Assembly: GCA_963676915.2 (NCBI GenBank)
Contig: CAXXVK010000067.1
Coordinates: forward strand, 1-64,000
Direction: 5' to 3'
Source: Myxococcota bacterium
GTDB taxonomy: Bacteria; Myxococcota_A; SURF-8; G963663525
Length of the DNA: 64,000 nt
Part shown: positions 1-64,000 of the stretch, piece by piece
Layout of the letters: the number at the start of each line of letters is the position of its first letter
Position numbering within the stretch: the stretch's first letter is position 1
The notes under the pieces: generated by a model
The model's database searches: none
Seen by the model: only the letters and a program-made list of their open reading frames with translations
Told to the model about the DNA's origin: nothing
Program-made: the position numbers and the translations under genes

Positions 1-218
1 GTATTCAAGAGACGAAAGCCGAGGGAATCCCTCCCACGTTGTGGGCTTCTTTTGGGGTTGGAATACAGGTCAATATTTACAAAGCATTGAAATTGTACCT
101 TTATCCGATTCAGAAACACCGCTATTGGAATCGGCTCGATGGCGAGTCGTCGATTTCAAGTGAAATGGGTATTGGATTCAATTTCAACCTCCTCCAATCT
201 CCTCGATTGCCAATGTGA
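1..218 (+). CDS. 3' end of a hypothetical outer-membrane protein, paralog of 330..1085 (partial)
   Basis: Frame 3 reads IQETKAEGIPPTLWASFGVGIQVNIYKALKLYLYPIQKHRYWNRLDGESSISSEMGIGFNFNLLQSPRLPM*, collinear with the C-terminus of 330..1085; stop TGA at 216-218. Missing from the ORF track because it has no start in the window. Confidence 0.85.
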   Translation, partial: IQETKAEGIPPTLWASFGVGIQVNIYKALKLYLYPIQKHRYWNRLDGESSISSEMGIGFNFNLLQSPRLPM

Positions 219-329
219 CCGAAACGCGAAAAACCCGACAGCGACATAAGCGTTTTTTTTTACAAGGAATGGGGCCAGTGTTTCAACTAACAACGAAAAA
301 CGAAAGCACTTCAAAGAAAGACGATATCC

Positions 330-1085
330 GTGCAAAAGAAAACGTTGCACATTTTACCTTTTGTATTGGCCCTTGGACTATTTGTCGGGATGGTAAATTG
401 CAATCCTACCTATTCGCCGCCAGTTCGTGGGTTGATGTATGGTTCTCCGGCTCGTTTCGAACAAGGAGATCTGGAATTCGATGCAGGTATTCAGTACCCT
501 TTTGGAGGTCAATTTAGTTACGCTCCCATGGACTGGTATTTGCTTGAGGCGGGAGTATCGTTTGCCAGTGGAATCATGGGATATGCCGGACCTCGTTTCT
601 CGCTTTGGCCCGTTACCAAACAGGATCACAATGTAAAACTGTTGGCCGAAGTAGAAATGGGTTTCGGTTTGGGAGCGGGAGGGGAATACTGCGGAAACGC
701 CCCGAACAGCAGTTTAGGTTGCGATGGTCCTGGGAACAGTACATGGGAGTTGGACGATCCTCAAAAGGCGCAGAAGTCCTCTTGGAAACGGTTTGCTTAT
801 GGCGGATATGGCGGACTTGGATTGGGACTAGGAATTTACGACTGGGTGGATTTATTTGTGAAAGCTCGTATTCAGGAGACGAAAGCCAAAGGAATCCCTC
901 CCACGTTATGGACTTCTGCTGGGCTTGGGATACAGGTCAATATCCACAAGTCATTGAAATTGTATGTCTATCCCCTCCAAAAATATCGCTATTGGAATCG
1001 GTTGGATGGCGAGTCGGAGTATATTTTGGAATTTGGTCTTGGTTTTAATCACAACCTGCTCAAGCTGTCTTCTTCACCGATGTAA
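330..1085 (+). CDS. Hypothetical exported / outer-membrane beta-barrel-like protein
   Basis: Hydrophobic N-terminal signal followed by Cys; alternating Gly/aromatic beta-strand pattern (YGGYGGLGLGLG, LEFGLGFN); conserved paralog immediately upstream. Confidence 0.75.
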   Translation: MQKKTLHILPFVLALGLFVGMVNCNPTYSPPVRGLMYGSPARFEQGDLEFDAGIQYPFGGQFSYAPMDWYLLEAGVSFASGIMGYAGPRFSLWPVTKQDHNVKLLAEVEMGFGLGAGGEYCGNAPNSSLGCDGPGNSTWELDDPQKAQKSSWKRFAYGGYGGLGLGLGIYDWVDLFVKARIQETKAKGIPPTLWTSAGLGIQVNIHKSLKLYVYPLQKYRYWNRLDGESEYILEFGLGFNHNLLKLSSSPM

Positions 1086-1130
1086 GTTGATTTGTAAAAT
1101 ATCTTGGAAGGATTTTGTATTTATTGCCAA

Positions 1131-2567
1131 TCACTTACTAAAAAGCCGGTACCCTTTTTCTTTTCCGAGCCATTGTCCCAGCACCGCTTCACGTTCTTGG
1201 GACGATTTTGGCCGCAGCCAGACGAAATGCCGGTTTTGCTCGCGTCGCGAGCAGTCGATGTTGATGCAGGGAGCCGACCAGAAACCGGTATTGAAATACT
1301 CGATATCTCCGAACATCGAATGCGAAGCTTCGTGCGTGTGCCCGTTGACGATTCGCCGTATCCCCGTGATTTTTTGAGCGGTTTTCAGCCGTTTTCTGCG
1401 AGCTACTTTGTACTGGCGCACCTTTGGGCGAATCGAGCGTGTGTAAAACACGAAAAACGGCAGGAAAATCAACAGCAGCGGGATCACACTCCATAACATT
1501 GGGACATCCAGCAGGATTTTCAGGGTTCCTCCGAACTGGAGAGCGACCGAGAGCACGAATAGCACGATCAACGCCCGATCCAACCAGAGTTCACGAAGGA
1601 TTTTCATGGGGGAGAGCGTCGCCGGATGGACTTTAAGCAAGGCCAGTGACCGTGTGGCGCTTGGTGTGGCGTTGGCGTTTTTCGCAATGCGCTGGTTGTC
1701 TTTTTCGGCGGTCAGTGGATCGACGGGGTTGGGTAGCAGGCTCGTCCAGAACGAAACTCCCAACGTCGCCATAGAACTCCAGAACCAGGTCCACATCAAC
1801 AATGGTTGGGTGCGAATCATGTATTTGAAGAAGAACCGCACGTATTCCGTAAACCCAAGCAAAAAGCTGGCTTCGACGTGTGGATTGAAGTAACCCATGC
1901 CATTGATCAGGTAGCGGCTTGTGAGATCACCGAAAGGCAACCGCAGGGTTTTGCGATGCCCGGTCAAGATGACCGGATGACTGGGGTTTTGCGACACGCA
2001 ATAGGCGTCGTATTGGTTGCCGTGCTCGATTAACGTATCCGAATTGCTGATGTAGAACCAATCGCAGAAACGCACCTGTTTTCTTTGAGCTTTGTTCGTG
2101 CAAATCCGTTTCAGAATCAGGCTTTGCACTTTGGGCCAGAACAGTTCGATGTCGTGATTTCCTCGAATGAACACCACCCGGTGGCCCATGGCGATGAACT
2201 CTTTGAGTGTGTCGAACCACAACGAATGTTCGGTGATAATCACTCTCATCTTGAAATGAGATTTCTGCTCGTCCGGGTTGAGTCCCCGCCTTCTTTCGAG
2301 CCAGCCTATTCGGAAGGGCGGGTTTTCGGGAAGGGCGGTCACGGAATCGAAATCGAAAACATCGCCCGCCAGCACCAATTCGATAGGGCCGTCCATCTCG
2401 GAGGACAGCGTTTCCAGAAATGCGCGGAATTCTCCGTCGATGAACATGTCCCGCTGCTTCCAGCGCTTCCACAGCGGTTTTTTAGGATGCACCGGTTCGC
2501 CTTCGGTCAAGTGCAGGTCACTGACCACAATCGTATTACGAGCCGTTTTAAAATTGATCGACGGCAC
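1131..2567 (-). CDS. Calcineurin-like metallophosphoesterase with internal transmembrane segments
   Basis: All five metallophosphoesterase motifs are present: SDLH, GDVFD, GNHD, EHGNQYD, GHTH. Confidence 0.88.
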   Translation of the reverse strand: MPSINFKTARNTIVVSDLHLTEGEPVHPKKPLWKRWKQRDMFIDGEFRAFLETLSSEMDGPIELVLAGDVFDFDSVTALPENPPFRIGWLERRRGLNPDEQKSHFKMRVIITEHSLWFDTLKEFIAMGHRVVFIRGNHDIELFWPKVQSLILKRICTNKAQRKQVRFCDWFYISNSDTLIEHGNQYDAYCVSQNPSHPVILTGHRKTLRLPFGDLTSRYLINGMGYFNPHVEASFLLGFTEYVRFFFKYMIRTQPLLMWTWFWSSMATLGVSFWTSLLPNPVDPLTAEKDNQRIAKNANATPSATRSLALLKVHPATLSPMKILRELWLDRALIVLFVLSVALQFGGTLKILLDVPMLWSVIPLLLIFLPFFVFYTRSIRPKVRQYKVARRKRLKTAQKITGIRRIVNGHTHEASHSMFGDIEYFNTGFWSAPCINIDCSRREQNRHFVWLRPKSSQEREAVLGQWLGKEKGYRLFSK

Positions 2568-2614
2568 GGACGCCCCTTGAATGCAAGAATACGGTCACAT
2601 GCCTACTATGCCCT

Positions 2615-4909
2615 TTATTCTTCGCAGTTGCAATAGCCGTCCGTTTGCCAGGGCCAACTTGAGGTCCGTTCGCAGAACCATCCGCTTCCGAGCGTGTCCT
2701 CGCAATAGGTATCTCCCGATCCGTCGTTGCTGGCAGTACAAGGAATCGTGCAGCGCCCGGATTCGGTCCAGCACGCGGCGTCGTCCGGCCATCCCATGTC
2801 CCGGCAATCGGAGCCGGACGTGCATTCGTCGCTGGGGCAAAGCGGCGTTTCCCCAGGATAACAGGCAGCACCATCAGGTGTCAGCCGGCAACTCCAGCCG
2901 TCTTCGCAATCCTGGATGTTGCGCCAGACCCCGTTTTCACAGAAATAGATCGAGTCGCTTCGGCATTCGGTATCGCCATTGGTGCACGGAGGGTCGCACA
3001 GGCAGAACATCGTTCCGCTGGACATGGTTTCGCAACTCCAGTTCGCCGCCTGGAAGTCGCTGACACAATCGGCAGTGGAGGTGCAGGGAACGGAACAGTA
3101 GTTCAGTGCGCCCGATCCTACGATGCATCGTGCCGCATCCGGCCAACCCAGGTTGTAGCAGTCGTTGCGGTCCGAGCACTGACCGCTGGGACATTCGAGG
3201 GCCTGAGCGGGGACGCAGACCGCTTCGCCGTTGATCTCATCGCAGAACCAGTTCTGTTCGCAGGTTTCCACGGCAGCGAAGGTTCCGTTTACGCATCGGT
3301 ACACAATGTCGTCACGGCACTCGCTATCTCCGTCCTCGCACTCGGGAATCGCTTCGCAGAAGGAACCACCATCGGCGTCCACGCACTGGGTTCCCGACTC
3401 GCATTCCTTGTAAGAGATCCACAAGCCGTCCGTGGAGCAACGATAGATTTCGTTCTCTCGACACTCGGTGGCTCCCACATCGCAAGGCGGCTCACAGTAA
3501 CAGACTTTTTGACCGCCGGTGATTTCGATGCAACCCCAGTTGGGTGCTTCGAAATACAGGGTGCAGTCGCTGTCCTGATCGCAGGGAATCGTGCAGTAGT
3601 TCAGTTCATCGCCTCCCGTGAGGCAGCCGCCGTTGTCGGGGAAGCCCAAGTCTTCCCGACATTGCGTGCCACTGCTGCATTGGCCCGTGGGACATTCGTA
3701 GGTGACGGGCGGATCTTGGTTGCAGACGCACAACGTTCCATTGCACTCGTAGGCTTCGGGACAATCGGCTGCCGTTGTGCAGGGCTTCGTGCATACGGTT
3801 TCGGAAAATCCATCGACCCGCGCACAAATCGAGAACCCGGAGGCCGTACATTCGTTGCTGTCCTGGCATAAAATCGTCTCGCATTCCGGCGGACGTTTCA
3901 ATTCACAGAGGCAGCGGTCCTCGTAACAGAAATAATTGTCCGGGCAATCCGTATCCCAGGTGCATCCTCGGGTGCACATTTTATCGCCATCACCCAACGG
4001 ATCTTCGCAGGCAGGCAGCGGATCGCGGCAGTCTCCGGTGTCCGTGCACGCCGCACATTCGGGAAGAGGCGTTTCGGAATCGTCGCAACCGCAACGACCT
4101 TCTTCGGTGCATTGGAAAGGCAATGGACAATCTGTATTGGAAGTGCAATCTTTCGTGCAACGCGCTGTGCCGAAGCCCTCGACAATACAAGAGAATCCCC
4201 AGGCTGGACACACATCGTCCACCGCCGGGTTGCAGGTTACGTCTGCACAGGTTCCGGCTTCGTTCGGTGTCGGGTCGCAAACATCGCCCCAGTCGTCGCC
4301 GTCCTGGTTGGCTTGATCTTCATTGGCGAAGGTGGGGCAGTTATCACAGGCATCGCCCGCGCCATCGTTATCAGAATCGGCCTGATTCTGGTTGGGAGTG
4401 TCGGGGCAGTTGTCCGTGGCATCGGCGATGGTGTCGTTGTCGCGGTCATTGGTTGGGTTTTCTTCTGTATTATCAGTGGTTTCAATGACTTCGGAGTCGC
4501 CGGGGATTTCGTTATCGGCGTCGGTGTTGTTGTCCGGGGTATCTACGTCCCCATCGGTTAATAGGCTGGGATCGGGAATGCACATACAGGCGTCAGTACA
4601 GATTTCTTCTTCACCGCACTCGGAATCCCAAGTGCACTCTCCACCTGGACAACTGCCGGTTGTGGGGGTGAAGCATTCGCCGTCGTCTCGGCAGAGCATT
4701 CCCGACGGGCAATCGTCATCGACGACGCAGCCGCCTTCGGGTAAGCAGATGCCATTTTGACAGATTTTGCCGTCTTCGCAGTCGGTGTTCGAAAGGCAAC
4801 CGCTGTCCGAACCCAAAAAAGACGCTACGGTCGAGTTTGGGGGGGAACAGGATGTCGCCGAGATAGCAAGAATGATAAAACTCAGCAGAAAAATAACACG
4901 ACTACGCAT
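2615..4909 (-). CDS. Cys-rich lipoprotein with thrombospondin type-3-like Ca-binding repeats
   Basis: Signal peptide plus Cys (ISATSC); DRDNDTIADATDNCP, DSDNDGAGDACDNCP and DQDGDDWGDVCD repeats; many C-x3-D-C-P modules. Confidence 0.85.
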   Translation of the reverse strand: MRSRVIFLLSFIILAISATSCSPPNSTVASFLGSDSGCLSNTDCEDGKICQNGICLPEGGCVVDDDCPSGMLCRDDGECFTPTTGSCPGGECTWDSECGEEEICTDACMCIPDPSLLTDGDVDTPDNNTDADNEIPGDSEVIETTDNTEENPTNDRDNDTIADATDNCPDTPNQNQADSDNDGAGDACDNCPTFANEDQANQDGDDWGDVCDPTPNEAGTCADVTCNPAVDDVCPAWGFSCIVEGFGTARCTKDCTSNTDCPLPFQCTEEGRCGCDDSETPLPECAACTDTGDCRDPLPACEDPLGDGDKMCTRGCTWDTDCPDNYFCYEDRCLCELKRPPECETILCQDSNECTASGFSICARVDGFSETVCTKPCTTAADCPEAYECNGTLCVCNQDPPVTYECPTGQCSSGTQCREDLGFPDNGGCLTGGDELNYCTIPCDQDSDCTLYFEAPNWGCIEITGGQKVCYCEPPCDVGATECRENEIYRCSTDGLWISYKECESGTQCVDADGGSFCEAIPECEDGDSECRDDIVYRCVNGTFAAVETCEQNWFCDEINGEAVCVPAQALECPSGQCSDRNDCYNLGWPDAARCIVGSGALNYCSVPCTSTADCVSDFQAANWSCETMSSGTMFCLCDPPCTNGDTECRSDSIYFCENGVWRNIQDCEDGWSCRLTPDGAACYPGETPLCPSDECTSGSDCRDMGWPDDAACWTESGRCTIPCTASNDGSGDTYCEDTLGSGWFCERTSSWPWQTDGYCNCEE

Positions 4910-5184
4910 ATCAACCTCCAGCTCTTAGCCCGATACGTATTTTTCTCGTCGAACTTTCGATGCAATTCTTTAAATGACCCCATCAAGATCATCCTATTCG
5001 ACGTTACAAAGCAACGCAACTATCGAATCGATAAAATGCGCACCAAAAAGAGCAGATATTTCATTGTTAACAAATAAATAATAGAAAAAACGTGATTGTT
5101 TTCAAATGGTTTACAAAAAACCGCGAGCACCTGAAATTTTCCGAATCATGAAATCACGTTCTGGAAAGAAGCGAGATCCTAACA

Positions 5185-6401
5185 CTACGATTCTTTTCGA
5201 GAATCCCAGTGGGAAGCCAGCCAGGCGAGGTTGTTGTGAGTTCCCTCATCCATTCGGCTATCGCGCAACAGGTCCGAGGCGATTCTATCCAGGCCGGAAA
5301 GGTCGTCCGGTGGAGGTCCGCCGCCTGCGAGATTCAGTTTCGGAGCCAGTTGGCGAATGTCGGCGTTTATCAGTTCCGGTTCTGCAAGTTTCCAGAATTT
5401 CCCGCTTTTTCGAACAAGGTGTTCGCGTGACATACGTTTCAGCAAATCTTGAATGATCTGGCTAACGGACGTTCCAGTCGCGTGGCGATATCCTTGACTT
5501 GCAGGGTCAGTTCCTCTTTCTGTGCCAAAAGAGAAAGAATCAGCAATGCCGTAACTTCGTCGTGGTGCGGGGAGAGATCCCGGTGGTGATACAGACCGCT
5601 GCGCCTCCGAGAACCGGCTTCGGCGAAGGAAAATTCCGCTCCGATCAGGAAAATCACCCAGCTCCACTGAATCCAGATCAAGGTAAACGGCAAGGTTGCC
5701 AAGGTCGAGTACACCATGCTGAGTTTGGCGACACCGACTTGCAACATGAAATACAGTTTTGTTCCCATTGTGAACAGCAACGCATTGACCAAACCACCGA
5801 CGAAGGCGGCGCGCCAGGGAATCGCGGAATTCGGGAGCAGTTTGCAGACCCATGCTCCGGCGATGGAGGCCAGAATCACGGTGACGAGGCTGGTCCAACC
5901 GGTAATCTGGTGGATGCCCACCATTTCGAGCACCGGACCGAAGGCTTCTTTGTTGATCGCTTCGAGAAAAATCACCGCTCCCATCAATGTCGGAACGACC
6001 AGGAACAACAGCAGAATTCGCAATACTCGCGACAACGCACCGGATTTTTCCGGCACCTGCCAGACATCGTTCAGAGCCACTTCCATCTCAAGGACCATGT
6101 TATAGAGAGCCGTGAGGAGGAAGACGATACCCACGATTCCCAGGGCTTGGATATTGGCCGACTCGATGTGGTCGAGCACGGTGTCCAGGATTTTTGCCAG
6201 ACCGGGAAATTCTCCTGTCACCAGAGGAAGATAGTGTTCTCGTACTTTGCCCCAGGCGTCGAATTTTTCCAGCACCATCAGGGCGATCATGCCAATGGGG
6301 ATGATGGAAAGAATCGTCGAGTAGGTCAGTGCTCGCGCTCGGCGCAACTGATCGTTTTCGACCAATCCACGCAACAGCAGACTCAACGCACGCAGCAGCA
6401 A
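5185..6401 (-). CDS. YihY/BrkB (UPF0761) inner-membrane protein with a C-terminal wHTH-like extension; one frameshift near 5460
   Basis: RARALTYSTILSIIP, ALNDVWQV and YSTLATLPFTLIWIQWSWVIFLIGAE are YihY-like. The frame ends at 5439 but the tail continues in a neighbouring frame (QIIQDLLKRMSREHLVRK) to 5185. The frame is open upstream to 6587, so the start is uncertain. Confidence 0.75.
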
Positions 6402-6622
6402 TTCAACCCGGCTGTCTTCGGTGCCGCCCAGCCGTTTCCATGCAAGATTTTCCCGGGTTCGGACGGTCGTTTGGACCTTTTCGACGGATTCCGTGATCTG
6501 TTCCCGGATTTCAGTGATTTTCTGTACGATGGACGTGACGACCCCCTCGGGAAAAGCGGTTTTGTTTTTGCGGAATTTTAATCGTTCTTAGACGCCTTGG
6601 AAAGATTCCTTTTCAAAAAAAC

Positions 6623-6659
6623 AAAAAAAAAACGGCGAAGACGGAAAGCGTCTTCGCCG
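6623..6659 (-). terminator. Rho-independent terminator after the aldehyde dehydrogenase gene
   Basis: Perfect 11-bp stem CGGCGAAGACG/CGTCTTCGCCG (6633-6659) followed by a T-run on the minus strand, 22 bp after the stop. Confidence 0.85.
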
Positions 6660-6681
6660 AAACATTCTCGGATGAACGAGT

Positions 6682-8217
6682 TTAGTCGTCGCCGAACTTG
6701 ATCCCCTGGGCCAGCGGAAGTTCTTTGGACCAGTTGATGGTGCAGGTCTGGCGGCGCATGTAGGATTTCCAGGAGTCCGAACCGGATTCGCGTCCGCCGC
6801 CGGTATCTTTTTCTCCACCGAAGGCTCCGCCGATTTCCGCGCCGGAGGTGCCGATATTCACGTTGGCGATGCCGCAATCCGAGCCTTTGTGGCTAAGGAA
6901 GGTTTCGGTTGCCCGCATGTGGGTGCTGAAAATCGCCGACGAAAGCCCTTGCGGGACTTCGTTCTGCCAGGCAATGGCGTCTTCGAGCTTGTCGTATTCG
7001 ATCAAATAAAGAATCGGCGCAAACGTTTCTTCGTGGACCAGGCGCGTGTCGTGTTTGGTTTTCACGATGGTCGGTTGCACGAAATTTCTTCCGAGGTCCG
7101 CAGGTTTGCCCCCGGCGAGGATCTCCGCTCCACCTTCTTCAAGTTCTTTGACCACCGCCATCATGGTGTCCACGGCGTCCTTATCCACCAGCGGTCCCAT
7201 CAGTGTGTCTTCGTCGAGTGGATCACCGATATGAACCTGTCGATAGGATTTGACGAGGCGGTTGGTCAGGTCTTCGGCGATCTTCGATTGCATGAAAATC
7301 CGCCGTGTCGAGGTACAGCGTTGTCCGGCTGTTCCTACGGCACCGAACAGAATCGCTCGCGTGGCCAGATCGAGATCGGCGGTTTCGTCTACGATAATCG
7401 CGTTGTTGCCACCCAACTCCAGAAGGGTGCGGCCCAGGCGTCCACCTACGACCGAGGCCACCCGCTTGCCCATCGCCACGCTTCCCGTCGCGGAAATCAG
7501 CGGCAAGCGCTTGTCGGCGATCATTTTTTCCCCGACATTCTGCCGGTTGCCGATGCACAGCGAGAAAATGCCGTGCAGACTGTTGTTTTCCATCACGCGA
7601 TTCATGATGTTCTGTACCGCTACGCCGCACAGCGGAGCTTTGCTCGACGGCTTCCAGATGACGGTATCGCCGCAAATGGCGGCAATGGCGGCATTCCAGG
7701 CCCAGACCGCCACCGGGAAGTTGAACGCCGTAATTACGCCGATCGGTCCCATGGGATGCCATTGTTCGTACATCCGATGGCCCGGACGTTCGGAATGCAT
7801 CGATAGGCCGTACAATTGGCGACTCAGACCCACGGCGAAATCACAGACATCGATCATTTCCTGAACTTCGCCCAATCCTTCTACGTAGATTTTGCCCATT
7901 TCCAGGGAAACGAGTTTTCCTAAAGGTTTCTTGTATTTGCGTAACTCTTCGCCGATCTGTCGCACGATTTCTCCCCGCACGGGAGCGGGAACCATACGCC
8001 AGGATTCGAAGGCGTTTTCTGCCTGGTGAATGACGTGCTCGTAATCGTCGGCATTTGCTTGAGCGATTTTTCCCAGTGGTTCGCCGGTTGTCGGATTGTA
8101 GGAAACCAGTTCCTCCCGGTCTTCCGTTCCCGAACACCACCCGCCACCGGTGCAAGCGCCCGGATTGATTTCCGCCAAACCCAAGTCATCGAAAAGTTTT
8201 TGAATATCCACCGCCAT
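6682..8217 (-). CDS. Aldehyde dehydrogenase family 7 (antiquitin / piperideine-6-carboxylate dehydrogenase-like)
   Basis: ITAFNFPVAVWAWN, WKPS, LELGGNNA, GTAGQRC, EETFAPIL and GAEIGGAFGGEKDTGGGRESGSDSWK, typical of ALDH7. Confidence 0.93.
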   Translation of the reverse strand: MAVDIQKLFDDLGLAEINPGACTGGGWCSGTEDREELVSYNPTTGEPLGKIAQANADDYEHVIHQAENAFESWRMVPAPVRGEIVRQIGEELRKYKKPLGKLVSLEMGKIYVEGLGEVQEMIDVCDFAVGLSRQLYGLSMHSERPGHRMYEQWHPMGPIGVITAFNFPVAVWAWNAAIAAICGDTVIWKPSSKAPLCGVAVQNIMNRVMENNSLHGIFSLCIGNRQNVGEKMIADKRLPLISATGSVAMGKRVASVVGGRLGRTLLELGGNNAIIVDETADLDLATRAILFGAVGTAGQRCTSTRRIFMQSKIAEDLTNRLVKSYRQVHIGDPLDEDTLMGPLVDKDAVDTMMAVVKELEEGGAEILAGGKPADLGRNFVQPTIVKTKHDTRLVHEETFAPILYLIEYDKLEDAIAWQNEVPQGLSSAIFSTHMRATETFLSHKGSDCGIANVNIGTSGAEIGGAFGGEKDTGGGRESGSDSWKSYMRRQTCTINWSKELPLAQGIKFGDD

Positions 8218-8426
8218 GTCACCCTCCGAAAAAAAGATTTATCTCAACCCAAAATTCACCATCTACCAACAAGGACCATTGCAACGGGAATGAAGTCATA
8301 TCCAAGGCAATTTTGCTATCACCACTGCTTCGGTCTATCGTTTGGAAAACATTTCCTCCAAATCTTGAACTTGCCCTAGTTTCGCACATCTCGTAGAATT
8401 CATCAATTCGCCAAGGAGGTTTTTTC

Positions 8427-10808
8427 ATGAATTTGAGGATAACTAAAAAACACCGAAGATTATCGATGCTTGAAATCGTGGTTGTGTTCGGAATTCTTTG
8501 GTTTTTTCCAGTGCTTTCCTATGCCGCCGATCCACAGCTTTTTTCGTATGATGACGGTAGCGGAGAGGTGTTACTCACCAACGTCGAGGCCGGGTCGTGG
8601 CAGTCGGTGATGTTTTGGATGGAGCATCCCGCCGAAATCCACGAAATACAGGTGGCTTTTTCGGATGCCGGACCGGTCGAGTTGCATTTGTGGAAAGACG
8701 GTGGCGGTAACGATCCTCTCGGTGGTGATCTGACCGAACCCTACATCGCCGAAGCTCCCACGGGTGGGGGTATCGTCACCTGGGTGCTCGATCCACCCAT
8801 TGACGCAAGGGACAAACCCGGTTACGTTCATGCCGGTGCGGTGGTGGTCGATGGCGGTCCGACAGTGGTCATCGACTCCAGCAGCGCCGATGTGAAAAAG
8901 TCGGCGTTTTACAGTCCGGACGAGCCGAGGGTGAAAAAGACCATTGCGGACGAAGACGGGAATAGTGTCGGGAACTTCATTGTGCGGATCAAAGCGGCCT
9001 ACACCAGTGTGTTGACCGAATTTCCGTTCGAAGATGCGACCGAGGCGGCGGGGCTTGTCGGAGCGGGTCGCCCGGCTTGGGGAGACTACGACCGGGACGG
9101 CGACGACGACCTACTGGTCAATGGAAAACGGCTGTTCCGCAACGACGGTGGAACGTTTACGGAAGTTTCCGTCGAGGCCGGACTCGCCACCACCGATGGC
9201 GAAACCACAACCTATTTACCTTCTCATGGAGCGGTCTGGGGGGATTTCGACAACGACGGTTGCCTGGACTTCTTCGGTATCGTTTCGGCCACAGGTGAAA
9301 CAGATGTGCTGATGCACAGCAACTGTGACGGGACGTTTACTCGTATTACCGATGGTGCGCCCGCCGATGAATACACGACCGAAGGCGCAGCCTGGGGAGA
9401 TGCGAACGGAGACGGTTGGATCGATTTGTACGTGGCCAATTATCAAGATCCCGACGCAGAAACCATTTCCGAATGTTTTCCGCACAAGCTTTGGAAAAAC
9501 AACGGCTTATGGGCTGATGGCAAAGGGGCTTTCGAGGATGTCAGCGAAGAATCCGGTCTCTACTATGACGCGATTTATCCCTATATGGTGCAATGTGGAC
9601 GAGGTGTGGCCTGGGCGGATTACGACAACGACGGAGACCTGGATATTTTCGTAGCCAATTACAGGCTTGACGCCGACCGTCTTTGGGAAAACGATGGCAC
9701 CGGCTATTTCTTCAACGTATCGTTTACAAAAGGGGTTTCGGGAACCAACGTCAACGGTTCGTTCGGTCACGGCATCGGGGCCGAGTGGGCGGATATCAAC
9801 CACGACGGCTATTTGGATCTCGCCGTGGGGAACCTGGCTCATCCTCGCTTCATCGATTTCAGCGACCAGACTAGGATCTACATCAACCAGGGACCGCCCG
9901 ATTTTACCTTCACCGACGTTCGAGAGGCGGCAGGCGTGACCTACAGCGAAACCCATTCCGATGTTTTGTGGTGGGATTACGACAACGATGGATGGGAAGA
10001 CCTGTATATTACCGGAATTTATACGGAATATCCGAGCTTCCTGTATCGGCGCGACGGAGAAGCGGACGGCGTACCCCATTTCACTGACACGACCTATTCC
10101 ACCGGATCGGTGATTTTCAATGGCTGGGGTGTGGCGATGGCGGACCCGGACCGGGACGGCGATCTCGACCTGATGACTCGCAGTTACCTTAAAAACAACG
10201 GTGCTGCGGGAGACAACCATTGGCTTCAGGTCAAATTGGTGGGAGGAAATTCTTCCAACACGAGTTGTATTGGATGTCGGGTTGTCGTGGAATTCGGAAG
10301 TGAGCGCGTGACCAAGCAGGTGGAAGGCGGCAAGGCGATGGCCGTGCAGAACAGTTTCGTCCAGCATTTCGGGCTGGGTGGGGAAACGACTGCCAAAGTT
10401 CAGGCTGTCTGGCAGGGTGGCAGCACGACCGAGTGGCAAGAAGTTTCTGCCGACCAAAGGCTTGTTTTGTGTGAAGAAGGAACGCCTTGTTCGGAAAACG
10501 AGCGAAGTTGTCTCAATGGTGACGTTGTGGAATGCTTTGAATGTTTTTGGCAGGTCGTGGAAGAATGTTCCGAAGATTGTCGGGAAGGTGTTTGCACGGC
10601 GTATGCCGAAGCGGACGGGGACGAAGACGATGTGTCTGAAAATGCAGAGGATTCGGACACGGTCGATACTACGGAAGAACCGGGCAAGGACGGCGGGTCT
10701 TCCGGCTCGGGATGCTCCGGCACCGGAGCGGGTGCGACACTGCTGTGGTTTTTCGTAGGATTTGCTTTGCTGAATCGAATGCGACGCTGTTTCCATTTCT
10801 CAAACTAG
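8427..10808 (+). CDS. CRTAC1/ASPIC-UnbV FG-GAP-repeat surface protein with a C-terminal MYXO-CTERM-like sorting signal
   Basis: Repeated WGDYDRDGDDDL / WADYDNDGDLD motifs; NHWLQVKLVG...HFGLG ASPIC/UnbV region; tail GSSGSGCSGTG + TM helix + RMRR. Confidence 0.88.
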   Translation: MNLRITKKHRRLSMLEIVVVFGILWFFPVLSYAADPQLFSYDDGSGEVLLTNVEAGSWQSVMFWMEHPAEIHEIQVAFSDAGPVELHLWKDGGGNDPLGGDLTEPYIAEAPTGGGIVTWVLDPPIDARDKPGYVHAGAVVVDGGPTVVIDSSSADVKKSAFYSPDEPRVKKTIADEDGNSVGNFIVRIKAAYTSVLTEFPFEDATEAAGLVGAGRPAWGDYDRDGDDDLLVNGKRLFRNDGGTFTEVSVEAGLATTDGETTTYLPSHGAVWGDFDNDGCLDFFGIVSATGETDVLMHSNCDGTFTRITDGAPADEYTTEGAAWGDANGDGWIDLYVANYQDPDAETISECFPHKLWKNNGLWADGKGAFEDVSEESGLYYDAIYPYMVQCGRGVAWADYDNDGDLDIFVANYRLDADRLWENDGTGYFFNVSFTKGVSGTNVNGSFGHGIGAEWADINHDGYLDLAVGNLAHPRFIDFSDQTRIYINQGPPDFTFTDVREAAGVTYSETHSDVLWWDYDNDGWEDLYITGIYTEYPSFLYRRDGEADGVPHFTDTTYSTGSVIFNGWGVAMADPDRDGDLDLMTRSYLKNNGAAGDNHWLQVKLVGGNSSNTSCIGCRVVVEFGSERVTKQVEGGKAMAVQNSFVQHFGLGGETTAKVQAVWQGGSTTEWQEVSADQRLVLCEEGTPCSENERSCLNGDVVECFECFWQVVEECSEDCREGVCTAYAEADGDEDDVSENAEDSDTVDTTEEPGKDGGSSGSGCSGTGAGATLLWFFVGFALLNRMRRCFHFSN

Positions 10809-10815
10809 GAGAATT

Positions 10816-11907
10816 TTGGTGCTGTACGAACTCTCTCCCTTTGCGGTTAAGGAAACCCAAGGCCGAATTCATGGTGTGACGAATCAGGAGGATTTTCGTT
10901 CGCCCTGGCGGCGGGACGTGGGACGCATCCTGTATTCTCGTGCCTTTCGTCGATTGGCATTGAAAACACAGGTGTTTTCACCCATCGAAGGCGACCACTT
11001 TCGTAACCGGCTGACCCACACCCTGGAAACGACGCAGATTGCCACGCATATCGCCGAGCATTTGCGGCTCAATCGCGAGTTGACCGAAGCCATTGCTTTG
11101 GCACACGATCTCGGGCATCCTCCGTTCGGCCACCAGGGCGAGGAAATGCTGGATGAATTGATGAAGGAGCACGGCGGATTCGACCACAATTTCCAAAACA
11201 TTCGCATTGTCACGCTGATCGAGATCAAATCGGACCATTATCCCGGTTTGAACCTGACCTGGGAGACGCTGGCGGGCATCGCGAAATCCGCATCCGCCAA
11301 AAAGTTTCTGGCCGAACTCTACCGCAGACCCATTGAAGACACGCAGCCGAGTCTTGAGGCACGCATCGCCGATCTCGCCGACGAAATGGCTTATACCGTG
11401 CATGACCTGGATGATTACGTCCGATACCATCGCATGGGATTTGCAGGGTTGAAGCAATTGGATCTCGCCATCGTCCAACGGAATCTTCCGCCTCGCAATG
11501 CATCGATCAAGGTTGCCATGGGGATATTGGTGCGCAACCTTGTCAATCTGCTGGTGACCTCGCTTTTGAAGCAGAGCCAAAAAGAATTCGAACGCGATCC
11601 TTTGCCGGAAACTCGGGAAGACGCTTTGAAATGCCTGACTTTTCCCGACGATATCGCCGAGGAATACCGCGAGCTTCGTCATTTTCTCCGTACCAACATG
11701 TATCACAACGAAAATCTCAAGGGGCAGACCGTGCGCGGCTGCCGGGTGCTGAAACTCGTTTTTGAACGGCTGATCGAGGAAAGAAACCTTCAACCGAACG
11801 ACGAGCGAGGCTACCAAAAGCTTTGCGATTACGTCAGCGGCATGACCGACCGTTACCTGCTTCGGCTGTTCAAATCGATCTATCTGCCTCGGGAATGGGG
11901 CGAATAA
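10816..11907 (+). CDS. dgt: dNTP triphosphohydrolase (dGTPase)
   Basis: RRLALKTQVF, RNRLTHTLE, AHDLGHPPFGHQGE, ADEMAYTVHDLDD, DYVSGMTDRY. Confidence 0.93.
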   Translation: MVLYELSPFAVKETQGRIHGVTNQEDFRSPWRRDVGRILYSRAFRRLALKTQVFSPIEGDHFRNRLTHTLETTQIATHIAEHLRLNRELTEAIALAHDLGHPPFGHQGEEMLDELMKEHGGFDHNFQNIRIVTLIEIKSDHYPGLNLTWETLAGIAKSASAKKFLAELYRRPIEDTQPSLEARIADLADEMAYTVHDLDDYVRYHRMGFAGLKQLDLAIVQRNLPPRNASIKVAMGILVRNLVNLLVTSLLKQSQKEFERDPLPETREDALKCLTFPDDIAEEYRELRHFLRTNMYHNENLKGQTVRGCRVLKLVFERLIEERNLQPNDERGYQKLCDYVSGMTDRYLLRLFKSIYLPREWGE

Positions 11908-11948
11908 GCCGGGTAAAACGGGTGTTTTGTAGGAAGAAAGGACGAAAT

Positions 11949-13424
11949 ATGAAAGTTTCCCGGCATCTGGCTTTCGATCTGGGCGCGACAAGCGGTCGGG
12001 CGATTCTGGGAACGTTCGACGGAGAACGGCTGGACCTTGAAGAGATTTCGCGTTTTCCCAATCCTATGGTTCCGATTCACGGTCATTTGCACTGGAACAT
12101 CTTCGCACTCTACGAACATATTTTAGAAGGATTAAGGCGAGCGGCTCAACGAAAAGAACGGTTCGACTCAATCGGTATCGACACCTGGGGCGTGGATTTC
12201 GGCTTGTTGGTTCCCGATGGCAGTCTGTTGGGTTTGCCTCATACCTATCGCGATCCCTGCACCGATGGTGCGATGGAGCGTTTTTTTTCGAAAATGCCCA
12301 AAACGAGTGTTTATGAACGAACGGGTATCCAGTTTTTGCCGTTCAACACACTGTTCCAACTCGAAGCGATGAAGCGGGACGACTCCTCCCTGCTACGGGC
12401 TGCGAGTGATTTGCTGTTCATTCCCGATTTGTTGCACTACTTGTTGACGGGTGTGAAACAAACCGAGTTCACCTTTGCCACGACATCGCAGCTTTTCAAT
12501 CCCATCACGAGAACCTGGGAGCCTGCATTGTTCGAAGCGCTGGAACTCGATCCTGCTCTCATGCAGAATATTGTTTCGCCGGGCACGGTGCTTGGTCCGT
12601 TGTTGCCCGATCTGGCTCGTCGAACCGGAATCGCTTCGGTTCCCGTCGTCGCAGTGGCGACCCACGACACCGGTTCGGCCATCGCTGCCGTTCCCGCCGA
12701 AGGAGAACGTTGGGCCTGCATCAGTTCGGGAACCTGGTCGCTGGTGGGCATCGAGTCGGAAAAACCTTTTCTCGATGACCGAAGCCTGTCGTTTAACCTT
12801 ACCAACGAAGGTGGCGTCGGTGATCGTTACCGGGTGCTGAAAAACGTCACGGGTTTGTGGTTGCTCGAACAGTGCCGCGAGGCATGGGCCGGGGAAGGTC
12901 ACGATACGTCGTTTGAATCTTTGCTTAACGAAGCCCGGCAGGCAAAGTCTTTGGTTTCTCTCATCGATCCCGACCATCCCGCGTTCGTGAACCCGCAAAA
13001 CATGCCCGAGGCCATCGCCGCACGTTGCCGGGAAACCGGTGAGAACGTGCCGGAATCACCGGGGGAATTCGTCCGTTGCATTCTCGAAAGCCTCGCTCTG
13101 AAATCCCGTTACGTTCTGGAGCAACTCCGGGAGGCGACGGGGCGTGTTATCGATACGGTGCACGTTATCGGCGGAGGGTCGCAGAATACGTTTCTCTGCC
13201 AGTTCACCGCCGACGCCACGGGGCTTCCGGTCGTTGCCGGTCCCAAGGAAGCCACGGCTATCGGCAATTTGCTGGTGCAGGCCATGGCATTGGGACGACT
13301 AAGTGACTTGGACGCTTTGCGGGCGGTGGTACGTCAGACGGTAGAGCCTGTAACGTATCGACCGGAACGAACGGAACGTTGGAGTCAAAATGTCGAACGA
13401 TTCGAAAAGCTCATGACATACTGA
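11949..13424 (+). CDS. rhaB: Rhamnulokinase
   Basis: LAFDLGATSGR, IDTWGVDF, TGIQFLPFNTLFQL, ATHDTGSA, ISSGTWSL, NEGG; adjacent to rhaA. Start placed at ATG 11949. Confidence 0.93.
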   Translation: MKVSRHLAFDLGATSGRAILGTFDGERLDLEEISRFPNPMVPIHGHLHWNIFALYEHILEGLRRAAQRKERFDSIGIDTWGVDFGLLVPDGSLLGLPHTYRDPCTDGAMERFFSKMPKTSVYERTGIQFLPFNTLFQLEAMKRDDSSLLRAASDLLFIPDLLHYLLTGVKQTEFTFATTSQLFNPITRTWEPALFEALELDPALMQNIVSPGTVLGPLLPDLARRTGIASVPVVAVATHDTGSAIAAVPAEGERWACISSGTWSLVGIESEKPFLDDRSLSFNLTNEGGVGDRYRVLKNVTGLWLLEQCREAWAGEGHDTSFESLLNEARQAKSLVSLIDPDHPAFVNPQNMPEAIAARCRETGENVPESPGEFVRCILESLALKSRYVLEQLREATGRVIDTVHVIGGGSQNTFLCQFTADATGLPVVAGPKEATAIGNLLVQAMALGRLSDLDALRAVVRQTVEPVTYRPERTERWSQNVERFEKLMTY

Positions 13425-13449
13425 TCCATTGGATGACAAAGGACATTTT

Positions 13450-14718
13450 ATGACACACGATACGAAAAAAGCGTACGACATTGCAAAAGAACGCTACGCC
13501 GCTTTGGGTGTGGATACGGAAAAAGCGCTGGAAACCCTGGCCTCGGTATCGCTTTCGATTCACTGCTGGCAGGGAGACGACGTGGGCGGCTTCGAAACAC
13601 CGGACGCTGCATTGGACGGCGGAGGCATCGCCGTTACCGGAAACTTTCCAGGTCGTGCACGAACCCTTGACGAGTTGAGGGCGGATGTCGAACGGGCGAT
13701 GAGTTGCATTCCGGGGCGTCATCGCCTGAACCTTCACGCCATCTATGGTGATTTCGGTGGGAAAAAGGTGGATCGGGATGCTATCGGGCCGGAGCATTTC
13801 GCAAGCTGGATCGATTGGGCGAAAAGTCGCGGTGTCGGTCTGGATTTCAACGCCACGTTGTTTTCCCATCCCAAAGCCGCTGAAGGCTACACCCTGAGTC
13901 ATCGAGACAAAACCGTGCGGGATTTCTGGAGCGAACACGTCCGGCGCTGTCGTGAGATCGGCGCTCACATGGGGCGGGAACTCGGGACGCCTTGCGTGCA
14001 CAACCTGTGGATTCCCGATGGTTCGAAAGACCTGACGCCCAGTCGTCATGTTCATCGCCAGTGGTTGAAAGAAAGCCTCGATTCCATTTATGAAACGTCG
14101 TTTTCCTCAGATCAACTCAAAGATGCCGTCGAGTCGAAACTATTCGGTATCGGCTCGGAATCCTACGTGGTCGGTAGTCATGAGTTTTATTATGGCTGGG
14201 CCATGAAAAACGGCGTGATGGTTTGCCTCGACCTTGGCCATTTTCATCCTACCGAATCGGTCGCGGACAAACTTTCGGCGATGCTGCCGTTTTTCGACGA
14301 GTTGCTGCTGCATGTCTCGCGACCGGTGCGTTGGGACAGCGATCACGTCGTGATATTCTCCGACGATCTCCAGGCTGTAATGGAGGAGACGGTACGGGCC
14401 GACGCCTTGGGTCGGGTTCGAATGGCGCTGGACTTTTTCGACGCCGAACTCAACCGTGTAGGTGCCTGGAGCATCGGTTCTCGGGCCACCTTGCAAGCGT
14501 TGCTGAAAGCGCTTCTTGAACCCACCGAGACACTGCGGCAATACGAAGCGGAAAACAACAAGTTCGGTCGTCTCGCGTTGCTGGAAACGCTCAAAACGAT
14601 GCCGTTCGGTGCGGTGTGGGATCACTATTGCGAACGTTGCGGGGTTCCCGTGGGTGCGGAATTGATCGATTCCGTGATGGATTACGAACGAAGCGTCCTT
14701 GTAAAGAGGGAAGGGTAA
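13450..14718 (+). CDS. rhaA: L-rhamnose isomerase
   Basis: SIHCWQGDDVGGFE, NLHAIY, VESKLFGIGSESYVVGSHEFY, DLGHFHPTE, HVSRPVRWDSDHV. Confidence 0.96.
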   Translation: MTHDTKKAYDIAKERYAALGVDTEKALETLASVSLSIHCWQGDDVGGFETPDAALDGGGIAVTGNFPGRARTLDELRADVERAMSCIPGRHRLNLHAIYGDFGGKKVDRDAIGPEHFASWIDWAKSRGVGLDFNATLFSHPKAAEGYTLSHRDKTVRDFWSEHVRRCREIGAHMGRELGTPCVHNLWIPDGSKDLTPSRHVHRQWLKESLDSIYETSFSSDQLKDAVESKLFGIGSESYVVGSHEFYYGWAMKNGVMVCLDLGHFHPTESVADKLSAMLPFFDELLLHVSRPVRWDSDHVVIFSDDLQAVMEETVRADALGRVRMALDFFDAELNRVGAWSIGSRATLQALLKALLEPTETLRQYEAENNKFGRLALLETLKTMPFGAVWDHYCERCGVPVGAELIDSVMDYERSVLVKREG

Positions 14719-14904
14719 GGGTGCGTTTCATGCCTGATTTAAACAAGTTAGGTCGTTTTTTATCGTTTATGTGACTTTGTCTTCGTTTGAATTTCACAAC
14801 TTTTACAGTTTCGTTTTTCAAAGAATTGCCAAAACGATCCAAACAATGCTATTTAGCTACAGTTCGAGAATGATCATGCAAACCAATGCTTGGGAGCAGA
14901 ACCT

Positions 14905-15366
14905 ATGAAAATATTGGAAGGCGAACTCAACGCACAAAATATGAAGGTCGCCATTGTCGTCGCTCGTTTTAACTCGTTTATTACGGATCGTCTGGTTGAG
15001 GGTGCAGTGGATACGCTCGTGCGCCTTGGTGCGGACGAAAACGACCTGACGCTGGTCAAAGTTCCCGGTGCCTGGGAAATTCCCGCGACCGTCAAGCGGT
15101 TGCTGGCCAAGAATGCGTTCGACGCCATCATCTGTCTGGGAGCGGTAATTCGCGGCGGTACCCCGCATTTCGATTACGTCGCCGCCGAGGTGTCCAAGGG
15201 CGTGGCTCATCTGGGTATGGACAGCGATATCCCCATCACGTTCGGCGTTTTGACCACCGACACGGTGGATCAGGCTATCGAACGTGCCGGAACGAAAGCC
15301 GGAAACAAGGGTGCCGAAGTGGCGCAAGCCGTCGTTGAAATGGCGAGACTCTATGCACGCATCTAA
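14905..15366 (+). CDS. ribH: 6,7-dimethyl-8-ribityllumazine synthase
   Basis: [43 protein letters not shown]; followed by nusB. Confidence 0.97.
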
Positions 15367-15862
15367 ACTGCAAAAACATTTTCGCGGTGCACGTCGGCAG
15401 GCGAGAATCTGCGCCTTACAGGTGCAATACGCCTTGGATGTTCTTCCGCAGTCGTCGAATGAAGCCTTGCGTTACTATCGTACCGGTTTCATCGATCCGC
15501 TGTATACGCTGCACGAACTGCTTGGTCCGATGGATGACCAGACCCGCGCCGACCAGGAAGAAAAGCACGACGAATTGTTTGAATTCACGGAACGGCTCAT
15601 CGAAGGCATCGAAGACAACAAAGAGCATCTCGACGAGTTGATCCAGTCCAGTTCCCGCAACTGGAAGCTGTCCCGCATGGCGATCGTGGACCGCAATATT
15701 CTGCGCATTGCCGCTTTCGAGTTGACCGAGTTGCCGGACATCCCCAAGCGTGTGTCGATCAACGAAGCCATCGAACTGGGCAAGCTTTTCGGTTCGCAGG
15801 ATTCCGGTTCGTTCATCAACGGCGTGCTGGACAAAATCTCCCAAGGCGTCGGCAAGGAATGA
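15353..15862 (+). CDS. nusB: Transcription antitermination factor NusB
   Basis: [45 protein letters not shown]; conserved ribH-nusB order. Confidence 0.95.
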
Positions 15863-15866
15863 TCCC

Positions 15867-16346
15867 ATGTCCTTCGAAGCGCTCCCGTTGACCCTTCAGA
15901 CTCTCGATCACATGCGAGCGGACCTGCTGGTGCTTACGTTGTTCGAAGACGAGCGCCCGTTACGGGGACTCAACGGGTTGGTGGACTGGCGCTGGGACGG
16001 CAAGCTGAGTCGCTCGATCATGGCGGGAGAATTCAGTGGGAAAATGGGCGAACGCCTCTTGATGACCACCGATCGCTATTTGCCGATGAGACGGTTGGCG
16101 GTTTTCGGTATGGGACTTTCGAAGCAGTTCGATCAAGCCACCCTGACCCACGTTTGGGATACCGTCTGGAAAACCGTTCGGCAGCTTCGTCCCGAATCGT
16201 TGGTGATGTCCCTGCCGGGAGAGGTTCAAGCACCTCGACTACTAAAAAAACATGGTTCGAACCTTACGAAAAAGCTGAAAAATGAAGAGGGTTTGAACGT
16301 GTTTCTGATCGAAACCTCGGAACCCTCGATAAACAAGCGAAACTGA
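15867..16346 (+). CDS. Stand-alone peptidase M17 (leucyl aminopeptidase) N-terminal-domain protein
   Basis: FEDERPLRGLNGLVDWRWDGKLSR...FSGKMGERLL pattern; no catalytic domain. Confidence 0.7.
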   Translation: MSFEALPLTLQTLDHMRADLLVLTLFEDERPLRGLNGLVDWRWDGKLSRSIMAGEFSGKMGERLLMTTDRYLPMRRLAVFGMGLSKQFDQATLTHVWDTVWKTVRQLRPESLVMSLPGEVQAPRLLKKHGSNLTKKLKNEEGLNVFLIETSEPSINKRN

Positions 16347-16360
16347 CGCGAGAGGAACGA

Positions 16361-17590
16361 ATGGCCTTCTCTCTTCCCGATACGGATCTGCTGGTCGTCG
16401 GCGGCGGGATCGTCGGTATGGCAACGGCGTGGACGCTCGCTAGCACCTCGGATCGATCCGTCACCTTGATCGAAGCTGAAAAAGAACCGGCTTTTCATCA
16501 GACGGGACATAACAGCGGTGTGATTCACTCGGGCCTGTATTACAAGCCCGGTTCGCTCAAAGCCTCCAATTGTGTCAAAGGCCGCGAAAAAATGTTCGCG
16601 TTTTGTCGCAAGCACGGCGTTCCTCATGAGCGGACAGGCAAACTTGTGGTCGCTACGGCGGAATCCCAGATTCCATATCTGGAGGAGTTGGAGCGCCGAG
16701 GTCGTGCCAATGGCTTGAAAGGTTTGCAGCGCATGACACTTGCCGAAATGCGCACCGTCGAGCCGAATGTGGGTGGCGTTGCAGGATTGTTCGTTCCCGA
16801 AACGGGAATTGTCGATTTCACGGCAGCGACTCGCGTCATGGCCGAAGAGTTTGCTTCCTCCGGCGGAAACCTGCATTTTCACTGCCGTTTTCTAGGTGTT
16901 CGTGAACGATCGGATCGGCTGGAAGTGTCTACGTCACAAGGGACGATCACCTGCCGGGCGCTGATCAACTGCGCCGGGTTGCAATGCGACCGAGTCGCCC
17001 GTGCCTGCGGAGTGGAACCCGGTGTGCGCATCGTGCCGTTCAAAGGTGAATATTACAGCCTTCCCAGCGGGGAAGACGCGCCGGTTCGTGGGTTGATCTA
17101 CCCGGTGCCCGATCCATCCTATCCGTTTTTGGGCGTTCATTTCACTCGTCGGGTGTCGGGCGAAATCGAGGCCGGACCCAACGCGATACTTGCTCTCAAA
17201 CGGGAAGGCTACGGAAGCTTCGAGTTGTCGTGGGACGACGCCTGCGACATCTTGAGTTACGGTGGGTTCTGGCGAATGGCATTGAAACACTGGAAAATGG
17301 GGATGGCCGAGCAATACCGTTCGTTTTGCAAACCGGCTTTCGTTCGAGAATTGCAGGCGCTGGTTCCCAGCGTCAAAAGTTCCGATCTCGTGTCGGGAGG
17401 TTGCGGTATTCGGGCACAGGCGGTTACGAAAAGCGGAGCGCTGTCCGACGATTTCATCATTGCTCATGGCCCGCGCTCGTTGCATGTTCTCAACGCGCCT
17501 TCTCCCGCTGCTACCGCCTCGTTGAACATTGGGGAAACCATTGCCACCCGTGCCATGAAAACATTCTTCGACGAAAACCAAAAGGCGTGA
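16361..17590 (+). CDS. lhgO: L-2-hydroxyglutarate oxidase
   Basis: VGGGIVG, HQTGHNSGVIHSGLYYKPGSLKA, PFKGEYY, IYPVPDP..PFLGVHFT, GIRAQA, NAPSPAATASL. Confidence 0.92.
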   Translation: MAFSLPDTDLLVVGGGIVGMATAWTLASTSDRSVTLIEAEKEPAFHQTGHNSGVIHSGLYYKPGSLKASNCVKGREKMFAFCRKHGVPHERTGKLVVATAESQIPYLEELERRGRANGLKGLQRMTLAEMRTVEPNVGGVAGLFVPETGIVDFTAATRVMAEEFASSGGNLHFHCRFLGVRERSDRLEVSTSQGTITCRALINCAGLQCDRVARACGVEPGVRIVPFKGEYYSLPSGEDAPVRGLIYPVPDPSYPFLGVHFTRRVSGEIEAGPNAILALKREGYGSFELSWDDACDILSYGGFWRMALKHWKMGMAEQYRSFCKPAFVRELQALVPSVKSSDLVSGGCGIRAQAVTKSGALSDDFIIAHGPRSLHVLNAPSPAATASLNIGETIATRAMKTFFDENQKA

Positions 17591-17670
17591 CGAGGTTCGG
17601 AGCGTATTTTCTTTTTTGAAACGAATCGTGTAGACTTTTGCCGATTTTGTAGCCGTAATTATTTGGTTTT

Positions 17671-17737
17671 AGTAGGTCGGGCAAATTTCTTGCCCGACAC
17701 TTTGGCAATGTCGGGCAAGAAATTTGCCCGACCTACT
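17671..17737. repeat. REPIN (inverted doublet of GTAG-type REPs), family A copy 1
   Basis: GTAGGTCGGGCAAATTTCTTGCCCGAC, a short spacer, then its reverse complement GTCGGGCAAGAAATTTGCCCGACCTAC; intergenic. Confidence 0.9.
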
Positions 17738-17798
17738 TTTGCTGCTATAACTTGTTTTTCAATGATTGAAACCGTTTTGCCGTGGAGAAGAAGCAAAC

Positions 17799-18710
17799 AT
17801 GACGCCGGACCCTAACAGCCCCCCCGAAAAAGACCGAGAGCGGCAGCCCGACGAATCCGGTGAGCGTGAGGAGATGTTGTCTTCTTCCGAAGCTTCCGAT
17901 ACACCACCCAAGCCACCGAAGCCGTATTCTTCGGAAGAACCTTTTGTCGTTCAGTTGAAAAAAGCCGCGAAGCGTCAGCCAAGACCTGTTTCCATAGAAG
18001 GCTGTTTTCAGGACGCTTTTCGGATTCTCAAGCGTTATCCCAACCGCATTTTTTTAATGACCCTGGCCATGGTGCTCGTAACGTTGCCCAGTTCCTTTAC
18101 CATCGAAGCGGGTATGCGGCAGCTTCAGGAAAATCCCGATTCCCTTTCCGAAGCCTATAGGATGTTCAGTTGGGCGGCTGTTTTCAAACTGTCGGATTCT
18201 CTTTTCGAAATCGGTATGATTTTCGCCCTGACCTTGGTCTTGCGTGGCAAACCTTTGAAAATCCTAGGTCTTTTTTCAGGGTGGCGCTACGTTCACATTC
18301 TTCCGTTGCTGATCGTGATTTCCAACAGCGTGCTGCTGCTTGCCATGCTGATGATGGTTAGTCAGGATTCGATGGCCTTTTTCGGCCTGTTTCTTGTCAT
18401 TCCGGGAATTTTCATCACCATCGGTTTTTCCCAGGCCGGTATCGTCCTTCTCGACCGCCGGTTGTCCTTCGGTTCTCTAAAAGAGTCCTGGCTTTTAATG
18501 CTGGGGCAGTTTTTTCCTTATATCCTTTTGAATATCCTGTTGCTGGTTTTTCAGGGCACGTTGATGTCCATAGCGATGCAAGTCATCGAAGAAACGGACA
18601 TCGTGATCGACGGACTGTTGCGCATGGTGATTTACCCTGTGGAATTCAGCCTGTTTGCGGCCTTTTACGACCGCCTGATCCGTCCGCGTCCTCAACCCGC
18701 AACCCTTTGA
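17799..18710 (+). CDS. Hypothetical integral membrane protein
   Basis: Disordered N-terminus followed by about 6 hydrophobic helices; SD-like GGAGAAG upstream. Confidence 0.75.
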   Translation: MTPDPNSPPEKDRERQPDESGEREEMLSSSEASDTPPKPPKPYSSEEPFVVQLKKAAKRQPRPVSIEGCFQDAFRILKRYPNRIFLMTLAMVLVTLPSSFTIEAGMRQLQENPDSLSEAYRMFSWAAVFKLSDSLFEIGMIFALTLVLRGKPLKILGLFSGWRYVHILPLLIVISNSVLLLAMLMMVSQDSMAFFGLFLVIPGIFITIGFSQAGIVLLDRRLSFGSLKESWLLMLGQFFPYILLNILLLVFQGTLMSIAMQVIEETDIVIDGLLRMVIYPVEFSLFAAFYDRLIRPRPQPATL

Positions 18711-18735
18711 TTTCCCCTAGATTCGGAGAAACGCC

Positions 18736-19326
18736 ATGATCGATTTCCACCCGGAAAAACACACCGATAAAGAAAAACACGCTCAATTGCTGGAGCGGCT
18801 CAAGGCACTGTCCTACATCGAAGGCGAGGTGACGCTTGCTTCCGGTAAAAAAAGCGATTTCTACATCGATTGCCGCCAGACTTCGTTGCACCCGGAAGGG
18901 GCGGCGCTGATCGGGGATCTGTGGTCGGATTGGGTGCTGGCTTTCCCGAAGGATGTGGAAGGCGTTGGCGGAATGACCCTCGGAGCCGACCCGCTTTCTA
19001 CCGCTACTTCGGTTGCTCTGTATTACAAAAAATGCATCTGCCCGGCTTTTTTGGTGCGCAAAGAAGCCAAAGGGCATGGAACCGGGCGGCAGGTCGAAGG
19101 CCGAGCCAGCCTGCCGGACGGCTCGAAAGTGATCGTGCTCGAAGATGTGGTCACCACCGGTGGCAGCACCATCAAGGCGCTCAACGCCTGCCGTCGTGAA
19201 GGACTCGAACCGGTGGCGGTTTTCTGTCTGGTGGACCGCATGGAAGGCGGTAAGGCGAACATCGAAAACGAAGGTCTGCCGCTGTTTTCCCTGTTTACAC
19301 GCAAAGATTTCAAGGGCGATAAATAG
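18736..19326 (+). CDS. pyrE: Orotate phosphoribosyltransferase
   Basis: TLASGKKSDFYIDCR, GGMTLGADP, VRKEAKGHGTG, LEDVVTTGGS. Confidence 0.96.
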   Translation: MIDFHPEKHTDKEKHAQLLERLKALSYIEGEVTLASGKKSDFYIDCRQTSLHPEGAALIGDLWSDWVLAFPKDVEGVGGMTLGADPLSTATSVALYYKKCICPAFLVRKEAKGHGTGRQVEGRASLPDGSKVIVLEDVVTTGGSTIKALNACRREGLEPVAVFCLVDRMEGGKANIENEGLPLFSLFTRKDFKGDK

Positions 19327-19349
19327 CACTTACCCAGCCGAGGCGTTGA

Positions 19350-20228
19350 ATGGAATGGATTCTCTTAGCCTTCGGCTCGGGTGTGATTACCGCTGTCCAA
19401 GGGGTGGTCACCAAATTCCGACTGAAAAGCGGCAGTGTCCTGTTGCTTACCTGGGCGGCGTCGCTGTTCAGTTTGCCGTTTTTTGCGTTGGATTTGGTGC
19501 TTACATCCGGCCTTCCCACCGTGGAAGCGCCTGAATTTTATGCCGTTTTCGCATTGAATACCGCCCTTTTGATCCTGGCCAACAGCTTGTATTTCAAAGC
19601 TCTGCAATGCGGAGAACTCTCTCGGGATCTCGCCTTGTTATCCCTGACGCCGGTATTCATGCTGCTGACATCCTGGTTGCTCATCGATCAGCAAACCAGT
19701 CTTTTCGGTGTCCTGGCCATTGTGGCGATTGTCGTGGGTTGCCTGCTGGTACAGCGCAAAGCGGGTTTGCCGTTGTTTCGGGGGGGTGCACTTACCAAAG
19801 AAAAAGGCTCGCGGCTGATGCTTGTTGTAGCCTTGATTTATTCCGTGACCTCGAACCTCGACAAAATCTGTCTGACCCACGTTGGCGTCCATGCCTATCC
19901 TGCTTTGATGAACGTTTCGCTGGCGCTGTGCCTGACTCCTATGTTGAAGTTCAAAAGAGTACGTATTTTCAATGAATTGAAGCGTTTTTGGCTTCCGCTG
20001 CTTTTAATCGGTTTCTTGCAGGCGACTTTTTCGTTGTTGCAAATGGAAGCTGTGGAACTCTCGCCTCATGTGGGGTACGTCATCGCGCTGAAGCGTGGGG
20101 GCTTGCTGGTTTCAGGGCTGGTTTTCGGGGTGTTGCTATTCGGAGAACGTCACTTGGGCTGGCGAGTGCTGGGAGCTGCGGGTGTCATGGCGGGACTGGC
20201 GCTGTTGGCCTTCGAAGCGGCGAATTGA
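19350..20228 (+). CDS. EamA/DMT family transporter
   Basis: About 10 TM helices in two repeats; LYFKAL..., VIALKR...LLFGER. Confidence 0.85.
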   Translation: MEWILLAFGSGVITAVQGVVTKFRLKSGSVLLLTWAASLFSLPFFALDLVLTSGLPTVEAPEFYAVFALNTALLILANSLYFKALQCGELSRDLALLSLTPVFMLLTSWLLIDQQTSLFGVLAIVAIVVGCLLVQRKAGLPLFRGGALTKEKGSRLMLVVALIYSVTSNLDKICLTHVGVHAYPALMNVSLALCLTPMLKFKRVRIFNELKRFWLPLLLIGFLQATFSLLQMEAVELSPHVGYVIALKRGGLLVSGLVFGVLLFGERHLGWRVLGAAGVMAGLALLAFEAAN

Positions 20229-20345
20229 ACCGGAAATTTAGAGGTTTTCCACTGTCCTTTCGTGACGGATTCTTGCTTTTCCGGGCGGAAGCGTTTACGG
20301 TACGGGCATCAGAGGATTGAATCGAAAAGAAAGTAACAGACGAGG

Positions 20346-21287
20346 GTGCCCGTGTCATTGTTCGATCACCGGATGCTGCTTTTCACCGGGAAAGGCGGTG
20401 TCGGAAAATCCACCGTAACGGCGGCCATGGGATTGCTGGCCCGAGAGCGAGGTCAGCGAGTATTGCTGGTTGAGGTCAATACCGAATCGGCGTTTCGAAA
20501 GCTGTTTGGCGTGTCCTACATCGGGTTCGAACCGCTCGAACTGGTGGATGGGATCTGGGCCATCAATATCGATCCTTTCGAAGCGCTGGAGGAGTACATC
20601 CTCGAACAGACCAAGATCAAACTCGTGGCGCGGATGATCTCCAACAACTCGGTTTTAAAGTACTTTTTCCGCACGGCTCCGGCTGTCAACGAGATTGCGA
20701 CGATCCATAAAATCTGGAAACTCGAAGGCGAACGGGACGATATCGGCAACCGGCGTTATGACATGCTTCTCGTCGATCTTCCGGCGACCGGACATGCTCT
20801 GGCGATGCTGAAGATTCCGGCCATGATCGCGGGCCTGACCCGCATCGGTCCTTTATACAAAATGGTGCGGCGGTACCAGAATCTGTTGATCGATCCTCTG
20901 CGCTCCTGCATCAATCTCGTGACCTTGCCCGAGGATATGCCGGTCAACGAAACGATCGAGTTGGGACGCAAACTGGCCGATGAGGTGGGTATTCGGTTGG
21001 GGTACGTGTTCGCAAACCAGGTCGATCCCGAAACCCTCGATGACAAAGACCGCAAAACCCTGGCCGAGTTGCGCAAGGCGCTGCCGCCCGAAGTGCTCGA
21101 ATCGTTCGAAAACTTTTTGGCTGCCGGGGAGCATCATTTCGAAAAACTGAAGCGAATACAAGGATATCTCGACTTGCTGCGCACGGAGTTGACCGAAAAC
21201 CTCGTGTTGCTTCCTCGTCTTCTCGTGGCGCATCTGGATCGCGCCCAACTCGGCTTGCTGGCCGAATCTCTCGACTCCCAGGTGTAG
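20346..21287 (+). CDS. ArsA/Get3-family ATPase, subunit 1
   Basis: FTGKGGVGKST deviant Walker A, VDLPATGH, VTLPEDMPVNET. Confidence 0.9.
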   Translation: MPVSLFDHRMLLFTGKGGVGKSTVTAAMGLLARERGQRVLLVEVNTESAFRKLFGVSYIGFEPLELVDGIWAINIDPFEALEEYILEQTKIKLVARMISNNSVLKYFFRTAPAVNEIATIHKIWKLEGERDDIGNRRYDMLLVDLPATGHALAMLKIPAMIAGLTRIGPLYKMVRRYQNLLIDPLRSCINLVTLPEDMPVNETIELGRKLADEVGIRLGYVFANQVDPETLDDKDRKTLAELRKALPPEVLESFENFLAAGEHHFEKLKRIQGYLDLLRTELTENLVLLPRLLVAHLDRAQLGLLAESLDSQV

Positions 21288-21289
21288 GC

Positions 21290-22470
21290 ATGGACGGTAT
21301 GGAAAGTGCTTCGATATCCGAACGTATCGTGAACCGGCAGTTGATCGTCTGTGTAGGCTCCGGCGGTGTGGGCAAAACGACTACGGCGGCGGCGCTGGCG
21401 CTGCAAGCCGCCGTTCAGGGAAGCAAAGCGCTGGTGCTTACCATCGATCCGGCCCGACGCCTGGCCAACAGCCTTGGCTTGGATGGACTGAACAACGAGG
21501 AAAAGCGCGTCCCAGCGGAATTGCTCGAAAAACAGGGTGTCAAGATCAAAGGCGAATTGTATGCGGCGATGCTCGACACGAAGCAGAGTTTCGACGATCT
21601 GATCCGCCGCATCACCTCCAGCGAGCAGAGCGCGCAGAAAATCCTCAACAATTTCGTATACAAAGAGTTGTCCAATGCGCTCGCCGGTTCCCAGGAGTAC
21701 ATCGCCATGGAAGCGCTTGTACTACATTATGGAACAAGGCGGTTACGATCTGGTGGTGCTCGATACGCCACCGACCAAGAACGCGCTCGATTTTCTCCAC
21801 GCACCCAATCGTATGGCGTCGTTTTTGGACGAAAACGTGATCAAATGGTTCCTTTTGCCCAATATCGGTAAAAGTTGGGGCATTGGAAACGTCGGTTCGG
21901 TGCTGTTCAAGCGCGGTTCGGATCTCGTCGTGAAACTATTGGGGTTGATCGTCGGTGAAGCGTTTGTGCGCGATCTGGTGGATTTTTTCCTGGAATTCAA
22001 GGATTTGATCGCCGGATTCCGCAGCCGTGCCGAGCAGGTGTATGCGTTGTTGCGGGATGAGCGCACCGCCTTCGTGCTGGTCACCTCGCCCGAAGTCAAC
22101 ACGCTGGACGAAGCCGCCTTCTTTCACCGCAAACTGCTGGAATTCGACATGCACCCCGGAGGCGGTGGTCATCAACCGTTCTTACTTGTTGCACGCCGAT
22201 GATTCTGGCCGTGCAGATCCCGAAACCCTTCGATCTCACTTGAAAAATCACCCGGAGTTGTGGAAAAAGACGGGGCCACTGTTCGAGCGCCTGAACGAAC
22301 TGCATCGCCGGGAATGCGCCTTAAACGATGTCTACCGCCGCAACATCGCCCAATTCCGAAAACGCACCGGTATCAAGCACCTGACTCAAGTGCCCATCCT
22401 CCCAAAAGACGTCCACGACGCCAGCGGCTTGACGATGATCGACCGGTATCTGTTCGGGGTGGAAGAGTAG
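21290..22470 (+). CDS. ArsA/Get3-family ATPase, subunit 2 (two frameshifts near 21711 and 22157, probably sequence errors)
   Basis: VGSGGVGKTT, TIDPARRLANSLG and GSQEYIAME in one frame; LYY...VLDTPPT in the next; EAVVINR...DVHD in the third. Confidence 0.85.
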
Positions 22471-22499
22471 GGGGGGGCAGGTGGCTATAGTTGATTTAC

Positions 22500-22636
22500 C
22501 CAGATGGAGCAGGATTGTATCCTGCTCTAAACATTTATGCTAACAGATATTGGGTTATGATTCGGTATTCTTTGCTACACATGACATAGAAAAATTCAAA
22601 ACGTGAGGAGCAGGATGCCAATCCTGCTCCATCTGG
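22500..22636. repeat. Inverted pair of REP-like palindromes, family B
   Basis: CCAGATGGAGCAGGATTGTATCCTGCTC (22500-22527) and GAGCAGGATGCCAATCCTGCTCCATCTGG (22608-22636) are near reverse complements; each has a GAGCAGGA/TCCTGCTC stem; they lie between convergent genes. Confidence 0.75.
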
Positions 22637-22869
22637 CATGGTTAATGATATGGTATTCCTCCAATCCAGATTCCAAGAATGGCTATTGCCCAAGGAATCC
22701 AATACTTTTTCCAATGTTTAAGCATGTGTTTGATCTCATGAATTCCCAGAAAAAATATATTAAATTCATCGTGTTCATCACTACCCTAAGTAGTTGTATA
22801 AGCATCCAATATGAACCGACCACCATTGCCACAAACCCGATAGAAAATATGTGTCCCTTGTCCAATAAA

Positions 22870-25800
22870 TTATCTCAGACATTCCCTCTCCCTCACGGAC
22901 AACCAGGGACGAAAACGAGAATTCTCCAGACTTCCGCCGCCGTATTCTCGGCCTCTGGTGTCGAATTTCAGTAGCCAGTCGCCTTCGGCGGGTTCTCCGG
23001 CGTTGGCAAAGTCCTGGATGTTTTCCGCGTACGAGGTTGATTTCGTAGGGTGGCGGGTCGGCGAATCCGGGGTGAGATCCAGGGTAAAGCCGTTCGGTCC
23101 CGAGAGGGTCACATCCACGATGGCGGACGGTGCTTCGCTCGTCGTCTTCGGCGTCGCTGTCGCCGTCGATGCCTTCTTCGCCATAGCTGTATTGCAGATA
23201 AATGAACACGTTACCCACATGCTCGGGACAGGCGGTGAATTCCGTGACGCGGAACGTCGTGATCTGGCCGTCCGGGAAGTCCTGCGGCAGAGTGTCGCCC
23301 AGGCATTCGCCCGACTGGCAGGTTTCGTTGATCGTCAGGTTGTTGGGATCGTTTTCGTCACGGCAGGAGGTGCCGTCCACCTTGTTTTCCGTGGTGCAGC
23401 CGATGGACGACTCGCAGATGCCTACGTGGCACATGTCGTCCATGTTCGAACAATCGACGGTTTCGCCCGTGGTCAGGCAGCGGCCGCCCTCGGTTTCGCA
23501 TTCGTAGAACTGGCAGAGATCGCTACCGGTGCAGGAAGCTCCCTGGAGCTTGGGCTCGTCGGTGCGGGAATCGCACTGTCCGGTTTCTTCATAGCAGCTT
23601 CGTTCGTAGCAGGGCAGCGGGTGGGTGCAGGTCAACGGGTCGCCCACGCAGACGCCCTCGGAGCAGGTGTCGTTTTTGGTGCAATTTCCAGTACATGTGA
23701 GGGTTTCGTCCACCATGACGCAGATGTAATCGTCGCAGGTTTCCCCCCTTCACGCACGTTGGACCATCCATACGGCGTCGTCTTCCGGGAGATCCGTTGT
23801 GGACGCACATCGAGCAGGCCACGGAGGGATCGATCGAATCGCCGTTGGCGTCGGGTCGGGGGGGTGCCGTCCGAGACGCAGGAGAAGACGTTTTCCCTGT
23901 TCTTCAATCTTCGATCAGGCACCAGCCCACATCCACCGTAGTGTCACAGATCGGACTATCCACACCTTCGGAGCAGGAATGGGAGGTGCAGCCGTAGTCG
24001 TCGGTGCAGGGACCGGGATCGCTGAACCCGACACAGGCCATTTCTCCCGCGCACAACGAGGGATTTTCGCTGCAGTAGGAGGTACAGAAATCCTCCGGCA
24101 GACCTTCATCGCTGCAATGGTCTTCTACGACAAGGCAGACGTCGTCGATCGAACAATATTTCCTGTCGTTACAAAGGAGTTTCATCGGCCAGCGGTTCGG
24201 TGTAGCAAGTGCCTTCCGCAAGGTCCCGGGCGCATCAACAGGTCGTCTTCGCCCCGAGCGTTGCACACGCCGGTATAGCAGGGAAGGGATGTGGGACACA
24301 CCTTGGGCGTGCCGCCCTGGCACAGACCGTCCTGACAGGATTGCTCCAACAGGCAGCTATCGGTATTGCAACCGGTTCCCGTTGGGTTGTGTCGTGGCTT
24401 GACCTCCGCCGGGCTGACGGCAGCCGGAATTGGGATCGCATACCCAGACGAGGCATGGGCGCTCGTTTCTATCGGCTTCGCAGGTTTCGGCGACGCCGCC
24501 CGCGCAGGACGGCTCCACTGCATTGAGGCAACGCCTGCCAGCAGCGGTTTGTCCGTATCGCAGGATTCGCCTTCCATGTAGGCTTCGTTCTGCTCGTTCA
24601 ACAGCGGAGAAAAATGCGGTTTGGCTACGGTCGGGATCGCAAACGCCGCAATCCGGCGAACTCGGCGAAAGTGTGCCGGAAATATAGCATTCACCGCCAA
24701 CGTCGCAATAGTTGTCATTGACGTCCAGCACGCAGGCATCGAGAACCTGATCGCAGTAGGGCTGTGAACACAGATCGTTGTAGACGAAAGCATCTTCGCA
24801 GTCCCTGAACCGGTCCGGTACAGACGGATTTGGTCGATCCGGACACCGGAGGCTGGCATTTCTCGTCGATGGTGCAGAAAACATCTTCGCCGTACATGGC
24901 TTCTTCATCGCAAGCAACACCCGATTTGCGAACTGATGGCTTCCCGAGACGCAACGCCATTGTCCTTCATCATCGATGCATTTGCCCCCGGTTGCAGAAA
25001 TCGCCGGCGATGGAGCAATCCCGAGGCTGTCCGACGCATTCGCCGTTCGCGGTGCAGTGGTCGTCCTGTGTGCAGGGGAAGGTCGTCATCGCAGGAGGTG
25101 GTTTTCGGGGAGTTGCTCGAAGTCACAGCCAGAGATCGGATCGCAACTCCAGACGACGCAAGAGTTTTCGTCGTTCTCCCACAAGGAAGAACCGTTCCGA
25201 CGCATTCGCCATCGGTGCAGAGGTCGGTTGCCGGTGCAAACGCTTTGATCGCTACAGGGTTGGTTGTTGAGAATCGGGTCTGTAACCGATACGCCAAACC
25301 GGCCTCGTTTCCGGTCCCTTCCTCGGCGATTTCTCCGTTATCGTCTTCGTCTCCTCCAGCGTTACCCGGTTCGCGGCATTCCCACATGCGGCATTGAGGC
25401 GCTTCCGCCGAAAGGAACAGAGCAATCGTAAGGTTCGGCAACACAATCGCCGTTGCTGTTGCAGCGATCGTTGATGGTGCAATACAACGAGTCATCGCAG
25501 ACTTTACCTGCGATGGCCGGATGAATGCAGCCTTCGGTGCTGGAGCATTCGTCTCGTGTACAGGGGTTGCCGTCGTCCGGGCAGGGAACGACGGCCGTTT
25601 CTTCATCGGGAACACATTGGCCCGATTCACATATCGCACCGGAATAACAAAGGTTTCCGCTATCGCTGCACTCGGTTCCGTCCTCTGCGTTCCATTGGCA
25701 GAGATCATTTTCCTCGTCACAGCCGTACACGATGCATTCTTCGTTTCCGGGTTCGTCACAGGGAGGCGGTCCGTGACCCAGACAAACGCCGTCCTCGCAG

Positions 25801-26774
25801 GAATCCTGGGTCGTGCAGAATTTGCCGTCATTGCAGGTTTGGCCATTGGTGGCGAGTGGGAATTTGCATTCACCGTCGGTGGTATCACAAGCTGCGGGAA
25901 GGTGGCAGACGGGCGTGGGACCGAGGTCATTGCAGGTTTTGCGCGATCCTACGCACTCTCCCACCACGTTGCAGCGGTCGTTGAGCGTGCAGGGGTTTCC
26001 GTCGTTGCACTCCATGAATTCGTCGGGGGTTCCGGTGCAGACCAGGTTTTCGTCGCATCGGTCGTTAAGCGTACAGGAGTTTCCGTCGTTGCAGATCTGA
26101 CCTTCTTCGGTGCAGTTCGTTACGATTTCTTCTTCGTCGGCTTCTTCCTCGATGTCGGTTTCATCCGATTCGTCCGAATCCTGATCGAGGTCTTCCGTGT
26201 CGATTTCTTCTTCGTCTTGATCGGTGGTCTGGTCGGTATCGTTATCTTCGTCGAAATCTCCTTCTTCTACTTCGTCGATTTGGTCTTCTTCGGTTTCTTC
26301 GCCGGGAATTTCCTCGAAATCGATTTCATCAAACTCGTATTCGATTTCTTCGTCCCCATCGACATTCTGCCGTAGATCGTGCTCGACTTGAAGGAGGATG
26401 TTGTTGCAATCGTTGGCACTTTTGATCAATATGGCGGAGGATTCCTCGATTTGGAATCCGCTTTTTTTACAGGCACTGACCAGTGCTTCGGCGTTTTCTT
26501 CCACGTATTGGGCGCAGACCATCGAAAACGCCGGATTCAGGCTGTATTCCTGGTCGGGCGAACAGCAGGCCTGGACTTTGGATACGGCTTTTTCGCACAA
26601 ATCCTCGCCTTCGACCAGCTCGGTCAGGAAGTTCGCACCATCGCAACCTGTCAGTAGAAACAGCGAACAAAGCCAAAGCACTGACAACGGCGAGCGAAGC
26701 CGGAACCGGTTAGAATTCCTCGAAAAAAGCAAGGACGGTTGAGATTGTCCGACGCATGAGGGCATGATGGTCAC
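22870..26774 (-). CDS. Very large Cys-rich repeat lipoprotein with a C-terminal proprotein-convertase P-domain-like module; broken by many frameshifts
   Basis: Lipobox LLTGC, acidic linker, and CNDGNPCTLNDRC-type repeats that continue through successive frames (ORF pieces 25362, 24357, 23904, 22781, 22870). The end (VDVTLSGPNG...GDWLLKFDT) resembles a P-domain. 3' end approximate. Confidence 0.7.
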
Positions 26775-26777
26775 CTG

Positions 26778-29315
26778 CTAAAAGTCCAGGGCGGCACCGA
26801 TTCCCGCTCCCGTCGGCGTGACGGTCGGAAACAGGCTGACACCCGGTTCGGAAGTTTCGGAAGACGCTGGAGCGACTAAAGACTGGGAGGCATTTTCTGC
26901 GTTGCGGTATCCCATGACCGCCATGACCGTACCGGTCAGCAACATGGCTCCCATAGTTCCGTAGGCTACATAGGAAAGCGTGGCGTAGCGGTCTCTGAGA
27001 TCGCGATAATCGGATCGTGTGGATGCCAGGTAGCTGGAATCGTCGGCTTTATCTCCATAGCGGGACGAAGCGAAGCTCAAAGCGCCACCCCCCACACCGA
27101 CAAGTACACCTGTGGCCATAAGTCGAAATCCCCACTTGGAAAGCGTCGGTACTTTGGTTGCTGGATCGACGACTTCCTGTTTTTCTTCTTTTACGGTAAC
27201 GCCACCGGCAATCAACTCTTCCGGCAATGAAATCTTTGCGGTTTTTCCCGTTTCGATATTGGCGAAATCATCCCAGACCTGCCCATTGGGAAGTTTGGCT
27301 TGCACGATGTATACGTTGGGATAAAATGCCACAACATCGGCGAAAGGGGATTTCCCATCGGACTCGTCGTTGAGTATGATTTCGGTTCCTGGAGGAAGGT
27401 TGGTATATTCGATGAAACCCACGTTGAGTTGACTGGCTAAATCCAACACCATTTGTCGACCCGCGTTTTGCGGTTCGGGCAATTCTCCGGCCCATTCTCC
27501 TTTGACGGCGGCCACGTTACGTCCGGTTTGTACGTCGATAAGACTCATTTCGATCGACCCGATTTGCATGCCATCATCGGGATCGAGGCTGTGTGTTCCC
27601 TGAATGTAAAACGCGTAGCGGGCTTTGGTGGTTTTGAGAAGCTGAGCGTAACAGGTCGATTGCTTGCAGTCGTTCAGGCGCATCACAGCATCGGAAGAAA
27701 GATGCACCATCAACTCCTGTTTTCCCCAACGAGATTCGAACAGTTTCAGCGATGAAAACGTGGAACGTACCTGTTCGTTGAAAGCGCGGGTTTCACGAAC
27801 TCCCAGCGTTCCGTTTTCGGGAAGGTCAGAAATGGCGACAATTCCCATTTCCGGTCGCAAAGTTCCTTTGGGAATGGGCGGGGGTACCGTATCGTCCAAT
27901 TCCAGTTCGAAAGTGGCGTAGATCGGACGATCGTTCGGCATGATGAATTCGATAGCGATGTCCTGATACCCTTCCTTTTCGACTCGGAATTTGTATTGTC
28001 CCGGTGGTGTCGCTTTCCTGTAGGGAGTGCGTCCCAGGTTTTGATTTCCACTGTAAAGTCGGGCATTTTCAGGTTGTGTAAACAGAGCAAGAGGGTAGGG
28101 GGGAGCGTAAAGCTTTTTCGCTTCTTCACGGATTTGTTTCCGAAGCTTCGAAATGCTGCATCGGCTGCAGGTGTTTTCGATCGTGCGTATGAAGTCCCGG
28201 CCCCGAACGTCGTAAAGCATGAGTTTGTAGCTGTAATCCAGTTGCGTTTTTCCCCGTTTTGGCGGGGATACGGTGACTTCTCCCGAAACGAGCAGATTGG
28301 CGTCCAAGGTTTTTGCGGCCTGATCCAGAATTTCGGCTTGGGTCAGGTCTTTTTTCGTCAGTTGCCGGAGGTTTTTCTCGGCAATCGGACTTGGCGTGAA
28401 ACGGCATTCATCAAGGTTTTTAAAATGATTGCCTAGTTCATTTTCCAACATACGTCGATACTTGGTGTGAAGTTTTTTTCGCTTGATCGAACGAACCTGC
28501 AACGGCAACACTGCGGCTTTGACCAGCATCGGTGATTCGTCCGATGCCGGTGGCGGTGGAGCTACCTTTTTTTCCTGAAGTTCGAATTGGGCATACACGG
28601 GACGATCATCCGGCATAGCGAATTCGATAGCGATGGATTCGTAACCATCCATTTCTACAAGGATTTTGTGTTGTCCCGGTTTCAGTAGACGACGAACCGG
28701 TGTTCTTCCCCATTCCTCCGTACCGGAAGAGATCAGTGCACCGGAAGGTGTGGTATCGATTCCCAGCGGATAGGGAGGTGCAGCGAGCTTTTCGGCCTGG
28801 GTAACCAGCCAGGATTCCAGGGTTTCAGGCGAACAACTGTCGCACATTTCATCCACGGTACGGATCAGGCTTTGACCTTTGACGTCGTACAAACCGAAGG
28901 TAAAGAAATAGGTCGGTGGAGGTGGAGGGGCGTTCTCGTCCAAAGCGATTCCTGCCACCAAGGTCACTTTCGATGTTACCAGTAGTTCGGTGCCCAATTT
29001 TTCAGAAATATCGTTCAAGAAAGTGGTATCCGTCAAATCGCTGGACGGTGCGCCACCTAGTATTTTTCGGCATCGTTTAGCTGGAACAACCCGAAATTCT
29101 TGACGTTTTTCAAAAGGGGAGGCGAGCGAACGGTGCAAAATCGTATCGATTTCTTCCGATAGGGTTCCTTCATCGAGACTTTCGACCTGTACAGGCAAAA
29201 TCGCCACGCTGGAAGCCATCTGGGCGTAGGCCGGAAGTACCGAAAGGAACAAAAACGAAAAAAACAGAACGAAATCAATCGTTCGAGTGAGGTGTTTCGA
29301 GGAAAACCGGGTCAC
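26778..29315 (-). CDS. PEGA-domain protein with an internal duplication
   Basis: Two copies of a CsgG-like alpha/beta unit plus PEGA (GRTP...PGQHKILVEMDGY and GRTP...PGQYKFRVEKEGY), a third degenerate unit, and a C-terminal hydrophobic hairpin ending GAGIGAALDF. Confidence 0.85.
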   Translation of the reverse strand: MTRFSSKHLTRTIDFVLFFSFLFLSVLPAYAQMASSVAILPVQVESLDEGTLSEEIDTILHRSLASPFEKRQEFRVVPAKRCRKILGGAPSSDLTDTTFLNDISEKLGTELLVTSKVTLVAGIALDENAPPPPPTYFFTFGLYDVKGQSLIRTVDEMCDSCSPETLESWLVTQAEKLAAPPYPLGIDTTPSGALISSGTEEWGRTPVRRLLKPGQHKILVEMDGYESIAIEFAMPDDRPVYAQFELQEKKVAPPPPASDESPMLVKAAVLPLQVRSIKRKKLHTKYRRMLENELGNHFKNLDECRFTPSPIAEKNLRQLTKKDLTQAEILDQAAKTLDANLLVSGEVTVSPPKRGKTQLDYSYKLMLYDVRGRDFIRTIENTCSRCSISKLRKQIREEAKKLYAPPYPLALFTQPENARLYSGNQNLGRTPYRKATPPGQYKFRVEKEGYQDIAIEFIMPNDRPIYATFELELDDTVPPPIPKGTLRPEMGIVAISDLPENGTLGVRETRAFNEQVRSTFSSLKLFESRWGKQELMVHLSSDAVMRLNDCKQSTCYAQLLKTTKARYAFYIQGTHSLDPDDGMQIGSIEMSLIDVQTGRNVAAVKGEWAGELPEPQNAGRQMVLDLASQLNVGFIEYTNLPPGTEIILNDESDGKSPFADVVAFYPNVYIVQAKLPNGQVWDDFANIETGKTAKISLPEELIAGGVTVKEEKQEVVDPATKVPTLSKWGFRLMATGVLVGVGGGALSFASSRYGDKADDSSYLASTRSDYRDLRDRYATLSYVAYGTMGAMLLTGTVMAVMGYRNAENASQSLVAPASSETSEPGVSLFPTVTPTGAGIGAALDF

Positions 29316-29324
29316 ATCCGTCTC

Positions 29325-29843
29325 CTATATGTTCAACCGCAGACCACCGAGTCCCATGAGTTTGACGAGTCCTCCGGAACCGGTCAGTCCACTTCCCAGA
29401 AACATGGATTCCATGCCGGCTTCGATGAAAAAACCGACGAACCGATGCGCATGTAGCAGCAGTCCGATACTTGCGGCGGCTCCCGAGTAATTCGGATTGA
29501 AGTTGATCACCGGTCCCAGTCGACCGAACACGGTGATGATTTCTCCGTTGGAATCGAACAGGAGATGGGGAATCATCGTGTATACCGCATCCTGTTCCAT
29601 GGTCATTTCATTTCGTAGCCCGAAGCCGAACCAGTCGTACAGTTCGTACTCAAGATCAGCAGTCAATACGGCGGGGTAGCGCCGGTCGAAGGTGGTCGAG
29701 CCGGGTTTGTCCTCAACCGATCCGGTCAGGTACCCGGACCCGGCGGCAAGACCGAACCCCCAGTCTCCTTCTTTGGCGTAAGCCGTACCCGTCGCCAGGA
29801 AAAACACCCAGCACAGCGCCAACGCCGGAATGAAAAGCCTCAT
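29325..29843 (-). CDS. Small outer-membrane beta-barrel-like hypothetical protein
   Basis: Signal peptide (AYA|K), about 8 amphipathic strands, C-terminal GGLRLNI; 9 bp upstream of the PEGA gene. Confidence 0.7.
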   Translation of the reverse strand: MRLFIPALALCWVFFLATGTAYAKEGDWGFGLAAGSGYLTGSVEDKPGSTTFDRRYPAVLTADLEYELYDWFGFGLRNEMTMEQDAVYTMIPHLLFDSNGEIITVFGRLGPVINFNPNYSGAAASIGLLLHAHRFVGFFIEAGMESMFLGSGLTGSGGLVKLMGLGGLRLNI

Positions 29844-30437
29844 TCACTTCTCCCAATTATGCACGATGAAAACGTCACATAGGCCACAAGCGAACCAAAC
29901 CGAAACCTTTGGTGGGTACCCCTCGTTTGCTTTCGGAATTTCTCCGTTTTCGCCTTGCGAGAAGCTTCCCCCGGAAGCATCGGATCGTCTGTTGAGGCCA
30001 TGTGGAGCCTGGTCCAAATACACACTGGAAATCCCTGTGTTTTATCACCGTTACGATACCAGCAACGCCCTGCAAAGTCAACGAACGGCCAAGTTCCAAG
30101 AGGCAAAGCATCGGGTGACATCCTCGGTGTTTTCTTAGAGGTTTACGGTACTCGCAGGGGAAAGGGTACGTAGAGCGCTTTTGTACAAAATGAACGTAAA
30201 TTTCGCTTTTTTTGCAAGGATTACGCAGGTTGTGCAACAGATAGGGAAAGAACGTTCGCTGCGTAAGAAAATCCAGTAAAAACATGAAGTTATAATCAAA
30301 ATTGTGTTGGCAAGGCGGGGCGCAACATCAAGTGCCGAAGTGTCGATTTTCAACATTACCGGGGAGAAGTCCCTTTCTCCATCCGAAGGGAAGGGATGTT
30401 TCTGGAAATGGAAAACCAAACGAAACAAGGAAAAACC

Positions 30438-31043
30438 ATGAATCCGAAATACCGTTATCGAATGGATATGATGAAAAAACACTTTCCAAGTTCCGGGAAA
30501 TTGCTGGATGTAGGCTGTGGAAGTGGAACGTGGGCCAAGCGAGTGGGTAGGGCCTTTCAACTTGTTCCGTATGGAATCGATGTTGTCAACGGCAATCAGG
30601 AAGACATTGAGTTTCAGGTGTACGATGGATCGGTTTTACCTTTTGCCGATGGCTTTTTCGATGCCGCGCTGGTGATTCACGTTCTGCATCACGCCCATAC
30701 TCCCGAGCGGCTAGTCGGGGAAATCGCTCGTGTCGTTCGTGCCAAGGGAAAGATCCTCATTCTTGAAGACATGGCTTCGTCTCGTTTACAAAACGTATTG
30801 ACCAAACTGAGCGACCTGTATTTGAATCGGGTACGGAATTTCGTGATGGCGTTGCATGGAACGAGAAAATTCGAAATGACGAAAGTTCCGATGACCTACA
30901 AAATTCGAAGTTATCCCGAGTGGGTCCGAACGTTTTCCCGTCACGGGCTGGACGTGCTTGAAATGCGATCCGTTTCCCATTGTTATGTAGAGCACGGAGC
31001 CTTCGTTTTGCAGAAAAGGGGACGGGAAGGGTTTGAAGCATAA
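30438..31043 (+). CDS. Class I SAM-dependent methyltransferase
   Basis: LLDVGCGSG, YDGSVLPFADGFFD, HVLHH, EIARV. Start could be 30396-30438. Confidence 0.9.
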   Translation: MNPKYRYRMDMMKKHFPSSGKLLDVGCGSGTWAKRVGRAFQLVPYGIDVVNGNQEDIEFQVYDGSVLPFADGFFDAALVIHVLHHAHTPERLVGEIARVVRAKGKILILEDMASSRLQNVLTKLSDLYLNRVRNFVMALHGTRKFEMTKVPMTYKIRSYPEWVRTFSRHGLDVLEMRSVSHCYVEHGAFVLQKRGREGFEA

Positions 31044-31177
31044 AGAAGATAAGGCAATAATATCAGCTTGTTAGAGAAATATTGGTATGTTCGTAAAAAT
31101 CGAATGTATAAGGGTTTACTTGGTTGTCTGCTTAATGAATACAGGTGAACCAACGTGATCCACCTGCATAAGTGTAT

Positions 31178-31795
31178 CTATTGTCCGCAGGTTTCGTTCG
31201 GTTCGGCCAGGATGGCGTCGAAATCTTCTTGGCTGATGTATTGCGGATCATAGCTGGCTTCCGACGAATCAAGCGCCGACGTGAATGATCGCAAGTGGTT
31301 TCGCGATCCGCATTGCAAGGATGAATACATGTTTAAAACGCTCTGGTCGGAGGTTCTCGACTTCATTTCCTCGATGTCTTTGATGTCCAGATCCTCGATC
31401 GTCGCTCCCACCTGCAAAGCTGCCGTTTCGGATTCCTCTCCAAATTCTACGAGATCCGAGTAAAGATCTCTGAGTTCGGCATTGACGAAGGCTCCGACGC
31501 TGTCATCTGCTACGGGGTCCGTAACTCCCAGCGATTCCATGATTGTTTTGACCTGGGTCATGTGGGTCTGTTCGGACGAGGCGATGTTGTTGTGAAGTGA
31601 CAAGCCCCACTTGTCGTAAAGAGTCAGGTAAACATCCCGTGCCAGTTTCTCTTCTTCACGTAAAAACTGTAGATCTTCAGCCAGAGTCGGGTCCACGTTG
31701 TTACCGTCGTTTTCACCACTGTCGTCGTCGCCTCCGCAAGCTGTCAGGGCGAGCATTGCGAAAAGAACTAGAAAAATTATCCTACGAATTGTCAT
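31178..31795 (-). CDS. DUF2202 ferritin-like lipoprotein
   Basis: Lipobox LTAC; REEEKLARDVY, SEQTH, IEDLDI, GSRNHLRSF. Confidence 0.88.
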   Translation of the reverse strand: MTIRRIIFLVLFAMLALTACGGDDDSGENDGNNVDPTLAEDLQFLREEEKLARDVYLTLYDKWGLSLHNNIASSEQTHMTQVKTIMESLGVTDPVADDSVGAFVNAELRDLYSDLVEFGEESETAALQVGATIEDLDIKDIEEMKSRTSDQSVLNMYSSLQCGSRNHLRSFTSALDSSEASYDPQYISQEDFDAILAEPNETCGQ

Positions 31796-32061
31796 TTTTC
31801 CCCCTCGTCCTGTATGGTTGCCGTGTTGGATCGTGCTAAAATTATGGTAATTCAGGCAAAAGTTATTGCCGGATCAACCACGTGACTTCCCTTGGAGTCA
31901 TGAAGTGAAAGGCTATATCCGGCTCAAACAGCGAAAGACCATCTAAATATTACCATAAAGCCGTTTTAGTGGCAATAATCGCGAAAAAGTTTACTTTGAT
32001 TGGCATATAAACCAAGAAAAGGTACAGGAAAACCAACAGAATAAGCGACGACGAGCGAACC

Positions 32062-33024
32062 TTACAGCCTGCCGGTTCGGCTAAGCAGATTGGCCGCCGC
32101 GCCCACCATGCCACCTTCTTCCCACAAGATGCATGGCCGGATTTCGACATCTTTGGCCACTGCCGTGAAGGCGTAATCTCTGATGTTTTTCTCCATCTGA
32201 GGTCGGAAATGTTCCAAGGCTCTTGCAATACCACCGGCTACCAGAATGACTTTGACATTCAAGGTGTTGAGCAACCCGGCGGAGACGATTCCAAGCGCCT
32301 GTCCGAGGTCGTCCCAATATTGTTGTGCTTTGGAATGACCTTCTTTGGCCATTTCGGCCAGTGTAGCCGCCAGTCGGCTTTCATGACCTGCGCGTTCGAG
32401 GGCTTCGCTAAAGCTTTCGGCCTTGGCGCGGCGAAGCAAACCCGTTGAAGAGGCTATAGTTTCCAAACAACCACGAGAACCGCAACCGCAGGGTTCGCCT
32501 TCGGGAAAAACGTTGATGTGACCGATTTCTCCGGCCATGCCGTCCACGCCGTTCCACAGATCGCCGTTCAAAAAGACTGCCCCACCCAGTCCCGTACCGA
32601 GAGCCATGGCGAAAAAATGCCGTTCGTTGCGGCATGCGCCCTGCCAGGCTTCGCCACGGGCAATCGCGTTGACATCGTTTTCGATGGCAACAGGCCGCTG
32701 TAAACGCTCCGATAGACGTTTGGAAAACTCGAAATCGTGCCATTTCGGAAAGTTGGGAGACTCGGTGATAATTCCCTGGGCCGTATCGATCACGCCAGCG
32801 ATACCCAATCCCACGCCAATCAGACCGTCCAGTGAAACATCGTTAGATTTCAAGATGTTGCTCACAATCGCTTCGGTCGCATCGAGGATTCCGGCTTCGG
32901 TTTTATCCGATTCTTCCAGTAAATATTTCTCGGTGGCAAGCAATTGACCGTTTTCGGTCAGCAAACCAGCCTTGAGATTCGTTCCGCCGATATCGATGCC
33001 GATGACGTGTGAGGGAGAAGACAT
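32062..33024 (-). CDS. ROK-family sugar kinase (glucokinase-like)
   Basis: GIDIGGT, ENDVN, GTGLGG, GEIGH, CGCGSRGCLE. Confidence 0.92.
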   Translation of the reverse strand: MSSPSHVIGIDIGGTNLKAGLLTENGQLLATEKYLLEESDKTEAGILDATEAIVSNILKSNDVSLDGLIGVGLGIAGVIDTAQGIITESPNFPKWHDFEFSKRLSERLQRPVAIENDVNAIARGEAWQGACRNERHFFAMALGTGLGGAVFLNGDLWNGVDGMAGEIGHINVFPEGEPCGCGSRGCLETIASSTGLLRRAKAESFSEALERAGHESRLAATLAEMAKEGHSKAQQYWDDLGQALGIVSAGLLNTLNVKVILVAGGIARALEHFRPQMEKNIRDYAFTAVAKDVEIRPCILWEEGGMVGAAANLLSRTGRL

Positions 33025-33038
33025 GTTTCTTCCTTATT

Positions 33039-34421
33039 TCAACGTTTGAGACGTTTACGGGGAAAGCGCTCGTCCAAGATGACTTCCGAGACGTGTACGC
33101 CCAGTTTTCCTTTGGCCAGACGCACTTCAAGCGGCGATCCTTCGAGGATTCGCGAGGCGTCGGTCACGATATTCCCGTCAGGGGTGGTGGTCAGGCTGTA
33201 TCCCCGATCCAGCACCCGAAGTGGGGAAAGGGCATCGAGCGAACGAGCCAGCCGAGCGAGGTTCTGCCGTTGCGTGGGAACGTTACCCAGCGCATGAAAA
33301 CGTAGAGCCTGCGCCGCATAGTGAAGCCGTTTACGCAAATTATCGAGGTCGGCTTGCGGGCTTTGGCGTTCAAGTCGTCTCGAAGTACGAGCCAGGTTGT
33401 CGCGTCGATCGTGCAAAAGCGTTTGTATTCGACGAAGCAGGCGATGTTCCAGGTTGTCCAACGTCAACCGTTGATCCGCGAGGCGACGCTCCGGGGATTT
33501 CAGTTTTCCTTGAAGACGTTGCAGATCGAGCCGGAAACGAGCAACCCGATAACTTTGCGCCTTTTCCAGTCGGGCGAGCAGAGCGAAGAGGTCTTCCCGT
33601 TGATCTCGCAACGGTGGAACCGCCAACTCTCCCGCCATGGATGGCGTGGCGGCGCGAACGTCCGCAACGAAATCGCAAATGGTGAAATCGGTTTCGTGGC
33701 CTACCGCCGAAATCACCGGCAATGGGCAATTGGCCACGGCGCGGGCTACGATTTCCTCGTTGAAGGCCCAGAGATCCTCGATGGAACCACCGCCTCGACC
33801 GACGATAACCAGTTCGTGAGATGGATCTTTTCCGGCTTTTTCAAGGGCTTCGGCGATTTCTTCGGCAGCGCCTTCGCCCTGAACCCGAACGGGAATCAAC
33901 CGTAGCAATGTGTGCGGATGGCGACGATGAATCACCCGGATGAGATCCCGTACGGCGGCTCCTCGTGGAGAAGTGATCAGTACGATGGTTCTCGGAAACG
34001 GTGGCAAAGGCTTTTTGCGCGTCGGGTCGAACAGACCTTCTTCTTCGAGTTTTCGCTTGAGTTGCTCGAACAATTCCCGAAGACGGCCCGTCCCTTTGTC
34101 CTCCATCGAACTTACGATGATCTGGTAGGAACCGCGAGGTTCGTACAAACCGATGCGCCCATGGATGACGACGGATTGACCTTCTCTGGGAACGAATCCC
34201 AGTCGGGATGCCTGACCTTTGAACATGACGCAGGAAATCTGCGAGCGTTCGTCTTTTAATGTAAAATAGACATGTCCCGAATGAGCCTGTGTAACATTGG
34301 ACAACTCACCCTCGACCCATAGCGAGGGCCAGTTTGTTTCCAGAACGTTTTTGATTTGGGCCGTAAGTTGACGGACCGTGTAAATCTGGCGTTCGGTTTT
34401 GGCTCGATTTCGTTCATTCAT
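33039..34421 (-). CDS. xseA: Exodeoxyribonuclease VII large subunit
   Basis: WVEGELSN, SGHVYFTLKD, TSPRGAAVRD, RGGGSIEDLWAFNEE, AVGHETDFT, ATPS, LDRGY. Confidence 0.97.
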   Translation of the reverse strand: MNERNRAKTERQIYTVRQLTAQIKNVLETNWPSLWVEGELSNVTQAHSGHVYFTLKDERSQISCVMFKGQASRLGFVPREGQSVVIHGRIGLYEPRGSYQIIVSSMEDKGTGRLRELFEQLKRKLEEEGLFDPTRKKPLPPFPRTIVLITSPRGAAVRDLIRVIHRRHPHTLLRLIPVRVQGEGAAEEIAEALEKAGKDPSHELVIVGRGGGSIEDLWAFNEEIVARAVANCPLPVISAVGHETDFTICDFVADVRAATPSMAGELAVPPLRDQREDLFALLARLEKAQSYRVARFRLDLQRLQGKLKSPERRLADQRLTLDNLEHRLLRRIQTLLHDRRDNLARTSRRLERQSPQADLDNLRKRLHYAAQALRFHALGNVPTQRQNLARLARSLDALSPLRVLDRGYSLTTTPDGNIVTDASRILEGSPLEVRLAKGKLGVHVSEVILDERFPRKRLKR

Positions 34422-34454
34422 GGGCGAATGCTATCACAAATGGACACAGGGTCG

Positions 34455-34484
34455 AAAAAAAAGCGAAGCCAAAAAGGCTTCGCT
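34455..34484 (-). terminator. Rho-independent terminator downstream of the HxS-repeat gene
   Basis: Minus strand AGCGAAGCC-TTTTT-GGCTTCGCT followed by a T-run. Confidence 0.8.
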
Positions 34485-34610
34485 CGAAGGGGATGGATTA
34501 GGGGGCCCGGTTTTCGGTCTCTGGAAAGGGCAGGGAAACGTCGTTTTCATCGAACCATGGGCACGATGAACCCAAAAGGCTCCCGGACCGATTCCGGGTA
34601 GAAAAAGGAT

Positions 34611-34973
34611 TTACCAGCTACCGTGAGATCCGTGAGATCCGTGAGAACCATGAGATCCATGGGAAGCATGGGAGCCATGCGAGCCGTGGGAGCCATGAGA
34701 ACCATGGGAGCCGTGGGAGCCGTGCGAACCATGAGAGCCGTGGGAACCGTGCGAGCAGTGTCCGGCATGAAGCTGGCCGTCCTGGACATCCATATCGCTA
34801 TGGTCGGGATTGAATTCCCCGGCTTCCGCCTCTGTGGCGTCCACGGTCTGTCCAAGGAGAAGGAGGGTCGTAGAAACGGTCAAAGCCTGTTTCTTCGTGA
34901 TTTTTCCTTCTTCGCTCTGCAAAAACTGGGCTACCCGTTTTTTCAGTGTCGGTAGCTTTTTGGCGGAACTCAT
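34611..34973 (-). CDS. His-Xaa-Ser repeat protein (HxsA-like RiPP precursor)
   Basis: Strong SD (AAGGAGG) upstream; leader KKRVAQFLQSEEGKITKK plus a hydrophobic stretch; core HCS-(HGS)9-HAS-(HGS)5-W. Confidence 0.85.
   Translation of the reverse strand: MSSAKKLPTLKKRVAQFLQSEEGKITKKQALTVSTTLLLLGQTVDATEAEAGEFNPDHSDMDVQDGQLHAGHCSHGSHGSHGSHGSHGSHGSHGSHGSHGSHASHGSHGSHGSHGSHGSW
34617..34760 (-). repeat. 9-bp-period coding repeat (16 His-x-Ser triplets)
   Basis: Counted from the DNA: 14 HGS, 1 HAS, 1 HCS, with varied synonymous codons. Confidence 0.95.
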
Positions 34974-35038
34974 TGCTCACCCTCCTTCAAATGTGGAAAG
35001 GTTGGATTTCCACAAATCCTTTTCCTAATCATATGCAC

Positions 35039-35067
35039 GTTTTATCAAGATTACCCATGAAAGTCAA
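35039..35067 (-). promoter_or_regulatory. Candidate sigma70 promoter for the HxS-repeat gene
   Basis: Minus strand TTGACT, 17 bp, TAAAAC preceded by TGn (extended -10), about 65 bp upstream of the ATG. Confidence 0.4.
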
Positions 35068-35484
35068 TAAAGCTTTCTTGTACGAACCGGCATAAAGTTC
35101 AGCAGTACTCAAATGATGCAAAAAACACGCCTTTTTCCAAGTTTGCGGCAGAAATACGAGAACGAAAACTGCTCCAAAATGATAAAACCGAACTCAACCC
35201 TTTGAAATTCAATGTATTTTTCTTGCCACGACCCTCGATTCTTAAGAATAAGACGAGCAAAACGCCAAAGTTTCCGATATTTCAAAAAAATTCTTTGTTT
35301 AATCGATCCTTTGGTTTTTTGTTAATCGTTCTCAGGATGAAATCCTGTATCTATTCAAGAATACAGAGAAATTCAGAAGTTGCAATGATAAATCACAGGT
35401 CGGTTCATCTTGCCGGATCTTTTGGCTCAATGTATCGAAAAAGGAAAATTTTTCGTACCTCGGCATTTTTTTCGTTGCGATGTT

Positions 35485-37929
35485 TCAGGATATCTCTGTC
35501 GTTTGTTGCAACGATACGTAGGCACAGGCTACGGCAACGAGGTAGCATAGTGCACCGACAACCGCTGTAAACGTGATGCCGAAGGCCAGAGACGCCACCA
35601 CCGCCAGTACGGAGCCTACTACCGACATCGCTCCGTTGACGGCCCAGAGCCACGGTGTTTGTTCCGGTACGCGCCCGGCAGCAAGACCGATACCGATGGG
35701 AAATCCCATACCGAGTGTCAAGCCCATAAGGCCGACGACTCCAAGCGCCAGAGCCAGGCGAATCGGAACGGAGGTTCCGTGCAGGATTCCAAGCAAAGAC
35801 GGTGTGGTCAGAGAAAGGACGATCTGCACGACGAACAGCACTCCGAGCGCTGCCAACGCGCTTTTGCGCACCTTTTCATTGTCGATGAAAACCCGTTGGG
35901 TCAGATAACTTCCGGCACCGGTAGCCAGCAAAATTCCGAACAGCACCACCGCGAGAGAATACACCGGATGCCCCAGGAAAATCGTCAATCGCTGAATGGC
36001 CGCCAACTCTACCAGAATGAATCCCAGGCCGATGGAGGCAAAATACAGACTATGTGGCAACAGGCGGAAGCGAGGCAGCGGAGCATGATGTCGTGAGGCC
36101 AGTTTCAGTGGCAACAATAGACCGCCGACGGCCAGGAGAATCACCATTCCCAAGCACATCAGAAGCACTACGACGGCGCGCATGTTGAAGCTGGTGACCC
36201 ATTGGGCCTGACGGTCGGTGCGGAAGATGTCGGAAAATCGTAACGTCTGGAAAAAGAAGGGTTTATCGTCGGTTGAAGGGGTTACATCCAGTTGATAATT
36301 GGCGACGATACTTTCATGGGTTTCGGGTGACAGCACAAGTGCGAAGTCTTCGGGGTCGGACATTTCCCACGTATGCAACGGCGTGAACTTGTAGATTTTC
36401 ATCACGTCGGCGAACGTGGCGAGATCTTTTGCCGTAAACGGTTTTTTGGAAATCAGAATGGTTCCCACACCGGTTTTGCTGCCTTCATGCTCGTCGAACT
36501 CCGTTGCGGCGATCAACACATGCTTGCGTGGTTCTTTGATGCCCATTTTTCGCAAAGCAGCATAAGCCAGGGAGGCGCAACGCAGCATTTCTCCTGGACG
36601 TTCCCGAACCCACCAGCGGGAAAACGTAATCACACCCCGATCGGTGGAATGGTTCAGAAATTCCACCCAGGCTTCTTGCGTGTACAGAGAATTCTCCGTC
36701 AGGGTGAAGGCTCCGGCTGCCGTAGCGGCCCAGGAATCGATCAGGCTGGCTTGTATGATGTCGAATCGCTCCCCCGAGCGCTCGATGTAGCTGCGTGCTT
36801 CGTCGTGAATGAAGCGGACTTTGGAATTCCGGGCCAAACGTCCGGTGAAATCGGCGAAATCGTACTCCAGCAAGTTCAGGATATCCTTGTTGATTTCCAC
36901 GCCCGTGACCCTCGGTGCATTGAACAGCAGAGCGGTCACAATGTCCCGTCCACCGCCGACGCCGATCACCAGAGTGTCCGACTCGGGACGAAGATGATGC
37001 GCCAGAGACGTGATATCGTAGCGCAAATGTTCTACCTGCTCGGCTCGTTTGCCGTCCCATTGGGTGAACACCGTACCGGCGGCGGCATCGATGAACAGGA
37101 AAAGTTGTTTGGGATGGTTGTCCCCTTTGTAAACCGGTGACATTCCCCAACTGAACGCGCCTTGCGAAACATCTTTATGCACGGCGATGGCGGCGTGACT
37201 GTTCCAGCGTTCCACGAGCGGTTCGGAGGTCACCGGCTCGGCTGTGGGGAGTCCGAATACATTTTTAACGAATTGAAAGCGAAACGGTTTGGCGAACGGC
37301 TGGATGATCGTCAGAAAGAGCAATACCGCGCAAATCGCCCCGGCCACTTTTCGCCAGCGTTTCGATCCTGCCAATACCAGACCGGCGGCGGCGGCGAGGA
37401 AGGTTGAGGCCAGTACTACGCCCGGACCGGTCAACGGCGACATCAGGGCCAGTACCAGCAGGCAACCGAGCGCAGCTCCGACCAGATCGAAGGTATACAG
37501 CAGTCCCGAACGGGCGGGCCAGCGAGTCAGCAACAGGCACACCGCCACCCCGGAGAACAGAAACGGTACGAGCGCCAGCAGAAAGCTGGACAACACCGTT
37601 GCCAGACCGAAGACGGTCAACGTCGGGGAGAAGGGAATCCAGAGCAAAAGAGCCAGTCCCACACCACCGGTCACGGCCTGACCCACAGCCAGCAACGCAA
37701 GGCGGTCGTCGAGTTTTTCACGAGGGAACCAGCTTCCTTTGAGATACACTACCACCGCGCCGAAGCTCAGCCCGAAAAGAGCCAGACTGATCGCCATAAA
37801 GGCGTAATGATACCACATCGTGATGCTGAAAATGCGAGTCAATGCGATTTCAAGCATCAGGGTTGCACCGGTAAACAGGGAAATCCCGACAAAATGTTTA
37901 ACGTGCGGTTTGCTGGCGGGGTCCGTCAT
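35485..37929 (-). CDS. Spermidine-synthase-like SAM-binding domain flanked by N- and C-terminal multi-TM domains
   Basis: VIGVGGGRD, VEIN, DEARSYI, FDIIQASLIDSW and ENSLYTQEA; about 7 TM helices each side (GLGFILVE...FLGHP, WAVNG). Confidence 0.85.
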   Translation of the reverse strand: MTDPASKPHVKHFVGISLFTGATLMLEIALTRIFSITMWYHYAFMAISLALFGLSFGAVVVYLKGSWFPREKLDDRLALLAVGQAVTGGVGLALLLWIPFSPTLTVFGLATVLSSFLLALVPFLFSGVAVCLLLTRWPARSGLLYTFDLVGAALGCLLVLALMSPLTGPGVVLASTFLAAAAGLVLAGSKRWRKVAGAICAVLLFLTIIQPFAKPFRFQFVKNVFGLPTAEPVTSEPLVERWNSHAAIAVHKDVSQGAFSWGMSPVYKGDNHPKQLFLFIDAAAGTVFTQWDGKRAEQVEHLRYDITSLAHHLRPESDTLVIGVGGGRDIVTALLFNAPRVTGVEINKDILNLLEYDFADFTGRLARNSKVRFIHDEARSYIERSGERFDIIQASLIDSWAATAAGAFTLTENSLYTQEAWVEFLNHSTDRGVITFSRWWVRERPGEMLRCASLAYAALRKMGIKEPRKHVLIAATEFDEHEGSKTGVGTILISKKPFTAKDLATFADVMKIYKFTPLHTWEMSDPEDFALVLSPETHESIVANYQLDVTPSTDDKPFFFQTLRFSDIFRTDRQAQWVTSFNMRAVVVLLMCLGMVILLAVGGLLLPLKLASRHHAPLPRFRLLPHSLYFASIGLGFILVELAAIQRLTIFLGHPVYSLAVVLFGILLATGAGSYLTQRVFIDNEKVRKSALAALGVLFVVQIVLSLTTPSLLGILHGTSVPIRLALALGVVGLMGLTLGMGFPIGIGLAAGRVPEQTPWLWAVNGAMSVVGSVLAVVASLAFGITFTAVVGALCYLVAVACAYVSLQQTTEIS

Positions 37930-38112
37930 GTTCTCGTTTCTTTCTCGTAACTTATGTCGTTATTTACGTCGTGAAATTCTTAAAAGAGTGACTTTTAGAC
38001 GGCCTGAAAGCCTAGGTCTGTGTACACTATTTTGCAATAATTTGCGAAAAAGCACCCGGAATAGGATGAAAAAAGATTGAAAAATCCGAACTCGTACGCG
38101 AAGGATTCCGAC

Positions 38113-39129
38113 CTAAAAAATCCCTGCAATTTCATACCCGCAAGAATCGCAACGGTTGCCGTCGAGGTTCAACGTATCTACCTGAAATCCCGTTCGCTCG
38201 ATAAGCAACCGCCCGCAGGACGGGCAATGCGTCGAGCTGTGCCGGCTGTCACGCAGGTTTCCGGCGTATACGTAATGCAATCCGGCTTCTTTTCCGATTT
38301 CGCAGGCGTCGAGCACTCTTTTTGCACTCGTCGGTCCCCGATCCGTCATGCGATAATCCGGGTGAAAGGCCGAGACATGCCAGGGAAGATCCGGGCTTAC
38401 GGATACGAGAAACTCGGCGATTTCACGAAGCTCCTCGTTCGTATCGTTGAAATCGGGCACGACGAGCGTTGTAGCTTCGACAAAGGTTCCGGCCTTCCAC
38501 ATTCTCTCGATCGTGTCGAGCACAGGTTGGAGCTTTCCTCCGCAAACCTTCCGGTAGTTTTCGTCCTGAAAGCTTTTCAGGTCGATATTCGCTGCGACCA
38601 ACAGGCCATCGAACGCCTCGAACGCTTCCTCTGTGAGAAACCCGTTCGATACAAAAACCGACGCGATTCCCAGCCGTTGAGCTTCTTCGGCACAGTCGCG
38701 TGCCAACTCGAAGAACATTGTCGGTTCGTTGTAGGTGAATGCCACGGTGTCACAGTTCGCCCGCCGCGCTTGATGCGCCAGTTGGTCGGCTCTTAGATCG
38801 GATTGTGGCAGACGTTCGGGATTCCGAAGTCTCGGCATTTGCGACAAGTCGGCATTCTGGCAGAATTCACAGGTGAAATTGCATCCGAACGTCCCGAACG
38901 AATAGGCCAGCGTTCCAGGTTTTACATGGTATAAAGGCTTTTTCTCGATAGGATCGATGTTCCGGGCGATGACTCCTCCGTATGTTGCGGTATACAGGGT
39001 TCCGTTTCGATTGTATCGAACCTTGCATTTTCCCCGCTTTCCATCGTGGATCGTACAACGATGACTGCAAAGGGCGCACTGCACGGCTTGGTTGTCGAGT
39101 GTCCGGTACAGCTTCGCTTCTTTCTCCAT
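38113..39129 (-). CDS. amrS: AmmeMemoRadiSam system radical SAM enzyme
   Basis: N-terminal CALCSHRC...GKCKVR, DPIEKKPLYH, GCNFTCEFCQN (CxxxCxxC), TYNEP, NIDLK, FHPDY, YVYAGN and C-terminal CPSCG. Start re-set to MEKEA. Confidence 0.92.
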   Translation of the reverse strand: MEKEAKLYRTLDNQAVQCALCSHRCTIHDGKRGKCKVRYNRNGTLYTATYGGVIARNIDPIEKKPLYHVKPGTLAYSFGTFGCNFTCEFCQNADLSQMPRLRNPERLPQSDLRADQLAHQARRANCDTVAFTYNEPTMFFELARDCAEEAQRLGIASVFVSNGFLTEEAFEAFDGLLVAANIDLKSFQDENYRKVCGGKLQPVLDTIERMWKAGTFVEATTLVVPDFNDTNEELREIAEFLVSVSPDLPWHVSAFHPDYRMTDRGPTSAKRVLDACEIGKEAGLHYVYAGNLRDSRHSSTHCPSCGRLLIERTGFQVDTLNLDGNRCDSCGYEIAGIF

Positions 39130-39182
39130 CGTTCCGTCTTTCCCTTGCCTGCTTTTTTCGGAGCTTTTCCCGAACGATTCGT

Positions 39183-39485
39183 TCAATCTTCCGAAACGAT
39201 GCGCTCCGGCCCGGCGTTTCCGGCGATGCGTTCGTATTTTCCCTTGCCTGCCTTGCGAAACGTGGTGAAACCTTTTTTCGCGGCGTTGTCGTAATCGATT
39301 TTGCCCGTAATGTTCAGATTGCTCCGAGTCTCGGCCGGTTTGGAGATAACCTTCGTCAATTCTCCATCTCCGGGCTTGCCTTCCATTTTGCAATCTCCCG
39401 CACAAAACTTTCGGACGGAGGCGGAATGGTGAATGATTTCAATGATTTTACCGCACTTTTGACACTTGTACTCATAGATCGGCAT
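39183..39485 (-). CDS. FmdB-family zinc-ribbon protein
   Basis: MPIYEYKCQKCG start; KKGFTTFRKAGKGKYE tail. Confidence 0.85.
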   Translation of the reverse strand: MPIYEYKCQKCGKIIEIIHHSASVRKFCAGDCKMEGKPGDGELTKVISKPAETRSNLNITGKIDYDNAAKKGFTTFRKAGKGKYERIAGNAGPERIVSED

Positions 39486-39536
39486 GACTTGTCCGCTTCC
39501 TGTGGAATTCGGTTTCTTAAACGTCTCGAACCGTAC

Positions 39537-39963
39537 TTATTTTTCGTTTTCTTTATCGTTGTCGAATAGCAAACGATTGAACTTCGCTTCGTAGCGTTGC
39601 GCGTCCGAACCGATACCCAATTTCGATTTATAGTTGCGGATCGCTTCATCCACAACGAGATCGATCAGCGGGTCCAACTCGTCGCCGATTTTTTCCAGTA
39701 TTTTCGCTTTGGCGCGTTCTTTGATGACTTCGTTCACGGCTTCGTCCGTGAGACGCTCCATCTGTTGACGCATTCGTGCCGGTTCGCTCTCTCCCGGAAT
39801 GGTTCATTCTCGGCGGACCTTCTCTGTGGTTCCTGCCACCTCGGTCACCGTGATTTTCATCATGTCGCATCTCTGAGGGACGATCGAAACCGTCATGCGG
39901 AGAATGGCACCGGGGATCGTTCCATTGCGGTCCTCGATTCGGGCCTCGTCGGTCGTGTTCCAT
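39537..39963 (-). CDS. Hypothetical protein: low-complexity R/G/H/D N-terminus plus a helical C-terminus, probably one gene with a frameshift near 39790
   Basis: The ORF starting at 39963 has a strong SD (AAGGAGG); a protein-like helical part lies in an overlapping frame at 39537..39773. Confidence 0.5.
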
Positions 39964-39978
39964 GCTGGGCCTCCTTCC

Positions 39979-42615
39979 TTAAAGCAAGGTTACCTTGCCA
40001 GAGGAATTTAAAAATCGTTGAAAACGCCCGGTTCGGGCGGCATTTCCCTGGTGCTGTCGCCACTCCATCGAGGTGTTGGGGCCAGTGGAGTCTACCGTCA
40101 GGCTGTAGACTCTCATATCGGAACTTACAGCGATCAGATCTCCCCATGGAGTCAGCAATACTGGGGCCAGTACACGTCCCGGCGTCGTATGATCGCCTTC
40201 CGTCTTGTAGCGCCAGCGGTCCCGAGCTGTGGAAATATCTTCGGGGTGAGCATCGATGGCTTGGATCACTCCGCGAGGGGTCAATCCTGTTCCGACGTAC
40301 AAGCGATTTTCTGCGGATAGGGCAGGGGTTCCGATGACTTCGCCCTGAGTACGAATACGGAACAGTTCCTGGGGGATCTGGTCCGGGAACTGTGTGTTTG
40401 GGGCTTGCATGGCCATCAGATACGGAGCGGTTCCCGCAGTGGAAACCTCGGTGCCGGAAAAGTAAATTTTTCGGGGGGCGTCACCTTCTTCGGCAACCGG
40501 AATCGGTTGGGCCGTGTTCATGATATGGCTATTCATCGGAAATGGCGTGAAGCGTTCGAAATTTGTCTGATAGAGGTGAAGTTTGCTGATCGTGGAGAAG
40601 TAGACGATTCCTTCCTCGGAATCGATACCGAAGCCGCCACGGAAACGACTGTCCGAGGTCGAAGAGAAAGAATTTTGCCCCGCAACACCCCCCGTTTCAG
40701 GAATCAAACGGTAAAGTGTCGTATTGCTCGAAACCCACAAGCGGTTACGGGAAGCATCATAGGCCATCGAAATGCTGGTTACAATGCTGGTCGAACTGAA
40801 TTTCTTTTCCATCGTCCAACCGTTGAGTTCCGGTTGGTTGGCATCATAAGAATAGGTTCCAAGATAAATATCGAAACCGTTGGAACGGATGGTGGCATAG
40901 ACCATCTTGAGAGTGAATCCGTTCCCCAAATTTTCGCGAGAAACCAAAACGGGCGAACCGACAAGCTGCGCTCCCGCTTCGACGATCTCCGAGGCAATGC
41001 ACGTTCCCCCTGTTTGATCCAGGCGAATCCAGGCTTTGCCGTCCTCGTCTCCCCAAACGATCGCCGTCGGCTGGCTTTCGTTGCCTTCGCTAACCATCGG
41101 TCCCGCCGTGATGCCGCCTTCTCCTTCGCAGGACCACAACGGCGTTCCTTCGGTGTCCAAAGCGGTTAGAGTGTCGTACAGCGGTGCGTACAGGTGACCG
41201 TTACTCGAAGCGGCGGGAGCCTGGTAGTTTTCGAACGATGGGAGCGGAGAAATCCCGGAATCGTAGCGCCACTTCAATCGATCCACGGCGACCACGCGGC
41301 AGAACGGATCTCCGGCGTTGCCGAGAAGATCTTTCGGGCCATGTTCGTCGTCTTCGCCGATGACCTGAATTTCAAGGTACAGAGGATAGTATTTTTCTCC
41401 GACCAGAATGTCGTCGAAGTGCTCGATTTCCAAAGGCAATTCATCGGTTGTATTGGTTCCGGCAAGAATCGTCGTGCTTCCTGCGCGATACGTCGAAAGG
41501 TCGAAAACGTCTACACCGGAGGGGTCTACGATGTCGATGGAAAACGCCTGATCGACACTCAAACTGGGCAGGCAATACCCACCGGAAATCCCGTTTCCGC
41601 AGTAATCATCCAAGGTTGCACATCGTTGTCCTTCGGGACAGTTTGAGTCTTCCACGCAGGCCGATCCTCCTTGAGACGAGGAGTCGAAACCCGAAATCCG
41701 CACTTCGGGAGCCGACGAATCGACCGTGAACTGAAGTTGATCCGGTTCGCTGTCTTTTCTTCCAAGCGCATCCACGCCCGTTAGCGTCAACGAGTGAGCG
41801 CCGGGAGAGAGTTCATCGACTCCGAACAGATCCAGCACCGGTTGTAAGTCGTCCGAATCCACATCCACCGGGTCAAGGTTCTGAAAATCCAATACCACTT
41901 CGATATGGTCCAGCCGGGAACCTTCTTCCACGGCAAGTTTTACCTCTATTCGTTCACCGAAATGATATTCCTTCGCGGGATCTTGTGGATTGGGTTCGGC
42001 AATCGTCAACGACGGAGCGCTGTGGTCGATCACAAACTCTCGTTCAGCCTCAATAATTTCGAGAGAAGAATTCCTGGCCAGGGCTTTCACGACAACATTG
42101 CCCTCGGCTTCGCCGCTCGTGTCCCATAGAAATTCCCAAGGTTCTTGTTGTAATACGGTCAGTTCGCGATCCCCGATGCGAAAGGAAACGTCGGCTACAT
42201 CCATGTTCTGGATTTCGACCTTTAACAAAACGCTCTGATCGACCATTTCGTCTTCATCAGGTTGGAGAAATTCGACGGTAGCCACCGGAAGGTCTTCTTC
42301 TTCCTCTTCGATGACATCGATTTCGTCCTCGTCCGGTTCGAACTCCTCTTCATCCATTTCCTGGATTTCTTCTTCATCCGCTTCAGGCGGTTCCGGGTCG
42401 TTTTCGACAGGTTCGTCCACGTCCGGGTCTCCTGCCGAAACCTGGCAGATGTTTTTCTCCAGATCGCAGGTCATGCCATCGGGACAATTCTCGTCCGAAA
42501 AACAGGCAATGACGTTTTCCTCGTCGTTGTCTCCAACGGTATTTCCCGAGTTCGATGTCCCGCTACACGCGACCAGAAACAGCAACAATCCCAACAAACC
42601 GATCCGAATGCTCAT
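39979..42615 (-). CDS. Lipoprotein with a Cys module, acidic linker, Ig-like (Big) domains and a PQQ-type beta-propeller
   Basis: Lipobox FLVAC; EPWEFLWDT...IDHSAP and VDSSAP Ig-like ends; KWRYD, PLWS and RWRYKT propeller blades; WRQHQGNAARTG terminus. Confidence 0.82.
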   Translation of the reverse strand: MSIRIGLLGLLLFLVACSGTSNSGNTVGDNDEENVIACFSDENCPDGMTCDLEKNICQVSAGDPDVDEPVENDPEPPEADEEEIQEMDEEEFEPDEDEIDVIEEEEEDLPVATVEFLQPDEDEMVDQSVLLKVEIQNMDVADVSFRIGDRELTVLQQEPWEFLWDTSGEAEGNVVVKALARNSSLEIIEAEREFVIDHSAPSLTIAEPNPQDPAKEYHFGERIEVKLAVEEGSRLDHIEVVLDFQNLDPVDVDSDDLQPVLDLFGVDELSPGAHSLTLTGVDALGRKDSEPDQLQFTVDSSAPEVRISGFDSSSQGGSACVEDSNCPEGQRCATLDDYCGNGISGGYCLPSLSVDQAFSIDIVDPSGVDVFDLSTYRAGSTTILAGTNTTDELPLEIEHFDDILVGEKYYPLYLEIQVIGEDDEHGPKDLLGNAGDPFCRVVAVDRLKWRYDSGISPLPSFENYQAPAASSNGHLYAPLYDTLTALDTEGTPLWSCEGEGGITAGPMVSEGNESQPTAIVWGDEDGKAWIRLDQTGGTCIASEIVEAGAQLVGSPVLVSRENLGNGFTLKMVYATIRSNGFDIYLGTYSYDANQPELNGWTMEKKFSSTSIVTSISMAYDASRNRLWVSSNTTLYRLIPETGGVAGQNSFSSTSDSRFRGGFGIDSEEGIVYFSTISKLHLYQTNFERFTPFPMNSHIMNTAQPIPVAEEGDAPRKIYFSGTEVSTAGTAPYLMAMQAPNTQFPDQIPQELFRIRTQGEVIGTPALSAENRLYVGTGLTPRGVIQAIDAHPEDISTARDRWRYKTEGDHTTPGRVLAPVLLTPWGDLIAVSSDMRVYSLTVDSTGPNTSMEWRQHQGNAARTGRFQRFLNSSGKVTLL

Positions 42616-42723
42616 GTCAACCTCTCCGCTTCCTTTGGAAACCGGATACGAGTTCGTACACTTTCCAGAATCCATAGAATATCAAAGAGAGTCCCGGACA
42701 GCAAGATGGAAACCATTAGCGGA

Positions 42724-42923
42724 GGCGCATCACAAAATAGTGCGACTTTCGTAAAATCCTCTTTTTTCGTAGCGGCGAGGCGTAAGCCCGCCGTTTTTGC
42801 CTTTTGAAAGTTGTTTTTATGCCCCCAATCTCCCTTTTCGGCGGGCTTACGCCTCGCCGCTACAACCAAATGAATGAATGCTTCAATATTATTGGGCCAA
42901 TTCGCACCATTTTGTGATGCACC
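42724..42923. mobile_element. Non-autonomous MITE (200 bp) with 22-bp TIRs and an 11-bp target-site duplication
   Basis: Left TIR GGCGCATCACAAAATAGTGCGA; right TIR (reverse complement) GGTGCATCACAAAATGGTGCGA, 20/22 identical; CCATTAGCGGA directly repeated at 42713-42723 and 42924-42934. Confidence 0.85.
42769..42863. repeat. REP doublet, family C, nested inside the MITE
   Basis: GTAGCGGCGAGGCGTAAGCCCGCCG (42769-42793) and its perfect reverse complement (42839-42863). Confidence 0.88.
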
Positions 42924-43143
42924 CCATTAGCGGATAAACGTTGTCAGTAGGATTTCGGGGAACTCGTTTCATGCTATACTTATCCGACACAGGAAAATCT
43001 GAAAAATGATGATTCGGTACGAATTTTTTTTCGTGGTGTGACACTTTGCCGAACTTTTGGTGTTGTTTCGACAGCAGGTGCGAAACCTTCGAACGAAGAA
43101 CGCACCAGATATTTTACCGAATGTCGAGATGCAAAGGAATTTG

Positions 43144-44691
43144 ATGATGAAAACGATCACGAAAACAGCATTTTGGATGGTTGTCCTGCCAATCCTGTTT
43201 CTCTCCCATCCAGTTAAGGCCGAATCCCTCCCTACGACGTCCGCTACTCATCCGCAGCCGCCTTCGATGACCGAAAGCGATTCCGAGGCGGTTGCGGATA
43301 CCTCTTCCCGCGAAGAAGCCGCTCAGGTCATTCAAGCGGCGGAGATCGTAAACGAAGCGGCTGTGGAAACCGTCGAAAACGAGGTTGAGCTTGAGGAAAT
43401 CAGCTCCGATCAACCAAAGGAAGGAGAAATCGTCGCCGACGAAACATCCTCGGAAGAGGCAGAGAAAACCGAAAAGAAATACACCGATGTTGCTTTCGAT
43501 ATCGGCCTGTTCCCGAGCGCCAATATCAATGAAGCTTTCGACGGTCCTATCCGAAACAACGTGTCTTTGGGGATTTTCGGAACCAAGCAGGATAAACTCA
43601 AAGGTTTCGGTGCCAGTTTGTTTTTGAACCGTCAGGATGACGAAATGGTTGGTATGACGGTAAGTTACGGCCTTAACCTCAGTTTGCGCCGAACCAAAGG
43701 TTTTCAAGCTGCCATGCTGATGAACTACAGCGGCGACGATATGGACGGTTTCCAGGCGGCAGCGATATACAACCATGTCGGTGGACGAAGCCGAGGCGTG
43801 CAGGCATCTGCGATCGCCAACGTGACCGTCGGGGATTTCTCGGGTGCTCAACTGGCCACGATCAGTTCTGTAACTGCTGGAAATTTCAAAGGATTGCAAC
43901 TCAGTATCGCCTCGGTTACCGTGGGTGAAACCAAAGGTGTACAAGCCGGATTGGGAACCTACTCTAAAAACGTGGAAGGCGGCCAGTTGGGTTTGTTGAA
44001 CATCCAGAACGGCGAATCCCTGAAAGGTTTTCAGTGGGGTCTGGTGGATTTGAGCATTTCCGAAACCTCCTACGGTCCTCAATTCGGACTGTTCAACCTC
44101 ACGACAGGTTCCCACAAAGGCGTCCAGGCCGGATTACTCAACGTAGCGACCCGCAAGGTCAAGGGCGCTCAGATCGGTCTGTTCAACTATGCCGAGGAAG
44201 CCGACGCCCCCATCGGCCTGATCAGCATCGTGAAAAACGGAATGCTCCACGGTAATTTCTGGACCAGCGATACGGCTTTGATCAACGCCGGACTGAAATT
44301 CGGTGGCAAGTATGTGTACAACATCGTCAGTGCCGGAATTCAGCCGACCGCCGATTCTTTCACGATGTCGTTAGGTTGGGGCATTGGCGGCCACGCGCCG
44401 ATCCACGAAAAATGGTTCATCGACTCGGACCTTATGTTCCACCGACAAAGCCGCATGAGCGATTTCAACGACTTCGCGATGGTCAACAAGCTGCGGGTAA
44501 TGGCTGGATGGCAGCTTAGCGACGATGTAGCCCTGCTTTTCGGACCGACTCTCAACGTGATCGTTACCGAAGCGAAGAACATCGATGCCGGAGACGTAAG
44601 CTATATTTCCGATCTGAAAACGGAACGTTTCGACAACAACCGCCGGGCTATCAGCATCATGCCGGGATTCATGGCCGGTATTCAAATCTAA
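43144..44691 (+). CDS. LA_2272-like GxQ-repeat surface protein with a C-terminal beta-strand domain
   Basis: Signal peptide, acidic linker, about 11 repeats of G-[FVALGP]-Q-x-[GAS]-x-x-N, then PIGLISIV and an amphipathic C-terminus ending AGIQI. Confidence 0.8.
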   Translation: MMKTITKTAFWMVVLPILFLSHPVKAESLPTTSATHPQPPSMTESDSEAVADTSSREEAAQVIQAAEIVNEAAVETVENEVELEEISSDQPKEGEIVADETSSEEAEKTEKKYTDVAFDIGLFPSANINEAFDGPIRNNVSLGIFGTKQDKLKGFGASLFLNRQDDEMVGMTVSYGLNLSLRRTKGFQAAMLMNYSGDDMDGFQAAAIYNHVGGRSRGVQASAIANVTVGDFSGAQLATISSVTAGNFKGLQLSIASVTVGETKGVQAGLGTYSKNVEGGQLGLLNIQNGESLKGFQWGLVDLSISETSYGPQFGLFNLTTGSHKGVQAGLLNVATRKVKGAQIGLFNYAEEADAPIGLISIVKNGMLHGNFWTSDTALINAGLKFGGKYVYNIVSAGIQPTADSFTMSLGWGIGGHAPIHEKWFIDSDLMFHRQSRMSDFNDFAMVNKLRVMAGWQLSDDVALLFGPTLNVIVTEAKNIDAGDVSYISDLKTERFDNNRRAISIMPGFMAGIQI

Positions 44692-44714
44692 ACCAACTCG
44701 GAACAGAAAACGAA

Positions 44715-44753
44715 AACACGGGTCAAGCTTCGCGCTTGGCCCGTGTTGTTTTT
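44715..44753. terminator. Probable bidirectional terminator between convergent genes
   Basis: AACACGGGTCAAGC-TTCGC-GCTTGGCCCGTGTT stem with an A-rich left flank and a T-rich right flank. Confidence 0.7.
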
Positions 44754-44783
44754 GCTTGGTGGTTTGTTACGAAATAGAGCGAT

Positions 44784-45290
44784 TTAGAACGGGATGTCGT
44801 CCTCGGGGTTTTCGTCGTATTCCGGTCCGGGGAGGTCGTTGGGTTGGTTTTGGTTGGACTGCTGGGGCCGACGTTCGTATCCACCGCCTCCGCCGCCTTG
44901 ATTGTAGCCGCCACCGCCACCACCATCCTGGTTGTAACGTTGTCCCGAGGATTGTCGATCTCCGCCGCTGAGGAAAACGATTTCACGGGCGACGATTTCG
45001 GTTACGTAGCGGTCCATTCCGTCGCGATCCTGATACTTGCGGGTCTGGATTCGTCCCTCGACATACACCTGTCGTCCCTTGGAGAGATACTGGCCGCACA
45101 ATTCGGCAAGTTTTCCCCAGACGACGATTTTATGCCACTCGGTTTTTTCCTGGCGTTCCGGTCCTTGGCCCCAGGCTTCGGTGGTGGCAATGGTGAAATT
45201 GGCCACGGCACGTCCTCCCTGTGTGAAACGCACTTCAGGATCACGACCTAGATTTCCCAATAAAGTCACTTTGTTTACGCTATAAGCCAT
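44784..45290 (-). CDS. ssb: Single-stranded DNA-binding protein
   Basis: [34 protein letters not shown], Gly-rich linker, C-terminal DDIPF. Confidence 0.97.
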
Positions 45291-45406
45291 CGAAAAATAC
45301 TCCCTTTTCGTGTGAAATCATGAAATGAGTCTACGAACTGTCGAACGAGGTGTCAAGACTTGAGCAAAAACGATTTTTCACGAAAACCAGTGTGGATCAG
45401 CAAAGG

Positions 45407-47032
45407 TCATCCACGGATTTTTTTAAGGCTTTCCTTGGCGTGCTCGACGACCCGATCCTGTCCCAGCATGGAATACACATGGATTCTCAGCATCTGTACG
45501 CGGGGATCGAAGGGGTTGATCGCCTCGGCCTCTTCCAGCGCCAACGCGGCCTGGTCCCATTGCTCCAACTCCGAGTAAGCGCGCGCCAGCCGAATGACGG
45601 TGCCTACGTAACTCGGATACAGTTCATGCACGTCCCGAAGGTTGTCGAGTGCGGCTTGCGGGTTTTCGAGCGTCAACGCGATTTCGGCAATCATGTTCTG
45701 CAAGGTGAGGTTGGATTTGGAGCCGATGAGTCGTTGGGCCTTCTCGAATTCGGTCAATGCGGCACGGGGGCGGTTGCGGTCTTTCAGCAATTTTCCCAAC
45801 GTTACGAAATTACGTGCTTTTTCCTGCTCGATGGATTCCGGGTCATCGCCGATATCCTTGGCCGCCGGGTCGCTTACATCAATGAAGGCGTAATCTCTCG
45901 CTTTTCCGGCATGGGCGGGTAGTGTTTTTAAGCCCCATTTCGAAACTTCCAGTTTCCAGCGATCGAAAAGCTGTGAGAAACCGAAGCCGTAGACTTTGCG
46001 AAACGTGGTTTCCAGGTCGCCATCGGTGTCGCGCAGGGTGGTTAACAGACTATGGATGCTCTGTTTGCCGTTGCGGATTTTCAGCCAGTGGATGACGGTC
46101 TGTACCTCGGCGAAGGCGAGGGCGGTATGGTCCTGACTGGGAAGATAGGCCATGGATGGATGCATTTCATCGAAGGTAACGAAACTGTTTTCACGCAATG
46201 CGACGGCTAACAAATCTTCGGAACTCGGTTCCAGCGGTTTGCCCTCTTCGCTTCGCCAACGGATTTCGTGATACTTGGCCAATCCTTCGTGCAGCCAGAT
46301 CGGAACGGTAGCGCGGCTGGCCCGGTTGATCACGAGATGCACGTATTCGTGGGAAGCGGTGTCCCGCCAGCGATAGCCCATCAGGGAGGCTCGCGGCGTG
46401 GTGATCATCAGCCGGTTGAACTTGCAAATTGCGATAACACCGCTGGTTTTCAGGTCTTTCACCGTCAACCCGGTGGCCTGGGCCAGGTGTTTCAGAGAAG
46501 GGTAGACTTCGAGGGCGATCCGGTCGGGCGGAGCATAGCCCATGTCTTCTCTGAGGGCTTCGTATTCTCGCTCCAGCGTTTCCAGGGCTTCATCGGCTAG
46601 TATTTCGTCTTCGGGATCGAGGGAACGAAATTCGAAATGTTCGCTCTTTTTCGAGAAATAATCGGTCATAAACGACGCAACCGCTTCAAGCTGGATCTCG
46701 AAACCGTGCTCGGGAACCTCGTATTTTCCCCGAATCGCTTCCAGATGCGTCATCGCCTCGGGATAATCGGCACGATTGAAGTAATATTCGGCCAGAAAGC
46801 GGCGTGTTGGGATGGTGTCGTACCCTTCATCAAGGATCGTGCTGGCGATTTCCGCCGCGTCTTCCATCTGCCAATCGCGAATGGCTTCGAATCCCTGTCT
46901 AGCGAGTTCTTCGGGGGAATCTTCGGCCAAAGCCTGACCCAACGGGAAGATCGAAAGGAGAAGAACAAAAACCACCAGTGATTTCAATCTATTGTGTTTC
47001 CCCAAGGGGATCTTTGCTTGCTTTGTCATCAT
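45407..47032 (-). CDS. Exported peptidase MA-family metallohydrolase with TPR repeats
   Basis: HEYVH zinc motif and PIWLHEGLAKY; TPR-like helices at both ends; signal peptide. Confidence 0.85.
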   Translation of the reverse strand: MMTKQAKIPLGKHNRLKSLVVFVLLLSIFPLGQALAEDSPEELARQGFEAIRDWQMEDAAEIASTILDEGYDTIPTRRFLAEYYFNRADYPEAMTHLEAIRGKYEVPEHGFEIQLEAVASFMTDYFSKKSEHFEFRSLDPEDEILADEALETLEREYEALREDMGYAPPDRIALEVYPSLKHLAQATGLTVKDLKTSGVIAICKFNRLMITTPRASLMGYRWRDTASHEYVHLVINRASRATVPIWLHEGLAKYHEIRWRSEEGKPLEPSSEDLLAVALRENSFVTFDEMHPSMAYLPSQDHTALAFAEVQTVIHWLKIRNGKQSIHSLLTTLRDTDGDLETTFRKVYGFGFSQLFDRWKLEVSKWGLKTLPAHAGKARDYAFIDVSDPAAKDIGDDPESIEQEKARNFVTLGKLLKDRNRPRAALTEFEKAQRLIGSKSNLTLQNMIAEIALTLENPQAALDNLRDVHELYPSYVGTVIRLARAYSELEQWDQAALALEEAEAINPFDPRVQMLRIHVYSMLGQDRVVEHAKESLKKIRG

Positions 47033-47159
47033 GACCTGATCCTGAATGTCGATTTTCCAGAAAACAATCTTTACCATATAATAACACTTTAAAATAAAAC
47101 CACAAGATACCGAAATTTTAGACAGCATGGACAGTGCGGCATCGCTTTGCAGTCCTGTA

Positions 47160-47224
47160 GTAGGTCGGGCAAATTTTTAGCCCGACACCTTGGCATTGTC
47201 GGGCAAGAAATTTGCCCGACCTAC
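47160..47224. repeat. REPIN, family A copy 2
   Basis: GTAGGTCGGGCAAATTTTTAGCCCGACACCTTGGCATTGTCGGGCAAGAAATTTGCCCGACCTAC, nearly identical to 17672-17736 including the spacer. Confidence 0.9.
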
Positions 47225-47349
47225 GCGAGATGTTTTTGATACCGGAAGCAACCTTGACAGGTTGTTGAGTAGTAAAAATCGCGAAACAAATGAAAGATCG
47301 AGAGTTTTCATGTCGTAGGTGATTCTTCATGAATTATCCGGGTTTAGGC

Positions 47350-50300
47350 TTATTGTTGCATCATCTCACGGTACCATGAGCGAATCTGTCCCTCGTACTG
47401 TTCCGGGGCTTTTTCACCCTGAGCTTTTTGGATTTCCAGCAAATCTTCGTTCGTATGTTTACCTTCGGGAATCGCCACTTTTTCGGGACTGAGCCGTCGC
47501 CCGGAATGGGTTCGGCCTTTTCCCGGTTTGTTTCCCGAGCGCATTTGTTGCATGGTCTGTTGGAGGCTTTCCTTCAGTTTTCCCAGTTGGTGTAGGGCTT
47601 CCTGTTGCCGTCCTCCGGCTGGAGAGGGCTGGAAGCGCTTCAGTTCTTCTCCGGCCTGATGCATGGCTTGATGGGCCTGACGCATCTGGTTTTCCGATTC
47701 GGGGTCCATCATCGGCAGTTTTTCCATCAACTCTTCCAGACTCCGGCGGGTTCCCATGGCTTCCTGGGAAAGTCGTTGCTGTTCGCCCCCGATCTGCTCC
47801 ATAGCCTCGCGGCCCTTCTGTCCCATCAACTTTTCGGGCGTGGGCATCATCTCTTCGAGCTTTTGAACGATGTCTTCAACGTTCCCGGACGCTTGTTTCA
47901 CCTTCGCGGCCCGTTGTTCCTGTTTCGCGTTTTTCGGCTGTCCCGGATCGGTGAACACGTCCAGCTCGGCGATGCGCCGTCCGGCCTCCCGTGCGGAATC
48001 GAGCGAAGTTCCGAAGTCATGGTTTTCTAAAAGCTGGGCCAGTTCGTCCAGTTTGTTCAAGGCGCTGGCCTTGCGTTCCTGCAACAGGCGGAAACGTCCC
48101 ACGTCGAGGTCTTCGAGCAGCTTTTGCGATGCCCGCGCCTTTTTGGCGAGATCGTCGGAGAGCTTTTCGTACTCTTTTTGCATCAACTGTTCCAGCTTTT
48201 GGCGATACGCTTCTTCCTGGCGGTCGGTGTCGCCTTTGATTTCCTGCTGTTTGTTCTCCAACTGGGCGACTTGACGAGTGAATTCCTCCAACTCCTTCAC
48301 CTGCTCACCGAAAAGATCCTCCTGCAATTCATCCGAGGTTTCCTGCATGTCGCTGAGCATCTCTTCCAGTTTCTGTTGCATCTGCTCCAGTTCCGCCAAG
48401 GCGTCGTCCAGGTTTCCTTGACGAATCATGTCTTCCACCTGCCCGAGATCGTTGAGTTGTTCCTCCTGCCGGGCTTTCATGTTGGTGAATTCCTCTGGCT
48501 TCATCTTGTTCATCTGGGCCAGTTGGTTCATCAAATCGGAAATTTTCTGCTTCATCTGAGCGATGCGTTCGAGCAGTTGTTTTTCGAGCGCTTTGTCTCC
48601 CGTGGCGGCGTACTCTTTCAGGAGTCGGTGCAACTCTTCCCGCATCTCGGACAGTCGTTCCGTTTCGGCCACCAGAGCGTCGTAGCGTTGTTTGTCGATC
48701 AGATCCTTAAGCGCGATGATGTGCGTTTCCAGGGTTTCTACCAGGTCTTTTTGATTGTAGACGGCCATATGCTGCTCGCCGTCGAAAGTCGTCATCCGCC
48801 TTTTGTACAACTCCAGATTTTGCAGGCGGCGGCGGAACTTTTTCAACAGTTCGTCAAAGCGCTCGGCGGCATTTTCCAGCAATGCCACCACACCCTTGGT
48901 GCTCAGCGGATCTTCGGTCATCTGTGCGGAAATTTCTCGTAGCGGCTCGACCAGACGCCGGTTGACCTCGGTTCCCGTCTCCGTATAGAACGTCGAGAGA
49001 CTTTCGTAGGTCGGTTTCACCCATTCATCCGCCGGTTTTTCCAGGTTGTCTCCCAGGATATCGATCATCGATTCCCAGATTTCCTCCTGGCGGGCGATCA
49101 GTTTTTCGTGATGTTCGTAGATGGAAAAGATTTTGAGGTAATGGGTCGCCGAAACGCCACGTTTGGGACCGGAAACCGAGTCATTGTCCATCGCTTCGAT
49201 GTAATAACTCACCTGATCCCCCGGTTGCCAGACCGTCCCGGCGAGATCCCACAAGGTGCTCCCCTGATAACTGCGGCGATTGTTTTTAAAACTTTCGACC
49301 GGCACCTGTACGTCTTTGCGACCTTTTCCCGTATCGTAACTATAAACAAGCTGGACACCGGTCAGGCCGAAATCGTCCTCGACGCGAAACGTTACGTCGA
49401 TTTTGTCCGTATCCCGGACTTCCAACTCGGTTTCGGGAAAATCGATTGCGACTTGAGGTACCCGGTCGGCTATCAGCTTGATCGATTGACGGCGGGCGTC
49501 GGGTTCTCCGTCGAATACGAAACGGTAGCGGTCGGCCTCGTTGAGAATGAAGCTTCCTTCGAATTGCCGGTTGCCTTTGGGATTCAACGGAACCGCCTCG
49601 CCGTTTTCGCGTTCCAGCAAGGCTTCGTCGGCATCGATGGACGACGTAACCGCCAGCGTCACCCGCGTTCCCTTGTACGCCTCGATCGTGCCGGAAGAGT
49701 TTGAAAGTACCCGAGGTTCCAGGTTTGTATAAGCAGGGTAGGTGTAGGTCAGCCGAATATCTCCGGCCAGGAAACTGGCCATCGAATCCAAAAGATTAGA
49801 GTCACCGGAAGTCGAAGCAAGGCTCGCCCAGGCTCGTTGCCATCCTGCCGGCCAGGCAAGCCATACCGTTGCGGCGACAGCGACGGAAAGTGCCGTCATT
49901 GCAAAGGGTTTCAGAATGTTGCGCCACCCGGCGAATCCTTTGGTGCCAACGTGCTCCAACTCGGTGCCGAGATCATCCACGGTTCGGCGTGCCAGGGCGG
50001 CGGAATAGTCTTTTTCCCGCTCGTCTTGCAATTCGAGGGCGAGTTCCGTGGCGCTTAACAGTCGGTCGTGAAACGATGGCTTGTGTTGCTCGATCCAACC
50101 CGCGACGCGAATGGGGCGGCGGTACTCTCGGATCGGGTAGAACAGGTACCGAAGGAACAGATAACTTCCCCAAAGGAAGGGAGGCAAAAGGACGAGAGGT
50201 TTCAGCCAGGGATTTCCCACGCCGAAATGCACCAGCAGCACCGCCCAAAGTCCCGTGACCGATGCAGCGAGGATCGTCCCGAGAACGAAATGCAGGGCCA

Positions 50301-50370
50301 GCAGGTTCAGCAAACGCAGACGCACGCCTTCCAGCAGTTCGAAGATTCGTTCGTCATGGGAGTTTTTCAT
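47350..50370 (-). CDS. DUF4175-family membrane-anchored coiled-coil protein
   Basis: N-terminal TM helices, RLLSATEL, YPAYT, DRVPQV, EDDFGL, PGDQVSYYIEAMDND, long Q/E/M-rich coiled coil, PEQYEGQIRSWY end. Confidence 0.82.
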   Translation of the reverse strand: MKNSHDERIFELLEGVRLRLLNLLALHFVLGTILAASVTGLWAVLLVHFGVGNPWLKPLVLLPPFLWGSYLFLRYLFYPIREYRRPIRVAGWIEQHKPSFHDRLLSATELALELQDEREKDYSAALARRTVDDLGTELEHVGTKGFAGWRNILKPFAMTALSVAVAATVWLAWPAGWQRAWASLASTSGDSNLLDSMASFLAGDIRLTYTYPAYTNLEPRVLSNSSGTIEAYKGTRVTLAVTSSIDADEALLERENGEAVPLNPKGNRQFEGSFILNEADRYRFVFDGEPDARRQSIKLIADRVPQVAIDFPETELEVRDTDKIDVTFRVEDDFGLTGVQLVYSYDTGKGRKDVQVPVESFKNNRRSYQGSTLWDLAGTVWQPGDQVSYYIEAMDNDSVSGPKRGVSATHYLKIFSIYEHHEKLIARQEEIWESMIDILGDNLEKPADEWVKPTYESLSTFYTETGTEVNRRLVEPLREISAQMTEDPLSTKGVVALLENAAERFDELLKKFRRRLQNLELYKRRMTTFDGEQHMAVYNQKDLVETLETHIIALKDLIDKQRYDALVAETERLSEMREELHRLLKEYAATGDKALEKQLLERIAQMKQKISDLMNQLAQMNKMKPEEFTNMKARQEEQLNDLGQVEDMIRQGNLDDALAELEQMQQKLEEMLSDMQETSDELQEDLFGEQVKELEEFTRQVAQLENKQQEIKGDTDRQEEAYRQKLEQLMQKEYEKLSDDLAKKARASQKLLEDLDVGRFRLLQERKASALNKLDELAQLLENHDFGTSLDSAREAGRRIAELDVFTDPGQPKNAKQEQRAAKVKQASGNVEDIVQKLEEMMPTPEKLMGQKGREAMEQIGGEQQRLSQEAMGTRRSLEELMEKLPMMDPESENQMRQAHQAMHQAGEELKRFQPSPAGGRQQEALHQLGKLKESLQQTMQQMRSGNKPGKGRTHSGRRLSPEKVAIPEGKHTNEDLLEIQKAQGEKAPEQYEGQIRSWYREMMQQ

Positions 50371-51362
50371 CAGGAGACTGCCTTACCGATGCCGTACTTT
50401 CGTTTCAGTGAGACGATGCGAGCGGCGCTTTTTTCGACGCGTTGGGCGGTGGTTTCATCCCTTTTGGCTTTTTCGACCAATGCCTTGCCGAGCTTTCGCG
50501 CCAAACTGTAGGTATGGCAGACCAGCCAGAGATCCACTTCGGCATCCAGCAGTTTTTCCGTCAGTTTCGCCGGAGAATAGCGCCCGGCGATGGCTTTCAT
50601 TTCCAGATCGTCCGAAACAACCACGCCGTCGAAACCTAGTTCTTCACGTAAAATTCCGTGAAGAATGGTGCGCGACAACGTCGCCGGTTCGTTGGGGTCG
50701 ATATTCGAGTACAGAACGTGGGCGCTCATAAGCATGTCAATGCCGCTATGGATCGCTTTTTGGAACGGCTTCAGCTCGATACCATCGAGTCGTTTTCTGT
50801 TGTGATTCCAGACGGGTAGCTCATGATGGCTGTCGGCCAGCGTGTCGCCATGGCCGGGAAAATGTTTTCCGCAGGGAATCACGCCCGCCTGTTGCAATCC
50901 TTTAAAAAACGCCACGCCGAATTTTTCCACCGGTCGGACGTGAGCACCGAAAGCCCTGTCGCCGATCACGGTGTTTTTCGGGTTGGTTGCTACGTCGAGT
51001 ACCGGGGCAAAATCGCAGTTGATGCCCAATTCCAGCAATTTTTTCCCAAGACCGAAGGCCACTTTTTCGACTTCATTGGGCTTGAACATCCGGGCCATGG
51101 TTTTCGCAGGAGGTAGTTTGTATGGTGGCGAGGGCAGACGCATCACCCGCCCGCCTTCCTGGTCGATCCCTACAATGAGATCCCCACTAGCGAGTTCCTG
51201 GAGTTTTCCTACGAGATCCGCTGCCGCGTCGGGACTGGGGCAATTGCGAGCGAAGAGGATCACGCTACCGATCCGGCGTTCTTCGATCAGTCGGCGGAGT
51301 TCATCGTCAATTTCGGTTCCCGCGATCCCGCAACAAATCATCTGGCCTGCGTGTTCGAACAT
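50370..51362 (-). CDS. nagZ: Beta-N-acetylhexosaminidase (GH3)
   Basis: ILFARN, IDQEGGRV, FAPVLD, GKHFPGHGDTLADSH, SDDLEM. Confidence 0.94.
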   Translation of the reverse strand: MFEHAGQMICCGIAGTEIDDELRRLIEERRIGSVILFARNCPSPDAAADLVGKLQELASGDLIVGIDQEGGRVMRLPSPPYKLPPAKTMARMFKPNEVEKVAFGLGKKLLELGINCDFAPVLDVATNPKNTVIGDRAFGAHVRPVEKFGVAFFKGLQQAGVIPCGKHFPGHGDTLADSHHELPVWNHNRKRLDGIELKPFQKAIHSGIDMLMSAHVLYSNIDPNEPATLSRTILHGILREELGFDGVVVSDDLEMKAIAGRYSPAKLTEKLLDAEVDLWLVCHTYSLARKLGKALVEKAKRDETTAQRVEKSAARIVSLKRKYGIGKAVS

Positions 51363-53678
51363 CTAGCCGTTTCCTCTCACTATTTCTTCCAACAACGAGC
51401 GGGCCTGTTGCATTCCCCTCGGCCAATTTATTTCTCGGCTGATGCGATAACTTTGCCGTACGAAAGCCGTAGCTTCTTTTTTGTGTTTCTGCCGCCAGGA
51501 GAAGCGCGCCAGGAAATGACTGAACACCGCCTTGGAATGTCGATCTCCGGTCAGGTCGGAGTTGGCAAGTCCCAACTGTGCGTATTTCATGGCGTTTTTC
51601 AGATCACCACGTCCGAAATACAACGAGGCCATACGGCTTAACGCGGGAAGCAGGTGGGTGGCGTCTTGATCTTTGGAGCTTTGTTTCGAAAGGCGCTTCA
51701 ACAGGCTGTGCGCCGCTTCTTCCTGTCCTTGCGACAACAGCAGGTCGGCTTCGTCGAGGTAGATCGGCGAGGACCACCGCACGAGGCGGTCCAGGCGGTC
51801 TTCGGCGTTGCGGGCGATGGTCAAAGCCTCGGTAAGCTTCTGGTGAGCGTTGTTTTTTTCTCCCACCGCGCTGTAATAGCGTCCCCATTGGTGATTGACA
51901 AAGCTGACGAGCTTGGGATCTTTCGATTTGGCGGCTTCTTTTTGCGCCTTTTCCAAAACCTCCTGGACTTCTTTCCAGTTGTGGCTTTCCATCTCCAACT
52001 CGGCAATCGCGAGGAAACAATTCACAGCGGAATGCCGGGCTTGAAGATGTTCGACGGCGAACGTGATGCATTTTTGCAAAAGTTCTATCGCACGTTCGTG
52101 TTGTCCCATGGTTCTGCGACAACGTGCGGATTTTTGCATTAAATACAGCACTTTAAAATCGTAAATAGTTTTATCCGGGAACTTCTTCCGTAACGGTGTC
52201 AGGCAATTGGCCGCCTGTTCGTAAAATTCCGCCGCAATGGAGAATTGCAACTGATCGGCGAGCCGATCACCCTGGGATTCAAGCTTGCGAATACGCGCAG
52301 GAGTATCGACGGCGACCCAGGCTTCGTGATGCAACAGGGAAACTCCGGCAATGTAAGCGGGTTTGCTGCTTTGCAGCGATAAAAAACCCACCACCCGATT
52401 GTGTAAATGAAGCAGGGGAGTGGTGCCCGCCAGTTTCCAGATGGATTCCCGTTGGATTTCATAATGCAAGCGCACGAATTTACGGTCTTTTTCGGTAATA
52501 AGTCGAATCCAGCGCATGTCTTTCAGGAATTCAATATCCTCGTCGAATTTATCCGAGCGGGAATACAGCACCCCAAGTGCTTCGGGAGTAGCTTCGTCAC
52601 CTAAAAGTGCAATCCAGCTTACCAACTCTTGCAACGGTTCGGAAAGACTGGAGAAACGTGTGGAGTTGACCTCTTCGGACGATTTTGGCCATGGAATGTT
52701 CGAAGCCACTTCCAACAGCCCCCACGAACCGTTTCGCTCGAACAGCATTCCTTGTTCTTCGAGATAGTCGATCAATAGTAACGCCAACTGGGGATTTCCG
52801 TCGCTCTCCTTGATAATCTGTCGTTTGATCGTGTCCGAAAAGCGAGTCGATCCCAGCCGGTTGGCCACGACGGCCAATAAAGCACGGGGATCCATTGGTT
52901 TTATCGTGATTTCGTTTGCGGAGGAGTCTTCCGGGACTGTCAAATCACCGGGACGAAATCCAACGACCATCATCGCTTTCAAATCCGAAAGGTTGATGGG
53001 TAAACGAGAAATCACGCGTTTCGACATGGTGTCCATGTACATCGGATGATCCACGAGAAAGGCTGCCGGAGTCTTTTTCGCCAATCCGACCATCAATTTA
53101 ATGATGGCGCTTTCCAGTGTGGAAATGGCCGTTTCGTCGCGAATTTTCATTTTCGAGGCGTAGCCCTGGGACCAGGGAAGAAGCTGCCACAGGCTGCGGA
53201 TATCCATTTTTTGAAGTCCGAAACCTCGAAGCACGTTCATTTTTGCGGCCAATGCGCGGTGATCGTCCTGTTGGGAAAACTGGCAGACTTCTTCGAGAAT
53301 GGAAAGGAACGGTCCGAAATTCCACTTGTGGAGTTCGGGTACTCCCTCGATACGGTAAACCTTCAAACCCTGTGCGTGATAAAACGCCTGCAACTGATCG
53401 AGCAGATCGGTCTTGCCGAGGCCTGGCTCTCCCTGAATCCAGAGGGACTGCCCTTTGCCTTCCATTGCCTGATTCAAAAGGGGAGGGATGCGTTCGAGGA
53501 TTTCCTTGCGACCGACGAAACCCGGACGGACATCGAAAGGGATCGTAATCGATCCGGAAGCCGAAACCGAGGGTTCTTCTTGCGCTTCGATTTTGTGTCC
53601 GCAGTTGGGACAGAATTTGGCATCGACGGGTATCGGGGTTCGGCAGCCCGGACAGGGTTTTTCCATTGTACTCATCAT
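51363..53678 (-). CDS. Zinc-ribbon + AAA (STAND-like) ATPase + TPR protein
   Basis: CPGC...AKFCPNCG, FVGRKE, GEPGLGKT, SDGNP, C-terminal TPR helices. Start is between 53666 and 53768. Confidence 0.8.
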   Translation of the reverse strand: MMSTMEKPCPGCRTPIPVDAKFCPNCGHKIEAQEEPSVSASGSITIPFDVRPGFVGRKEILERIPPLLNQAMEGKGQSLWIQGEPGLGKTDLLDQLQAFYHAQGLKVYRIEGVPELHKWNFGPFLSILEEVCQFSQQDDHRALAAKMNVLRGFGLQKMDIRSLWQLLPWSQGYASKMKIRDETAISTLESAIIKLMVGLAKKTPAAFLVDHPMYMDTMSKRVISRLPINLSDLKAMMVVGFRPGDLTVPEDSSANEITIKPMDPRALLAVVANRLGSTRFSDTIKRQIIKESDGNPQLALLLIDYLEEQGMLFERNGSWGLLEVASNIPWPKSSEEVNSTRFSSLSEPLQELVSWIALLGDEATPEALGVLYSRSDKFDEDIEFLKDMRWIRLITEKDRKFVRLHYEIQRESIWKLAGTTPLLHLHNRVVGFLSLQSSKPAYIAGVSLLHHEAWVAVDTPARIRKLESQGDRLADQLQFSIAAEFYEQAANCLTPLRKKFPDKTIYDFKVLYLMQKSARCRRTMGQHERAIELLQKCITFAVEHLQARHSAVNCFLAIAELEMESHNWKEVQEVLEKAQKEAAKSKDPKLVSFVNHQWGRYYSAVGEKNNAHQKLTEALTIARNAEDRLDRLVRWSSPIYLDEADLLLSQGQEEAAHSLLKRLSKQSSKDQDATHLLPALSRMASLYFGRGDLKNAMKYAQLGLANSDLTGDRHSKAVFSHFLARFSWRQKHKKEATAFVRQSYRISREINWPRGMQQARSLLEEIVRGNG

Positions 53679-54050
53679 TCCAACCGGTTTGAAATGGGGT
53701 TGATATTTCCAAGGCGTATCGTACCTCAAGACGTGCCCGGACTTCAAGATGAATTCCCCGTTTTGCAAACGTGCGATTTTTTTATGAAAATCGTTGGTCA
53801 GCCAAGCTTTGCCTCACCATGGGGTCACGTGGGCTAATACATTTTTTCTAGCTTATTCATTTCTTCAATGCTTTTTAGAGAATCAGCGAATTCTCGATAT
53901 TTTATTTCATGTTTCCGTTGGAATCCTTTTCGGTAACTCCGGTTTTTCTTGCGAAAACCACCCTCTGCGGGTAGGTTCATACCGCGATTTCGGAAGGCTT
54001 TGTTTCACCATTTTACGTTTTTTTCGACGTTTTCACATTCGGGGATCACC

Positions 54051-55622
54051 ATGTCAACTGCAGATTTCATCGCTTATTCCATTGTTATCGGCGGAGTTCT
54101 CGCGTTTGCCGCGATTTTCTGGAGTTATTTCAAAGGACTGCGAAAATCTCCTCGCGACATGTGGTTCCTGTTCGGCTACAAATTCATCGAATATTCCGCC
54201 TACGGCGCGATGAATATGGCCATCATCCTCTGGTTGTCCAAAGACTGCGGCTTGGGGGATATCGTAGCGGGTAGCTACATTTCAGCCTGGTCGATGATGC
54301 TTTCGGTCATGGCGATGGTCGCCGGTGCGCTGGTCGATACCATCGGCATCAAACGAACATTGGTGATCAGCATCGTATTTTTGCTGATTTCCCGGTTCTT
54401 TATGGCCTTTGTCACCGATCCGGTCCTGGTTTTCTTCTTGGGATTTGTTCCGCTGGCGATCGGTTTTGCCATCGTCGGACCGCTTGTTTCGGTCGCGATC
54501 AAACGTTTCACGACAAAAGAAGGCGCCGCCCTGGGTTTCGGCTTGTTTTACGTGGTGATGAACATTGCTTACGCCGTCGGTGGCTGGTTGTTCGACTGGC
54601 TACGAGAAACTTTTGCAGAGCGCGATACTTTAGGCAAGATCATCAACGAAAACTTCGGTACCGAACTGATGGGAATGCATTTTACCACCTATCAGCTTTT
54701 CTTTGTCATGGGTTTCATTTTCACCCTGGGTAGCCTGTTCATCGCCATTTTCATTCGCGATGGCGTGGAAATGATGGATGACGGCGAGATCGTGGTTCAT
54801 CCTAAAACCGAATATGGCAGTGGACTTGAGTCTATTCGCAATGCCGCCATTGAAACCGCCAAAATGATCAAATCGGTCATTACGGAAAGATATTTCTGGA
54901 TTTTCTTGGGTATGTTGGCATTGACCCTGTTCGTTCGTTTTATTTTCTTCCATTTTCATTATACCTTCCCCAAATACGGCATTCGCGTCCTTGGCGAAGG
55001 AGCGAAAATCGGTTCGATTTACGGTGTCCTCAATCCGGTGCTAATCGTGTTTCTCGTGCCGCTGGTTGCCGCTTTTACGAAAAAAATCAGTTCGTACAAA
55101 ATGATGATCGTGGGGTCGGTTATTTCGGCTGGTTCGTGTTTCATCGCGACCATCCCCGCAGAAAGCCTTGCTCATTTGACCGATTCCGTTCTAGGCGAGT
55201 TGATTTTCATTAAATGGCTGGGAATGGCCGATACCATGGAAGCCTTGCTGCAGAATCCTCCCGTTCCCGAATACTGGCCGTTGATTTTCTTCATTACAGT
55301 GTTCACTGTGGGTGAAGCCATCTGGTCACCACGCCTGATGCAATTTACGGCGGAAATCGCACCGAAAGGAAAAGAAGGAACCTATATCGCTTTATCGGTG
55401 CTTCCTTTCTTCTTCGCAAAATTTGTGGTCGGGCCGATGTCGGGTTTGTTGTTGGATAAGTACGTTCCGGTAGACGAAGCCGGAAAGGCTATGGCTCCCT
55501 ATGCGGACCACCACATGGTGTGGATCTGGATCGGTGGCATGGCGATCTTCACTCCGATCGGGCTGCTGGTCTTCCGCAAGCTGTTCACACATAGCAACCC
55601 GGACGGCACCACAACGCTGTAA
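54051..55622 (+). CDS. MFS transporter (POT/peptide-transporter-like)
   Basis: KFIEYSAYG, GALVDTIGIKR, GFGLFYVVMNI, TVGEAIWSPR...APKGKEGTY; 12 or more TM helices. Confidence 0.88.
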   Translation: MSTADFIAYSIVIGGVLAFAAIFWSYFKGLRKSPRDMWFLFGYKFIEYSAYGAMNMAIILWLSKDCGLGDIVAGSYISAWSMMLSVMAMVAGALVDTIGIKRTLVISIVFLLISRFFMAFVTDPVLVFFLGFVPLAIGFAIVGPLVSVAIKRFTTKEGAALGFGLFYVVMNIAYAVGGWLFDWLRETFAERDTLGKIINENFGTELMGMHFTTYQLFFVMGFIFTLGSLFIAIFIRDGVEMMDDGEIVVHPKTEYGSGLESIRNAAIETAKMIKSVITERYFWIFLGMLALTLFVRFIFFHFHYTFPKYGIRVLGEGAKIGSIYGVLNPVLIVFLVPLVAAFTKKISSYKMMIVGSVISAGSCFIATIPAESLAHLTDSVLGELIFIKWLGMADTMEALLQNPPVPEYWPLIFFITVFTVGEAIWSPRLMQFTAEIAPKGKEGTYIALSVLPFFFAKFVVGPMSGLLLDKYVPVDEAGKAMAPYADHHMVWIWIGGMAIFTPIGLLVFRKLFTHSNPDGTTTL

Positions 55623-55693
55623 CCTGTCGAGTTCCTTCGGCTTCGTTTACGCGAGGCCGAAGAAAATTCAGATGCATTGACGAAATCTTGGAA

Positions 55694-58195
55694 TCAGTGA
55701 ATCGGATACGTGATTTTCTCGGCTGATTCCGGCAGGTTGTCCAAAAACGTTCTGTTTCGCTCAACCCACTGAAAAAGCCTATCGAGTTCTTCTCCATTGA
55801 GGCGATACAAGGCGATGTCTACCTCTGGAATCCAGGGACCGAGGTTTTCGATGTATCCACCGTCCGAGTACCGCCGATTCACGAAATGCGATTGCACGAC
55901 GGGCGGGGTTTTCGCCACACGGCGGACGGCTTCGCAGAGGGGATCGAGGTCCATGACTCGTGGGACGTGATAGCAACCCATTCCGAAATAAAAATAGACA
56001 TCCTTGTAATTTCTAGGTTTTTCGAAGAATTTCCCGAAATCCGCGAGCAACAGTTTCTTTCCTTCGAGATACGCCGCCCCCTGCAAAAGGTCGGCTGTGC
56101 GGAACAGTCGCTCGGTCGTGACGATTCCGCCGGGTTGTCCCGAGTATCGGCTGTCTGAGATCAGCAGGTGGCTGTCATTGGGTAGGACTTCGACCATGCG
56201 TTGCACGAATTCCGTTTCATTCTGGATATTGTGCCGTGTATCGGCGGTGAAACGCCTGTGCGTGACCAACGGGGATAACAAACAAGCCGCCAGAGCTACG
56301 GCCAGCGCCGCACGCAAATGCCCTTTCAGAGGGAGATTTTCGAGGAAAAATGCTGCTCCGACTCCGACTGATACGCACAGCAGCACCAGATAGCTCAGTT
56401 GGTACCGCAATCCTTCGGCCAGAATCAAGCCCGACTGGATGAGAATCAGTTGCGTTCCAAAGCCTGGAAGCAGCAAAAGCAGTGGTAATGCCACGGGAAT
56501 ATTTCGTTGAGTTCCCAAGGCTTTCGGGAGCAAAGAAAGGAGCCATAACGGGAAAAACACGAGGGGATAAAGCCCCACATCCATCCAGTAATTCCAATAC
56601 TCGCTTAACCATCCGTATTTTAGTCCGGTCGGCATATTGAAAGTTGTAACGAAAGGATACGGAACAAGTGGGTTGGGAGTTGCAACCAGCAACGGTCCTA
56701 GCCCCCGCGAGATCACAGCAAACAGCATCGTGGTCGTCAACGTGATGACGAATGCGATCCACAGCCAGCGACTGCGGGGCCATCGAGAAAATGCGGTGCG
56801 ACTGGACAGCGCCAACAGACCGAATGCCGTACACGTCACGGCGAAACTCAGCAGAATGGAAAAGAAATGACGCCTCGTTTCGGGATCGACGGTGTTCAGG
56901 TCGTTCGTCATCAAATAAAGATGCGGGAAAAGAAACAGAATCGAAACGAGTAACAAAGGCCAGCGTTTCAACAGGCGTCCCAAGGCATTTCGTTCGAGAA
57001 TCATGAAAAACTGAATCATCCCCGCCATCGCCGCCACGGTGGACGACTCTCCCCGACACTGCACGAACAGAAGCAGCGTGCAAAGAAACAAGGCAAGGTC
57101 CAGATTCTTGTCGCGCTCCAGCCAGGCGAGAAGATGCGCGAAACTCGCGGCCAACAACAGGCCCGCCATCGGACCGATCACAAGACCGTTGGAGAAGAAA
57201 ATCAGCGGTGGAAAAGCCAGAACGGCCAGGGCGGAAAAACTGCCTCCCCAAACGGTTCCGCTCAAGCGCCGACCGGCGGCATACGCGGGAATCACAGCCA
57301 GCGCACCCACCACGGCGTTTGCGGTGAATACCAACCGGCTGGAAGGTCCGAAAAGCTGCATCAGCAGATACAACGGCAGACGATAGGTGGGTTTGTAGCC
57401 CTGCCCGAGGTATACGTCCCAACCCTCAAAAGTCCAGATCGCCATGTCTTTGAGGTGGGTGAAATCTCCATGCCCGGAACCAATCGGCAACCGTTCTGAT
57501 GACAGTAGCCGAACCGCAAGTGCTGCCACGAAAAAGAAAGCCATTACGAGGAGTTCCCTCGTTTTTCCGTGCTTGATTCCACCTGCGAGAAGCCATGCAA
57601 GTCCCAATAGATAAAATGCCCAGACCGCCAGGATGACGATCTTGTTGACCAGAAACATCGGTTGATGATCGATGCCGTGATGGGGAAATGGCGTGAAAAT
57701 GTTCTGTTCGTTCGGTTGCAGTCGTTTGCGAAGATCGGGGCGAAGATCGGCGATGTTGCGGGCTTGTGTCGTGACGAATTCCGGGCATTTGTACAAATGA
57801 GGATCTTCCCCGAGACGGTTCAACGTGTCCTGAATGGCCTGATCCCACCTTGTTTTGTCGGTCGCATTGGAAGTGATTTCCGAAGAGGTCGCCAAATCTT
57901 TGCTATCGAGAATTCCGAACCAGACCAATGCTTTGGGTGGTCCTTCGGTTTCTCCGAGCAAAAGAATGGCGCCTTCTTGCGCCTTTTCCACATGTTGAAC
58001 CGGGAGGTTTCGTTCCTTCAGATGATCGGCCAGCGTCGAGAAATCGCAAGGAGATGTTGAATTCTGCGCCCAGGATTCTTGTGGCTGTGAAGCGATCGTT
58101 AGTAACAACGTTACCGCCAGCAACCAAAGGAATCCGAAGCGAAAAACGGGGAATTTGCTGCGATATTTCGCGTTTTTTCGCAACATCTCGGTCAT
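55694..58195 (-). CDS. Multi-TM membrane protein resembling GT-C (PMT/ArnT-like) glycosyltransferases
   Basis: Periplasmic N-domain, then ALAVRLL...GHGDF, YKPTY..., NAVVGALAVIPAYAAGRRL, QCRGE and RYQL, as in GT-C folds; its start overlaps the upstream stop (ATGA). Confidence 0.6.
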   Translation of the reverse strand: MTEMLRKNAKYRSKFPVFRFGFLWLLAVTLLLTIASQPQESWAQNSTSPCDFSTLADHLKERNLPVQHVEKAQEGAILLLGETEGPPKALVWFGILDSKDLATSSEITSNATDKTRWDQAIQDTLNRLGEDPHLYKCPEFVTTQARNIADLRPDLRKRLQPNEQNIFTPFPHHGIDHQPMFLVNKIVILAVWAFYLLGLAWLLAGGIKHGKTRELLVMAFFFVAALAVRLLSSERLPIGSGHGDFTHLKDMAIWTFEGWDVYLGQGYKPTYRLPLYLLMQLFGPSSRLVFTANAVVGALAVIPAYAAGRRLSGTVWGGSFSALAVLAFPPLIFFSNGLVIGPMAGLLLAASFAHLLAWLERDKNLDLALFLCTLLLFVQCRGESSTVAAMAGMIQFFMILERNALGRLLKRWPLLLVSILFLFPHLYLMTNDLNTVDPETRRHFFSILLSFAVTCTAFGLLALSSRTAFSRWPRSRWLWIAFVITLTTTMLFAVISRGLGPLLVATPNPLVPYPFVTTFNMPTGLKYGWLSEYWNYWMDVGLYPLVFFPLWLLSLLPKALGTQRNIPVALPLLLLLPGFGTQLILIQSGLILAEGLRYQLSYLVLLCVSVGVGAAFFLENLPLKGHLRAALAVALAACLLSPLVTHRRFTADTRHNIQNETEFVQRMVEVLPNDSHLLISDSRYSGQPGGIVTTERLFRTADLLQGAAYLEGKKLLLADFGKFFEKPRNYKDVYFYFGMGCYHVPRVMDLDPLCEAVRRVAKTPPVVQSHFVNRRYSDGGYIENLGPWIPEVDIALYRLNGEELDRLFQWVERNRTFLDNLPESAEKITYPIH

Positions 58196-61100
58196 GTCCG
58201 CCCTTTTTTCTTTGCCAGTTTTCCTTTGACGGCCCCGAATCGTCGTTTCAAACCGAAACGTTTCCGTTTTTCGCCTGTTGCTCGTGGATGTTCTCGCAGC
58301 CCGAGCCATTCCTGGTCCAGATTTCGGCATTTGCGCGGAAGTGGTCGCTCCAGACGTTCACCCTGGGCGACCATCTCCCGGACGGTCGCCAACAAGGCGT
58401 CCATCGCCTGTTTTACCTGTGCTTCGCTGATATTCGGCCCGAGATAAAGGCGAAGCGTTTCTCCCTTGAACGGTCCGTATCCACTCCCTATCGTAACGCG
58501 ATTTTCCAGTCGTTCGCGCAGGCGGGATACTTCGATGTCTACCCCCAGCAGATGCGCCAGCACCCCGGAGCGATCCTCGACACGCTGTACCGCTTGCACG
58601 AGATGCGGCGTATTTTCGATGGCTTCTTGCACCACTTTCATTTTGCGTTCCGTCTCTTTTTGGATGGAACGCAAACCGCCTCGTTCGAGGTAGTCTTCCA
58701 ACGCTTCACCCAGTTGGAGAATACCTCGTAAGTTATGGTAGTGACCGGCAAACTGCTCTTTCTCCATTTGAGGAAACGTTCGATAGACCATGGCGACATC
58801 TTCGGGGCTGCGTTCGCTTTCTCGTCGTCTGGCCACTTCCATCGCTTTCGGGGAAACGATCAGCACGCCCAACCCGGCGGGACAACCCATGAATTTCTGT
58901 ACCGAGCCGAAATACACGTCGATGTCTTTCCATTCCCGTCGCAGATATCCGAATTCGCTGGTGCCGTCCACGATGAAGAGAAACGGATCTGTTGTGGCAC
59001 GTTTTCGTTTGATTTTTCCTGGTTTATTCACCCGGTTGCGAATCGCCTGGATGAGTGCCCCAACATCGGTTTGTACCGCCGTGCTCGTTTCGTGTCCCGT
59101 GATGAAAAAACCGACGCTCCGGTCCGACCGCTTCAGATTGGACGCGGGAAGTTTGCTCAACATTTCCGAGGCGATGGACTGTAGCTGGCCGTTCTCACCT
59201 TCTCCCCAACGTAATCGTACCGATTTGACACGCCCCGTACCGAAACGGCGGGCGACATCCAGCATTCGTTCTCCGAACGCTCCTTTGACTCCCACGATTC
59301 CGAAATCCACATCGAGACTTTCGACCGTCTGTTCCATGGCCTGCGTGGCGGAACCGGTGAAGAAGATGCTGTAATTTTTCGGAAGATTCAGGTACTTGCG
59401 CAAGAGGCTTTCGACTTCCAAAGCGGCTTGTTTACGAGCTTCGGGTTGCCCGGTGAGATCTGCAAGGCGGCGCTCGGTTTCCATGCTGCGTTTAAGTATC
59501 CGCCGGTTGATTTGTGCCGGACCGGGGTTGAGCGTGAAAAAATCTTGCTGGTTCCGAAGCCGTTCTTTCGCCTTTTCAGGAGAGAGAGAAGATGTCTGTC
59601 CCAACGCCAGCGCCACGCGACATCCCAACTCGGCAATCGCCTGTATTTTGGGTGTTTCAAGCGTTTCGTGTGGGCGCTCGTCCATTTCGAGCAGAGAATG
59701 CATGTAACCGATTTGATTGCGGCTGGCGGTTTTTCGAGCCACTTCCAAAGTTTCGGCATGACAGACGAGCAGCCCCAGTTCTTCCTGCAGGCCGAAAAGC
59801 TCGCCCGAAAACACAAAGGCAGCCGCTTTACGACGCATCGCCGCCGAAGGACGTTCTAGAGTTTGCATGACCAGGATTTTGTGAATCTCGGTCCAGGCGG
59901 GATCGTCCAGAAGTTTTGGGTTGTTGGTTGCGACGGCTTGAACTTCGGCGGGGGGCTGGTGTTGTTCTTTGTCGCGCAAGTCCAACGCAACGCCGCCTTT
60001 TCGGCGATTGACCAACGCTTTGAAACAGGCGACCACCGCTTTTTCTGTCGAATCGGTGAAAAACACCCGTTCGTCGGGTTCCAGACCCAGCCATTCGCGC
60101 AGCAATCCCAGAGTTTCGGACAAGATTCGCATGCCTTCCGGGCTACGGTGAGAATGCTGGCACCATAGCAAAATCGAAGTATGCAACCGAGCGATAGCCG
60201 GTGCGGAGGTCGGTAGCGACGGGTCCGAGGCGAAAGCGTTGAGAATGCCATGCTCCAGGCGTGGCGGGTGTGCGTGCAGTTTCAAGCGACTCGTTGCGCC
60301 GAACGTCCTTCCTCCATAGGTTTGTGTGTACCGGTACAGTTCTTCGGTTCGTTCCGGGTCGCGTCGCTCCAGCCAGCGTGCATACGCTGTGGAAAGGTGT
60401 TTTTCACCCGGTTCGAACTCGATACCGAACTGTCCGTGCAGGCTTTCGAGGTGTTTTATGAGCGTTTTTTTGCGATCTTGCAGAAAAACGTAGGCTTCTG
60501 AGGCGCGCTTGCGGGTGTCCTCGTCCTCGCCTTCGAGAAAATATGTGGCACGAATGTGGGGATCGATTCCCCCGCTGACGGCTTCCTGCACCATGCCGGG
60601 ATGAGCATGCCCGTAAATGTAGACACGGAACTGACGGTCCCGCAGATCCTGAACGTAGGCCCAGTACACTTCCATCACGGCCTTGTAGGCTCGTTCACGC
60701 AGGGCGGGATCGTCGCCGGTAATTCTGCAATTGAAGTCGGTTGAGGTGGTGAACCCCTTCCATTTCGAGGCTCGGGTCATCTCGGGAATGGCTTCGCGCA
60801 TTCGTTTTAACGCACGCATTTCGCTGGGCAGGAAATACACGATATCTTCGTCCGCGTCGTCGTCGTGATCGTCCGAGCGGTAGATGTCCCGCCACTTCTG
60901 CAAACCGCGAATCGCGGCGAAAAGGTTGTCAGGTTCTTCACGACCTTCCGGCGGTTCTTCGAACAGCGCTTCGAGAAGGTCGATCATTTCGTCCTCGGAC
61001 ACGTCGGTGGTGCAGTTGACCAACAGCCCGATATGGCATTTCGCATCGCGCATGGTTTCCAATAGACTGCCGATGCGACCGCGTTCTTCGCTGTCTTCCC

Positions 61101-62151
61101 GCAAACTGCCATAGGTGGCGCGTAACTCGTCGCGGGTGATGATCTCGAATCCTTTGAGCAATACCTGTCCTCGTGCCGCGACCAGTTTTCGACCGTCGGG
61201 GGAGTCTTGAAACACGGCACGGGCGTAGGGATCGAGCACCGACATCACGCGGGGCAGATGGTTGACCATCCCCGCGTACTGTTTGCCGATACCACCGGGA
61301 AGCGGAATGAAAAAGCCGAATTCGTTGACACCCTCTCGAATGACTTCGAGCGTCACCTCCGTAACCAGTCCGGCGCTACCGCTTAGGCCGACTTGCATTT
61401 TCGCCTCGTCGCCTTTCAGACGGCGCACCATGCCGGAGCCGTCTACCAGCGTGACGGCATGCAGGTTGAAGCGGGCGTTGGCGCGTACCGGTCCCTGGCT
61501 GCCGTTGCAGACCACCGCGCCGATCTGGGCCTGGTTGAAGGTGGTCAGATCGAGAAAGACCGAATGACCCGCCCCCAGAATGTCCACTAGCGCTTCGTTG
61601 ATTTCGGCGGGCGTCAATCCTGCCCAGGCACGTACGCGATGGTTGATCGACGGGTTGTGACTTCGGTATACGACCACTTTGTTTTTTAGAGTCGGTGAAT
61701 CGGGAACGACGGCTTCGAACACTTCACTATCGACGGCATCTTGAAGGGAAACATTTTCCAAACGACCGTTGGGATGCACCAAAAGACCTACAAACCCTTT
61801 CAATCCGTGCAATTTCGCTTTTTTCTGCACCTGAAAAGCCCCGACCGCGCTTGTCAGACTGCCGATGGCTATGGCACCGAAATTTTCTTCATGGGCTATC
61901 GATACGGTTTTTTTTGCGTCTTCGGTGCTTTTGATACGAACCAGACAATGGCTTTCCACTGGCTTGCCGGAATCGTCGTACAGGTTTTCTTCATAGGGCG
62001 TGAAACCGGCCTGTCGATACAGGCTTTGTATCCGTTCCCAATCTCTATCATCTTCGAAAAGAAAGGGTTTCCCTGGCGTTCGTCGTTTGTGCGGCCGTAG
62101 TTTGGCCAGCCGGGTTTCCCATTTCGCCCATTGTTTTCGGCGCTTGTTCAT
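58192..62151 (-). CDS. Fusion protein: FAD-linked oxidase (PCMH/GlcD type) + degenerate class V aminotransferase domain + PLP-Lys-bearing SerC-like aminotransferase
   Basis: IGSLTSAVGA, VRAWAG, AQIGAVVCNGSQG, VGLSGSAGLVTEVTL, YGHAHPG..GGIDPH and GEKH (oxidase); SHRSPE and ETP (middle domain); NPGPAQI, TGSATQAME, HETST, VDGTS, FGSVQKFMGCPAGLG and GSGYG..LR (C-terminal domain). Start at MNKRRK with SD GGGAG. Confidence 0.85.
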   Translation of the reverse strand: MNKRRKQWAKWETRLAKLRPHKRRTPGKPFLFEDDRDWERIQSLYRQAGFTPYEENLYDDSGKPVESHCLVRIKSTEDAKKTVSIAHEENFGAIAIGSLTSAVGAFQVQKKAKLHGLKGFVGLLVHPNGRLENVSLQDAVDSEVFEAVVPDSPTLKNKVVVYRSHNPSINHRVRAWAGLTPAEINEALVDILGAGHSVFLDLTTFNQAQIGAVVCNGSQGPVRANARFNLHAVTLVDGSGMVRRLKGDEAKMQVGLSGSAGLVTEVTLEVIREGVNEFGFFIPLPGGIGKQYAGMVNHLPRVMSVLDPYARAVFQDSPDGRKLVAARGQVLLKGFEIITRDELRATYGSLREDSEERGRIGSLLETMRDAKCHIGLLVNCTTDVSEDEMIDLLEALFEEPPEGREEPDNLFAAIRGLQKWRDIYRSDDHDDDADEDIVYFLPSEMRALKRMREAIPEMTRASKWKGFTTSTDFNCRITGDDPALRERAYKAVMEVYWAYVQDLRDRQFRVYIYGHAHPGMVQEAVSGGIDPHIRATYFLEGEDEDTRKRASEAYVFLQDRKKTLIKHLESLHGQFGIEFEPGEKHLSTAYARWLERRDPERTEELYRYTQTYGGRTFGATSRLKLHAHPPRLEHGILNAFASDPSLPTSAPAIARLHTSILLWCQHSHRSPEGMRILSETLGLLREWLGLEPDERVFFTDSTEKAVVACFKALVNRRKGGVALDLRDKEQHQPPAEVQAVATNNPKLLDDPAWTEIHKILVMQTLERPSAAMRRKAAAFVFSGELFGLQEELGLLVCHAETLEVARKTASRNQIGYMHSLLEMDERPHETLETPKIQAIAELGCRVALALGQTSSLSPEKAKERLRNQQDFFTLNPGPAQINRRILKRSMETERRLADLTGQPEARKQAALEVESLLRKYLNLPKNYSIFFTGSATQAMEQTVESLDVDFGIVGVKGAFGERMLDVARRFGTGRVKSVRLRWGEGENGQLQSIASEMLSKLPASNLKRSDRSVGFFITGHETSTAVQTDVGALIQAIRNRVNKPGKIKRKRATTDPFLFIVDGTSEFGYLRREWKDIDVYFGSVQKFMGCPAGLGVLIVSPKAMEVARRRESERSPEDVAMVYRTFPQMEKEQFAGHYHNLRGILQLGEALEDYLERGGLRSIQKETERKMKVVQEAIENTPHLVQAVQRVEDRSGVLAHLLGVDIEVSRLRERLENRVTIGSGYGPFKGETLRLYLGPNISEAQVKQAMDALLATVREMVAQGERLERPLPRKCRNLDQEWLGLREHPRATGEKRKRFGLKRRFGAVKGKLAKKKGRT

Positions 62152-62459
62152 ACGTCTCCCCACTCGAACGAGATGATTTATCCCGCATGTTTCATGCTTC
62201 GTTCGAAAGTGTACTGTAAGCCACGGCTGGTGGTCCAATATCTTTTCGCCAAACTCGCCAAAAGAATGCACCGAAAAACACCAAAATGTTAAAAATTCGT
62301 TTGAAATTTTACCTTCTTTACCTTTATACTTAAACTTTAATGGTGTATATTAATTATAAATATAAATAGGTACACCACGTAGCCGGAGAAAATGCGGGTA
62401 CGCATTGCTTTTTATTGACATTTAGGCTTGCCGTCATTATGCGTGCAGGAAAGTTGACC

Positions 62460-62729
62460 ATGCCGGAATCCATCACAGAATTCAAGCATGAATCCATTCA
62501 GGATCGAAAATCCATCGTAAAATACTTGAAAACCCTCTGGGAAGGCATCGACAACGGCCGTATCGCTTTTCACAGCGAGGAAGACGAGATCGAACTCATT
62601 CCCCCGGACCTGATGAACCTCAAGCTTCGGGTCGTTCATGCCGAGGACCGCTCGAAAATCATTTTGCAAATCGGCTGGAAACCCAATGAAGGCAAAGAAA
62701 AGCCCGGCAACCTGATCGTCAGGACGTAA
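62460..62729 (+). CDS. Amphi-Trp domain protein
   Basis: EFKHESIQD...IVKYLKTLWEGIDNGRI...IELIP...LQIGWK, with the conserved terminal Trp. Confidence 0.85.
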   Translation: MPESITEFKHESIQDRKSIVKYLKTLWEGIDNGRIAFHSEEDEIELIPPDLMNLKLRVVHAEDRSKIILQIGWKPNEGKEKPGNLIVRT

Positions 62730-62735
62730 CCCGCC

Positions 62736-64000
62736 ATGCCTCCTTTACGTGCACTTAGAGAAAATTTCAGTCTGATGGTGGTCGAGGTCGGCAAGCAGGT
62801 CGAAGAAACCCGTTTCGCCTTGACCGACTGGGACGGCAGCCTCGGAGAAAGCATTCTCAATCGGGACGATTACATCGACCGCATGAAGGATTTCATCACC
62901 CGCAACGTGTTTCGCAAGCTGGCGGAATCGCGTGATTTCGACAAATCTGTGGTCAAAATTCTCCAGGCGGGAATCGTCATCGTCAACAACCTCGAAAACA
63001 TCGCAGACTTTTGCACGAACATCGTCGGCCAGATTTGCCATCTTGGCGACCCGGATTTCCTGGATCGCTACGATTTCAAACTGCATTTTCATTATGTCAA
63101 TAAAGCGTTGTCCATCGTCGAAAAGACACTGTTTACTCAGGATCTGGATGCGGCTCTGGAAATCTGCAAATGCGAATTTGCCTTGGATGATCTGTATAAA
63201 AAGGACTTTCAAAGCATTTTGCAACAGCTTCAAAACTGTTCGTCGGAAGATCCCAAAGAAAACCCTGCGCAAAAGCTGGTTACGGCTCTGTTGATTTTCC
63301 GTTATCTCGAACGAATGGGCGATTGTCTGCTGAATATCGGCGAGGCGATCATCGAATCCGTGATCGGAGAAAAGCTCAAAATTCACCAGTATTTAGCGCT
63401 GCGCAACAGTTTCGACGTCAGCAGCGACGCCTCCTCGCCGGGAATTCCTGTTCACCACACCCATTTCGAAACCATCGGCGAAACCCGATCGGGTTGTCGT
63501 ATCGGGCGCGTTCGTCAACCCACCACGGATCAACACAGCCACTGGGCGATTTTCAAGGACGGAAATCTTGGAAAACTGACGCGGGAAAAGGAGAACATCG
63601 AAACTTGGGAACGCCTTTGTCCTGGCTTACCTCCGAAACTGTTCGGTTTTCAGCCGAAAGGCAACTATGCCTCGCTGTTGTTGGAATATTTGGGCGGCAT
63701 CAATTTTCAGGAAATCATTCTGGAACCCGATTCCAACCTGCTGGCCGATGGCATGAACCAGTTGAAAAAACTGCTGGAAGTGCTTTGGGAGATGACCTGG
63801 CGGGACGAACCCGCTCAAGCCGGTTTCATGGAGCAGCTTCTCGACCGCCTGTCAAGCGTCTATCGGTTGCATCCTGCCTTCAATACCGCCACTGCCGGAA
63901 TCAACGATTTGGAGTTGCCGTCGACGCATCGGTTGATACAGGAATTGAACGATATCGAGCGAACGCTTTTTGCGCCGTTTTCCGTTTTCATTCATGGGGA
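62736..64000 (+). CDS. PhoU-domain / aminoglycoside-phosphotransferase-like kinase fusion (partial, runs off the window)
   Basis: Manual translation is open from ATG 62736 to the end: RDDYID, NLENIAD and YLERMGD (PhoU repeats); ETRSGCRI, IFKDG, LLLEYLGG and ...FIHG(D) (kinase). Absent from the ORF track. Confidence 0.88.
   Translation, partial: MPPLRALRENFSLMVVEVGKQVEETRFALTDWDGSLGESILNRDDYIDRMKDFITRNVFRKLAESRDFDKSVVKILQAGIVIVNNLENIADFCTNIVGQICHLGDPDFLDRYDFKLHFHYVNKALSIVEKTLFTQDLDAALEICKCEFALDDLYKKDFQSILQQLQNCSSEDPKENPAQKLVTALLIFRYLERMGDCLLNIGEAIIESVIGEKLKIHQYLALRNSFDVSSDASSPGIPVHHTHFETIGETRSGCRIGRVRQPTTDQHSHWAIFKDGNLGKLTREKENIETWERLCPGLPPKLFGFQPKGNYASLLLEYLGGINFQEIILEPDSNLLADGMNQLKKLLEVLWEMTWRDEPAQAGFMEQLLDRLSSVYRLHPAFNTATAGINDLELPSTHRLIQELNDIERTLFAPFSVFIHG

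What the first reader, a model, noticed from the sequence alone, without database searches (positions are those of the whole stretch)
58192..60270. Single-chain pseudo-dimeric SerC-like aminotransferase: two copies that each keep the half of the active site the other lost
Established: class V/SerC enzymes are homodimers; the PLP Lys, Asp and phosphate-loop residues come from one subunit, and the SHR motif (E. coli His41/Arg42) and N-T-P loop come from the other. Seen: copy 1 (about 60250-59590) keeps SHRS (60142-60153) and ETP, but its Lys motif has decayed (FVFSGELFGLQEELGLL) and it lacks the small C-domain. Copy 2 (about 59550-58350) keeps NPGP, GSAT, HETS, VDGTS, SVQK (58894-58905) and GYG..LR, but has lost SHRS and TP (HYHNL). 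Inference: duplication followed by complementary degeneration into one composite active site in a single chain. I know of no described example.
Basis: partly seen in the sequence, partly recalled or inferred. Interest (0 to 1): 0.85.

Follow-up and report, generated by a model that had tools for sequence, protein, structure and literature searches.

The report
Single-chain pseudo-dimeric SerC-like aminotransferase fused to flavoenzyme
A large bacterial protein carries two copies of an enzyme domain that normally works as a pair of identical subunits; one copy has shrunk to the few residues it lends to the other, probably giving one shared active site in a single chain, a layout known from one other enzyme of this fold but new for this class.

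Summary
Every motif sits at the stated coordinates, inside a 1319/1359-aa gene (58192..62151/62271, minus strand).

Residues 906-1310 (copy 2) are an intact class-V aminotransferase. The nearest solved structure is 3ffr, annotated as SerC.

Residues 672-905 (copy 1) are a shortened fold-type-I large domain:
- Folded alone it matches 3ffr at Z 19.2.
- Its profile reaches 35 of 35 ordinary class-V enzymes, with library-wide E-values down to 2e-10.
- It has no small domain, no phosphate loop and no lysine.

Across 33 relatives copy 1 keeps only the residues that canonical SerC dimers donate in trans (His-Arg and the Thr-Pro loop). Copy 2 keeps the cis residues and has lost the trans ones.

AlphaFold (pTM 0.89) and a controlled complex prediction (0.89 against 0.00) pack copy 1 on copy 2 through the canonical dimer elements. 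Both may reflect memory of solved dimers.

- The principle has a precedent in the glycine decarboxylase P-protein.

The substrate is unknown. A role as the housekeeping SerC is unlikely, because a relative's genome also has two canonical serC genes. This is a new variant of a known kind, in an undescribed family found in Myxococcota and Peregrinibacteria.

The parts
58192..62151 (-). Whole gene, 1319 aa from the likely ATG start at 62151. The open frame runs up to a GTG at 62271, giving 1359 aa (P0001), and residue numbers in this report follow that 1359-aa frame.
   Evidence: ORF list. ATG at 62151 preceded by GGGGAG. The database form P0002 is 1319 aa and 100% identical.
60259..62037 (-). 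N-terminal flavoenzyme-like module (residues 79-671): a divergent FAD_binding_4 (VAO/PCMH-type) domain plus an unassigned cap region.
   Evidence: PF01565 at 20.5-23.4 bits, below the 26.4 cut-off, in the window's protein. 7 of 7 members match at E<=0.1, best 5.7e-7. Nearest atlas clusters are FAD_binding_4 proteins, scores 0.96-0.93. The profile has no PDB sequence hit and the cap region has no atlas hit.
59557..60258 (-). Copy 1 (residues 672-905): a shortened, lysine-less SerC-like fold-type-I large domain with six strands and no small domain.
   Evidence: Profile against PDB: top 5 hits are all PSAT/serine aminotransferases, 3ffr E 2.3e-4. 35 of 35 short library hits are PF00266. AlphaFold alone gives pLDDT 90.1. 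Foldseek to 3ffr E 8.5e-10. VIA Z 19.2. hhalign against copy 2 E 2.5e-5.
60142..60153 (-). SHRS (S707 H708 R709 S710) within the invariant W703-C704-x-x-S-H-R. This is the trans-acting His-Arg pair, equivalent to AtPSAT1 H110*/R111*.
   Evidence: Invariant in 10 of 10 and 13 of 13 aligned members. His-Arg is kept in 31 of 33 rows. W703-H708 and S710 lie in the predicted interface.
59650..59658 (-). E872-T873-P874: the trans-acting loop equivalent to AtPSAT1 N306*/T307*, which binds the PLP phosphate of the partner.
   Evidence: Invariant. Aligned to ETPN of 3ffr. T870-A878 lie in the predicted interface.
59767..59817 (-). Decayed Schiff-base motif of copy 1 (FVFSGELFGLQEELGLL, residues 819-835), with Leu825 where the lysine would be.
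   Evidence: Aligned to 'vffSvQKcfGlpaGlGv' of 3ffr and to GSVQKFMGCPAGLGVLIV of copy 2. A Lys stands at this position in only 1 of 33 rows, P0006.
58342..59556 (-). Copy 2 (residues 906-1310): a complete class-V aminotransferase with large and small domains.
   Evidence: PF00266 at 45.4 bits against a 21.5 cut-off. 3ffr phmmer E 1.5e-17. Foldseek to 3ffr E 3.2e-22, TM 0.85 normalised to the target.
59344..59355 (-). G973-S974-A975-T976: the PLP-phosphate loop (cis), equivalent to AtPSAT1 A145/T146.
   Evidence: Invariant. T972-Q977 lie in the predicted interface with copy 1.
58957..58971 (-). V1101-D1102-G-T-S1105: Asp1102 pairs with the pyridine N1 (cis).
   Evidence: Invariant. Aligned to the vD..S motif of class-V enzymes.
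58894..58905 (-). S1123-V-Q1125-K1126: the Schiff-base lysine motif (cis).
   Evidence: Lys is kept in 29 of the 31 rows that hold this region. S1123 and Q1125 touch copy 1's C704 segment in the predicted interface.
59443..59454 (-). T940-G-Q-P943: the decayed SHRS-equivalent of copy 2.
   Evidence: Alignment to 3ffr. This position is variable or gapped in all rows and never His-Arg.
58729..58743 (-). H1177-Y-H-N-L1181: the decayed Thr-Pro-loop equivalent of copy 2. It faces copy 1's dead site.
   Evidence: Alignment to ETPN of 3ffr. No conserved Thr-Pro in any row. H1179-G1183 lie in the predicted interface opposite copy 1's D740/S741.
58450..58452 (-). R1274: the predicted alpha-carboxylate-binding arginine (cis), equivalent to AtPSAT1 R403.
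   Evidence: Arg is present in every one of the 30 rows aligned at this position. Its role is inferred from PMC6043687 section 13.
58195..58341 (-). Basic C-terminal tail (residues 1311-1359). It is present only in the closest relatives.
   Evidence: Alignment (P0003 and P0004 only). pLDDT below 50 in the model.

Best explanation
The gene encodes a three-part enzyme.

**C-terminal two-thirds.** This is an intramolecular pseudo-dimer of a SerC-like class-V aminotransferase.
- Copy 2 (residues 906-1310) binds PLP through K1126, D1102, the G973-T976 phosphate loop and F999. It binds the substrate alpha-carboxylate through R1274.
- Copy 1 (residues 672-905) stands in for the second subunit of the canonical homodimer. 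It cannot bind PLP itself: it has no lysine, no phosphate loop, a shortened sheet and no small domain.
- Copy 1 donates into copy 2's pocket the residues a partner subunit normally donates. T873 of the ETP loop goes to the PLP phosphate. H708/R709 go to the distal anionic group of the substrate.
- The result is one composite active site per chain.

The homology of both copies, the complementary conservation and the predicted packing are shown. The contacts to cofactor and substrate are inferred.

**N-terminal ~590 residues.** This is a divergent FAD_binding_4-type flavoenzyme module. The most likely overall chemistry, which is inferred and not shown, is oxidation of a 2-hydroxy acid (or similar) bearing a distal anionic group to the 2-oxo acid, followed by transamination to the amino acid in the same polypeptide.

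**Origin.** The arrangement most likely arose by duplication of a 3ffr-like aminotransferase gene followed by complementary loss.
For: **Copy 2 is a class-V aminotransferase.**
- PF00266 scores 45.4 bits against a 21.5 cut-off.
- 3ffr phmmer E 1.5e-17; Foldseek TM 0.85 normalised to the target.

**Copy 1 is homologous.**
- Its profile against PDB gives phosphoserine/serine aminotransferases as the top 5 of 177,635 sequences, at colinear positions, with 3ffr at E 2.3e-4.
- Against 1.84e9 representatives it gives 63 hits. 35 of these are 235-374-aa proteins, and 35 of 35 are PF00266, with E down to 2e-10.
- hhalign of copy 1 against copy 2 gives E 2.5e-5, probability 75%, 146 columns.
- The two HMMs cross-hit each other's regions colinearly.
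- Folded alone, copy 1 has pLDDT 90.1 and matches 3ffr_A at Z 19.2, rmsd 2.7 A, 197 of 234 residues. All of the top 17 hits are class-V enzymes or the aminotransferase-like domain of 9os7.

**Which residues act in trans.** PMC6043687 sections 11 and 13 place H110*/R111* and N306*/T307* in trans, and K265, D241, A145/T146 and R403 in cis.

**Complementary conservation over 33 rows.**
- Copy-1 His-Arg is kept in 31 of 33.
- The copy-1 Thr-Pro loop is kept in 29 of 32, plus one Thr-Cys.
- The copy-2 Lys is kept in 29 of 31.
- No row has His-Arg or a conserved Thr-Pro at the copy-2 positions.
- Only 1 of 33 has Lys at the copy-1 position.
- In the 31 rows where both sides can be scored, 29 keep both, 2 (P0014, P0017) lost both, and 0 keep only one.

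**Packing.**
- The single-chain AlphaFold model of residues 651-1324 has pLDDT 86.5 and pTM 0.89, with the linker at pLDDT above 90.
- Complex prediction scored 0.89 in 3 of 3 runs; the best of 3 controls scored 0.00. The runs agree in at least 84% of contacts and the partner's pLDDT is at least 81. That mark was reached by 58 of 80 solved complexes and 2 of 110 mismatched pairs.
- The interface holds copy-2 T972-Q977, R1002, S1123, Q1125 and P1131-G1133, and copy-1 W703-H708, S710 and T870-A878. It also holds the mirror-image dead pair, copy-2 H1179-G1183 against copy-1 D740/S741.
- These are the elements that PMC6043687 section 10 names for the PSAT dimer interface (passage seen).
Against: - No experiment exists. 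All packing evidence comes from predictors that know SerC dimers and may place any two such domains this way. The tool itself says a pass may be from memory, and its calibration held no ligand or user alignments.
- I could not read coordinates. No distance from H708, R709 or T873 to K1126 or PLP was measured, and R709 itself is not in the listed contact set.
- The two 'dead' members group together in the tree (SH-like 95, with a long-branch warning). The co-loss may therefore be a single event and is weak as covariation.
- The first local hhalign run gave only probability 23%.
- Copy 1 alone has no Pfam hit and no single-sequence PDB hit.
- The flavin module scores below Pfam's cut-off in the window's protein, has no PDB sequence relative, and its cap is unassigned. 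The 'oxidise then transaminate' chemistry is conjecture.
- No conserved operon partner points to a substrate.
Confidence: 0.75

Rival explanations
1. Domain-swapped homodimer. The site is composite, but copy 1 of one chain complements copy 2 of a second chain, giving a dimer with two active sites rather than a self-contained monomer.
For: Fold-type-I enzymes are obligate dimers, and the conservation data do not distinguish intra-chain from inter-chain pairing. The complex was predicted from two separate chains.
Against: The single-chain AlphaFold model places both copies together with pTM 0.89 and a confidently modelled short helical linker, with pLDDT above 90 over model residues 231-260.
Confidence: 0.1
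2. Copy 1 is only a structural stand-in that covers copy 2's hydrophobic dimer face. Its SHR and ETP motifs are kept for folding or packing and play no part in catalysis.
For: The ETP loop and the WCQxSH segment lie in the predicted interface, so packing alone could constrain them. R709 is not among the listed contacts.
Against: In P0014 and P0017 the copy-1 domain is still recognisable (HMM E 3.5e-68 and 1.2e-57), yet His-Arg and Thr-Pro are gone, and these are the members whose copy-2 Lys and phosphate loop are gone too. The motifs are exactly the ones with known catalytic roles in trans.
Confidence: 0.08
3. The aminotransferase part is not a transaminase for a free metabolite. It is either a PLP-dependent enzyme of another reaction type (lyase or desulfurase-like) or a ligand-sensing pseudoenzyme that regulates the flavin module.
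For: Copy 2 scores far below every curated SerC or other equivalog cut-off, for example 45.3 against 443.6 bits. The cis His-Arg gate loop of PSAT is replaced by GYG. Class V includes desulfurases and lyases.
Against: The best sequence and fold matches are aminotransferases of the SerC/AGXT group, not NifS or SufS. All PLP-binding and carboxylate-binding residues are conserved. There is no catalytic Cys-loop signature of desulfurases; this last point is a statement from knowledge and was not tested here.
Confidence: 0.07

Closest known systems
Glycine decarboxylase P-protein (GLDC/GcvP): single-chain alpha2 form and split alpha-beta form
   Same: It is a fold-type-I PLP enzyme built from two homologous halves in one chain, or as two subunits. 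Only the C-terminal half keeps the Schiff-base lysine, and the N-terminal half is a degenerate copy (PMC7259800 section 9 passages). This is the same architectural principle: a pseudo-dimer replacing a homodimer, with one live site.
   Different: It belongs to a different family: no GcvP Pfam model hits this protein, and 1wyt_A is only rank 37 at Z 11.0 for copy 1. In the P-protein both halves are full-size, about 450-500 aa. Here copy 1 is cut down to about 230 aa with no small domain. The P-protein still dimerises and works on lipoyl-H-protein. This protein is fused to a flavoenzyme-like module.
3ffr (CHU_0995) and its ~355-aa relatives, annotated 'phosphoserine aminotransferase SerC' or 'class V-fold PLP enzyme', mostly Bacteroidota
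   Same: It is the nearest relative of both copies. It shares SHRS, the GSAT-type loop, SxQK, ETPN and the GYG...R C-terminal motif.
   Different: These are stand-alone single-domain proteins that keep both cis and trans motifs in one chain (P0023 and P0024 sequences), so they are presumably ordinary homodimers. Their own function is not established: they score below all curated SerC cut-offs.
Canonical phosphoserine aminotransferase (SerC/PSAT; for example AtPSAT1 6czx-6czz, E. coli 1bjn)
   Same: Same fold and the same division of labour between subunits: His-Arg and the Asn/Glu-Thr loop act in trans, while Lys, Asp, the phosphate loop and Arg act in cis.
   Different: It is a homodimer with two sites. 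The cis His-Arg gate loop (H396/R397) is GYG here. Sequence scores are far below the equivalog cut-offs. A relative's genome has two canonical serC genes as well as the fusion.
Class-V aminotransferase fusions such as PntC-AEPT (6pd1)
   Same: A class-V aminotransferase fused in one chain to the enzyme of a neighbouring pathway step. It appears among the fold hits.
   Different: Its partner is a cytidylyltransferase, not a flavoenzyme. It has a single aminotransferase domain, not an internal pseudo-dimer.

Membership tests
Class-V aminotransferase / fold-type-I PLP enzyme (PF00266): copy 2 | Pfam model over the gathering score | tested here: met
   45.4 bits against a 21.5 cut-off, residues 1096-1236.
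Class-V aminotransferase / fold-type-I PLP enzyme (PF00266): copy 2 | Schiff-base Lys, Asp to the pyridine N1, and a phosphate-binding loop at the start of a helix | tested here: met
   K1126 (SVQK), D1102 (VDGTS) and G973-T976 are aligned to the 3ffr motifs and are invariant or nearly invariant in the family.
Class-V aminotransferase / fold-type-I PLP enzyme (PF00266): copy 2 | Large plus small domain fold | tested here: met
   Foldseek to 3ffr gives E 3.2e-22 and TM 0.85 normalised to the target.
Fold-type-I PLP large domain: copy 1 | Fold of the seven-stranded large domain | tested here: met
   VIA Z 19.2 and rmsd 2.7 A over 197 of 234 residues to 3ffr_A residues 16-262. Foldseek E 8.5e-10. 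The model shows six strands rather than seven.
Fold-type-I PLP large domain: copy 1 | Sequence homology to class-V enzymes | tested here: met
   Profile hits: 35 of 35 short library hits are PF00266. PDB top 5. The single sequence gives no Pfam or PDB hit.
Fold-type-I PLP large domain: copy 1 | Own PLP-binding residues (Lys, phosphate loop) and a small domain | tested here: not met
   Leu825 stands in place of Lys, D740-S-T-E in place of the Gly-rich loop, and there is no small domain. Copy 1 is a degenerate member, not a working PLP enzyme on its own.
Characterised phosphoserine aminotransferase (SerC equivalogs TIGR01364/5/6, NF003764, NF002841) | Score over the curated equivalog cut-off | tested here: not met
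   The best is 45.3 bits against 443.6 (TIGR01364). All models score far below their cut-offs.
Characterised phosphoserine aminotransferase (SerC equivalogs TIGR01364/5/6, NF003764, NF002841) | Cis His-Arg gate loop that clamps the substrate phosphate (AtPSAT1 H396/R397) | tested here: not met
   G1264-Y-G1266 stands at that place here, as in 3ffr. The role of the loop is taken from PMC6043687 section 13.
Characterised phosphoserine aminotransferase (SerC equivalogs TIGR01364/5/6, NF003764, NF002841) | Trans His-Arg pair and trans Thr loop | tested here: met
   Both are present and invariant, but they sit on copy 1 of the same chain.
Glycine decarboxylase P-protein type pseudo-dimer | Two homologous fold-type-I halves, with only one keeping the lysine | tested here: met
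   The precedent is described in PMC7259800 section 9.
Glycine decarboxylase P-protein type pseudo-dimer | Sequence membership in the GcvP family | tested here: not met
   No GcvP model is among the Pfam or NCBIfam hits. This protein works like the P-protein in architecture but is not a member of that family.
VAO/PCMH FAD-linked oxidase (PF01565): N-terminal module | Pfam model over the gathering score | tested here: inconclusive
   The window's protein scores 20.5-23.4 bits against a 26.4 cut-off and matches only profile positions 63-138 of 139. 7 of 7 members match at E<=0.1, best 5.7e-7. PF01565 is precomputed for 4 of 10 relatives. The atlas neighbours are FAD_binding_4 proteins.
VAO/PCMH FAD-linked oxidase (PF01565): N-terminal module | FAD actually bound, and an identifiable substrate (cap) domain | not testable with these tools
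   No PF02913 hit, no PDB sequence hit for the profile, and no atlas hit for the cap.

The most novel reading that the evidence does not exclude
An obligate-homodimer PLP enzyme has been turned into a self-sufficient, single-site, possibly monomeric enzyme. It did this by internal duplication and complementary decay, with the second protomer stripped to a ~230-residue 'donor' domain. It is also wired in the same chain to a flavin dehydrogenase, so that a 2-hydroxy acid bearing a distal anionic group is oxidised and then aminated without releasing the 2-oxo acid. That would make it a bifunctional hydroxy-acid-to-amino-acid synthase. In the small Peregrinibacteria genomes, which show no SerC-type gene, it could be the only route to such an amino acid, for example phosphoserine from 3-phosphoglycerate.
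Probability: 0.15. Interest if true: 0.8.

Novelty: new variant of a known kind. Interest (0 to 1): 0.62.

Why it matters
Fold-type-I PLP enzymes are the textbook case of active sites built across a homodimer interface. The P-protein was the known exception.

This family would be a second, independent case, and a more extreme one. The partner domain is reduced to about 230 residues and keeps only what it donates in trans. That gives a natural minimal definition of what the second subunit is for.

It is also a clean example of duplication followed by complementary degeneration within one polypeptide. It offers a template for engineering monomeric, single-site aminotransferases.

The fusion to a flavoenzyme-like module suggests an undescribed two-step pathway. 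It occurs in Myxococcota and in genome-reduced Peregrinibacteria, where every retained large gene is likely to matter.

The family has no Pfam or NCBIfam model of its own, and sources name it 'hypothetical protein'.

Tried and rejected
1. **Direct blastp of copy 1 against copy 2.** This gave only two weak colinear HSPs, E 0.003 and 0.039 on a tiny search space. A first local hhalign without realignment gave probability 23%. Neither was decisive; later profile and fold evidence replaced them.
2. **Copy 1 as a single sequence.** It had no Pfam family at E<=10 and no meaningful PDB hit.
3. **Reading model coordinates.** I wanted to superpose on a SerC dimer and measure distances, but models are not exposed to the Python box. 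I used the interface list from complex prediction instead.
4. **Housekeeping SerA/SerC replacement (3-phosphoglycerate to phosphoserine).**
   - Five Peregrinibacteria genomes have no SerC-type hit.
   - 4 of those 5 have an NAD-type 2-hydroxyacid dehydrogenase.
   - 0 of 5 have SerB over the cut-off; the hits are 786-942-aa frames.
   - 4 of 5 have SHMT.
   - The Myxococcota relative has two canonical serC genes besides the fusion.
   - I rejected this as the general explanation and kept it only as a low-probability reading for CPR. These MAGs are incomplete, so absences are weak evidence.
5. **Conserved gene neighbours.** None is shared across clades.
6. **Split or stand-alone forms.**
   - P0070 (225 aa) is a garbled fragment of copy 2, not a separate subunit.
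   - P0071 lies on a 1-kb contig.
   - P0019 (648 aa) may be copy 1 + copy 2 without the flavin module, or a fragment. I did not resolve this.
7. **Covariation as independent events.** P0014 and P0017 group together (the maximum-likelihood run did not finish), so I do not claim two independent co-losses.
8. **N-terminal module.** The profile has no PDB hit and the cap region has no atlas hit.
9. **Literature.** Three full-text searches found no paper describing a pseudo-dimeric or tandem class-V aminotransferase. Of these, only the listings were seen, plus passages of PMC7259800. Subscription journals are not covered, and supplements were not consulted.
10. **Earlier findings of this scan.** These were closed to the session.


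Full report
**1. What is there**

The finding lies in the C-terminal half of one long minus-strand ORF, 58192..62271 (1359 aa, P0001). The likely start is the ATG at 62151, which is preceded by GGGGAG. That start matches the 1319-aa database form P0002. Residue numbers here follow the 1359-aa frame, so residue i begins at window position 62271-3(i-1).

**2. Copy 2 (residues 906-1310) is an intact class-V aminotransferase**

- Pfam PF00266 scores 45.4 bits against a cut-off of 21.5.
- The best solved relative is 3ffr, a structural-genomics 'SerC' (phmmer E 1.5e-17). Foldseek gives E 3.2e-22 and TM 0.85 normalised to the target.
- G973-S-A-T976, F999, H1060-E-T1062, D1102, S1123/Q1125/K1126 and R1274 are invariant or nearly so.
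- In the alignment to 3ffr, T940-G-Q-P943 stands where 3ffr has SHRS, and H1177-Y-H-N1180 where 3ffr has ETPN.
- It is not a characterised SerC. All curated SerC models score far below their cut-offs, for example 45.3 against 443.6 bits. The cis His-Arg gate loop of PSAT is replaced by GYG, as it is in 3ffr.

**3. Copy 1 (residues 672-905) is a degenerate homologue of the same enzyme**

The single sequence finds nothing in Pfam or PDB. Direct comparison with copy 2 is weak. A 7-sequence profile of copy 1 alone (A3) is more informative:

- Against PDB, its top 5 of 177,635 sequences are phosphoserine/serine aminotransferases at colinear positions. 3ffr scores E 2.3e-4 and covers the Lys region and the Thr-Pro loop.
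- Against 1.84 billion representatives it gives 63 hits at E<=1e-3. These break down as:
  - 24 proteins of 1000 aa or more, one of which (P0033) is an unrelated 14-repeat protein;
  - 4 shorter pieces of the family;
  - 35 proteins of 235-374 aa.
- All 35 of those 35 short proteins are PF00266 (8, 27), with E down to 2e-10.
- Profile-profile comparison of copy 1 with copy 2 gives E 2.5e-5, probability 75%, over 146 columns. It aligns FFTDSTEKA with FFTGSATQA, ILVMQT with FIVDGTS, and FSGELFG with GSVQKFMG.
- The two HMMs cross-hit each other's regions colinearly in many members.
- Folded alone, copy 1 has pLDDT 90.1. Its best matches are 3ffr by Foldseek (E 8.5e-10) and 3ffr_A in an all-against-representatives VIA search (Z 19.2, rmsd 2.7 A, 197 of 234 residues, chain range 16-262). 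That range is the large domain only.
- The model has six strands. There is no small domain.

**4. Which residues act in trans in canonical enzymes**

I read sections 11 and 13 of the AtPSAT1 structure paper (PMC6043687) in full.

- In cis with K265 are W171, T221, D241, A145/T146, Q264, K174, H396/R397 and R403.
- From the other subunit come H110*/R111*, which bind the phosphate of phosphoserine, and N306*/T307* (plus Q142*), which bind the PLP phosphate.

**5. Complementary conservation**

The family was collected. The motif table covers 33 rows; P0033 was dropped as unrelated and P0002 as identical to the window.

Copy 1:
- The His-Arg pair is kept in 31 of 33 rows. The exceptions are P0014 (HPD) and P0017 (AQD).
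- The Thr-Pro loop is kept in 29 of the 32 rows that hold the region. P0047 has Thr-Cys, and the loop is lost in P0014 and P0017.
- Copy 1 has a Lys at the Schiff-base position in 1 of 33 rows (P0006) and never has a Gly-rich phosphate loop.

Copy 2:
- The Lys is kept in 29 of the 31 rows that hold the region. It is lost in P0014 and P0017, which have also lost the GSAT loop.
- Copy 2 never has His-Arg or a conserved Thr-Pro at the equivalent places.

Of the 31 rows where both sides can be scored, 29 keep both, 2 have lost both, and 0 keep one alone.

The two dead members group together in a FastTree tree of 30 rows (SH-like support 95, with a long-branch warning). For that tree I left out P0033, P0013, P0010 and P0019. 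The maximum-likelihood run did not finish. The co-loss may therefore be one event.

Even so, it shows that the copy-1 motifs decay when catalysis is lost while the domain itself remains recognisable (HMM E 3.5e-68 and 1.2e-57).

**6. Packing**

- AlphaFold on residues 651-1324 with a 13-row alignment gives mean pLDDT 86.5 and pTM 0.89, with the inter-copy linker above pLDDT 90.
- Complex prediction, run with copy 2, PLP riding along, and copy 1 as the partner, scored 0.89 in each of 3 runs. The best of 3 controls scored 0.00.
- The runs agree in at least 84% of contacts, and the partner's pLDDT is at least 81.
- That mark was reached by 58 of 80 solved complexes and by 2 of 110 mismatched pairs. 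The tool warns that these counts hold only roughly here, because I supplied my own alignments and a ligand, and that a pass may be from memory of solved dimers.

Mapped to the protein, the interface holds:
- Copy 2: the N-terminal helix N907-T940, the phosphate loop T972-Q977, R1002, S1123, Q1125, P1131-G1133, A1160-R1164 and H1179-G1183.
- Copy 1: A694-H708 and S710, D740-V754, Q829-E831 and T870-A878.

These are the elements the AtPSAT1 paper lists for the canonical dimer interface: the N-terminal coil and helices, the loop carrying N306/T307, the loop carrying the lysine, and helices alpha4 and alpha5 (section 10 passage).

The pattern is pseudo-two-fold. The live pair is the copy-1 ETP loop against the copy-2 GSAT loop. 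The dead mirror pair is copy-2 HNLRG against copy-1 DSTE.

I could not read coordinates, so no distances to K1126 were measured.

**7. The rest of the protein and its context**

Residues ~79-671 are a divergent FAD_binding_4-type module.
- The score is below the Pfam cut-off in the window's protein.
- All 7 of 7 members match, best E 5.7e-7.
- The nearest atlas clusters are FAD-linked oxidases.
- The cap region is unassigned.

The family occurs in a Myxococcota MAG (L001) and in Peregrinibacteria/Peribacteria MAGs (L002-L006). A deeper clade of 1388-1567-aa proteins has an even shorter copy 1 that still keeps SHR and ETPN.

Neighbours are not conserved across clades.

The Peregrinibacteria genomes lack a SerC-type gene and have no SerB over the cut-off. 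The Myxococcota relative has two canonical serC genes besides the fusion. A general role as the housekeeping SerC is therefore unlikely.

The pocket is strongly cationic (H708*, R709*, R1002, R1274). This suggests an acidic substrate with a second anionic group; that is an inference.

**8. Comparison with what is known, and verdict**

The architectural principle is already described for the glycine decarboxylase P-protein: two homologous fold-type-I halves, with only one keeping the lysine (PMC7259800, section 9 passages). The original P-protein structure papers are recalled from memory and were not read.

This protein is not a member of the P-protein family. It is nearest to the uncharacterised 3ffr-like branch of class V.

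Three full-text searches found no description of a pseudo-dimeric class-V aminotransferase or of this fusion. Sources name the family 'hypothetical protein'.

I rate it a real feature and a new variant of a known kind. I put confidence at about 0.75 that the composite single-chain site is how it works. My confidence in the specific chemistry is much lower.

Noticed in passing
window 58192-58195 and ORF 55694..58330 (-): The stop TGA of the fusion gene overlaps an in-frame ATG (ATGA) of the downstream ORF. That ORF is probably translated from this ATG as a protein of about 833 aa with many hydrophobic segments. It has no Pfam family. This suggests translational coupling. The pairing is not seen in L001.
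   Followed up: partly
L002:231-8162, L003:5747-12981, L005:5278-13011: In three Peribacteria/Peregrinibacteria genomes the fusion gene sits between dnaK and grpE-hrcA on the opposite strand, interrupting the usual heat-shock operon. A GAPDH gene lies a few kb away.
   Followed up: no
L004:4094-14469, L006:4731-14304: In two other Peregrinibacteria genomes the gene follows pyruvate formate-lyase and its activase on the same strand. It precedes an AMP-phosphorylase-like gene (Glycos_trans_3N/PYNP_C) and an IF-2B-family gene. From memory, these two belong to the nucleotide-salvage route that yields 3-phosphoglycerate in CPR bacteria.
   Followed up: no
P0014 (1110 aa) and P0017 (1448 aa): These family members have lost the copy-1 His-Arg and Thr-Pro and the copy-2 Lys, phosphate loop and Asp region, while the domains remain recognisable. 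They are likely pseudoenzymes. They group together in the tree, with a long-branch warning.
   Followed up: partly
P0006 / L006:9843-10556: This is the one member whose copy 1 still has a Lys at the Schiff-base-equivalent position (SAEKFG). It is possibly a relic of the ancestral live site.
   Followed up: no
P0025, P0030, P0035, P0036, P0042, P0045-P0048, P0054, P0063: This deep sister clade (1388-1567 aa) has an even more reduced copy 1 in which the middle strands are deleted, PHKTS/CDxTS variants in copy 2, and a further C-terminal extension of roughly 170-300 residues of unknown nature.
   Followed up: partly
P0019 (648 aa): It appears to consist of copy 1 + copy 2 only, without the flavin module. 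It may be a stand-alone pseudo-dimer or a gene cut by a contig end.
   Followed up: no
PDB 9os7 (fold hits): The N-terminal ancillary domain of Mycoplasma penetrans methionyl-tRNA synthetase matches copy 1 at Z 15.6. This is another case of an aminotransferase-like domain embedded in a larger asymmetric protein. Only the entry title was seen.
   Followed up: no
P0033 (1518 aa): An unrelated protein with 14 tandem repeats of about 82 residues cross-hits positions 148-189 of the copy-1 profile. It is a false positive of the library search and was dropped from all counts.
   Followed up: yes
window 58195-58341 (residues 1311-1359): A lysine- and arginine-rich C-terminal tail is shared only with the two closest relatives (P0003, P0004) and is modelled with pLDDT below 50.
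   Followed up: no
window 62415-62729 (+) and 62736-63998 (+): The divergently transcribed neighbours are an Amphi-Trp domain protein and a PhoU-domain protein. The intergenic region 62152-62414 is AT-rich.
   Followed up: no

Follow-up and report, generated by a model that had tools for sequence, protein, structure and literature searches.

What does a protein do that joins a flavoprotein-like module to an aminotransferase in one reading frame, and is the join real? The question is raised by a gene in a 64,000-nucleotide stretch of a Myxococcota contig (CAXXVK010000067.1, positions 1 to 64,000; hereafter the window). The open reading frame occupies 58192..62271 on the minus strand and would encode 1359 amino acids if begun at GTG. 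The ATG at 62151 is the likely start, because the database form of the protein (P0002, 1319 amino acids, 100% identity) has its first residue there and GGAG lies 7 nt upstream. Numbered from this codon, the span 60270-62151 covers residues 1-627.

58192..62151, minus strand: whole fusion gene, 1319 codons plus TGA, for a flavoprotein, a pseudo-aminotransferase, an aminotransferase and a basic tail (open reading frame)
58195..58305, minus strand: strongly basic C-terminal tail of about 37 amino acids (..KRKRFGLKRRFGAVKGKLAKKKGRT), with low pLDDT and a terminal helix in the AlphaFold2 model
58192..58195, minus strand: ATGA overlap, in which the fusion-gene TGA shares bases with the ATG of the next gene (read from the sequence)
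55694..58195, minus strand: multi-pass membrane protein of 833 amino acids downstream of the fusion gene, of no known family

The tail is limited to the closest relatives and is missing in Peregrinibacteria homologues. The ATGA overlap suggests co-transcription or translational coupling with the membrane protein gene, whose product had no Pfam, NCBIfam or PDB-sequence match and is missing at all seven related loci (L001-L007).

The fusion recurs uninterrupted in 13 full-length protein clusters, at these seven loci from named MAGs (Peregrinibacteria/Peribacteria plus one Myxococcota, with 0 internal stops) and in 27 fused-length representatives; its recurrence in the clusters and loci rules out an assembly artefact. 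A search of 1.84 billion database representatives returned 76 matches, whose names go no further than 'hypothetical', and the design is thus neither common nor characterised. In a FastTree phylogeny of the N-terminal module (midpoint root) the fused forms make up one clade, which suggests a single origin.

The N-terminal module comprises two domains:

61282..61959, minus strand: PCMH-type FAD-binding domain, about residues 65-290 (hhalign, Pfam, motif table, AlphaFold2, Foldseek)
60397..61281, minus strand: cap or substrate-binding domain, about residues 291-585 (residue invariance and motif register against D-2-HGDH and GlcD)

Three FAD loops, IGSLTSAVGAF (T100, S101), LDLTT..IGAVV.NGSQGP.R (D201, T203, G220) and GLSGSAG..TE (G255, G258), are conserved among relatives in the motif table. 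From sequence alone the flavoprotein assignment is marginal: Pfam FAD_binding_4 matched residues 170-245 at E = 4e-4 (20.5 bits, under the 26.4-bit cut-off), hhalign against GlcD (its residues 59-232) gave E = 0.0026 at 11% probability, and no match to PF02913 (FAD-oxidase_C) appeared in any of 64 proteins, namely the window protein and 63 relatives. Once conserved residues, AlphaFold2 and Foldseek are added, the signal is far more than chance. AlphaFold2 gave the N-terminal 640 residues a VAO/PCMH flavoprotein fold (pLDDT 88.1, pTM 0.87), and the leading Foldseek matches in the PDB were all D-2-hydroxyacid dehydrogenases: LctD (7qh2_C, 3.8e-18), D-LDH (9qit, 5e-18), human D-2-HGDH (6lpn, 1.1e-17), 3pm9 and mouse LDHD (8jde, target-normalised TM 0.74). 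Alkyl-DHAP synthase (2.5e-16, TM 0.50-0.63) and cytokinin oxidases (about 3e-15) came next. The first-pass annotation, which had called the module a PCMH/VAO flavoprotein of GlcD, D-LDH or D-2-HGDH type with a divergent cap, is supported by the fold and by the invariant residues below, and the motifs that it quoted are present.

60796-60798, minus strand: candidate active-site R452 (invariant, 46/46)
60607-60615, minus strand: candidate active-site Y513-G514-H515 (invariant, 46/46)
60550-60558, minus strand: candidate active-site H532-I-R534 (H532 and R534 invariant, 46/46)
60400-60405, minus strand: candidate active-site E583-K584 (invariant, 46/46)

By motif register these residues align with Arg386, Tyr432, His434, His441, Asn443, Glu475 and His476 of human D-2-HGDH. 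Arg386, His434, His441, Glu475 and His476 are described as essential and as strictly conserved in D-LDH and GlcD, and the distal carboxylate as held by Tyr432 and Asn443 (PMC7801405). The cap motifs of the fusion protein are YIYGHAHPGMVQEAVSGGIDPHIRAT (Y513...R534) and EPGEKHLST (E583-K584); at the corresponding places the E. coli GlcD sequence, taken from the genome, reads FHAGDGNMH and SGEHGIG. The divergence seen earlier at GEKH is real, but it is no local oddity: the catalytic His is Lys (GEK) in all 46 aligned relatives, which are only 19-81% identical, and the mechanism may therefore differ from the canonical one. Arg460 and Lys463 are also conserved. Of the 76 matches, 59 contain the pattern YGH..H.R..EK; the other 17 are 16 fragments shorter than 430 amino acids and one 595-residue protein.

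With known D-2-hydroxyacid dehydrogenases (6lpn, 8jde, 7qh2_C, E. coli GlcD) the module shares the two-domain fold (Foldseek probability 1.00, target TM 0.69-0.74) and, at matching motif positions, the FAD loops and the Arg/His-His-Glu set. It differs from them in being only 10-16% identical and about 180 residues longer, in carrying, within the fused clade, about 10 additional residues between its two His, in having Arg for Asn443 (46/46) as well as Lys for the catalytic His, and in carrying aminotransferase modules while matching no Pfam FAD-oxidase_C domain. Alternatively, the module might have no redox role and be instead regulatory, ligand-sensing or a non-redox flavin enzyme of the alkyl-DHAP synthase kind. 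The lost catalytic His, the sub-threshold Pfam scores, the strength of the alkyl-DHAP synthase match and the lack of an electron-acceptor partner gene in the window or at the seven loci would all fit. Nevertheless, 46 such dissimilar sequences all keep the FAD loops and four of the five catalytic residues unchanged, which argues for a working active site, and we consider a non-redox module, or an artefactual fusion, extremely improbable.

The first-pass annotation had also proposed that an aminotransferase follows in the same frame. A class-V, SerC-like domain is indeed fused there (Pfam, NCBIfam, PDB, Foldseek), but the two-part architecture described earlier missed a third module, a degenerate aminotransferase copy between the two putatively catalytic ones.

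59557..60189, minus strand: degenerate class-V aminotransferase copy, residues 655-865 (BLASTP, hhalign, profile against 3ffr)
60145-60153, minus strand: S-H668-R669 of the degenerate copy (conservation counts)
59650-59658, minus strand: E-T833-P834 of the degenerate copy (conservation counts)
58306..59556, minus strand: live class-V aminotransferase domain, residues 866-1282 (Pfam, PDB, AlphaFold2, Foldseek, conservation)
58894-58896, minus strand: PLP lysine K1086 of the live copy (SVQK motif)

The degenerate copy lacks the PLP lysine, having SGEL in place of SVQK. Its relation to the live domain appeared as two collinear BLASTP segments (E = 0.001 and 0.03), as an hhalign match between the alignments of the two copies (A4 against A5; E = 3e-5, probability 73%, 147 columns) and as a profile match to PDB 3ffr (E = 7e-5). 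The live domain, with NPGP, GSAT (S934), GHETST, D1062, K1086, G-Y1225-G and R1234 as key elements, matched Pfam Aminotran_5 (E = 7e-12) and 3ffr (1.5e-17 as a single sequence, 1.1e-40 as a profile; Foldseek 6.5e-24, TM 0.87, 23% identity). AlphaFold2 modelled both copies at pLDDT 90.2 and pTM 0.89. We thus hold it very probable that the protein consists of a dehydrogenase-like module followed by a dead and a live aminotransferase copy, in the family and order given here.

The class within the aminotransferases is less sharply drawn. Against SerC models the aminotransferase domain reached 42 bits, far below the 253-477-bit cut-offs of these NCBIfam equivalogs, and the BhcA aspartate-glyoxylate model scored equally (9e-11); 1vjo, 3zrp and 6pk1, which are alanine/serine-glyoxylate aminotransferases, were among the other structural or sequence matches. 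Among stand-alone proteins, those closest to the domain come from Cytophagales (about 358 amino acids, 25-30% identical), whose best NCBIfam models are those of SerC (E = 1e-29 to 1e-38) and some of which are named phosphoserine aminotransferase at source, hence our leaning towards that activity. These 3ffr-type proteins share the GSAT, ETS, Asp, S-x-Q-K and G-Y-G...R motifs with the fusion; 3ffr itself was deposited as a phosphoserine aminotransferase, a literature search found no paper on its function, and PSAT and AGXT are more distant. We take His328/Arg329 of E. coli PSAT to be its phosphate-binding His-Arg pair, and the fusion family has G-Y-G at this position of the alignment, which counts against that activity.

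What the two copies keep is complementary. Among 34 fused relatives, the degenerate copy retains His and Arg in 30 each, Thr in 32 and Pro in 31, and the live copy retains Lys in 30, Asp in 33 and Arg in 32; the lysine or the His-Arg pair is missing from the L007 homologue and from 4 of the 34 relatives. Compared with 3ffr, the live copy is missing the 8-residue ..ISHR loop and has HN.R instead of TP, so that SHR and TP, which stand-alone 3ffr-type proteins carry in the same chain, occur in the fusion only in the dead upstream copy. In E. coli PSAT the other subunit is described as contributing His41' and Arg42', which touch the substrate side chain, and in AGT1 the PLP phosphate is bound by Thr250' of the other subunit (PMC6797613). 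That the dead copy keeps precisely the loops that the live copy lost suggests an intramolecular pseudo-dimer, which we regard as fairly probable, its geometry being read from sequence register and pTM. The glycine decarboxylase P-protein, in some species one polypeptide, likewise has two homologous fold-type-I halves of which one binds PLP. It is a precedent for a non-catalytic homologous partner half in concept only, being of another family and chemistry and having no flavoprotein module.

The chemistry that we infer from these residues is as follows. One gene would encode a cytoplasmic enzyme of three modules. The first (about residues 45-640) would be a dehydrogenase of the D-2-hydroxyacid branch of VAO/PCMH that depends on FAD and probably on a divalent metal, with Arg452 holding the C1 carboxylate, His515, His532 and Glu583 holding a metal that polarises the 2-hydroxyl, Lys584 occupying the usual site of the catalytic His base, and an acceptor presumably taking up the electrons. 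From sequence register, its distal pocket is predicted to be lined by Tyr513, Arg534, Arg460 and Lys463, which points to a substrate probably bearing a second anionic group, either a phosphate or a carboxylate. Modules 2 and 3, tandem copies of one SerC-like class-V aminotransferase of the 3ffr type, would pair around one PLP-loaded active site, to which the dead copy may supply the partner-type loops, with His668-Arg669 contacting the side chain of the substrate and Thr833 the phosphate of PLP, and the live copy its lysine, its aspartate and the arginine that binds the carboxylate. A D-2-hydroxy acid would thus be oxidised to a 2-oxo acid and then transaminated to an L-amino acid on one polypeptide, and our best single guess is that 3-phospho-D-glycerate passes through 3-phosphohydroxypyruvate to O-phospho-L-serine. 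We give this reading as a whole a probability of roughly 0.45; the odds on sequential coupling are about even, and 3-phosphoglycerate as the specific substrate is a doubtful choice.

Gene neighbours are not conserved across the seven loci. GAPDH lies less than 3 kb from the fusion in L002, L003 and L006, and in L004 and L005 genes for a nucleoside-phosphorylase-family protein and an IF-2B-family isomerase lie directly downstream; we counted both as context touching 3-phosphoglycerate. L001, L004 and L005 point to pyruvate instead, with pyruvate carboxylase directly downstream in L001 and pta-ackA-pflB-pflA directly upstream in the other two. No riboswitch was found near the fusion gene, and the serA, serB, pdxA, pdxJ and Etf families are absent among the 49 window ORFs and the 96 neighbouring ORFs of the seven loci, as are electron-acceptor genes; dxs was not found in the window or at these loci either. 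The link to PdxR-SerC or to a flavin-dependent SerA replacement drawn by the first-pass annotation thus gains no genes from the neighbourhood, and the two are possible as two of several readings.

The pyruvate context fits an enzyme of small, non-phosphorylated acids around a pyruvate/glyoxylate hub, turning D-lactate via pyruvate into L-alanine, glycolate via glyoxylate into glycine or D-glycerate via hydroxypyruvate into serine, or one in which both modules supply pyruvate for fermentation. LctD, D-LDH and LDHD among the top structural matches, the glyoxylate-type likenesses of the aminotransferase and the reported ability of Peribacteria to make alanine, serine and glycine (PMC4736985) agree with it. 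However, R534, R460 and K463 together with the His-Arg clamp better suit a second anionic group than lactate or glycolate, and for the closest stand-alone aminotransferases the top-scoring models are those of SerC rather than AGXT-type ones, which makes it unlikely.

Alternatively, the modules may not act in sequence, a D-2-hydroxyglutarate (or D-malate) dehydrogenase and a phosphoserine aminotransferase instead clearing the products of a separate NAD-type SerA, D-2-HG and 3-phosphohydroxypyruvate; both would yield 2-oxoglutarate and together pull the unfavourable SerA reaction. In Pseudomonas, serine synthesis is known to be coupled to the oxidation of D-2-HG (PMC10025160, PMC10034468), as Zhang et al. 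reportedly described in 2017. D-2-HGDH is a leading structural match, Tyr513 matches Tyr432, which is replaced in D-LDH (PMC7801405), and Arg534 at the Asn443 position suits a distal carboxylate. For Ca. Peribacter riflensis the annotation table contains serA (K00058) but no 'phosphoserine', serC or serB entry (supplement file 2 of PMC4736985); with serA listed, this class has no obvious need of a SerA replacement, but that genome is not an established fusion carrier. Lys401 and Asn443, described as strictly conserved in D-2-HGDH orthologues (PMC7801405), are unmatched here (at Lys401 the register is unsure), neither the window nor the seven loci have a serA close to the fusion, and fusions of non-sequential enzymes are, in our judgement, less usual. 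We regard this scheme as quite unlikely.

A PdxR-SerC enzyme would serve DXP-dependent vitamin B6 synthesis by oxidising 4-phospho-D-erythronate and transaminating the product to 4-phosphohydroxy-L-threonine. Sinorhizobium meliloti PdxR is an FAD-dependent 4-phosphoerythronate dehydrogenase of the same broad GlcD-type kind that replaces PdxB and whose product is a SerC substrate, and many lineages with PdxA and PdxJ are described as having neither PdxB nor PdxR (PMC9997740); the anionic distal pocket, as we term it, would suit the phosphate. PdxR is, however, a stand-alone member of PF02913 in the network analysis of that paper, and none of the 64 fusion-family proteins scanned matched PF02913; we set the two apart by this description rather than by sequence. 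Vitamin B6 genes (pdxA, pdxJ, dxs) are missing around the fusion, most carriers are Peregrinibacteria/Peribacteria, reported to lack many cofactor pathways (PMC4736985), and 76 representatives are far too rare to fill the widespread PdxB hole, all of which renders this route very improbable.

It counts against the preferred reading, oxidation followed by transamination, that most of the respiratory chain is described as missing in Peribacteria (PMC4736985). If the reading is true, one protein could carry out both steps from a hydroxy acid to an amino acid, and with 3-phosphoglycerate as the substrate it would provide an NAD-independent entry to serine synthesis.

The fusion gene was listed as a minus-strand open reading frame, 58192..62271, of 1359 aa counted from a GTG, and its database form (P0002, 1319 aa, 100% identical to the window protein) starts 40 codons downstream of that GTG. 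We numbered residues from the ATG at 62151 because P0002 begins there and a GGAG lies 7 nt upstream; on this numbering the span 60270-62151, read in the first-pass annotation as an FAD-linked hydroxyacid-oxidase domain, covers residues 1-627. The annotation described a two-part fusion of flavoprotein and aminotransferase. Both parts stand, but a third module between them was missed: residues 655-865 are, by their sequence, a degenerate (dead) copy of the same aminotransferase that forms the live domain (residues 866-1282). The immediate surroundings are as follows.

Features adjoining or within the fusion gene (window coordinates)
55694-58195, minus strand: 833-aa multi-pass membrane protein, its ATG overlapping the fusion gene's TGA (58192-58194) as ATGA
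58195-58305, minus strand: very basic C-terminal tail of the fusion protein, about 37 residues, with a terminal helix predicted at low confidence
62415-62729, plus strand: Amphi-Trp domain protein, divergent from the fusion gene
62736-63998, plus strand: PhoU-domain protein directly after the Amphi-Trp gene, with a long extra C-terminal part running off the window

The basic tail is common to the closest relatives (P0003 and P0004) and absent from the Peregrinibacteria homologs; it could bind membranes or nucleic acid. The spacer upstream of the fusion gene is about 260 nt long and AT-rich, and promoter-like sites in it were no more frequent than in shuffled sequences. A promoter and terminator scan of 55400-62800 likewise gave counts at shuffle background (3 versus 3.5 and 15 versus 10.4). 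Across the whole 64-kb window (1-64000) no Rfam match passed the gathering score, which leaves it without tRNA, rRNA or riboswitch hits, and 62050-62500 gave none at E ≤ 1. A Pfam family is missing from 17 of the 49 window ORFs scanned, many of them large.

We searched for the same architecture elsewhere, as the first-pass annotation had proposed, and it proved rare. HMMER against 1.84 billion cluster representatives returned 76 proteins at E ≤ 1e-3 (30 at E ≤ 1e-30), of which 27 are at least 1100 aa long, 32 are 450-700 aa and 17 have other lengths, mostly as fragments. A word-indexed search of 5.8 billion clusters returned 13 proteins of 829-1350 aa that are 38-78% identical to the window protein (78% for P0003). 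Eleven of them are 1238-1350 aa; the others are 829 aa and 1022 aa, the latter marked partial at source. The sole name in this set is 'hypothetical protein' (uncultured bacterium ACD_51C..., Candidatus Peregrinibacteria), and no paper on the fusion architecture was found in the literature outside subscription journals. Close stand-alone forms of the flavoprotein module were limited to three fragments, more distant ones appearing with HMMER alone.

In a set of species-representative genomes that lacks the window's own genome, seven loci carry homologs: one in a Myxococcota MAG (55% identity), three in Candidatus Peribacteria, two in Candidatus Peregrinibacteria and one in an unclassified bacterium (34%, shorter). 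All seven are uninterrupted ORFs, so the single reading frame reported for the window recurs. The most distant homolog (L007:4364-7696, 1110 aa) has HPD in place of SHR in the dead copy. Its C-terminal part is missing the PLP lysine together with most of the aminotransferase motifs, and the protein may be in decay or have been re-purposed. A FastTree phylogeny of the flavoprotein columns, midpoint-rooted, placed stand-alone-length proteins in one clade and fused proteins in the other. The tree, which had no outgroup and was read without support values, suggests that the fused forms arose once.

Sequence comparison detects the flavoprotein only weakly. Pfam FAD_binding_4 (PF01565) matched the window protein at E = 4e-4 and 20.5 bits, below its cut-off of 26.4. 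Among relatives, 14 of the 24 long proteins and 23 of the 39 shorter ones gave this family at E ≤ 1e-3, many near or below the cut-off; Aminotran_5 was found in seven of the long ones, and no family at all in five long and 16 shorter ones. NCBIfam had nothing for residues 1-660. In the PDB, a family profile matched LctD, alkyl-DHAP synthase and an 'FAD/FMN-containing dehydrogenase' no better than E 0.02-0.09, and hhalign against GlcD gave E 0.0026 at 11% probability over the FAD-binding domain only. The cap had been called divergent; the Pfam cap model FAD-oxidase_C (PF02913) matched none of 64 proteins at E ≤ 1e-3, the window protein having been scanned to E = 1.

Predicted structure settles the fold assignment. 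An AlphaFold2 model of residues 1-660, built with a 46-sequence alignment of the flavoprotein family (pLDDT 88.1, pTM 0.87), had as its first five Foldseek matches in the PDB Acetobacterium woodii LctD (7qh2_C, 3.8e-18), an isopod D-lactate dehydrogenase (9qit, 5e-18), human D-2-hydroxyglutarate dehydrogenase (6lpn, 1.1e-17), 3pm9 and mouse LDHD (8jde, target-normalised TM 0.74), together spanning E 4e-18 to 3e-17 and target TM 0.62-0.74. Alkyl-DHAP synthase (2.5e-16, TM 0.50-0.63) and cytokinin oxidases (about 3e-15) came next, and sequence identities of the matches to the module were 10-16%. The lead of the D-2-hydroxyacid dehydrogenases over other VAO families in these model comparisons is thus modest by E-value but consistent across many entries. 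The N-terminal module is therefore predicted to be a PCMH-type FAD-binding domain with a cap fold, belonging to the D-2-hydroxyacid dehydrogenase subfamily of VAO/PCMH, in agreement with the fold that had been proposed for it.

At the residue level, the motifs quoted in the first-pass annotation are present, as YGHAHPG...GGIDPHIR (Y513-R534) and GEKH (E583-K584); the E. coli genome encodes a GlcD with FHAGDGNMH and SGEHGIG at the matching places. Fourteen positions are invariant in all 46 aligned sequences (D59, T203, G220, G255, G258, R452, D472, Y513, G514, H515, H532, R534, E583 and K584). In human D-2-hydroxyglutarate dehydrogenase, as described in PMC7801405, His434, His441 and Glu475 hold Zn2+, Arg386 binds the C1 carboxylate and His476 is the base, all five being strictly conserved in D-LDH and GlcD; contacts to the distal carboxylate are Tyr432, Asn443, Lys401 and Thr390. 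In a register of motifs, not of superposed coordinates, R452 corresponds to Arg386, Y513-G-H515 to Tyr432-x-His434, H532-x-R534 to His441-x-Asn443 and E583-K584 to Glu475-His476. Four of the five catalytic residues are kept, since the putative carboxylate arginine and metal-binding His, His and Glu are R452, H515, H532 and E583 in 46 of 46 sequences; the base histidine of GEHG is lysine (GEK) in all 46. The pattern YGH..H.R..EK occurs in 59 of the 76 database hits, and the 17 lacking it are 16 fragments below 430 aa and one 595-aa protein.

From this register we infer that the dehydrogenase module is equipped to act on a D-2-hydroxy acid. That it serves in a non-redox or regulatory capacity seems to us improbable in the extreme. 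Arg534 replaces Asn443, which touches the distal group, and R460 and K463 are also conserved among close relatives; these extra cationic residues in the predicted pocket suggest a substrate with a second anionic group. The D-2-hydroxy acids 3-phospho-D-glycerate and 4-phospho-D-erythronate bear a phosphate, and D-2-hydroxyglutarate and D-malate carry a second carboxylate. Lactate, glycolate or glycerate, the first being the substrate of several of the nearest structures, would offer other routes through the enzyme, which we regard as unlikely.

The aminotransferase half of the original description rests on residues 866-1282, which match Pfam Aminotran_5 at 7e-12 and, as their best PDB match, 3ffr (1.5e-17 with the single sequence, 1.1e-40 with a family profile), deposited as SerC of Cytophaga hutchinsonii. 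No paper on the function of 3ffr was found in the literature searched. The next PDB matches were 2dr1 and then several alanine/serine-glyoxylate aminotransferases; the AGXT-type entries (1vjo, 3.5e-09; 3zrp, 6.8e-08) gave Foldseek TM values of 0.74-0.80, below 3ffr. A model of residues 621-1319 (AF2, pLDDT 90.2, pTM 0.89) likewise had 3ffr as its first Foldseek match (6.5e-24, TM 0.87, 23% identity). The live domain has the class-V (fold-type I) aminotransferase fold with the PLP lysine, the ring-nitrogen aspartate and the carboxylate arginine, and in 34 fused relatives the cis elements are widely kept (GSAT serine, 32/34; Asp1062, 33/34; Lys1086, 30/34; Arg1234, 32/34). The family profile also matched 9os7_A, a Mycoplasma penetrans methionyl-tRNA synthetase with a fused class-V aminotransferase-like domain, at 2.8e-17; this is another unexpected fusion of the fold.

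Assignment within class V is less clear-cut. NCBIfam models for SerC and for the aspartate-glyoxylate enzyme BhcA scored about equally on the live domain (42 versus 41 bits) and far under their cut-offs. None of the four SerC models reached its equivalog cut-off (serC_1, 42.3 of 443.6 bits; PRK05355, 34.5 of 253; serC_2, 25.7 of 448; serC_3, 21.7 of 402), and the cut-off for BhcA is 650. E. coli PSAT has a second His-Arg pair near its C-terminus, His328/Arg329. The fused proteins have G-Y-G there (Y in 31/34), as does 3ffr, and the live domain carries an AGXT-type G-x-F-G-x-R segment. Outside the fusion, the closest relatives come from Cytophagales: stand-alone proteins of about 358 aa, 25-30% identical, some of them named phosphoserine aminotransferase at source. 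For six of these the top-scoring models are those of SerC (E 1e-29 to 1e-38), at just 100-133 bits against cut-offs of 253-444. Judged by these scores, the live domain is SerC-like but falls outside every curated SerC equivalog.

Several comparisons relate residues 655-865 to this domain. BLASTP between the two gave two collinear segments (E 0.001 and 0.03), and hhalign of their alignments gave E 3e-5 and 73.5% probability over 147 columns. A profile of eight dead-copy sequences matched 3ffr residues 158-273 at 7e-5, with the SHRS segment of 3ffr collinear and weak, and in a search with the profile of the 46-sequence alignment the SHRS stretch of the middle module matched residues 41-107 of the PSAT structure 3qbo at about 9e-4. 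Where the PLP lysine would stand the window protein has SGEL, and in either of two candidate columns at most two of 34 relatives have lysine; in place of the aspartate it has Gln, at a position that varies among relatives. What the dead copy keeps is S-H-R (His668, 30/34; Arg669, 30/34) and E-T-P (Thr, 32/34; Pro, 31/34). PMC6797613 describes His41' and Arg42' of E. coli PSAT, from the partner subunit, as contacting the substrate side chain, and Thr250' of AGT1, also from the other subunit, as binding the PLP phosphate. The live domain is without exactly those two elements (SHR and TP), the family profile having an 8-residue gap opposite ..GVISHR of 3ffr and HN.RG where 3ffr has TPETPN.

Tandem duplication followed by complementary loss would have produced an intramolecular pseudo-dimer with one active site, in which the dead copy would supply what a partner subunit donates and the live copy what the active subunit needs. 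The His668/Arg669 pair would then reach the live site, and the aminotransferase would combine a carboxylate arginine with a His-Arg side-chain clamp. This is a reading of sequence register and model confidence, and a fixed arrangement of the copies would fit the high pTM obtained for the model of both. We know of one precedent, the glycine decarboxylase P-protein, in which a homologous half of a PLP enzyme is likewise dead.

Taken together, the predicted folds and conserved residues lead us to give roughly even odds (about 0.5) to a sequential hydroxy to oxo to amino conversion on the fusion protein. Within this sequential reading, 3-phosphoglycerate to phosphoserine is a tentative choice of reaction: 3-phospho-D-glycerate would be oxidised by FAD and metal to the unstable 3-phosphohydroxypyruvate, which the aminotransferase with its built-in, catalytically dead partner would transaminate to phosphoserine. 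That the protein thereby provides a flavin-driven, NAD-independent serine entry on one polypeptide with a dead helper domain, taking the place of SerA and SerC in a Myxococcota-like lineage and some Peregrinibacteria, is rather doubtful.

Gene context was examined for the 49 window ORFs and 96 neighbor ORFs at the seven loci, and there is no conserved neighborhood, with three different contexts over the seven. At three loci (L002, L003, L006) the fusion is flanked by dnaK on one side and grpE-hrcA on the other, and GAPDH is about 2-3 kb off. At two others in Peregrinibacteria/Peribacteria MAGs it follows pta-ackA-pflB-pflA on the same strand, and next come genes for a member of the nucleoside/AMP-phosphorylase family and an IF-2B-family isomerase (L004:2479-14304 and L005:937-14469), possibly as a fermentation and nucleotide-salvage operon. 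Pyruvate carboxylase lies downstream at L001, and the neighbors at L007 are unrelated. The 833-aa membrane protein of the window adjoins the fusion at none of the seven loci and has no Pfam, NCBIfam or PDB-sequence match. We considered a lipid-linked amino-sugar role, with a DprE1-like oxidase and transaminase feeding the membrane protein as a GT-C transferase, and dropped it because the membrane protein is matchless and unconserved and the nearest structures of the flavoprotein are hydroxyacid dehydrogenases.

No SerA, SerB, PdxA, PdxJ or Etf family member was found among the 49 window ORFs or the 96 neighbor ORFs. The lack of a PF02913 match in the window protein argues, at the level of family, against a PdxR-SerC fusion, one of the two functions originally put forward and itself a variant of sequential conversion, PdxR being a subgroup of PF02913; we consider it very improbable. 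The protein might instead oxidise D-2-hydroxyglutarate as a helper of SerA. Coupling of that oxidation to serine synthesis is known, as reported in PMC10025160 and PMC10034468; we hold this role to be distinctly unlikely.

For the Peribacteria, PMC4736985 describes genomes without most of the respiratory chain in which alanine, serine and glycine synthesis is possible. The annotation table of Ca. Peribacter riflensis (supplement file 2) lists serA, an AGXT-type class-V aminotransferase and glyA and contains no 'phosphoserine', serC or serB entry; in the same supplement dnaK of this organism stands beside GAPDH without the fusion. That file also lists RIFOXYC2_FULL_PER-ii_58_32_69 as a 1266-aa 'FAD dependent oxidoreductase' with a weak crtU assignment. 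Its length is that of the Peribacteria fusion proteins, and, judged by length and annotation, it may be orthologous to the fusion.

Both catalytic modules fall into known superfamilies. The fusion would work like both a D-2-hydroxyacid dehydrogenase and a SerC/AGXT-type aminotransferase, but lies outside the curated families of both. By its sequence the flavoprotein is a family of its own that the Pfam cap model does not cover; Lys takes the place of the catalytic His (GEK for GEH), an Arg sits in the predicted distal pocket, and some 32 representatives of the family are of stand-alone length. Unusually, the aminotransferase carries its dead partner within the same chain, and this copy would illustrate cleanly, in nature, how tandem duplicates undergo complementary loss. 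Should the two activities be coupled, the protein would provide a previously undescribed NAD-free route from hydroxy acid to amino acid, in which the unfavorable SerA-type equilibrium would be sidestepped and the labile oxo acid would not be released. The amino-acid metabolism of the Candidate Phyla Radiation is thought to be minimal, and such coupling would also give a function to a conserved 'hypothetical' protein of about 1,300 residues in genomes of this group.
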